A DNA stretch of 64,000 nt from Hormiphora californensis (lineage: Eukaryota; Animalia; Ctenophora): positions 8,432,001-8,496,000 of the forward strand of contig CM035352.1 of the NCBI GenBank assembly GCA_020137815.1. Reading direction: 5' to 3'. The notes beneath the pieces are model-generated. The model had not been told where the DNA came from and ran no database searches. It was given only the letters and a program-made list of their open reading frames with translations. Positions within the stretch are counted from its first letter, which is position 1, and every line of letters starts with the position of its first letter. Below are positions 1-64,000 of this stretch, one piece after another. Position numbers and translations under genes: made by a program.

Positions 1-734
1 TCGACCAACCAAGGCATTCATTCGGCAGCCTGGTTATTGAGCTTTTGCTAATGACAGGTGGTAGCTTTTATCAACACCATTAGTCTTTAGCTGGAATGCT
101 GTGATTGTTGGCGTTCTCCTTTCCTATTTCCCAGCCCTGTTAACATGCATTAGAGGGTTAGCTAGCGCCAGGTGTCATTAGATTCCTCTTTAAATCCATC
201 TCCGAGATCGCCCCCAGTCGAAACATTGCATCTTTGTGAATGTTTCTTCTTTTCCTCTTTCTTGTATTTTTGGGACAATGTCATACTAAAGGAGTTAGGC
301 CGGGCAGTGAACGTTTTGGGGATCCTCCTTCTTGGCGTGATTATGGCCCCTCTTCCTCCCCTTCCACTCACCCAACCTCATCGACTTCTTTTATAACCCC
401 AACAACATCTCAACATGTTGTTCATGGTAAACATTTCGGGGGGGGGGGGGGGCACAGTTTCCTGTTTCGCAGTAGCCCAGGTGTCGTGTATTCGTCTGTT
501 TCTAAAGTCCATTTTCATTTCTCTATTCCACTTGATAGTAGCATCATAGTGATTCACTTTATCTATGTTGTAAAGCTAGTAACGTCTGCCATCACCCCTA
601 TCTAACTCAGATATTACTTTTTTAATGGAACCACATCACGTCTTTATCTCCCAGCAAACCTCCCCTGCTATCCCTTCTCTAAATTCTAAGGACAGCTATA
701 TAGTACTTTGTAACTGTCAGCTACCTCTCGCTCT

Positions 735-1060
735 CCCGCCTCTAGACTCGTGTACAATAACCCCCTCTCCCTGCCACTAGACTCGTGTACAATAACCCCC
801 TCTCCCTGCCACTAGACCAATGTATAATAACCCCCTCTCCCCTGCCTCTAATAACCCCCTTTCCCTGCCTCTAATAACCCCCTTTCCCTGCCTCTAATAA
901 CCCCTCTCCCTGCCTCTAGACTCCTGACTCATGTACAATACCCCCCTGCCTCTAATAACCCCTCCCCCTGCCTCTTATAACCCCCTCTCCCTGCCTCTAG
1001 TCTCATGTACAATAACCCCCTCTCCCTGCCTCTAGACTCATGTACAATAACCTGCCCTGG
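735..1060. repeat. Minisatellite (about 20-40 bp units, CTCTAGACTCRTGTACAATAACCCCCTCTCCCTGC)
   Basis: Repeated units visible directly upstream of the kinase. Confidence 0.9.
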
Positions 1061-1067
1061 ACTCGAG

Positions 1068-3063
1068 ATGACGAGAACAGAGGAAAATACACTGGAACCT
1101 TCGGAGAGGTACACGTGTGGAAGAGAATAAAAAACGGGAAACGGGAAATGGCGGTTGTAAAGATCCCGACCGTTCCCCAACACATTGAAAAACTGCACAA
1201 AGAACGGGACAAAATGCTCCGGATCAACCATCAGAACATAGTACAATGCCTTTCTCCGACTATATTCGGGGAGGATTTCAACCTGGATAAACAATACAAG
1301 AGTGGTATCCCCTGGAGGGATGTGTTGGTTATGGAGTTTTGCAATGCGGGTAATTTAAGGAAGGTTTTTAATGCTAATAAAGCACGGTGTGAGCATGGAG
1401 GAGAGTCTGAATATTTGTAGTGATTTGGGAGGGGCGCTACAATATCTCCACGAGACACACCACATTATACATAGGTGAGCGGTTGGGATGAACGGGGGGG
1501 GGGGTTCCTTCTTAATTCAGGTGTTCGGGTTGTACAGACGTTTGGTTTGGGGGGGGGGGGGGTGTCCCCCGTTTGTGTCGATTGTACCTTGAACTGCGCC
1601 CCGAAGTGGTACTGTTGTGTCCGTCTGTCTAACATTCTTTTCATTCTACAGGGATATGAAGCCAGAGAATATCTTCGTCTCCAAAACAACCAACCCATCT
1701 CGACCATTCCTTTACAAAGTTGGGGACTTGGGCGAAGTGACGGAGGTCATGAAATCAGATGGTCTCACTCACGTCTCTACCCTTCAGACCCACGGCACCT
1801 TCGCATACATGGCCCCTGAACAACTCCTATACGATCCTTATGACGGAACTATGAAGATGGGTGAAAGTACAGACTTGTGGGGTCTAGGAACGATCATATC
1901 TGAAGCGGTGTACGGGCTCCGTCCCTTTTTTCACGACCAAGGCCACCACATACACACAGACATTGCAACATACTGTAACAGCATTATAACAAAATCTGAT
2001 GAAACAATTCATATTTACTAAGGAGGGCGCTATGAGGGATGCTAACTTTAGTCCCATCCACTGTGCAGAGCTACCCCACAACTCAACTCTCCCTCCCTTT
2101 ATGTTATCCCGGGTTAATGGCATCCTCAGGAGTGCCTTTCTATCAAATCGGAAGGTCCGGGGTGATAACTGGAATGGGGTGTTTGGAATTTATAGGATGA
2201 TTAAAGAACTGGCGGAGATGAAGATCTGCAAGGTATTTGATTGTGATCGTGCACACTTTCGGTATGAAGAGGTCGTGACGTCACAAGGAGATTCTACTCC
2301 GCAAACAATCGACCAGATCATTATCACAACAGATGGTGATACCGTCACCCTCCCCCTAACCACAGGTTTCTACCTTGCATTCTCTGACTCCCCAGAGCAA
2401 GCTCTGAGGATTCCTGAGGTACCCCGGACCCTTCAAGAGTATTTCGAGGACTCTGAAATGTTCTACAAACGGGGCCTGGAACGAAGTTTAGTGGGGTATA
2501 TCCTCAAATTAAAGCTGTACTTGGCTGCCATGGTAACCAGCTTGTCAGCATTCCGCTCGCTGGTAAAGACACGAAACGATCAGTTCCAATCCGGCCACCT
2601 GGGCCCTTTTAAAGCGCTCAGTGAACTCCAGGATTACCCAGTCTACCAAGACATGGTGACTGATTGTACGTCTCTTCTGGCAGGAGCTGGGGAGCTGGTG
2701 GAGCATTGTGGGGATCTGGAGAGGGACATTGAGATCCAGGTTCAGTATATCTCCTGGTGGGTGGACACATTTAGAGGGTTCTCCAGTCACACTGAGTGGA
2801 CTGATGTCTACCTGTTAGTAGATAGTTTCAAGGAACGCTACACGGAGCTTGCTAAACGGTTTTCTGTGCTGTCTAATGGTGTGTATCGGCACGTGGGTAG
2901 GGTTGAGGAGAAGAAAGGGGAGGTCGAGGGGGCAAGGGGGACAATATTTAAGGCACAGAAGATCCGGTCTACTGCTGTCCCGGGTAATAGAATTACACTG
3001 CTGTTAGAGGAAAATGAAAAACTGTTCCGGGAGCTGCAGTTAGAGTTAAATTCAGAACAATGA
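1068..3063 (+). pseudogene. IKK/TBK1-family Ser/Thr kinase, frameshifted (pseudogene or assembly errors)
   Basis: Kinase motifs: GTFGEV, VVK, MEFCNAGNL, LQYLHETHHIIHR|DMKPEN across GT-AG intron ~1474-1651, GDLG (IKK-type DLG), GTFAYMAPE, DLWGLG..GLRPF, then a long helical C-terminus (1999-3063). Frame breaks near 1095, 1375 and 2010. Confidence 0.75.
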
Positions 3064-3304
3064 TCAATGATTGATCATCATTGAATGATGTAAAATATAA
3101 ACACACTTTAGAACTCACTTTTGCACTTTTATGGGAATTTATTTGTTGATGTAACTTACTTTTTTACTAGACTGATGATGTAGTATACAAGCCCTTTTAT
3201 TTTGTTTTTTTAGAAACACAGACTCATTATTTTGTCCAATTCTAATCAAATGATTCTTAATTATCAATCCTTACAAACTTTTCTGTAGCAAAAACAAAAC
3301 CGCT

Positions 3305-5225
3305 ATGTCTGCTCTACGACGTCTACTAAACGTACGTCCCCTGTGTATGCGAGCCCTATCTGATGTCGCCAAGGTGCAGTCTGTGATACCCAGTGTGACG
3401 GACCAGGCTAACCCCATCGCTGGATACGAGTATATCAGGACGGAATCTCATCCTGTTGGCGCTAGTACTGACAAATTCCCCTCTGCTCCCCCCGCCACCA
3501 CCGGTATTCATGTTGTTACTGGAGAGGAGGTGAAGTTCCCTTATTTTCACTGCAAGGATGCCTGTTATGATCCCAATGTGACCATCACGTAAGTTGTGTG
3601 TTGTAGAGCCTAAGTGTTGTAGAGAATTGTAATTTGACCATCACATTCTTTACTACTGCTTCTAACTTTGCATTCATCATTTTATGAAGGTTATAAGGTG
3701 GCTTACAATTTATTATTAGGATCGCATTACATCTAAATGTTACACCTGGTGCTTCCCGGAGAGGGCCTGTTACATTTCGCAAATCAACAATATTCTCTCC
3801 TTCTCTCTTACTACTTAGCTCTGCCGAACCCTGAACCCTCACAAACACTAATAAAATGTAATGTGCGCCACACTCTCTCCTCTCTCAGCGATTTGTAACA
3901 ATAATCTCTCTCTCCCCCTCTCAGCGACCTGGTTGAGGTTATCCCTGCTGACTCGGAAAAGGGACCCATCGATATCTGGCTAGATGGTTTCGAGTTCCCT
4001 GAGCTGCCTAAGAAGGCTGGAGAGGTCTACAAAATTAAGGGTAAGTTAGAAAGAGTGCATCTTGCTTTCCACTCCATATGATCTGATGATGTTGAATGTA
4101 ATTATTGATTTAATTAAATGAGCTCCTAGGGATAACCCAAATGTCACCGTGGGTCTGCTTCCTCTGATCCTTTCTCAACGCGGCCATTCTTCCTTGTTCT
4201 AACCCTCCTTTACAATATGATGTGAGAGAGTTGAGAGGGTCGAGCATGAGTCTTCCCTTCTTAATTCTTCTCTTACAATGGCCCTTGGGTCTGCTTCCTT
4301 TAACCCTTTCTCAACGTGCTCAGGGCCGGGTTTGAACACAACAAAGGTCTTCCATTCTTCATTTTTCTAACCCTCCTTTACAATATTGGATGTGAGAGAG
4401 TGTCGAGCAAGAGTCTGATCCCTTCTAACAATCCCTTTACACAGGTACGGCTGTCGGCGAGATGGGTCCCACTGCTGATTTGTGGCGTTACAAATACGAT
4501 ATCCCCGCTGTCGATGAGGCCTATCACTTTTGGAGGAAATATGGAACTATCAGGACGGACACCCTTCCCGAGGACCAGTTTGATGCAATGTGGACTCACT
4601 TCTTTAACAACCCCCTCCTCGACAGGTAGGAACACCCCAGGAATAACATGAGGTGGAATATATTGGATGGGAGTCCCTCCCATTCCCCAATATGTATCCT
4701 CCACTAATTAAATCCACTGCACTACCAGGTTTGAGTTGAGGCGAGGGTGCAACATTATTCACGATATGGATCTCATCCCGGAGCCCACTCTTGTAGAAGA
4801 GATGTTCAGGGCGTGTAGGAGAATTAACGATTATCCTATGACAATCAGGTATGTGTTTTAACTCTTTTACAATAACAACACCTGGTAACCATGGTAACCA
4901 ATTAGATAATTCTAGACGGACTGATCCCCATGATAGCCCTAACTCCCCTACCAGCCCACCCTTATTTCTACAGCCGCCCGCCCTTACTACCCTAGCAACC
5001 CCCCCCCCCCCGCCCTTACTACCTTCCCTTCCCACCGGCCCTTACCATACTTCCCCTTCCCCCAGGATCCTGGAGGGTATCAAGGACAAGCTCCCCTACG
5101 ACCCTGTAGTCTACAAGTGGATGGTTCAGGAACTAACCCCCGTTATGAACGAGCTAGGTATCAAGACCCCTGATGAGCTCGGACTACACATAGCCCCTGA
5201 GGGAAAGGGACCTCTACCTTACTAG
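3305..5225 (+). CDS. COX5A: Cytochrome c oxidase subunit 5A with long N-terminal extension (~286 aa)
   Basis: Exons 3305-3588, 3925-4040, 4445-4625, 4729-4848, 5066-5225, all GT-AG and phase-consistent. C-terminal DLIPEP..ACRRINDY...RILEGIKDK...QELTPVMNELGIKTPDELG is the COX5A signature. N-terminus resembles a mitochondrial presequence. Confidence 0.9.
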
Positions 5226-5555
5226 ATATATTCCAATTTGAGAGAGTGAGAGAGACAGTGCCGGCACGGATCATGGATAGGTGCAGGACTTAGAGGAGTG
5301 TTAGAGCTGAGTGAAGCGTGTTAGTGAGTTTTGTAAATTATTAACTACATACAATCAACAAGTGTGTTTTCTGCTACTGTGCTACTTCTTCTCTTTATGT
5401 GTTCACTACATCGTATTTCTCTCTCCCCCCAAATCCGATTCAAAAAAACGTAACTTCCCCGACTCTCCCAACACGATTCAAAAACAACCGACTACCTCCA
5501 AAATGTAATTCCAAACTTGCGTTTTCTTTTACTAATTCCAAACTGTTTAATAGCT

Positions 5556-7669
5556 ATGGCGAACCGTACGGTGAAGGATGCGGTAACAATAAAGGGGACA
5601 AACCCTCAGTATATAGTGGAGAAAATTATCAGAACAAGAATCTATGAGAGCAAATACTGGAAGGAAGAGTGCTTTGCTCTCACTGCGGAATTACTGGTGG
5701 ACAAGGCCATGGACATCAAGTAATTAACTTGTCAATTAATCAATACACGTCTCCAGCGTTAATTAATCAACCCCAGATGTATATCCTTCTGCTGCTACTA
5801 TCTGTCCCCCATAATATATATTGTGTTCAGTTGTTTGGTGCCCCACCTAAATTATCTCCCTCCCTATCAGGTATATTGGTGGCACATTTGGGGGAAATAT
5901 CAAACCCACACCCTTCATCTGCCTAGCTCTAAAGATGCTGCAGATTCAGCCAGAGAAAGACATTGTACTTGAGTTTATTAAAAACGCAGATTACAAGTAA
6001 GGGAGGTGTTGGACACATTTTAGACGGGTTTTAGACTCGATTAATTTAGACACGTTTTAGACAAATTTTAAGTGTTGGACAAGTTTTAGACAAGTGTAGG
6101 ACAAGTTTTAGACAAGTTTTATACAAGTTTTATACAAGTTTTAGACCGGTTTTATACACGTTTTAGTCATGATTTAGACACGTTTTGGACACGTTTTAGA
6201 CAAGTTTTAGTAGTTAGTCTAACACTCTTCTTCCACATCTATATCTCTGCTAAAATCCTGTGTGTTTCAGATATGTAAGATGTTTAGGAGCGTTTTACCT
6301 GCGACTAACTGGTTCTGCTAAAGACTGCTACAACTACCTTGAGCCTCTATTCAACGACTACAGAAAGGTATATTTGTAGTTTTTGTTCGTGTTACGTAGT
6401 CCCTACATAGTTCTGTAATATATGATTATTTTTAATTAAAATTAATTAATTAATTAGTTAATTAATTATTAACTCTTTTACCCCTTAGATCAAGTTAAAA
6501 AATCGAAACGGAGTTTATGAACTTGCTCACATAGACGAATTTGTCGAGAGTCTTCTTACAGCAGAGATGTGGTGTGGACAAAGTCTGCCACGAATACAAA
6601 AGCGGTGAGTTATTGCATATTGCATTCATAATTATAACAAGAATAAGGAAAATCTAGATGTCTTTCCGTGTACCGACATCGTCCGTCGAAGATTCTAGAA
6701 TTGCCACTATGTCACAGTTTTAAGGCAACTTTTGAGCGGGCGCGGTCTGGATTTTGTTGGGATCATAGCGCGCAACTCTCCCTGTCGCTCGACTTCACCC
6801 GCGCACTTGGCGACAGAAGTTCAGAAATTACACGCCTGAGTTCCCGGTTCAGGTCTTGCTTCATTTTATGCGATGTGAGCCACATACCTCGTGCTAGACC
6901 ACGACATATGTAACTGCATATACAGCATATAATGTTGCCAACAAATTTATCAACTTGTACCCCGTCCTCCCATTTATTAACTTGTACTCCCCCTCTCAGG
7001 CACATATTAGAGGAAAATAACGAGATTGAGCCCCGAGTCAGTGCTCTCGACGACGATTTAATGGACATGTCGAGTGAGGATGACACAGTACCTGATTATG
7101 TATACAACTCAGAACCTAGAGCGAAACTAAACATGAGACGAGATCCCCCTAAATCTCCCACCCTAGTTAGAAAATCACCGCCTCCGCGGGCTGATAGGGG
7201 TAGGAGTAGATCACCACCAGCTAAACGGGGTAGAAGCAGGAGTCCAGTCGCCAAAAGACCAGAGGGTGCAAGGAACCACAGTCCTGTAGAAAAGAGACGA
7301 TCGCCCGAGAAGAGACGATCTAGGTCGCCGGAAAAGAGACGATCTAGGTCGCCGGAGAAGAGACGATCTAGGTCGCCGGAGAAGAGACGACCTAGAGAGC
7401 CATCTCCAGATTTGAAACGAAGGAGCCCAGAGAGGAGAAGATCTCCACGCCGATCACCAGATAGAAGCCGCCGGTCCCCTCGCAGATTGAGCCCCAGACG
7501 AAGTCCCCGAAGGAGCCCAGAAAGGACAAGAAGAAGTCCAGATCGGTCCAGGAGAAGTCCGGAGAGACGTAGAAGGGACGATAGGTCACCGCCAGCCAGA
7601 TCTAGGAGATCTCCAAAACGGAGCCCCCGTAGAGACAGGAGTAGAAGTCCCAGGAGAGATAGGCGATGA
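5556..7669 (+). CDS. PRPF38A: Pre-mRNA splicing factor 38A with RS-rich tail
   Basis: MANRTVKDA..IKGTNPQY..RIYESKYWKEECFALTAE. Exons 5556-5719, 5871-5996, 6271-6367, 6489-6604, 7000-7669. C-terminal RSRSP repeats. Confidence 0.95.
6010..6212. repeat. Intronic ~11-bp tandem repeat (TTTTAGACAAG)
   Basis: Direct reading. Confidence 0.85.
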
Positions 7670-7931
7670 GGGGGAGGAAAGGGACGCTGTATTTTCAGTG
7701 TGTGTGTAATTGTTTTATTGAGTTTTATCCCCCGTATTTTATAACCAGAACATGACATTTTCTGAATTCTGATTCTCACTTGTTCAGTCTCTCTCCATCA
7801 CTACCTCTCTCTTGGTATTTGAAGGACGACAGTATAACTTCCCACATATCTGCGTTATCTCTACTATTACCCTCCCCCCTCCCAAAACCCCCTATTTTGT
7901 CTGTTGTAACCCAGTTATTTTGTAGTGAGGC

Positions 7932-10399
7932 ATGGCGTCGAATAAGAATATTCCGAAACCAGTGAAGTTCGCCTTCGGTGGTATCGCTGGGTAAGTTATT
8001 TTAAGTTTTTTCTACATTTACCCTCGTTTCTGTTCCCCATTTATCTCCCTCTCCCTAGTTTGAACTGTTACTTCCCCCACCCTCTTTTATTGCATCTCTA
8101 CCGTACCCAGTCTGTACTGTTGCTACCCCTACCTCCTTATAATTATCACATCTCTCTCTCCGCAGTATGGGAGCGACAGTGTTTGTCCAGCCGTTAGATC
8201 TCCTGAAGAACAGGATGCAGCTGAGTGGGGAGGGTGGTGCGGCTCGAGCCCACAGAACTGTCTTCCACGCTGCCATATCTGTCGTTAAATCTGAGGGAGT
8301 TCCAGGGCTATACCGTGGGTAAGAATTAACAATTATTGGGTTATTATTAGGTGTATTTGTAGATATATACTGTCCTGAGAATGGAATATATATTTAACCT
8401 CTCAATATCCCTATAGATTATCAGCAGGATTGGCTAGACAGCTCCTCTATACGACTACACGTGTCGGTATCTACACCAGTCTGTTTGATTCCTTCTCAGG
8501 AGAGGATGGTTCACCCCCGGGGTTTTTCACCAAGGCCGGATGTGGTGAGTACCAGGGGCCTGGGGCAAAGAGAGGGGTGTAGGGTTACTAAACCAAGAGA
8601 GGAGGTTGGCACGCCGGCAAGGGAGGGGTAACTTCGTTACCAAGAGAGGAGGGTACGCTCTGAGCTCTCCTTTTGAGGGATCACTGAACCAAATGACAGT
8701 CTATACCACACCCAAACAGTGCAATATAATGTTGTGTATATTGTTGTGTATCAACTAACACACTATGTTTTTCAGCCCTGACTGCGGGAGCTATTGGATC
8801 CTTTGTAGGGACCCCTGCTGAAATATCTCTCATCCGAATGACTGCAGGTCAGTTTGTCAGACACTGACTGTACATCGCGCAACCTCGATGCACAGTCAGA
8901 CCCCAAACACAGCTTTAGAACGCGCAAAGATCAACACACGGCGCGGTTTACACATTTTCAACACTTGTTCTTGTAAAAAAAGCTTCGCGCGACTTTCCCA
9001 CGGTGCGTGGGAAAAGTGAGAGACGCATTTAGGCTAACGAAAGAGAAGAGTTGGCGCGCGATAGCACTTGGTTTGCGCGTCGCGACTCAGAAACAAGTAG
9101 ACCCTTTGGGGTAAGACCGTCCTCGCTACGCGAGGCTGCTACGCGGCCTCACGTAGCCGCACCGGGCCTTCGGCCCGGTGCGGAGAGGACGGTCTTATAT
9201 GAGACAAAGGTCAGTGCATTCATTTCTAGTTGCAATGTATCTATGTAGAACTTATTGATTCAATCTCTGGAGTCAGCTGTTAATTACTAATTAAGATAAT
9301 TAATTAATTTTCATCTCAGATGGTGGGTTGCCGCCTGAGAAAAGGAGGAACTACAAGGGTGTTCTCAATGCCTTCTCTCGAATTGCTAAAGAGGAAGGTA
9401 TCGGTACACTATGGAGGGTAAGTTTTAAGTCCCCACCCCACTACGTTATAAATAAGACAGGGATGTTCTATGCTTCCTGGTTCCGACCGCCCCAGAAGCT
9501 GTGATTTGTGAAGCTGCCGGAGTTATCGGGTTGCAGGAGTAACCGGTCCATTCTTCTATAACTAGTGTCTATATTCCTGCAGGGCTGTGGACCTACAGTA
9601 GGAAGAGCCATAGTTGTCAACATTGCTCAACTTGTAACCTACTCCAGCGCTAAGGAACGCCTACTGGGATCAGGTAATAATTAACACACCTGTGTATATA
9701 ATGTAATGCAACCCCTCCCTCCCCCGTGTAATGCGACCACCCACCCCCCCCCCCCCCCCCCCCCACCCACCCCCAATTGCTCTAACAGACCCTTACCATT
9801 TACTCCCCCCTTCACTCCCCGCCCAACTTTACCCCCCCCCCCCCCAATATACAGCTCAACCCCACCCTTCCCACATCAGGTTACTTCAAGGACAATATCT
9901 TCTGTCACTTCACCTCCAGTATGATCAGTGGTCTGGCCACCACTATCGCCTCCATGCCCGTTGATATCTGCAAAACACGGATACAAAACATGAAAGTTGT
10001 GAACGGGGTCCCGGAATACAAAGGAGCCGTGGTAAGAAAATCGTTCTTAATTTTCAATTGATCTGCAAAGAAATGTTTTTGTTTGTAGTTCAAGGCTCAA
10101 GATCCAGGTCGATTACGTTCGCCAGCATCTCTTCACAGATCAAGTTACATTTTCAATTTGTTTTTTCAATTAATTGGTTATTTTCAGTTTGTTATTTTTC
10201 AATTATTGTTAGTTAATGATGATTCCCCCCCCCCCTCTATCAGGACGTGTTCTTGAAGATTGTCCGTAACGAAGGATTCTTCTCTCTCTGGAAGGGGTTC
10301 ACACCCTACTACGCCCGAATTGGACCTCACACTGTCCTGATGTTCATCTTCCTTGAACAGCTCAACAAAACTTATATCAAAGTGGCTGGCCTCAAATAG
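7932..10399 (+). CDS. SLC25A11: Mitochondrial 2-oxoglutarate/malate carrier
   Basis: 8 exons (7932-7990, 8166-8318, 8417-8544, 8776-8847, 9320-9417, 9583-9673, 9880-10031, 10244-10399). Motifs KFAFGGIAGMGATVFVQPLDLLKNRMQLSG, GTPAEISLIRMTADG, SMPVDICKTRIQNMK, KGFTPYYARIGPHTVLMFIFLEQ. Confidence 0.95.
8606..8643. mobile_element. Very short MITE, TTGG...CCAA family (internally deleted copy)
   Basis: 9-bp TSD GAGAGGAGG on both sides; right end matches the copies at 50591 and 51543. Confidence 0.65.
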
Positions 10400-10510
10400 A
10401 GAGGGTGTGTTGAAAAGTGGTAAACTCTGAGATAATATAATATATAATGGTGGATCTCCCGATGGAACATAAATTGCATGAAAAGACACTGATACTGATA
10501 TTTTTAGAAG

Positions 10511-11420
10511 ATATTAGGCTGTCCAGTAATGATTGTCGTTGGGCTTTTATCGAAAAATGGTTTGAGATAGAGCAAAATGGACTTCACCACCGTTTTTCTC
10601 ATGCGATTTTAGATCGGAATATGATGCCTGATACTGGTATTTGGTTGTTCTCGGTTCCCACCAGGCTATTTCCTCTACGCCACTCTTTTTGCTGCTGCAC
10701 GGGGTTACCAATGTTTTTTAAACGCTGCTGGAAGAAAATTGGTACGGTTTCTTCAGCTCCCGTAGTGCTCAATCGATAGACAATCGTCTAAGGATGAGAT
10801 ATGTATGCGATTTGGGTCTCTAAGTGTTCACTTATAACCTCTAGAACAGTAAATGTATCATGAAAAAGCGAAAAATTGCATACAAAAACTGGCCCGCTTT
10901 CGAAAACGTCAATTAGTCACTTTAAAAGTCAACCAATCACATAATTGGCTTCACTACTTCTTAGAGTTTACTTAGAACTATCTTTTACTGCAGAGTTTTT
11001 TATTACAAGTCAATCCTGATGAGACCCGGAAGTAAAAGTTTCTAATTTTTACCAAAACTTTTTGGAGGCACATTGCTCAGTGACAAAATAAAGATAGGAT
11101 ATTTCATTACATCTTAAACGATAGATAATTGTCCAATGAACAAGCTTGATGCAACAAAACATCACTCAGGTACCATTTTTAAGAAGTACAGCAGTTTTGG
11201 TGCTAAAACTCGAAAATCGCAATTTTTCATATGCAGCGTCAACAAGAGTGGGGTAGAGAAAATAGCCTGCTGGGAACCAATAACAAGCACATACCGATAC
11301 CGGGCATCTTATTCCGATCCAAAATCGCATGAGAAAGACGGCGGTGAAGTCCATTTTGCTCTATCTCAAACCATTGTCTCATAAAAGCCCAACGACAATC
11401 AATACTGGACAGCCTAATAT
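10511..11420. mobile_element. Non-autonomous DNA transposon (MITE, ~0.9 kb)
   Basis: 40-bp TIR ATATTAGGCTGTCCAGTAWTGATTGTCGTTGGGCTTTTAT plus subterminal inverted motif GATAGAGCAAAATGGACTTCACC. Probable TA target. Confidence 0.9.
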
Positions 11421-12357
11421 AAAGATCTGGTTTTGGATTTGTGATATCGATTGAATTTGATAGAGCGGATTTTTTGATGCCTTGTTTTTTGTCTGTTTCT
11501 GTTAGGGTAACTTATTCACTTGGTGTTTGATTAGCTATATCAGTTTTGTTGTAAGTTTGTGTGTGATTTGTTTTGTTTTAGATCCTATTAAATAGGAGTT
11601 TGATCTTTTGGGCTGAAGTTTTCCGATGTTTTTTTCAATTCGTCATAGTGGTTGTAGATTTGGATTGAAAATTCAGAACGACTGTCTGTTTGTTAGGGAA
11701 TACTCGTATCATTTTGACTTAAGAAAGAATATTAAAAAGAGAAGACTATTGTACAGAAAGATTATAAAATTACGTTTTACTTCAACAATTTGGAAATATT
11801 TTACTTTTTACAAACAAAAGTGCTCCTGCATCGAGAACAAAAAACTTAAGCAGATCTAAATCTATCGAATCGATGCATGGGCACTTGGACAGCGGCGCTA
11901 CTCACCAGACCCCGTTTTGATTCTAAGATCGGCTCGGCGCCGCTAGACACGGTCTGGGAGTTGGGACAGATGGTGGGCACACTTGAGTCTCTAAAAAGTC
12001 TATCTCAGCGGATGCGTCATTTTACTGTCACACGCAGTGGCCATTGGTTGATAGACCACAATGTCCCTTGCAGCGTACACGTAGTATGTAAAGCAATTCG
12101 GAACGGCTGGTGTTGGTATTGAGTAGTTGAGTATCAGTATCAAGGTCTGAGTGGTGGTACTCTCAGTGGCGTCGTGGTGGTCGATGGTGACTGACAGCGG
12201 TGCTGGATTTCTTGATTCTACCTATCGCTTTCTGCCCTGACATGACCCGCTGTGCTGCTGCCTCAAATGAACTATTGTGTCTCTCGTCCTCATCGACACA
12301 CATTCCCAGCTGCAGCATACTGAAAAATAGTGGGAGAGAGAGAGTCAGCACGATGCC

Positions 12358-12849
12358 TGGGCAAATTTTGATTTGCCGCAGACGCCGTCTACACGCCGTT
12401 CAGACGTCGTCCAGACGGTACCCATCTAGACGGGTTTTCCGTCTGGACGGCGTGTAGAGGGCGTCAGACGGAGTCATATGGGCTTGAGACGTGCCGTTCA
12501 AACGGCCGTCTGAAACGGTTTCTACCCGTTTAAACGGATCAGTTACACGTAATTGGACGAAATCAGACGGAACTTCAGAAATCAGACGGAAACCAAACCC
12601 GTCTCAAGCACTGAGATGGGTTTGGTTTCCGTCTGATTTCTGAAGTTCCGTCTGATTTCGTCCAATTACGTGTAACTGATCCGTTTAAACGGGTAGAAAC
12701 CGTTTCAGACGGCCGTTTGAACGGCACGTCTCAAGCCCATATGACTCCGTCTGACGCCCTCTACACGCCTTCCAGACGGAAAACCTGTCTAGACGGGTAC
12801 GGTCTGGACGTCGTGTAGACGGCGTCTGCGGCAAATCAAAATTTGCCCA
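12358..12849. mobile_element. Near-perfect ~490-bp palindromic (hairpin) MITE
   Basis: Arms TGGGCAAATTTTGATTTGCCGCAGACG... mirror each other to a centre near 12608. Confidence 0.9.
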
Positions 12850-13186
12850 TCGGGTTGGTCACATTGATACCTGAGTGAGATCGACGTCGCGCGCGACTGA
12901 GATCGATCTCACATACATATTCTTCGCGGAGCGAGAATAGGTTGCAATGGAGCCAACCCATCGGGCAGATCCAATGGCTGTCTGGCGCCGTAGCCTCTAG
13001 CTTACTTAGTTTCAAATCTGTCATGTGATTTGAGTCTCCGCCAGACAGGATACAGTTTATGATTGAGAGTTTGCAAATGCTTATCACACGTTCATTCAAT
13101 CACACACACATTCACACACTAAATGCTCAACTTTTCACTGCACTGCTATGCAAACTCTATCACACTGTCACACACTCTGACTCAGC

Positions 13187-13209
13187 TTGTCAGGCCAATG
13201 CTCTGACAG
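13187..13209 (+). mobile_element. 23-bp micro-element, copy 1
   Basis: TTGTCAGGCCAATGCTCTGACAG flanked by GACTCAGC/GACTCGAC (degenerate 8-bp TSD). Confidence 0.75.
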
Positions 13210-13660
13210 GACTCGACGCGGTATAGCGGTACCACTGTACATGTGTCAAAGAATCAAACATAGCTCTTCACACATTTACAAACCCTCGAAAACAAATTTC
13301 AAAACAGCAACAGGTTCACAAGTTTTACAAATAAATAACTGTGTTGATCTGTACATATAAAATAAAACATAAATGCACTCTCTCTAATAAAAAACTAACT
13401 AAACCATAAAAACAGGAGCGAAAACCAGCATTATATCAACACCATGCGAGACCAGGATCTAATAAAATATTTGATAAACACTCTCGGTACTCCTGCTAGT
13501 CTTTTGTTGTACAAGATGTTGAACTCGGTGCATTACAGCGCTGGAAAGCGCCCCAGGGCAATGCTATAAAACCCAAAACACATCCAGTCGGCAGCTGGAA
13601 AACTCAAAACTGGGGGTAATAACACACACTGATAAATTCCCATGCACACATCTTGTTCTC

Positions 13661-28779
<15,119 letters not shown>

Positions 28780-30184
28780 TTAGATCCAGGGACCCCACCT
28801 ATCAACGAACAGACTCAGTTCTACCCAGATATTATATCAAATGGATTATAGTGTGTGAGTGATCAAGCAAAGTTCAATCTAACGGTGAGAGAACAAACAA
28901 TATGTGATTGACAAGCATGAGGAGATGGAGAGGGAGAGAGAGAGAAAAGAGGAGGGAGGGATTTTGTGTGTAAAATACATGCATGCGTGAAAGACACAAA
29001 AGGATGTCGAAAAAAAGAGACAGACAGAAAGTAATTATTACAACTCTCTTCCTCATACATTGATCGATTCAACAATCAACCCAGTCCGAAAAGTAAAAAC
29101 CCATAACACGATCCTTTTTTCTAGTTGTACATGATCATTTTGGAAAAGACCCATCATCTGTTGTACATTACCATCAAATCATGGACTAAACCTTGTATCA
29201 ACTTGGTCTAACTCGTTTCACTTAGCTAAATCTAGAACTTTAATACTCAACAGAACCCTCACAGATCGCGGTGTGAGCTACACAAGTATTTCGATGACAG
29301 ACACAAAGCCCCTGCATGTCTTACCATGATAATCAATCGACTTGCCGCGAGTTCGATACGTCATCAAACTTGTCATGATGATTGTAGACACTCAACTAAC
29401 TACACATAATACACAACTTATAGAACTGGAAATGAGTTCCACTCGATAACTGTACTAAGTTTAGATGCTAAAGATAGTCTTAGATCTAATGTACAACTCA
29501 GAGAGAGCCAGGGGAGAGGAAGATAGAGAGCCAGGGAGAGAGAGAGAGTGTGGTAGAGACTCTACGAGAGAGATCAGGAGTATAGATCAGAGCTGTACTG
29601 AGAGAGAGAGTGCAATAAGTGTGGTAGGGAAAGCAGTACACATCTATCTTTGCCAAATCAGAGCAATATCTCTCTTTCCTAAACCACACAGACAGAGATT
29701 CAATAGATCTCGACTTCCCTCTATAATAGTGCACTATGTTAATGACTCACTATGCTAATGACTATCGAGGTATCCGATAAATATAATTTTCTCATACATC
29801 ACGAATAACATGTGCTGTCGGGCCGATCGATTTACCAGAACCCGATTTACCGGGAGGATAAATATCCTTTAACTTTACTTATACATATTATATTTTTTCA
29901 TCTCTGACCTCATGGACGTTTATTCATCTCCCCAGACCCCATACATCTAGATAATCACCTAATTGGTGTTTGACGTAGTCAAGTGTCCATGTGGAGGCGC
30001 TTAGAGCGAGAGATGGACAAGGACTCGTTAAAGGCTGAGAGAGAGACTTGCTATCTTCTCTAGTAGAAAAGGATATAAGATGCTTTACTTATAAGATGCT
30101 CTATGTTTAAGTCATAAGATGCTCTATTTAAGTATAAGCACCTATCTTTCCCACCAGCTGTCAACTGATCAGTTGAACCACACG

Positions 30185-30238
<54 letters not shown>

Positions 30239-30472
30239 GAGAGGGAGAGAGAGAGAGATAGCAGAGAAAGGATAATGAGGGGTGTGATGAGAAGTTTGTG
30301 ACTATAAAACTGAGATGCTAGCCCGTTCTAAGCACTATCATCCAACCTCTCTAGATCTTGTCTCGGATCTATCTACGAGTAAACTCTGAATTTGAATTTG
30401 AATTTACTCTAGTAGTACAGCGCTGCGAACCCCATCTGAGGATCAAAATCAAATCGGGGTCTGGCGCCAGCC

Positions 30473-32102
30473 ATGTTCAGTCTGTTGCTTTGGATATTTC
30501 TCGCCACAGTGGCAGGTAAACGCATATAAAATCAAGGCTAATCTAATATCTTAGTCGTTCAGTGAATTGAAATCCCAAATCTTGCATTGTACTTAACCAT
30601 ATTGTCTTCTTTTAGATGCAACATGGGAAAATGCTCAATCGGAATCGATTCAGTGGGAGTTTAGAACGCGGCCCCTCCAGATCAAAACACCTTCCCGGAA
30701 CGGTCTGTCTGACGTTATTACATGCGAGCTTCAAATGGAGCTCCAAAGTATAAAGGACACATCAACGGCACGAAATTGGGATACGGTAACTGTAGAGGTC
30801 ACGGAATATAGAATGGATGTTAGGTATTGTGATGGTAAAAAGTCGACCACAACAGAATTCGATAACAGAGATGACTCCCCTTTCCACCTTGAAACTGTGT
30901 GTTACTGGATAGTATCCCGTGTTGGAGGCCTCCACACTAACATCTCATTGAATGATCACCTCGTCTTCACAAAGCCGACCAAGCCAGAAGGTGGTGAAGA
31001 TCATAAATGTCTGTTACAAGAACCCACTGCCCAACTTATTTCCTTCGCTATTCAATCCGAGGGAGCGTCCTACAATACAGGTATAATGGTTACCATGGTT
31101 ACCCTTGAGCTGTGCTTCGTAATAATTCAAAGTCACCACCCCAGCTGAAATTTTATAATCATGTTATTATGTCCATTCTAAATTCGTGCCCCCCTAAATT
31201 ATTTCTCCCTCCCTACTGCAGCGGAGATGTGTGGAGTATTAAAGATTCCCAACTCTGTTATCGGCACCTATAAAGAAGCATCGCCCGGCACCATCCTCTC
31301 CGTATCCTGTAAAGAGGGCTTCACCCTGCACGGACCAGAAACCGTAACCTGCCAGGAAACCCTAAGATGGAGCGATCCTATTCCGAAATGTCACGTCACA
31401 ATGTGTCCTGATTTTAGTGTCCCGAACTCTGCTGAAGACCACTATGAGAGTGTGGATGCTGGGCAGAACGTGTCCGTGGAGTGTGTCCAAGGATACGAAC
31501 TGGTTGGAGACAGTAACCTGACATGTTTAGATGATGGCACATGGGACGGTAAACCTCCAAAATGCAAACCAGGTATAAAATAATGTCGAGATTATTTTAA
31601 TTGACTTATATAACAATGGTTTGACCAATAATCCAAATCAGTTTCAGAAGAATCTGACAACGAAGAAGAGTCTACCAACGATAGCAATATTACATGTCCT
31701 GACATCCCACACGCTAAACTGATTCCTAACAAAACAACCTAACAAGTACGAAGTATCCTGTAACCATGGTTATGTTTCCATAACGACCAACAAAACAATA
31801 GTGACTTGTTATGACGGAGAATGGCTGGGAGATGTTCCGGAGTGTAAGAAACTAGGTAAATTGTTGTTTGTGATACAGTGGTTGTTATGGTAATACGTCA
31901 TGGTTGTTATGGTAACAAAGGTGTGCTAAACAGTACAGGGCAACTGTTTAGTACATCAGATGTAAAGTTGTACTACGTCTTTATTGTAGTTGTGGTTTCT
32001 TACTAACACAGATTAGGGACGATGAAACGAATGATAGGTTGGACGGTGGAGTCTGAAATAGGAATCTGGAATGTAGAAACACCAAAGACCAATTACCTTA
32101 CG
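30473..32102 (+). CDS. Secreted sushi/CCP-domain protein (3 CCP repeats; frameshift near 31740; 3' end unresolved)
   Basis: Signal-peptide exon MFSLLLWIFLATVA (30473-30515), then exons ~30616-31081, 31222-31573, 31642-31855, 32017-32102. CCP motifs C..GFTLHG...TC....W..PIPKC and C..GYELVG...TC..DGTW....PKC. Confidence 0.75.
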
Positions 32103-32723
32103 GTAAGAGTAAGACCCTTTCTATGACTCAAAAGTCAAACCCCGAAACAAGTTACGTAGAAAAACTGTGACATTAACTAGGACCAAATCCCTATCTTTCC
32201 TCTCAAATGACAACACCAAATGATCACTTACCCGCAACCATATCCCCAGTCATAGTGAGTGGTGCTGCCTCATAATTCACACTATTCCTCGGTAGGTTGG
32301 ACATTGCGAGGGGCGGAACAAGCGATAAATTCTCTACCGTCGTCATGACAGCAAACACAAAACAACAGATCACAAAAGAAAAAGGTAATTTAACTCCCAC
32401 AAACAGCACACGAAGTGGAAGACTAAGGGACAGAGAGGACCTCACACACTCTGGCAGTGGTATACATCGTAATACGATCTCGTAAAACGTTCTGATGAGG
32501 GACACCTGATGCCAAGGAAGTGAATTCCAGAGTCCTATTGAATAGGATCTTACTGAGCAGGAGGATCAATTGCTGATTAGATTTCCTGAAACAGTGCTTC
32601 AAGAACTCAAGAACTGAAATGTATTGCTAGCGACGATGCTGAAAGGCCAGTAAAAGAACTTTGAGCTTTCAGCAGCTGAATTTCAGCTATTTATGCCATA
32701 GCTGGAGTAATGTACACTGCCAA

Positions 32724-33861
32724 ACATATGGTCAATTTTTTTTTAACTTGTGCAACTACCAAATTTTTTCAAATGATCATAGCAAAATAGCTGTGGCCAC
32801 TGGAAATTTACTCAGCACCTCAAAAAATCGAGAAATGTTAAAAGTTCAATTTAGTGAAAGAACGAAGTCTCTAGCTTACTCCAGTGAGGTGCTATAGCAT
32901 TTCTACGCCGTGAGGTGCTATCGTGAGGTGCCCCCGATTTGTAGAAATACCGTTTGATCAAAAATCTCCAAACTTTCAGAAATGGTGGGGATATTTCTCA
33001 CTCATCAGATGAGGTGAAAACCATGGAAAAATTTACTCATTTGGTGAGGTGCAAGCCGATTTTAGAGCTAAAAGTTTACTCACTAGGGGTCAAATGAGTA
33101 AATAAAGAATTGAAACTTGGCATAAAGCAAGATTAGACAATTTCCCTCCTGATTTACCGAAAATTTGCTCTAAAAACTACTCAGCGAGTGAGGTGCAGAC
33201 CCTCAAAAAATGACATATTTTACCTACTTCTCCAGTGCACCTCACAGGTTGAGCAATGACCTTGGAATCGATTAGGTAGTGTTTGGGGATGTCATATGAG
33301 CAAATTAAGGCCACTTTTAGAACTATATACTCACTGAGTGAGGTGCAATTACCGTTTGAAGAAAATACAGTTTTTTGGGTGCACCTCACTCTTTGAGCAA
33401 AATTTTTGGAACTTTTTTGGTACAAATGATGGTTTTGAGTCTACTGCAAGTATCTAGCTAGGAAAAGTCGTGAAACGTGAGGTGCTACGGGCTTAAAAGT
33501 AGCTGTAAGTATACAGTGTAACTTTAAACACCGGTTGCACCTCATAGATTGAGTAAGTTTGCTTACATATTTTAAAGGTGTTTATATTGGACATTTTTCA
33601 GCATATTTTCGAAAATTTTAGGAAAAAATATTAAAATTTGACGGAATGGCACACGCTTTTGCAAACATGGTCACCGGCACCTCACGAGATGAGTTTTTAA
33701 TTTATTTTGCCTGTAAATCTATTCCCTATACACTTTTACACATAATATTCATTGGAAAATAATATTTTTTGACAAAAACTATGATAAAAGTCGAAAAAAC
33801 TGAACTTATGTCATTTTCGGAAAAAATTTTGCACAAGTTAAAAAAAAAAATGACCATATGT
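32724..33861. mobile_element. MITE (~1.1 kb) with GAGGTGC internal motifs
   Basis: TIR ACATATGGTCA(T)nAACTTGTGCAA at both ends. Confidence 0.8.
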
Positions 33862-35454
33862 CTTCCTCAACTTAATGTACGCTTGACTAACGACACAATT
33901 TACTGCTATTGTTGTAGATGGAACATAACACCAAAACCCTGAAAAACTACCGCGTTTTAGTTCTACCCCTATTTAGATCTGATGGTATAGGGGGAGGCTA
34001 CTTACAGATTCCGCGACGTCTCCGTCCTGATCTCAAAACCATGTCTTGTCCACCCCTTACTTGACAACACAAGTCTTAGTGCAGCTATAGATTACATCGA
34101 CCAAACAACAAGGTGAAAAGGAATCGCCGTGTACAAATTGAGATGTAAATGATGGACGAAAATGATATGCGAGAGAGAGAGATCAGAGAGACAGTGCATG
34201 GGCTAATTATACGCTACATGTAAGACGGTACAAGCACGATTAGCTATTTCCTGAAGAATCGATTCCTCACACACATGCTCAGTTACAGCCAAGTTCATGT
34301 CATAGTAGTGCAATTACACGAGTAATTATAGTTTAATTACACCACACAACTATAATTACACTGGCTATATGAAGGGCATATTGTGAGATTAGTGTGATCA
34401 TTGGGTGGGAAAACATCCTGTAATCATTACAGCAGGCATAATAGTTTCCTTCAGTTGGCACATATAATATTCACCATGAGAGGGAGAGAGGATCAGTCTT
34501 ACCCCAACTCTTCTCTAACCCCTGTTTTAATCAATTTCTCTCAGCCAAATTACAACGTATGATCCATAAAATAGCATGTCTCTACAAGGGTGATTGGCCT
34601 ATTTGCCTATAAACTAAACAACTCACATGTCTTAAACTGTTGTCTCTTCCCAGAAAGGGGGCTAACGGTTGCAGAATTTCTCTGGACTGTAATGTAAGAG
34701 AGGTCCTTGAGGGAACCAACCATGTTCCAATTACTACTTTCAATCACTGAGAAATTAGTTAGAACTCCTGAACTCTTGATCAATATCCCATAAGACAAGA
34801 GCAAACTGGTAGGTAGAACAAAAGTGACAGAGCCTAGCTAGACTGTTTTGAGTTGATATGGGCAAACAGCTATAGGTACTGGTATAATAGACTGAACACA
34901 AAAAGGCTCAGCAGTGTGTACCAAAATAAACACAAACGCTCCTTAATTGGTTTAATTGGATCAACCGAGCCAGAAAAAAACGAGTACAATTCGGGACGGG
35001 GAAATACATTGTCTAGTAAATTAATAATGCAATCCTTTAGTTTTATTGTCTCAACCTGAGCGTCGCAATTAGTACAGTTACCATGGCGACCAAGAAATCT
35101 AAACACGTAGGACCGAGACAAACCGTAAGTAAAATAAAACTAATAAAGATCATGGGATAATCTATTCGGCTTCCTACCACATCTTTTTAGCAAGCATGTT
35201 TCAAGCGATATATGGGAAGATAGAGGTCTCCCCGATCTCTACCACACACACAGAACCCCGTAATAGTTTGGAAAGGGTGACTCAAAATAGAGGCCGGCTT
35301 CTAACAAACAACAAAATATAGTTGCCATGCACAGAACTCTCACTGTGTAGATTCTACAGTGCGTGGGGCAACAGAGGATGTGACTAACAAGCAGCACGTT
35401 GACCCCAATTAACTAGCACACCCCAATTAAAGTTATTAGCTGTACACTCAAATA

Positions 35455-38400
35455 CAGGGTGTGAACTGCATGTCGTGTTTGCTAGTCGCGAGCGCGCTTG
35501 CGAGACAAGCAAACACGTCAAGGTTCATTAACAAGCATGCTGCTCAGTCATTTTAGATTTAATACACAATGTAAGGATACCATGTAATAGGTGAGACTCT
35601 TGCCGTCACCCTCGTTCAAGTCCCGTGAAAAACGGAGCAGTACACGCAAACTGATGCCCATTTTCCTCGCGTGACCCCGATTCAGCAGTTTGAGACACCA
35701 ACTCTTTAGGGGGCCATATCTCAGGAACCAGACAAGATAGGAAAAATCGCCGTCTAACGAGGCGTACAGTTTTTAATCTAGTTTACCACTGTACCGGCCG
35801 TTTCACTCTCCGACCTAAAACAAAAATCGCAACCCCACAAAACTTCAAAATAATGAAATTCGCATCTCGCATGTCGTGTTGCATGTCGTGTTGCATGTCG
35901 TGTCATGTTATTGACGCGCTCGCGTTCAACTCTCACACAGCAGCTGCAGAACATGGCGGGAAACATCGAGGAGTAGAGAGAGGGTCGGTGCCGAATCAAA
36001 TATTTCTTGATCTTGATCTACTCCATTTCTCAGCTATCCTACCACTCATCAACTCGATCTCTCAGCTACCCTACCCCTCATCTACTCCATCTTTCAGCTA
36101 CCCTACCCCTCATCTACTCCATCTTTCAGCTACCCTACCCCTTATCTAGTCCATCTCTCAGCTACCCTACTCCTCATCTACTCCATCTCTCAGCTTCCCT
36201 ATTAGGGAAGCATAGAGATGGAAACGATTAGGGGTAGGGAATCCCTATCCATAATCGTTTCCATCTCTATGCTTCCCTAGCCCTCATCAACTCCATCTTT
36301 CAGCTACCCTACCCCTAATCTAGTCCATCTCTCCGCTACCCTACTCCTCATCTACTCCATCTCTCAGCTACCCTACCTCCCATTTACTCCATCTCTCAGC
36401 TACCCTACCTCCCATTTACTCCATCTCTCAGCTTCCCTACCTCCCATTTACTCCATCTCTCAGCTTACCTACCTCCCATTTACTCCATATCTCAGCTTCC
36501 CTACCTGCCATTTACTCCATCTCTCAGATACCCTACCTCCCATTTACTCCATCTCTCAGCTTACCTACCTCCCATTTACTCCATCTCTCAGCTTCCCTAC
36601 CTCCCATTCACTCCATCTCTCAGCTTCCCTACCTCCCATTTACTCCATCCCTCAGCTACCCTACCTCCCATTTGATCCATCTCTCAGCTTCCCTACCTCC
36701 CATTTACTCCATCTCTCAGCTACCCTACCTCCCATTTACTCCATTTCTCAGCTTCCCTACCTCCCATTTACTCCATCTCTCAGGGGTAGGAATGTTAGGA
36801 TAAATAAGAGATGGAGTAAATGGGAGGTAAGGAAGCTGAGAGATGGAGTAAATGGGAGGTAGGGAAGCTGAGAGATGGAGTAAATGGGAGGTAGGGCAGC
36901 TGAGAGATGGAGTAAATGGGAGGTAGGGAAGCTGAGAGATGGAGTAAATGGGAGGTAGGGAAGCTGAGAGATGGAGTATTTATGGGAGGTAAGGAAGATG
37001 AGAGATGGAGTAAATGGGAGGTAGGGAAGCTGAGAGATGGAGTAAATGAGGGGTACGGAAGCTGAGAGATGGAGTAAATGAGAGGTAGGGAAGGTAAGAG
37101 ATGGAGTAAATGGGAGGTAGGGAAGCTGAGGGATGGAGTAAATGGGAGGTAGGGAAGCTGAGAGATGGAGTAAATGGGAGGTAGGGAAGCTGAGAGATGG
37201 AGTAAATGGGAGGTAGGGTAGCTGAGAGATGGAGTGAATGGGAGGTAGGGTAGCTGAGAGATGGAGTAAATGGGAGGCAGGCATGGAGTAAATGGGAGGT
37301 AGGGAAGCTGAGAGATGGAGTAAATGGGAGGTAGGGTAGCTGAGAGATGGAGTAAATGGGAGGTAGGGTAGCTGAGAGATGGAGTGAATGGGAAGTAGGG
37401 TAGCTGAGAGATGGAGTAAATGGGAGGTAGGGAAGCTGAGAAATGGAGTAAATGGGAGGTAGGGTAGCTGAGAGATGGAGTAAATGGGAGGTAGGGAAGC
37501 TGAGAGATGGATCAAATGGGAGGTAGGGAAGCTGAGAGATGGAGTAAATGGGAGGTAGGGTAGCTGAGAGATGGAGTGAATGGGAGGTAGGGAAGCTGAG
37601 AGATGGAGTAAATGGGAGGTAGGTAAGCTGAGAGATGGAGTAAATGGGAGGTAGGGTATCTGAGAGATGGAGTAAATGGCAGGTAGGGAAGCTGAGATAT
37701 GGAGTAAATGGGAGGTAGGTAAGCTGAGAGATGGAGTAAATGGGAGGTAGGGAAGCTGAGAGATGGAGTAAATGGGAGGTAGGGTAGCTGAGAGATGGAG
37801 TAAATGGGAGATAGGGTAGCTGAGAGATGGAGTAGATGAGGAGTAGGGTAGCGGAGAGATGGACTAGATTAGGGCCTAGGGGTAGGGTAGCTGAAAGATG
37901 GAGTTGATGAGGGCTAGGGAAGCATAGAGATGGAAACGATTATGGATAGGGATTCCCTACCCCTAATCGTTTCCATCTCTATGCTTCCCTAATAGGGAAG
38001 CTGAGAGATGGAGTAGATGCTGTCAGGCCAATGCTCTGACAGAGTAGATGAGGAGTAGGGTAGCTGAGAGATGACTAGATAAGGGGTAGGGTAGCTGAAA
38101 GATGGAGTAGATGAGGGGTAGGATAGCTGAAAGATGGAGTAGATGAGGGGTAGGGTAGCTGAGAGATCGAGTTGATGAGTGGTAGGATAGCTGAGAAATG
38201 GAGTAGATCAAGATCAAGAAATATTTGATTCGGCACCGACCCTCTCTCTACTCCTCGATGTTTCCCGCCATGTTCTGCAGCTGCTGTGTGAGAGTTGAAC
38301 GCGAGCGCGTCAATAACATGACACGACATGCAACACGACATGCGAGATGCGAATTTCATTATTTTGAAGTTTTGTGGGGTTGCGATTTTTGTTTTAGGTC

Positions 38401-38757
38401 GGAGAGTGAAACGGCCGGTACAGTGGTAAACTAGATTAAAAACTGTACGCCTCGTTAGACGGCGATTTTTCCTATCTTGTCTGGTTCCTGAGATATGGCC
38501 CCCTAAAGAGTTGGTGTCTCAAACTGCTGAATCGGGGTCACGCGAGGAAAATGGGCATCAGTTTGCGTGTACTGCTCCGTTTTTCACGGGACTTGAACGA
38601 GGGTGACGGCAAGAGTCTCACCTATTACATGGTATCCTTACATTGTGTATTAAATCTAAAATGACTGAGCAGCATGCTTGTTAATGAACCTTGACGTGTT
38701 TGCTTGTCTCGCAAGCGCGCTCGCGACTAGCAAACACGACATGCAGTTCACACCCTG
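35455..38757. mobile_element. Foldback-type element: 3.3-kb inverted repeat with internal 32-bp minisatellite
   Basis: Ends CAGGGTGTGAACTGCATG.../...CATGCAGTTCACACCCTG, 5-bp TSD AAATA, loop of ~25 nt near 36785-36808; no coding capacity. Confidence 0.93.
38020..38042 (+). mobile_element. 23-bp micro-element, copy 2
   Basis: Perfect 8-bp TSD AGTAGATG; absent from the mirror arm at ~36176-36183. Confidence 0.92.
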
Positions 38758-38860
38758 AAATAGTTTTTTGAGTAACAACAGCAAATAGATCTTTTGTACT
38801 TGTAGGACCAATTCCATATCTGCTCAGACGCATAGACATAATTTACACAACTAGAAAGAC

Positions 38861-38883
38861 CTGTCAGGCCAATGCTCTGACAG
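38861..38883 (+). mobile_element. 23-bp micro-element, copy 3
   Basis: Perfect 8-bp TSD AGAAAGAC. Confidence 0.92.
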
Positions 38884-39232
38884 AGAAAGACCAATAGGAG
38901 CACTATGTGGTCAAAAGAAAACAGGAAGGGTAATTGTGGGGACGTGTAACTTGTGTATTAGAGAAAGCTCAGTACACCATGCAGCAGTACAGCAACCAAG
39001 AAAGTGCAATTACTCCATATAATAGCCCCCCAATAGCCCACGGATACATTACAGCAGTTCTCTCTCTGTGTCCCTCTGTTATAGAGCGCTGAGCGACCCT
39101 CTTCTACTCTATAGTACGATCCAACCCCCTCAACCTCCCCCCTTCTCCCTCGTTATGTGCCTGACATTCCTTCGATTTGATGAAAGAATCAAAATTTGAG
39201 CGCCGGAAATGGAAACAAATCCCTTGCTAATA

Positions 39233-40283
39233 CTATCTAACAGCCCAATTTATAAAACCATTTATTTCCCAAAACCTATCGCCCCAACCTATCTCGAGTA
39301 TCAAAACCCTAGGGGATCCCTGCAGTACACTGTACTCACTTTTTCTATTTGACGATCTCCTCCTATCATCATTAATCTCTGGAAGAGTGTTCTCTCTCAT
39401 CAATATCTCCCTGTCCATATCATCCACTGGAACAAACCCCGCCACTGTCCTTGGAACTAGGAAATACTGGTTAGCGTTACGGAATCAGTCAGATATAATA
39501 CAGTCAGATATACTTGGAAGTGCTGGCTAGATGTCTCGATTCGAATCTTTTTGGGGTCAGGCTGAAGATTAAGATAAGTGATACTGATGTCATTGTGTGG
39601 CTCACACCGCTCTGTGAGGGTTCGGTAGATCAATGATATATTGGCACACAGGTGAATTGGTGTGGTGAATATTACTTGTGTTTTCATGTGAGTTTGATAA
39701 TGGGCGAGTACACCAGTGAGAACAGCAGCCTGCAGAGTGATCTTTGTGATCCACTTCTACACGATCACCAAAGTGCACAGTGGGTCGTGGATTGTGTTGT
39801 GGTGATGTTGCTATTGAGTAGTGAGACCGAACCTGCAATTGTATGTGTGTCGGGCTAATGTGTTGGATCAATCTTTAGAAATCAAGAAACATTCAAGAAT
39901 TAAGAGAGAGAATTAGCAGCCCGGTTACACATGCGACCTACCACCAAAAATTGATCTTCGGATCTGGAAAATTCAAATCTTATTGACGAGCTAAATTACA
40001 GTAGCACAGAGCTGAGGTGGGTCAGCAAGGGGTATTGAATAATGGGGGTCAAGGAGGGGTAATGGGGGTCAGAGGGTGGTAATGGGGGACGGGGGTAACC
40101 ATGGAAACCATGGTAACATGTTTACCTCTTTCAGAGTAGGAAGAGCATCAGGATGAGGGAGTTCCAACTGGTTGTTTGATCCGTTCAGACCGTCCATCTC
40201 CAAATCATTAGCAGTAGTCATTTCGAGGTCATCAGTAGACCTGTCCACAGGAGCGTCATGCTCCCTAACCACTATAACTGGCA
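39233..40283 (-). CDS. Possible spliced gene of unknown function
   Basis: Acceptor then ATG (MPVIVVREHDAP), donor at ~40123, candidate acceptors at ~39832 and ~39457. No family recognised; reading frame downstream uncertain. Confidence 0.35.
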
Positions 40284-40445
40284 TAGATCAGATCCTAAAA
40301 TAAGGTGCAGAGGAGTAACGAAGAAAGTATAACATGTGAAATGTAGTGGTAGGAAGCATTGAAAATCGAATTTTAAACCTGAAAATAAATAATAAGACCC
40401 GAACAATAACAATATTTACATAGAAGAAAGAAATGATTAACAAAT

Positions 40446-41418
40446 TTAAAGTTTTTCCACTCCCTCAGTTACACCCTCGACAACATCTTTATCTCCCACT
40501 TCCTTCTTCTTCTCTCCATCTTCCTTCTTCTTCTCTCCCTCCTCCTTCTTTTTCTTGGCTTGTTTCTGAGGTTTAGCAGGTTTCACCTTCTGGTTCTGTA
40601 GACTCTCAGGAGAATCAATGGGGATGGTGACGGGTCCATCGTTCTGGATATGAACCTGCATGAACGCTCCAAACTCACCCTCTGAAATGGTACACACGGT
40701 TATCATGGTAACCATGGTAACACACACACACGGTTATCATCACACAAAGATCTCAGATAAAGCTGTGATAACGCTGTGAGAAACAAGGCCCGGTGACCGG
40801 TGTCCCTATAAAACAATGATCATGAATAACTAAAATTTTTAAAAAGTGGACAAACAAACCTTGTACTAAGCTTTCAGAATTGGGAACAATATTTCGAAGT
40901 TCAGAGATAAACTTCCGATACATTACAATGCTCTGTTCACTTTTCATGGCACTGTGAAAGTCTGGTCGAGTTCCTTTATTCAACACACACTGCAGGGTGA
41001 ACTGAGGAGGAGGATGTGAGATTCAGATAAGTAAGGAAACCCCCTCTCAGCTGAGATTCAGATGTAACTTTCTCAAGAAATGAGACTTATCAGACAATGA
41101 ATCGAGAAGAAGGGAGAACAAGACGAGAAAGTAAGAAAGATGATATATTAAGTGGGTATTCAGTTCACCCTGCAGCTGGCAGCAGGCTCGTTCCACACTA
41201 TCCAAACAGCATCTGGGGGCAATATAATATGGTCTACTAAACTACCTTGTACAAGAGATTCAGAGTTTGGTACAGCCTGACGAACTGCAGCACAGAATTT
41301 GTTGTACATTTTCTCACTCTCCTCACTCTTCATAGCCCCGTGGAAATCGGGTTTGTTGCCCTTTAGGACACACTGCAGAGTGAACTGAAATACAGGGTTA
41401 GGGAGAGAGAGAGAGAGA

Positions 41419-41500
<82 letters not shown>

Positions 41501-41572
41501 AAACAGACAGACAGACATACAGATAGACAGACAGATAGACAGACAGATAGACAGACAGACAGACAGACACAC

Positions 41573-41604
<32 letters not shown>

Positions 41605-44600
41605 GGACAGACATACAGACAGACAGATAGAGAAGATGTACCTGGCTAACAAGTAGGATACCGTAGTTGCACTGAAGAAGGTCAGCATCCCAAGGTTTTC
41701 CTGTCTCAGGGTGATCAAATATCCTCAACTTTACCAATTTATTTACCCTGAAACACACAGTTTTTTTATTTGTTTGTTTGTTTTATTATCAATTAGTTTG
41801 TTGAGTAATAAGGATCGGTTTATTGTTTATTAGCCGCATAGTTGATGAGGGTAAAAATGGGGTTATCCTAATCAATCATGACCATCGAATGATCCACCAA
41901 TTCTGTGTTATTTCTTTGAGATGACATTTTGATTAGTACATACTGCAAAATCATGACACGAAGTTAAAAAGATTAAATTATTATATTTACAAAACTTATC
42001 TTCTTTTCAGTTCACATGTGTCTAGCCTTTTATTAATCAGCGGTGGGCGTGTGGGAGAGTCTTGTTATGTTTTAGCCGGGAACTCGAACTTTAATTGTTC
42101 TTTAGTTGTGGGAAGTGTAGACACAGTGCCAGCTGCGACTCAAGATCGAACAAGGCAATGAGAGTCCAGGCTTTTATCTCGGATTAGTGCTATTTCGCTA
42201 GTATCTCTTCACATATCAAGTAGGATTAGTACTATCAAGCTGAGGCTGAACTTTGTTCTTACAGTTGAATGAAACCATCGAAATATTAGTCTTGGGCCCA
42301 CTCTGGCCCTGTCCTTCACTTGTATTCCTGGACTGTACCGATCTGAGTACCATCTGTCTCACCTTTCTCTTACGTGCCAAGATCACCAGAGGATTGATGG
42401 TGGAGTTGAGGGGTGACCCAACGTAGAGAGAGAACCGCTCCACGGCTCCACACGAGGTGAACACATCATACATGTCCTCTAGATAAGCAGTGAATAGGAT
42501 GGTATTGAAGAAGAGGTAGATAATTGAGATGAGAATGATGGTGATGGTGGCCCGTTTAATTACTGTCTGATCGTTTGAGAGCCTCCCCGCGCTACACAGG
42601 TATCCAAGGGAGATGGCAGTTGCTATGGTCACCGTTGTCAAGATCATAATCATTTCAATGAACATGATGGTCTGAAAATCGAAATAGTTTAGCAGCTCCG
42701 CAACTTCCACCTCAGTTAGTAGGCACAGTAATACCGTTATGAACTGGACTAGACTGAGAACTCCAAATGCAACCCATACGCCCTTCTTGGATATCTGATA
42801 GAATGGAAATCCGATGGAAATTGTCCTGGTAACGCTAAGAAGACATGTGATCATAGCGGAGTTGCGGATCAGTAGAAATGATGTGAAATCAAAGTATTTT
42901 ATATCGATAGCATCGTCCACCACGTAAACAATAATTGCCATAAGACACACTAGAGCATCAACGACGTTTAAACAATGAGTCAGTTTAGATGGAAGTCCTC
43001 TCTCCTTTAGGAGGACATTGATGATAAGGGATAGGACGTTTGCGATGATCCCTAGACAACCTGATACCAATCCCACGAGTAAGAAGTTTGAGGTGAAGAT
43101 GAATTCAATGATTTGGAGAGAGGTACCATTCGCAAAACATTCGGCTTCATCATGCTCATCGTCATACTCAGAGGTAGAGGACATGGGGAATTCTGTTGTA
43201 GCCTCCATAGTGGAATATAACTAGGAAATATTGAAGATAAAAAACTCAATTTGTTCAGGTTAGCTTTTGAAGCAAAATAGGCAACAAAACTTGTTTACAG
43301 CTCTAATTTCTATATAATATAGAAACAATTAGAGTTGAACGCGTCGGAGCGATATCATCAGGGAGTGATCGAACCGATAATTAGCGATCAAAACACCTTC
43401 ACTTTGACCAAGATCAGGAGGCGATTAGACATCGAAAGTTATATCGAAACAGATCTTGTTATTTATGGTCTACTATAATAGCTGCAATTGAACTTGTCGT
43501 GTTCTAACGTCTAACGCCGCGACAAAATTCGCCATCAGAAAGAAGTACTGCAGATATGTATAATATACCACATAGAACCATTTATTGCCAGCGGGTCAAT
43601 GGGATTCGGGGGATTGAGAGGAGTCAATAGGGGGTGAGAGGAGTTTTTGGGCTCTCTAGTATAGAGCTCTCTTGTGGCCTACTGAAACAACCATATTGGC
43701 TCTCTAGTATACTATAAAGTTCAGAACACGTACTGTGTGGAGACTGGTAGTAGAGGTAATAATTACTGGAGAATGGAGATACATTGTGGACAGAGAGGTC
43801 TCAGGAATTGGTAAAATTCTGTAAGAGCATTGGTATGATTCTAAATAGCCAGGCCTACAACAAGATCCTTGAATTATTCAGTTGACTCTCTATTTTGGGT
43901 GATTGAAACTATGATTTGACACTGAAAATGAGCCAGCCCAGCTAGCCGTCTAAATTGTTGTTATGTTCTAACCCTCCTTTACATTTGTAAACAGGGTCGA
44001 GCAAGGCAACTAATTTGGAGGTCCATTCAGGGAGCTTGCTTTTGTTTAGTCTCAATAATTCATAGCCTTAAGTATCGGACTCTGATGTCGGTGTCCCAAT
44101 TACTCCCTGATTTAGATACTCTAAATCAGAGTATCTAAATCAGGGGGTAAGGGACACCGACATATGCAGGAATAGCTATAGGGGTGAACGTTGTGAACCG
44201 CTCTAACCTATTAATCATCAGCTATATCACGTACTAACAACAAGACTACTTAGTGCCGCTACTATACCGGTGGACTAGGGTTGTATGTCAGTACACCACG
44301 TACACACGTTTAGGACGTGTGAGACTGTGTAGTAATGCCAGGCCTGAGACCATGTTATGTGTGTAAGCTAGAAAAGAGAAGCGTTTCTCAAGGAGCTTTT
44401 CAAACCAAACATCAGAATATTGAATTCAATGTTGCGAGAACCCATTTGGGATATCATAAGAAATTCCACTGAGAGGAAATCAACTCTCCATGCTATCCGA
44501 TAAATTTAGGAATTTTGATTGAAATCCAGCACGAATTCTGTATCTTGAGCAGTAAATACTGAACAACTCAATAGTGGCTGGGAATTTGTTCACACGCTAT

Positions 44601-47600
44601 GAGTTAATATCGCCTCAATTGGCACACGTGATAAGTCATATACAAAACCATACAGCACCCTCCGGCCTCCCCTCCCCCTAGCCTGTGTTATAAAAGGTGG
44701 ACCAGAACAAATTATATAATGAATACAAAAACTCATCTTACCAAATACACATCTAAAAATGTGATTACTGGACACGAGCGTGCTCCCTTTTCTATCACCC
44801 ATTAGTTCAGTATCAAATCATAACTTAGTTTTAATCGCCCAAAGTATATACCCAGGAATAAAGATATGACTGATAAACTTATTTAGTCTAGACTAAATAT
44901 TAAAGCTACATTTATGGGTTAACGTTGTTTTTCTTTTAAACGGCTCTAACCTATTATCAGCTATCACGTACTAACAACAAGACTACTTAGCGCCGCTACG
45001 ATACCGGTGGACTAGGGTTGTATGTCAGTACAACATATTGCCAGAACTGAGACCATGTTATGTGTGTTAGGGGGACCACATACAGCACTGTACTGAAATT
45101 CGCACCGCCGTATGTGGTGCCTCTAACTTCAGTTCTCACTAGCACATACAACACTTTCGGTGCAAACTCCAGTACGCACTGCCGTATGTGGTGCCTCTTA
45201 CGCGGCGTCATACACATTTTCATTTGGAATTTTCACTTGGAATTTTCATTTGAAAACCATCCATGCACATGCACGTGCAAGCTTCAAACACAAGTTAGAA
45301 CCATGGGACCTTCACTAAAGTGATCCTTGGATCAAAACAAATAAGTTAGTGAAGGTCCCGTGCTTCTAACTTGTGTTTGAAGCTTGCACGTGCATGCGCG
45401 TGGATGGTTTTCAAATGAAAATTCCAAATAAAAATGTGTATGACGGACTGTTACTGATAAATATCGGTGGGACTATCAGTACACAATCTCACGTGAGCTT
45501 AGCTCAGAAAAGATCAGTACGGTGCTGTATGTGCTCTTCGTACTGAACTGAAAGGTCACGTGGGGGTCACGTGCGCGCACTAGCCAATGACAGACCTGCA
45601 TCTCACAATACACACACACACCCACACCACAGCAACCAATAAGAGGCGCACGCACTCTCACTACGACAGAAAGGGCCACACCTAGAACAAGGGCGAGATT
45701 ATCCGACATATCGAGAAAATATGTGCTGCAATCGGGAAAGATAAGAGAGAGATAAGTGGAGATAAACATAACAAGAGGGAGAAAAGGTAGTAGAGAGAGT
45801 TCGGTATTAGTGGGAGGAAGATATTTCACAAAAAATTACGCGTTTTTAGCTTGTTTTGAAGGTTTTTTATTGATTGTTCAGTAAGAGGCACCACATACAC
45901 TCACTGTACTGAAGTTTCCACCGACAGTATGTGGTGCGACGTTACTGGAGTTCGCACCGGTGCTGTATGTGGTCCCCCTTAGCTAGAAAAGAGAAGCGTT
46001 TATCAAGGAACTATTCAAACCAAACATCAGAATATCGAATTCAATGTTGCGAGAATCCATGTGGGATATCATAAGAAATTCTACTGACGTCTGACAGGAA
46101 ATCAACTTATTACTTTGCTATCCGATAAATTTAAGAATTTTGGTTTAAATGCACCAGGAATGCTGTATCTTGAGCTGTAAATACTAGCTGAACAACTCAT
46201 CAATAGGTGGGTGGGAATTTATTCACACGCTAAGGGCATACGTGGCCTGGTCACACAACACGTTGCGGCACCATCCCCACTAGCCTTTGCAGTGTGATAC
46301 ACAGGGCAGGGTGGACTATGACAAATTAGATCGCAAATACACATCTAAAAAGGGACACGAGCGTGCTCCCCTTGAAAAAAGGATGGAACTGTACAACAAA
46401 CACTCTATTTCTATCACCCATTAGCTCTCCCCATCTATATCTGTTGGGTTACCAGTAATTTAAGGACACGTGTACCGTGCTGCCACACCAACCCCAAGGA
46501 CCCACCCCCCCCCCCGAACATGTACTATCCTGCCACATCAACCTACCAAACGAACCCCGACTGGGACCGAACCCGTGTGATTCGAGATGTCCTCCATTCT
46601 ATAATATAGTCGCGTAGCAGAACTTAGTCATGTGACAAGAACCTAGCGACCAATCCACTCAGCTGATCCTAAAGTTGAGCCAATAAGCGTGCAGGTTGTG
46701 GATATAGCGAGGATCTGAAGCAGGTATAGACGTTTTGCCAGCACCGGCCTTTATTATGTAGATGAATTGCACCAGAACTGTGCAGTTCCAAGCTGTAAAG
46801 AGTGCTAAACGGTCGGAAACAATAAAGACAGGTCATGGGTTTTAATGAGTAGTGCAGAATAGAAACTTGCAGACAGCTCTCAATCACCTAATTAGACAGT
46901 GCCTGAAATAACCTAATTACACTCATCTGACCCCACAAGAATTTGACTTTGAAACACTCGACTAAGAAGAAAAGCAATGATACTAACTTTACTTTAGGAT
47001 TGGACTACTACTATAGTATTACGAACGACTATATGTATAATCACAGCTGCTTAATGGTACTAACGACTTTAATCTTTGTATCACAGCTGTCTAGAACCGT
47101 GGTGATGGAGTTTAGATCACGTGCTATTTATTATCGTTCCTAATCGTGAATAATCGGGGGGGGGGCACTATGTTGTTATTTAACTAAATGGGGGGGGGGG
47201 GGGCACTATGTTGCTATTTAACTAAATGGGGGGGGGGGGCACTATGTTGCTATTTAACTAAATGGGGGGGGGGGGGCACTATGTTGTTATTTAACTAAAT
47301 GGGGGGGGGGGGGGGGCACTATGTTGTTATTTAACTAAATGGGGGGGGGGGGGGCACTATGTTGCTATTTAACTAAATGGGGGGGGGGGGCACTATGTTG
47401 CTATTTAACTAAATGGGGGGGGGGGGGGGCACTATGTTGTTATTTAACTAAATGGGGGGGGGGGGGGGGGGGCACTATGTTGCTATTTAACTAAATGGGG
47501 GGGGGGCACTATGTTGTTATTTAACTAAATGGGGGGGGGGGCACTATGTTGCTATTTAACTAAATGGGGGGGGGGCACTATGTTGCTATTTAACTAAATG

Positions 47601-50140
47601 GGGGGGGGGGGGCACTATGTTGCTATTTAACTAAATGGGGGGGGGGGCACTATGTTGCTATTTAACTAAATGGGGGGGGGGGGGCACTATGTTGCTATTT
47701 AACTAAATGGGGGGGGGGGGCACTATGTTGCTATTTAACTAAATGGGGGGGGGGGGGCACTATGTTGCTATTTAACTAAATGGGGGGGGGGGGGGGCACT
47801 ATGTTGCTATTTAACTAAATGGGGGGGGGGGGGCACTATGTTGCTATTTAACTAAATGGGGGGGGGGGGCACTATGTTGCTATTTAACTAAATGGGGGGG
47901 GGGGGGCACTATGTTGCTATTTAACTAAATGGGGGGGGGGGGGCACTATGTTGCTATTTAACTAAATGGGGGGGGGGGGCACTATGTTGCTATTTAACTA
48001 AATGGGGGGGGGGGGGGCACTATGTTGCTATTTAACTAAATGGGGGGGGGGCACTATGTTGCTATTTAACTAAATGGGGGGGGGGGCACTATGTTGCTAT
48101 TTAACTAAATGGGGGGGGGGGGGCACTATGTTGCTATTTAACTAAATGGGGGGGGGGGGCACTATGTTGCTATTTAACTAAATGGGGGGGGGGGGGCACT
48201 ATGTTGCTATTTAACTAAATGGGGGGGGGGGGGCACTATGTTGCTATTTAACTAAATGGGGGGGGGGGGCACTATGTTGCTATTTAACTAAATGGGGGGG
48301 GGGCACTATGTTGCTATTTAACTAAATGGGGGGGGGGGGGGGCACTATGTTGCTATTTAACTAAATGGGGGGGGGGGGGCACTATGTTGCTATTTAACTA
48401 AATGGGGGGGGGGGGGGCACTATGTTGCTATTTAACTAAATGGGGGGGGGGGGGGGGGCACTATGTTGCTATTTAACTAAATGGGGGGGGGGGGGGCACT
48501 ATGTTGCTATTTAACTAAATGGGGGGGGGGGGGGGCACTATGTTGCTATTTAACTAAATGGGGGGGGGGGGGGGGCACTATGTTGCTATTTAACTAAATG
48601 GGGGGGGGGGGGCACTATGTTGCTATTTAACTAAATGGGGGGGGGGGGGGGCACTATGTTGCTATTTAACTAAATGGGGGGGGGGGGGCACTATGTTGCT
48701 ATTTAACTAAATGGGGGGGGGGGGGCACTATGTTGCTATTTAACTAAATGGGGGGGGGGGGGCACTATGTTGCTATTTAACTAAATGGGGGGGGGGGGGC
48801 ACTATGTTGCTATTTAACTAAATGGGGGGGGGGGCACTATGTTGCTATTTAACTAAATGGGGGGGGGCACTATGTTGCTATTTAACTAAATGGGGGGGGG
48901 GGGGGGTCCGGCACTGAATGAGAGCTCTACAGCATGTGATTATTATTACCTTTGTCTATGACAAATTTACTATTACAGTCGGACCCCGATTTACCGGGAT
49001 GCTCGGGGGAAAGGGTTTTGCCCGGTAAATCGGGGTGCCCGGTATATCGGGGTCAAACACTGTTAATTTCCTATTTTGGGGGAAGATTATCCTCCCGGTA
49101 AATCGGGGTTCCGGTAAATCGGGGCCCGGTAAATCGGGGTCCGACTGTACTATCATCATCAAGAAAATGAAGATAATTAGTTATTAAATACCACAGGCCG
49201 GATGCCCATATACATAATATGTTATATCGTACGATGTAAAAGGGAAGGGATAAATATTTTATAATACCGGGGGTGGGGCATTTTTCCCTCGTCTTACGTC
49301 TACCAACTAAAATATTAAATTCCTATAAGGGAGCAACCACAGCTGCCAAGATAATTGTCCTCGGCATATATGGAATGACCCAAGAAGCTGAGCTTGAAGA
49401 AAGAGGTTGTTCTCACAATCATTAGTAATGCATGCTCTCATGGGCTATGAGGTCTTGTGGTGGCCACCGGTGGGTACTTATGCCATCCTATTTAAATAGT
49501 GCAGACTAGAGTTGTACTGCTAGAGTTGAACTGCCCCAGTCGATAACTCTGGTGGACGAGAAATAATAGTAGGTAGTCATAGTGGCCACGGATGAATTAT
49601 TGAGAGAAAGGCAAAATGTCCATAGTGAAAAAAGCAAAACCAAATTAAGGTCACTACCTTTGTGACACAAATTGTCAGCGCAATGCCTGACCACTCTTCT
49701 CCCGAATCTCAATGATTGGACGTGGTCGGAGAACAATATAATTATATTACTTATAGTGTTATACTGCTGTAATATTAACAGTAATAACAGTAAATGTAAT
49801 ATTTACAATTATGCTACAACGTATAAGAAAAACACTTACATCCACTGTATTTCTTTGTCAGTATCGGTTGTAGAGATGCCCAGTAAAACACACATTCCTT
49901 TCCCAATTGATCCTGTCGTCCGGTCACCCACTGAAACATAAAGGGTGGTTATCCGGGCAGTTTTGGGGTGTATCTCGATCTGTAATCTGCAGACTATGGT
50001 TATTTCGAGAAGAGCTGTGACGAAAACTGAAAACTGAAAACCAACAGCTAATATTATTATTCATGTCTGAGTTGAAATCAAGTTACAACTTACATACCAG
50101 TGACAGATGCTTTGGTGACCTTTTGAACTATCGCCCTCAT
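40446..50140 (-). CDS. DTD1: D-aminoacyl-tRNA deacylase 1 with two alternative copies of exon 4
   Basis: Exons 50098-50140 (MRAIVQKVTKASV), 49840-49930 (IGKGMCVLLGIS), 41642-41747 (LRIF..LLVSQ), 4A 41246-41384 or 4B 40860-41001 (FTLQ..PDFH.AM), 40446-40681 (GEFGAFMQVHIQNDGPVT). SQFTL and NDGPVT motifs intact. Confidence 0.95.
41156..41175 (-). promoter_or_regulatory. Putative intronic antisense element to both DTD1 exon-4 acceptors
   Basis: Pre-mRNA CUGCAGGGUGAACUGAAUAC is complementary to UCAG|UUCACCCUGCAG (4B, 16/16) and to GUAUUUCAG|UUCACUCUGCAG (4A, 20 bp with one G-U pair and one bulge). Confidence 0.65.
42216..43208 (-). CDS. Orphan rhodopsin-like (class A) GPCR, intronless, nested in DTD1 intron 2
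   Basis: 330-aa ORF with 7 hydrophobic segments; GIIANVLSL (TM1), LNVVD (TM2), LSVTRTISI (DRY equivalent), NSTINPLV (TM7). Confidence 0.88.
   Translation of the reverse strand: MEATTEFPMSSTSEYDDEHDEAECFANGTSLQIIEFIFTSNFLLVGLVSGCLGIIANVLSLIINVLLKERGLPSKLTHCLNVVDALVCLMAIIVYVVDDAIDIKYFDFTSFLLIRNSAMITCLLSVTRTISIGFPFYQISKKGVWVAFGVLSLVQFITVLLCLLTEVEVAELLNYFDFQTIMFIEMIMILTTVTIATAISLGYLCSAGRLSNDQTVIKRATITIILISIIYLFFNTILFTAYLEDMYDVFTSCGAVERFSLYVGSPLNSTINPLVILARKRKVRQMVLRSVQSRNTSEGQGQSGPKTNISMVSFNCKNKVQPQLDSTNPT
44083..44163. repeat. Short hairpin element
   Basis: ATGTCGGTGTCCC..CTGATTTAGATACTCT / AGAGTATCTAAATCAG..GGGACACCGACAT. Confidence 0.7.
44198..46424. repeat. Diverged tandem duplication of a ~600-bp segment; second copy interrupted by a MITE
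   Basis: 44198-44805 aligns with 44943-45069 plus 45979-46424. Confidence 0.85.
45070..45978. mobile_element. PIF/Harbinger-like MITE containing a nested hairpin (~45206-45444)
   Basis: TIR GGGGGACCACATACAGCAC, TTA TSD; empty site visible at ~44360. Confidence 0.9.
47156..48906. repeat. Minisatellite: constant 24-nt CACTATGTTGCTATTTAACTAAAT plus poly-G of variable length (roughly 48 units)
   Basis: Direct reading. Confidence 0.95.
48976..49147. mobile_element. Tc1/mariner-like MITE (CAGTCGGACCCCGATTTACCGGG); other copies ~52795-52878, 63359-63456, fragment ~29825-29860
   Basis: TIRs with TA TSD; multi-copy in the window. Confidence 0.9.
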
Positions 50141-50225
50141 ACTAGCCCCGCTACAATGGGGAATTATTAATGAACAGGTATGATCAGTTTTAGCAATCCT
50201 TCAAATACATACTGGTACCCAAAGA

Positions 50226-50480
50226 TAGGGTAGGGTAACGTAGGGTAGGTTACTAGGTAGGATAGGGTAGGGTAGGGTAGGGTAGGTTACTAGGTAGGAT
50301 AGGGTAGGGTAGGGTAGGGTAGCTGTAGGGTAGGGTAGGGTAGAGTAGAGTAGGGTAGCTGTAGGGTAGGGTAGGGTAGGGTATATAGGGTAGGGTAGGG
50401 TAGGTTACTAGAGTATTAGGTAGGGTAGAGTAGGGTAGGGACAGGGTAGGGTAGGGTACTAGCCACTAGGTAGGGTAGGG
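50226..50480. repeat. (TAGGG)n pentamer repeat between the CDK8 3' end and the DTD1 start
   Basis: Direct reading. Confidence 0.9.
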
Positions 50481-50848
50481 TCTAGCAAGAGATAAATGTA
50501 TACAGCAAATATTCATACTGTAAAATGAATTAAATGGAAATTTAACAGTTAGAAAACATATAATAATTCGTCCTGCAGTCCACCAAACATTTGGTAACGA
50601 AATAACCCCTCCCTTGCCAGCGCGCGAAGAGGGGTTATTTCGTAACCAAACATAAACAAATATTACTGATAAAACTCCCTGTGTAATTTGACACTGAACA
50701 GAAAGAGAGGTCAACCAAAGTCTGTTCACAGGTCCAGGGTTAACAATGGGAACTGCAAGTACAAGATATCACAACGATCCTTGGTTACCATGACAACTGT
50801 TTTTCAGAATCTTGGTTGCCATAGCAACTGTACTTCAGCAACTGTTCT

Positions 50849-54459
<3,611 letters not shown>

Positions 54460-54952
54460 CGTAAAGTTGTAGGGAAGCTGGGTTTATTTGAGCTGGCAAG
54501 GGCGACTGATGTTTTCAACGCATGATGTCTTGAGGGTAAAGGTTGTTGTTAGATGTTGAACAAATGCTGTCAGACGGCACCGACTACGTCTTTTGAGTTC
54601 CTGTCTGGCGCCGTACCCCAATCTGTGCACTCTGGCATTCGCACAGCACTTTTTTGGGTCGGCGCCGCCAGACAGAATTCAGATGGCTGGTGATATTGAT
54701 TAAAAACAATAAATTCATTGGCGAAAGTTTAAAAAGATGGCACATAAAAATAACAAAAATCATACCTTGATATACAAAAAAGCAACATCCATCACATCTC
54801 ACACAGTTCAAAAAATCTCAAATTCCTGTCTTTCGCACACTCCTAGGTTAACCAGTTCATGTATTGAACAAGGGTCAAGGCAGTTTACTTGGTTTACCCG
54901 TTAATGCGTTCAAGTTTACTTGGCTGGCTTCCAGTTTATTTACTGACTTCCT

Positions 54953-55435
54953 TTACTTTTGTTCTAGTTCCATAAGAACACCACCACAGTCCTTGGGATG
55001 AAGGAACATGACGGGTTTACCGTGAGCTCCAATCTTGGTCTCCGCCGATAAAGTCCTAATTCCCTTCTCCTTAACATCCCTCACCGCTGCCTCAATATCA
55101 TCTACCTCTATACAAACATGATGAATTCCCCCGTTCTTGTTCTTAGCAAGGAACCCAGCGATGGGACTACCCTCCCCTAGTGGGTGAAGCAGTTCTATTT
55201 TAGTGTTGGGCAGGTTCACAAACACTACCGTGACACCGTGATCGGGGAGATCCTCAGGTTCAGAGACTGCCGCACCAAGCACATCCCGGTAGAATGAGAT
55301 AGAGGCAGGGAGGTCTGGTACTGCGATGGCAGTGTGGTTTAGGATACCCAGATTCCACGGAGTGGAGGAGAAGGCACGGGAGGTGGTGGGGATCAGTCCC
55401 CGGCGACAAAGTATTCTGCCAATTAGGGACAACAT
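54953..55435 (-). CDS. MCEE: Methylmalonyl-CoA epimerase, mitochondrial
   Basis: LNHTAIAVPDL, HGVTVVFV, KIELLHPLG, GGIHHVCIEVDDI, IGAHGKPVMFLHPKDCGGVLMELEQ. Confidence 0.97.
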   Translation of the reverse strand: MLSLIGRILCRRGLIPTTSRAFSSTPWNLGILNHTAIAVPDLPASISFYRDVLGAAVSEPEDLPDHGVTVVFVNLPNTKIELLHPLGEGSPIAGFLAKNKNGGIHHVCIEVDDIEAAVRDVKEKGIRTLSAETKIGAHGKPVMFLHPKDCGGVLMELEQK

Positions 55436-56068
55436 GATAACTAAGGGGGTGATGTTGGTTGTAACTTATTTCAGGAGGACTAGAAAGAGGCGGAGGTGGA
55501 CTATAAGGAGGGGCCAGGGGAGGATTTCAGGAGGATCAGGGTGGTGGAATTGGAAGGGTCAAGGGCGGGTGGGGTGTATATATAAAGGGGCTAGGGGGAC
55601 TAAACAAGGTAGATATTCAGGGGGACTAAACAAGGGAGAGGTTCAGGGTTTTATGAGGGTTTTTTGACCAATAAAACACGATCATTTGTGTAGGTTAATG
55701 CTATGCAGTCAATGACTAAAATGTGGTACTTTTTATACAGGGGAAAGTATGATACACATGTTTAAATATAAAAACATGCTAAACACTCTCTGATTCCAAA
55801 CACACACGTTAAAATCTTGCTGAAATATATCGCCATCCTCCTATAATACAATTATTGTTTGTGCATGTTTCCTCTTACACTGTAAGTTACAGTAACCCAT
55901 GGCAGGTGTACCGTGGGCAACTGATACAAAATTCCTCAATATTATTGTAAAATCAACTGCCAGCTGCTGAGTTTTAAGTCCCTATCAAATTACACAGCTC
56001 GGTGAGTAGAAACCCTGTGTGTTTTATATTAAACCCAAATAAGACTCACTACTATAATGAGTTTTGAT

Positions 56069-58618
56069 CTACTGTTCATTTTTCCTGGGGTTCTTCCTGC
56101 ATCCTTTAGGTCCCATAAGATGCTCCCTCCACCCATCCTCCCCATCCCGGACACTTTCCGTACACAAGGGACACAATGATTCCCCTCTCTTAGGTGCTGT
56201 TGAGCACGTGTGAGATCCCTTTTTAGGCCGTGCTAACTGACACTTTTTACACTGCTCAAACTTACCCTGAGCAGAGCACTCCGTTAACAGATGAGTGGTT
56301 ATCCCTGCAATCTCGACCACTTGACTGCAGTGCCCACACCTGCTCAACATGGGGCACGCCCTCCAGAAATGAACATCCAGTGTCTCAGGGGTGAATTCAT
56401 CGTTCTGTTCACTGCAAAACATGCAGGTTTGAAGGAGTTGCTCATCCGTAGGATCGTCTTCTTCTTGGATCGGGGGAGGAGGAGCAGCGGCAGGTGGTGG
56501 TGCTTTCTTTTTCTTCCCCTTTTTCATTTTCATATGCTCATTTCCAGGTTTCAGTTCTTCATCGATTTCAACATTAGCATTAGCAGCTAGCTCCCTCAAA
56601 CTGGCAAGTTCAGCCTTGAGTGCCGCTACCTGCTGAGCCTTCTTATCCTCTGCACTGGGTTCATTGGGTTTATTAACAGGTTTCCCATCTATCTCATCAA
56701 AAGATTCGAAGATCTTCTTCCAAATCAGCTGCTTCTTCCTCAACTGAGGTTCATCCTTTGGGAGATATCTCCTAACTGGATCCCCTACCTCCCGGTACAT
56801 GGCGATAGTGATCCTAATGGCCGTGTCACGGACATCCCTGGAGGTGTTAGACAGGGTGGGAGCAACAAACTTCATCACGGTGTCCTCCGAGTAACTGCCA
56901 TCTTCCGTAGCACCAATCTTCTCGACCATCTTCTCCAACAACATCAACCTACCAGTCAGGACCTTTGGGTTTTTCTCCTTGCAAACGGAGACAGAGAGGG
57001 ATGCCAGGGAAGATGATAGGGCTGGGATGTCGCTGAGATCCAAGAACAACCCTTCCACAGCCTCCCTAACTCTGGGATTCTCGCCAACTCTCTTCAGAAG
57101 AACGGGGAAGGTATGGTTTACAACATCAGTCATGTGACCCCGAGGAAGGGAAACATTCTTACCACCAAGGAGAGACTTCAACATCTCTACTGTCTGGGAG
57201 AGGTTATTGAAGACCGGATCCGTGAACGCCTGTTTGAACACCTGGACAAGACCCCGGGCGGAATAGGAGGGTGAGGAGGTGTCCAGGGTGTCCAGGACAC
57301 TTCCTATCTCAGTCAATCCCCGTTCCCGTAGGGCGAACTGTTTACAAAACAGACACGCAACAGTGGGGTGGGTGAACATTTCCACCGCTTGGGTCAGGTC
57401 GTGGGCTGCCTTCATACTTTGTTCGTCCGGTCCGTTTTGGTCTCCAGCTAGGACAGACTCCCCCTCACCACCTCCACCTCCACCTCCACCACCACCACCA
57501 CCAGAGTTATCATTCTGTTTAGCCAGGGTCGGGATCGGTCTATCACTACCTCGGGTTGGGACTCTGGGCTGTTCCACGGGTGAAGGAGGAGCCCTGATTG
57601 GGGGTGATGGTTGGGGAGGGGGTGGGGCTTGTTGGGCGGGTAGGGCTTGTTGTTGGGCGGGTGGAGGGGGTGCCTCCTGGTGACCCCCCATGGATGGCAA
57701 CTGGTGGGGTGGAGATCTCACCAGAACATTAGGCACATCATCTAACCTATCCTCCTGGAGAAGGTTCCTGATGTTCAACTGCTCAAAAACTACAACCCGA
57801 ATCTCATCAGCCTGGATCTTCTTGGCCTGTGCCACATCGTAATTCTCCTCCGCCACAGCAGCCTTTTTCTCCCGATCCAACCTCCCCAACTTTTCACCCA
57901 CTTGGTACAGATCGGATATTGCTTGTTTGAGCCGTTTCGCGAAGGAATACTTCTCTTCCTCAATAGCGAGGTGTTTCTTTCTCTCCAACTGTTGGATTAC
58001 CTTGGCAACCTCGGGGTCCTGATACATTCCGAATGTGATATCATCCACCAGCTGGGCACTGTTAGATTTGTTGATATTACCCAGGACCCCCGCATTGTCG
58101 GACACCACGGCACCCCCCGTTATATCTCGGTAGGATTGGGGACCATCCGATGGTAGGAAATCTCCAAGAACATTTACAGCCACAATCCCCACTTGGTTGA
58201 ATATGTTCAGGTTGTTAACGTGGTTCTTGTGGCACACTAATTTGATGAACACCCCCTCACAGTCAAGATGTACTGACTTCAGCTCCCGGGCTTTGAAGGA
58301 CGTCTTCTCGTTAGGTTCAAATGATATGTACCCAAGACGGTTGAATGTGGCGCTCTGGAAGCTTGGCGACGTGCCAGGTCTACAACTCCCGATAAACAGC
58401 TCCACCTTCCGTGTTACGAGGTACTGGTGGGAGAGTATCTGGAGCTTTCGTAGCCTGATGGCAGAGGGGAGTTGGACTACTATCTCCTGGGGATAGATAC
58501 AGAAACGTTCAGATCGCCATCCTTTAACGGAGGGGCCGTGGCTCTCAAGGGCGGAACTGGAGAAATCATCATCGGAGCCGGTGGCGTAGACGACGTTGAA
58601 TTTGATCTTCTGTGACAT
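56069..58618 (-). CDS. CEP104: Centrosomal protein 104, intronless CDS
   Basis: N-terminal jelly-roll domain (GWRSERFCIYPQEI, ARELKSVH), coiled coil, TOG-like region, C-terminal zinc fingers (CMFC..LDVHFWRACPML..C..C..HLLTEC). Confidence 0.93.
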   Translation of the reverse strand: MSQKIKFNVVYATGSDDDFSSSALESHGPSVKGWRSERFCIYPQEIVVQLPSAIRLRKLQILSHQYLVTRKVELFIGSCRPGTSPSFQSATFNRLGYISFEPNEKTSFKARELKSVHLDCEGVFIKLVCHKNHVNNLNIFNQVGIVAVNVLGDFLPSDGPQSYRDITGGAVVSDNAGVLGNINKSNSAQLVDDITFGMYQDPEVAKVIQQLERKKHLAIEEEKYSFAKRLKQAISDLYQVGEKLGRLDREKKAAVAEENYDVAQAKKIQADEIRVVVFEQLNIRNLLQEDRLDDVPNVLVRSPPHQLPSMGGHQEAPPPPAQQQALPAQQAPPPPQPSPPIRAPPSPVEQPRVPTRGSDRPIPTLAKQNDNSGGGGGGGGGGGGEGESVLAGDQNGPDEQSMKAAHDLTQAVEMFTHPTVACLFCKQFALRERGLTEIGSVLDTLDTSSPSYSARGLVQVFKQAFTDPVFNNLSQTVEMLKSLLGGKNVSLPRGHMTDVVNHTFPVLLKRVGENPRVREAVEGLFLDLSDIPALSSSLASLSVSVCKEKNPKVLTGRLMLLEKMVEKIGATEDGSYSEDTVMKFVAPTLSNTSRDVRDTAIRITIAMYREVGDPVRRYLPKDEPQLRKKQLIWKKIFESFDEIDGKPVNKPNEPSAEDKKAQQVAALKAELASLRELAANANVEIDEELKPGNEHMKMKKGKKKKAPPPAAAPPPPIQEEDDPTDEQLLQTCMFCSEQNDEFTPETLDVHFWRACPMLSRCGHCSQVVEIAGITTHLLTECSAQGKFEQCKKCQLARPKKGSHTCSTAPKRGESLCPLCTESVRDGEDGWREHLMGPKGCRKNPRKNEQ

Positions 58619-59447
58619 CTGTCATGTGTGGGGGATAGTCCCCGTTCTAAATAGGATAGGTAATATATAATATTGAGGGTGTTAAATAGGGGCCATTGGG
58701 GTGTGGCCGGTGAGGGTTAGGGAGAGGGATGGGGCGGTTAGGGGTTGGGGGAGGAGGGGGGGAGGGGGGGGGAAGGGGATAAATACTATGGAGTCCGCGA
58801 TAAAGGCAACAATTAAATAAACTCGAAATGGTTCAGCAAATAAATTCAATCTGTATACATATAAATTAGCGAAATACACGTAGCAATGTTCAAAACAAAG
58901 TAGAAGAATAAAAAGGGCGGCTAAAATATGAATCAAAACTCGGGCTAAAAAATAGTCGGAATGAAAATATAAGTAACATCTCGCTCCCTCTCTTTCTCTC
59001 TATCTCACTCCCTCTTTCTCTCTCTCTCTCTCACTCAGCAAATTACTACGTACATAACATGCATGTGTCTACTTCAGTGTATTAACTCTGAGGGAGCTGA
59101 TGAGCGTTCTGATCGTGTAATGGGCATGACTTAAGCAGCAACAGTTGTATAAGAGCGGGAAGAAGAGAGCTAGAGCTAAAAACATATAATACTCTCTCCC
59201 GTTAGCGACTCTGTAATACTATCCATGGTTACCATGGTAACCGAATTATTAGCGGGAGGAACATCTCAAAAGAGCGGCACATTCTCGCATGTTGTGATAT
59301 GTGTGTTGTGACGCGGGTGGGGAGCATGATTCACATACTGGTATGTTCTGCAGTTTCTTATAGCATATATTATTCAGCTTGATGTTATATTGTCAGTTCT
59401 CTCTACCCTCTTGATTCTGACTCTACTGGGGGACCCAACAACTACAA

Positions 59448-60777
59448 TTACTGTAATTTGAAGAGGTGAATGGACTGGGCGAATTCGTTGAAACTGATAA
59501 AACCATCATTGTCAAAGTCAACCTAAAGAAAGATATATATGTAGTGCGAGACTTCAACCTGACCTAATTGTATATTAGTTCGTTGTTCAGTTTGAGTATC
59601 TTTATTAAGAAAACCATACATGTACAATATATGGGCAATATATACAATATATGTACATATCATGTATATTGTATATAATGGGACATACCTTTCTCATAAG
59701 ATCGTCAAGCTCTTTGTCAGTGTAATTGACATGACAATAAAGCGCCATTGCACTCTGTAACTCCTGCTTGTTTATGCGTCTGTTGCCTGGGAACAATGAG
59801 GTGAATCAGTGTTGTTGTCCTGGGAACAATGAGGTGAGTCAGTGTTGTTGTCATGGTTTTTTTGAGTTTCTACTCTCCACCACTTCCTCAACAAGTCTCA
59901 TGGTGGTAATACTTGGTGATATCCGCTATTCAAGAAACATGGGTACTTATGTGTGGGGTAAGAAATGTATATATCAACCTCACAGTTCACACACACTATT
60001 AGACACATTAGTACACACACTATACTCGACAAGCAACATGAATTACACAATGTACGAGCAAAGTACACATAATAGAGAGAGTCTCTCTGAGAGACCCTTA
60101 ATATGTAATTTGTAAGAGACACCCTGCACGAGCCACCCTGCAGGCTGCATGAAAGACATCCAGTAACTGCACTGTGAATATTGTGTGCTTAACTCACTCA
60201 TGAACAGAAATTATACAACCACAATCTAATGACGTGGTCTATTCTACACTGAACATATATCCTTGTATGAAACTAATACCCCCCCCTGGAATTAGTATGC
60301 TACAAATGTGACTCATCCTTACCGTTTTTATCCATCACATCAAATATTTGTTTCAGCTGTCCCCTGTCCGCCCCTTTCTTTTGCAGTACGGCCATTAGCC
60401 CGAGCATTTCAGAGAAATCCAACTTTAGGTCACCATCTGTGTCAAACCTGGGGAGAGACAGAAGGGTTAAAAAAGTACCAAAATTCAATTAAGAATCAGA
60501 CAAAGGGGGTTGACGAAGGGGCGATGAGTCAGATGAAACTAAAAGGAAATGGGATCACATATCTCATCTCGAAATTCTAAACAGTTGCCATGGTAACCAA
60601 AACAAGATAATTCCGGATATTTTACCTTGTAAGCAGTGTTTTAATCTCTTCCCCAGTAGCCTCTACCCCGTACATCCTGAACGCAGCCCGCAAATCTTCA
60701 AACGACAACTTCCCATCACCGTTTTGATCAAAGGCCTTTAGAAGAGCAGCAACTCCCTCTCTCTGACGGTCAGACAT
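59448..60777 (-). CDS. Calmodulin-like four-EF-hand protein
   Basis: 4 exons (~60626-60777, 60322-60447, 59689-59786, 59448-59522); loops DQNGDGKLSFED, DTDGDLKLDFSE, DKNGNRRINKQE, DFDNDGFISFNE. Confidence 0.88.
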
Positions 60778-61255
60778 GGCTAATAGCTAAGAAACAGAAT
60801 AAAAAGTTAGAATATTTTGGAGACTTGCAAAGAGTACTGCAGCTGCTGCAGCAGGGGGCTCACAAAGTGCACCATCTCGACTCAGTTGCACGACTCAAAA
60901 CACACTCATTCGCTTTTTTCCCACGCTACGCGCGCGAGGAGAGGACCCCGCGCGAAGTGTCCTGTATTTAAGACATTCGGCGGGGCCCACTCCATCACGC
61001 GTGTAACTGATTTGTGTGACACGGTGTGGCAAACTGTGCGACAGGACTCTCGACAGGGCAGAGGTGAGAGGGCGGTTATCATAGGCAGAGGGCGGAGTAA
61101 CGGGGAAGGAGCTAGCTATACAGGACATTAAATGGTGGTCTGTGCTTCCTCTCTCTATCACACATTAGCTCTCTCTTTCTATCTGGGTCTCCCCTAACTG
61201 GCCAATGCGGAGTTGAGATGGAGAGAGCGGAGCGTTAGAGAAAGGAGAGAGAGAA

Positions 61256-61345
<90 letters not shown>

Positions 61346-61705
61346 GAGACAGATAGATTGTGAGAGAGAGATAGAGATGGAAATAAGGAGAGACTTTGGA
61401 ACAATGGAACATTGTACAATTTTGGGAGCGATTAAGATAGCGATCTAAGTCTCTCACTCACTGTCTCTCTGTCTCTCTATCCTTCACTGAATTTAGCTGC
61501 AGCAGATAGACACACCAGAAAAATACAAGCAGCATAACACAGAGCATATCAAATTTATAAAAAGAATAAGTTAATAGTTTCCATCCTTCTATCTGGGTCC
61601 TATCTTCTATAGTCCAGCCTCCCTCCTCTCCTTTTATTTCCTCTATACTCAACTCTCCATCCTCCTATCCTCTATAGTCCACTCTCCCTCCTCCCGTCAT
61701 ACCTT

Positions 61706-61879
61706 CTATACTCCAGTGGCAATGCCAGCAGCTTGGAGGGCATATGGTGTCAATCGTAGAACCACAACTAAACCGAAAAACTTGAGAACGGTATTTCTAA
61801 GTTCCTTTTCCTTTTTCTCTTTATTCTTTGGGTCTTCCCGTGCTGCGGGGCCACCGGGCATCATACCTCCACCAAACAT
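61706..61879 (-). CDS. TOMM5: Mitochondrial import receptor subunit TOM5 (57 aa; below the ORF-track cutoff)
   Basis: MFGGG...EDPKNKEKKEKELRNTVLKFFGLVVVLRLTPYAL resembles the TOM5 tail anchor (LR.TP motif); acceptor just before the ATG. Confidence 0.75.
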   Translation of the reverse strand: MFGGGMMPGGPAAREDPKNKEKKEKELRNTVLKFFGLVVVLRLTPYALQAAGIATGV

Positions 61880-62249
61880 GTTGCTAGGAAGAGTTAGTGG
61901 GGTCAGTGAGGGGTAGTAAAGGGGTGTGGGGGTAGTGGGGGTACTGGGTAGGAAAGGGGTGTGGTAGTAAGGGGTAGTTAAGGGGTGTGGTGGTCAGTAG
62001 GGGGTAGTAAAGGGGTGTGTGGTGGTATAGGGATTAGTGGTAAGTGGTAAGTAATATAATATTTTAAAAAGGGTCAGTGTGGCTACAATAGCAACTATAT
62101 TCAGTAGGGAATAGAATGTGTTTATTAGACGTGGATATGTTATAGTGCCGAGTGGTGTAGCATTGAGTATGTGATACACAGTAGTTGTACTGAGTGGGAA
62201 TAATACTGAGTGGGAGAGAGAGGGGGAGATAGATAGATAGAGAGATATG

Positions 62250-62356
<107 letters not shown>

Positions 62357-62675
62357 AGTGGGAATAATACTAAGTGGGGGACCACTGGACCGAGAAAGGG
62401 GGGGTTATCAAAGAGAACATGAACAGAGAAAAGGGAGGAGAAAAGGGAGATCGTTCCTCTTACTGTTCTCGAGAACACCAATGGTTGTGGGGACCGATAG
62501 AGCTCACGTGGGCGGTGGGGTTGCCGAAAGGGCGAGCATGAATGAGAGAGAGAGAGAGAGAGAGGAATCGCCAACGCGAGTCTAAAATCACTGCGTTTCA
62601 TGTGATATCAGGGAGCGTGCGAGGGAGGCTATTTAATAGTTGAGGAAATAAACAAACTGTGTTTATATCGGCGAA

Positions 62676-63198
62676 ATGTTTTTCAAATCCGTTCTTTGTC
62701 TCTGTGTTCTCTTTGTCCTTGTCGCTGCGGACTTTAAATGCACCCAGAAGTAAGTTACTAAGTTACTAAGTTACTAAGTTACTAAGTTACTAAGTTACTA
62801 AGTTACTAAGTTACTAAGTTACTAAGTTACTAGAAGTAAGTTACTAACTTGTCAGGCCAATGCTCTGACAGTTACTACCTTCTTTTTACAGCTCAAACTT
62901 CTTTTTACCTTTTACAAAGGGTATCATTTTCTAATAATTTGACAAATTGTGTCCACCACGCCCCATCACTAACCCACCCCACTATCCCAGGCTAACCTTC
63001 ACCAATGGCCAGTCCATCACCCAGCCAGATTGTACTGCTAGCAAGAAGAAGGAATGTACCAAAGCAGTTACCTCCTCGGGCGCTACCGTCTACGGGTGTT
63101 CGTCCTGCTCTACACTGGTAAACAGTGGGGCAATAAAGGAGACTGATGAGTGTTCACAGTGTAAAAAATCCAAGGACAATTGTAATGACAGTCTGTAA
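62676..63198 (+). CDS. Small secreted 8-Cys protein, Ly6/three-finger-like (93 aa)
   Basis: Exons 62676-62749 and 62991-63198. Signal peptide MFFKSVLCLCVLFVLVAA; mature part starts xxKC and ends C..C.....NCN. Confidence 0.75.
62752..62848. repeat. (AAGTTACT)n expansion from the splice donor
   Basis: Begins at GAA|GTAAGTTACT; the donor is repeated at ~62833. Confidence 0.9.
62849..62871 (+). mobile_element. 23-bp micro-element, copy 4
   Basis: TSD TTACTAAC/TTACTACC (7 of 8 identical). Confidence 0.85.
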
Positions 63199-63554
63199 AA
63201 TGTTAATAATGAGTCTCAGAGTCTGTAATGTATTATGTAGTAGCTTTTATCTGTAAACATTTTGCAATGCATTTTGACACTTATAAACGTGTTTTATCAT
63301 GATTCTATCGGTCTTCGAACAACAGAAATGATGGTACAAAAAATCAGTAATATCACTACAGTCGAACCCCGAATTACCGGGATGCTCCTATTTCCTATAT
63401 CGGTGGAAGTTTATCCTCCCGGTAAATCAGGGTTCCGGTGAGTCGGGGTCCGACTGTTTTAATATTTATGGACAATGGTAGGCTGTAGCCTGTATAAAGC
63501 GTTGCCTATGACGTGATCTACGACGTCTAAGACACAGTCTGCTAACATTGATTG

Positions 63555-64000
63555 CAGGAAACGACCGAACCGGGTTTTTTTCCACCGAACCGAACCGAAC
63601 CGAATTTGAAAAACTTTTTTACCGAACCGAACCGAACCGAATTTCGGTAACCGAACCGAACCGAACCATACAAAACTTTTTTTGTATAAATGTTTCTCTA
63701 AAAAGTCATGGAGAGAGAGATCAAGGTATTGAGAATCATTCTCTGAAATTTTGTTAAAAAATGTTTGAAAAATTTTCAAAGTCAATTTTATCGTCAATTT
63801 TCTATGTCAATTTTTGCGTACGAATCGTGTTTCGAATCGGCAATGCTATACGGGAATGGTATTGCTAATTAGCAGGATTAAACGAACCATGAATCGTGTC
63901 TCTCTAAATTTCCTAATTAGATTTGATGGGGGATCACGTATCAGCACAATCCATCTCGGACCCACTAATTACCAACATCACTCCCGTTTAGCATTGTCGA
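63555..64000. mobile_element. Second copy (opposite orientation, cut by the window edge) of the hAT-like element at 18337-20068
   Basis: Reverse complement of ~19585-20068. Confidence 0.92.

Follow-up and report, generated by a model that had tools for sequence, protein, structure and literature searches.

Human ATE1 is the closest described counterpart of the locus reported here. A single element in the intron between its exons 7a and 7b (R3) competes for both 3′ splice sites, at R1 and R4, as proven by mutagenesis, and this layout enforces exclusive splicing (Kalinina et al., PMC7797038). R1 and R4 are intronic, lie directly upstream of the exons and affect pyrimidine tracts, and ATE1 also has a 30-kb R2/R5 ratio module (PMC7797038). 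In Dscam and srp, competing pre-mRNA helices pick one exon of a duplicated array; the Dscam docking site lies in a flanking intron and its pairing activates an exon by approximation, and srp uses two separate element pairs (PMC4691838, PMC6071210). On the level of whole genes, Abascal et al. described 11 vertebrate events in which exclusive exons in one lineage correspond to separate single-type paralogs in another (PMC4494069). Our comparisons with these systems draw on excerpts of the cited papers.

We analyzed a 64,000-nt stretch of the ctenophore Hormiphora californensis (assembly GCA_020137815.1, contig CM035352.1, positions 8,432,001 to 8,496,000; hereafter the window) containing the gene DTD1. 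The gene carries two homologous tandem exons, 4A and 4B, each used in mRNA, and the intron between them holds one element complementary to both 3′ splice-site regions (Table 1). As in ATE1, a single element lies between the exons and has two competing acceptor targets; gene and phylum are unrelated, so the resemblance would be convergent. In contrast to the intronic R1 and R4, 12 of the 16–21 bases of the DTD1 targets are coding (F-T-L-Q), the R2/R5 module is a feature of ATE1 rather than of the switch, and the ATE1 switch is proven in function whereas that of DTD1 is predicted from sequence (PMC7797038). By analogy, the DTD1 locus would work like ATE1, whose sequence-level hallmarks it shows, and would belong to an already known class of mechanism. 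With Dscam and srp it shares the principle of competing helices acting on duplicated exons, but the DTD1 element lies between the exons rather than in a flanking intron as a Dscam docking site does, and one central element that would mask acceptors differs from the two element pairs of srp (PMC4691838, PMC6071210). Dscam, to which an initial annotation of this DNA had likened the locus, is a more distant model than ATE1 for a one-element, two-acceptor layout. That annotation had also regarded the architecture as undescribed for DTD1. As a layout it is not new, since human ATE1, in the published description as excerpted, has a one-element, two-acceptor layout too (PMC7797038); for DTD1 itself the suggestion stands, as a search on DTD1 splicing, ctenophore exclusive exons and ctenophore DTD, with most subscription journals outside its scope, returned no report of such a case.

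Table 1 Features of the DTD1 locus (positions within the window)
Feature	Position	Strand	Basis
DTD1 exon 1 (coding part, 43 nt)	50098..50140	-	tblastn with Bolinopsis DTD and frame check
DTD1 exon 2 (91 nt)	49840..49930	-	tblastn with Bolinopsis DTD and frame check
DTD1 exon 3 (106 nt), S-Q of SQFTL at its end	41642..41747	-	tblastn with Bolinopsis DTD, splice sites, frame
Target A at the 4A acceptor (9 intron nt + 12 coding nt), 20 bp with the element; ATE1 R1 analogue	41373..41393	-	inverted repeat and duplex
Exon 4A (139 nt), common animal type LKGNKPDF	41246..41384	-	joined to exon 5 in run X1 contig; 96% identical to P. bachei model
Element complementary to both acceptors; ATE1 R3 analogue	41156..41175	-	inverted repeats, shuffles, duplexes; LQGEL in P. 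bachei peptide
Target B at the 4B acceptor (4 intron nt + 12 coding nt), 16/16 complementary; ATE1 R4 analogue	40990..41005	-	inverted repeat and shuffles
Exon 4B (142 nt), ctenophore B type NKGTRPDF	40860..41001	-	joined to exon 5 in run X2 contig; type also in Bolinopsis and Mnemiopsis gene models
Exon 5 to stop, NDGPVT motif and K/E-rich tail	40446..40681	-	RNA contigs, frame check

All five DTD1 introns are of the GT-AG type. The protein comprises 204 aa with 4A alone and 205 aa with 4B alone, both open, while including both exons or neither shifts the frame and leads to a stop at codon 135 or 113, respectively. Splice-site and translation checks bore out two claims of the initial annotation, that exon 4 is duplicated in two open copies with GT-AG sites (139 and 142 nt) and that using both or neither would break the frame, with early stops in either case. 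The two exons are identical at 92 of 144 aligned nt, and the closest named relative of 4A is found in Pleurobrachia bachei (96% identity over 46 aa), which marks the source of the window as a Pleurobrachia-like ctenophore. Upstream of DTD1, at about 50850–52800 (minus strand), lies a gene with a Q-rich tail that is kinase-like by sequence reading and presumably of the CDK8/19 type. DTD1 intron 2 contains a long tandem array with a unit of about 35 nt and a poly-C run (about 47150–48910, minus strand). This 8.1-kb intron also hosts, nested on the same strand, an intron-less hydrophobic open reading frame of 330 aa (42216–43208, minus strand) that looks like a seven-helix membrane receptor, had no Pfam match at E values up to 0.1 and shows 82% identity to a section of the P. 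bachei gene model P0001, where it is fused to exon 4A. Nested genes are common in ctenophores (PMC8527503).

Use of both exons was assessed in four RNA runs among 24 listed, on the basis of assembled contigs rather than raw reads. One near-identical contig of run X1 (depth 5.5) joins 4A to exon 5 (joint 40681–41246), spanning 564 nt and skipping 4B, and one contig of run X2, another sample of the same study, joins 4B to exon 5 (joint 40681–40860, depth 4.2). Both joints are bounded by CT..AC. In addition, 103 unplaced letters of the X1 contig equal exon 3 minus three shared bases, which suggests a 3-4A joint. These contigs back the predicted origin of two isoforms from 4A and 4B as far as use of both exons is concerned. 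Of the junctions proposed for counting, 4A-5 and 4B-5 were recovered, each in one contig, and a 3-4B joint was not seen in the contigs of the four runs. A 4A-4B joint was listed in none of the four, a weak negative given two informative contigs and the loss of rare variants in assembly, and a joint skipping both exons was likewise absent from all four, again as judged from just two informative contigs. Contigs of depth 4–6 lose minor variants and tell of the use of both exons, not of their ratio or of strict exclusivity. Run X24 held the transcript of a diverged relative, with 12 differences in 84 nt of exon 5. Run X3 (share 0.09) was rejected as a DTD1 signal after yielding low-complexity matches only; for this reason, the small shares of the other listed runs, probably microsatellite words, were discounted and left unused.

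The complementarity of the element to both acceptors was recovered by inverted-repeat and duplex searches exactly as the initial annotation had read it. An inverted repeat of 16 nt (100%) links 41160–41175 to 40990–41005 at 4B, and one of 17 nt (94%) links 41159–41175 to 41373–41389; on 4A the pairing grows to 20 bp if a single bulge and a single G-U are allowed. Each helix covers the AG and 12 coding bases; at 4B, pairing takes in just four intron bases and leaves the pyrimidine tract uncovered. When the intervening intron was shuffled with dinucleotides preserved, no perfect match at the 4B AG was longer than 12 in any of 20,000 cases (0/20,000 reached 13 bp), and the duplex energy of either helix was reached in 0 of 1,000 shuffles; the two matches are not independent, since the acceptors are duplicates of each other and a double match is partly automatic. 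The window has 681 acceptor-like YAG sites, and 17 of these find a match of at least 14 no farther than 300 nt away; 16 of the 17 fall in a single repeat region (36.2–38.0 kb), and the last is the 4B acceptor. Exact 11–12-mer targets of the element core occur in the window only at this acceptor. As further structures, the window contains an array of 32-nt units in both orientations (36200–38000) and an inverted repeat whose arms, each about 150 nt long, match perfectly (12466–12752), and an Rfam search gave two matches, both far under the gathering score.

We propose that, with both exons spliced to exon 5, the intronic 20-mer probably serves as an ATE1-type switch that masks one 3′ splice site at a time; such a toggle is the most likely mechanism for the choice between 4A and 4B. 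Once transcribed, the element would fold back and pair with the 4A acceptor; with the AG of this acceptor hidden and 4A looped out along with its donor, 3-4B-5 would be favored. The 4B acceptor emerges 154 nt later, and the element may then switch to it, freeing 4A and blocking 4B in favor of 3-4A-5. As one element would be unable to cover both acceptors, skipping of both exons would be disfavored; double inclusion would be disfavored too, whichever acceptor the element pairs with, and leakage would be a substrate of nonsense-mediated decay (NMD). Folding kinetics and the speed of elongation would determine the ratio of isoforms, and the products would be two DTD1 forms differing from the F-T-L of the active-site motif SQFTL onward.

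The element appears to have left a trace in a related species. The P. bachei model P0001 continues for 73 residues past 4A and contains LQGEL, which corresponds to the element in frame 2 and is the sole four- or five-residue word common to this tail and any frame of the intervening intron. The chance of LQGEL in such a tail is about 2e-5, and some shared five-residue word arose in 69 of 5,000 shuffles. The model is faulty in that it fuses the nested gene, and its tail opens with a repeat-like peptide; from this peptide trace in the gene model of one close relative, the element seems to be kept in P. bachei. A short dispersed repeat in the window (38860–38880, 13180–13224, 62845–62868 and about 38030) has the translation SEHWPD, also present in the P0001 read-on peptide.

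Exclusivity might instead stem from splice-site competition combined with NMD, the element being a neutral relic of a short inverted acceptor duplication that fits both sites by acceptor homology. A stop at least 50–55 nt upstream of the last junction renders a transcript eligible for NMD. Because double inclusion places its stop 116 nt upstream of this junction, it would be eligible, but skipping both exons puts the stop in the last exon, where it escapes the junction rule; NMD would clear the former and not the latter and could explain part of the exclusivity. A relic would be at home in a window rich in inverted repeats, where 67 of all 4,121 YAG sites have a match of at least 16 (the 45 longest being repeats), and the protein by itself already constrains the FTLQ codons. 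However, the exons are old, as 20 of 27 synonymous codons outside the helix differ, and a neutral copy should have decayed; identical synonymous codons number 3 of 4 under the helix versus 7 of 27 elsewhere, a difference that is not significant (p=0.087). The element is moreover a mosaic that fits both targets: at the sole difference within the exons it follows 4B (a G-U pair on 4A), whereas its 3′ end follows intron bases specific to 4A. It also seems kept in P. bachei while the flanking intron fails to align. Since the exons are old yet the element matches 4B in the exon part and 4A in the intron bases, we infer upkeep of both pairings and consider the relic explanation unlikely.

Folding predictions bear on how a toggle between the two acceptors would operate. 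The isolated duplexes are near-equal in predicted energy (-32.2 and -33.2 kcal/mol). In folds of the growing chain, the A helix stands at 0.77–1.0 from 41155 to 41050 and fades as more intron is added, while the B helix reaches 0.98 at 40990. At equilibrium, forced A was 2.9–15.8 kcal/mol worse than forced B in ten of ten windows, and the free optimum lay 0.2–4.3 kcal/mol below the forced-B fold in six of the ten; in the free ensemble of 41400–40970 neither helix is present. Forced-helix energies were used as a pair-forbidding constraint removed the alternative helix too or had no visible effect. A CT/CTGT microsatellite fills most of intron 3 (41400–41630) and acts as the 4A pyrimidine tract. 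Purine-rich parts of 4A fold onto this microsatellite in the predictions, which disfavors the A helix. Of the predicted folding behavior, an A helix in the growing chain and a B helix once its target is transcribed were both found, while a toggle balanced at equilibrium was not. With equilibrium favoring B, the toggle therefore needs kinetics, and an early A helix followed by refolding onto 4B would amount to a kinetic switch in these models.

The same predictions could be read as a functional but one-sided pairing, in which a stable hairpin on the 4B acceptor keeps 4B minor and regulated and the 4A match is a by-product of homology. In two windows containing both targets, full-length folds put the B helix at about 0.99 and leave the A helix near 0, as this explanation would have it, and the consistently worse forced A fits as well, but the element extends over 4A-specific intron bases absent from 4B, the A helix dominates before 4B is transcribed, and in ATE1 double inclusion is prevented by the upstream helix (PMC7797038), which together make a one-sided hairpin quite improbable. 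A distant branch point close to the 4A donor might also enforce exclusivity by steric hindrance, and the intron does have branch-point-like words, at positions 83 and 95, with a pyrimidine tract of about 40 nt behind them. This explanation is hardly credible, as the words are over 80 nt away from the donor, the stretch between them and the 4B acceptor contains six AG dinucleotides, and there are ordinary branch-point candidates at -34 and -25.

Both exon types recur in lobate ctenophores as separate gene copies. Bolinopsis microptera has an A type with tail (XP_063677557.1) and a B type of 155 aa without tail (XP_063677558.1), a 364-aa model of Mnemiopsis leidyi (KAL5265328.1) comprises a B copy followed by an A copy, and a further genomic fragment, P0207, contains a B-type segment with the same exon ends. 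Exon 4B groups with the lobate B copies (SH-aLRT 92/UFBoot 84), while an approximately unbiased (AU) test did not reject grouping of 4A and 4B by species (p=0.2, gaps unscored). For the constant part, grouping of the Hormiphora gene with lobate B was rejected (p=0.008), whereas neither a grouping with lobate A (p=0.36) nor monophyly of the lobate copies (p=0.76) was rejected, and the tree placed the Hormiphora gene outside all lobate copies with weak support (87.9/33). Ciona was left out of trees and AU tests. Within each lobate species, the DTD1 copies (P0206, the Mnemiopsis model above; P0003; P0127) share residues in the exon 3 region, and these within-species similarities suggest gene conversion between copies. 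Because lobates hold both types and 4B groups with lobate B, the A/B split most likely predates the Pleurobrachia–lobate divergence, with both forms under selection; what is most likely new here is this age of the two types and their occurrence as an exon pair versus tandem gene copies. This pattern resembles that of Abascal et al., although in DTD1 the AU test does not fix the direction of change and the lobate structures derive from protein models (PMC4494069). Trees and AU tests would fit either exclusive exons becoming genes or tandem genes becoming exons, and a second exon 4 within a lobate copy would be invisible in the protein models. The lobate B-type genes were found by full-length protein search; a search with 4B alone among longer proteins found no homolog. 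A metagenome scan with 4B returned six loci, namely a lobate-type A transcript, four intron-less bacterial-like DTD genes and one spurious match. The bacterial NKGTRPDF matches were rejected as a sign of bacterial likeness, as they were chosen by that very search pattern.

At the protein level, both 4A and 4B exceed the cut-off of the Pfam family PF02580 (Tyr_Deacylase; 33.7 and 31.6 bits, cut-off 25), and the SQFTL and NDGPVT motifs are kept in both isoforms. The B type differs from the common animal type by a 9-residue loop ending in KGTR instead of an 8-residue loop with KGNK. Among 208 loops from 206 retrieved homologs, most of them from animals, 202 are of the latter kind, and the B signature of one inserted residue plus TR for NK was present in three, all of them lobate B copies. 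Where animals have Lys, the B type has Arg, as in Aquifex-like (2dbo) and other bacterial loops. The length of the B loop was rejected as a bacterial trait, since Plasmodium DTD and the sequences P0210, P0213 and P0214 have the same length. SQFTL and NXGP(V/F)T are named DTD motifs, the main-chain atoms of the SQFTL Phe-Thr form the oxyanion hole and Lys107 of PfDTD contacts adenine (PMC3845328, as excerpted). Exon 4 starts at this Phe-Thr and, by alignment to 3knf, extends past the position of PfDTD Lys107. As B retains the catalytic motifs unchanged, both isoforms are likely active.

Bacterial DTDs and their eukaryotic counterparts favor opposite discriminator bases (PMC8754408, as excerpted), and the DTD papers searched by term yielded no named residues that set this tRNA-code switch. 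A changed tRNA preference of the B type is a bold guess that more probably fails than holds. The fuller idea carries a similarly small chance: the ctenophore B type, similar to bacterial enzymes in the loop after SQFTL, would be a second chiral proofreader of distinct function that prefers another tRNA or discriminator base. Pleurobrachiids would dose it by an independently evolved ATE1-like toggle on active-site codons, and lobates would have split it off into a tandem gene.

Should the DTD1 switch be confirmed, ctenophores would have arrived convergently at the splicing switch of ATE1, in a compact form of about 400 nt that lends itself to testing. With the A/B pair, one can ask directly whether the exon 4 loop sets tRNA preference, and, if B were a distinct proofreader, this pair, the same but for one exon, would amount to a natural swap experiment on the tRNA-code switch of DTD. 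The ctenophore B-type DTD1 is retained in two orders, in the form of either an exon or a gene copy, and this retention points to two non-redundant forms of proofreading.
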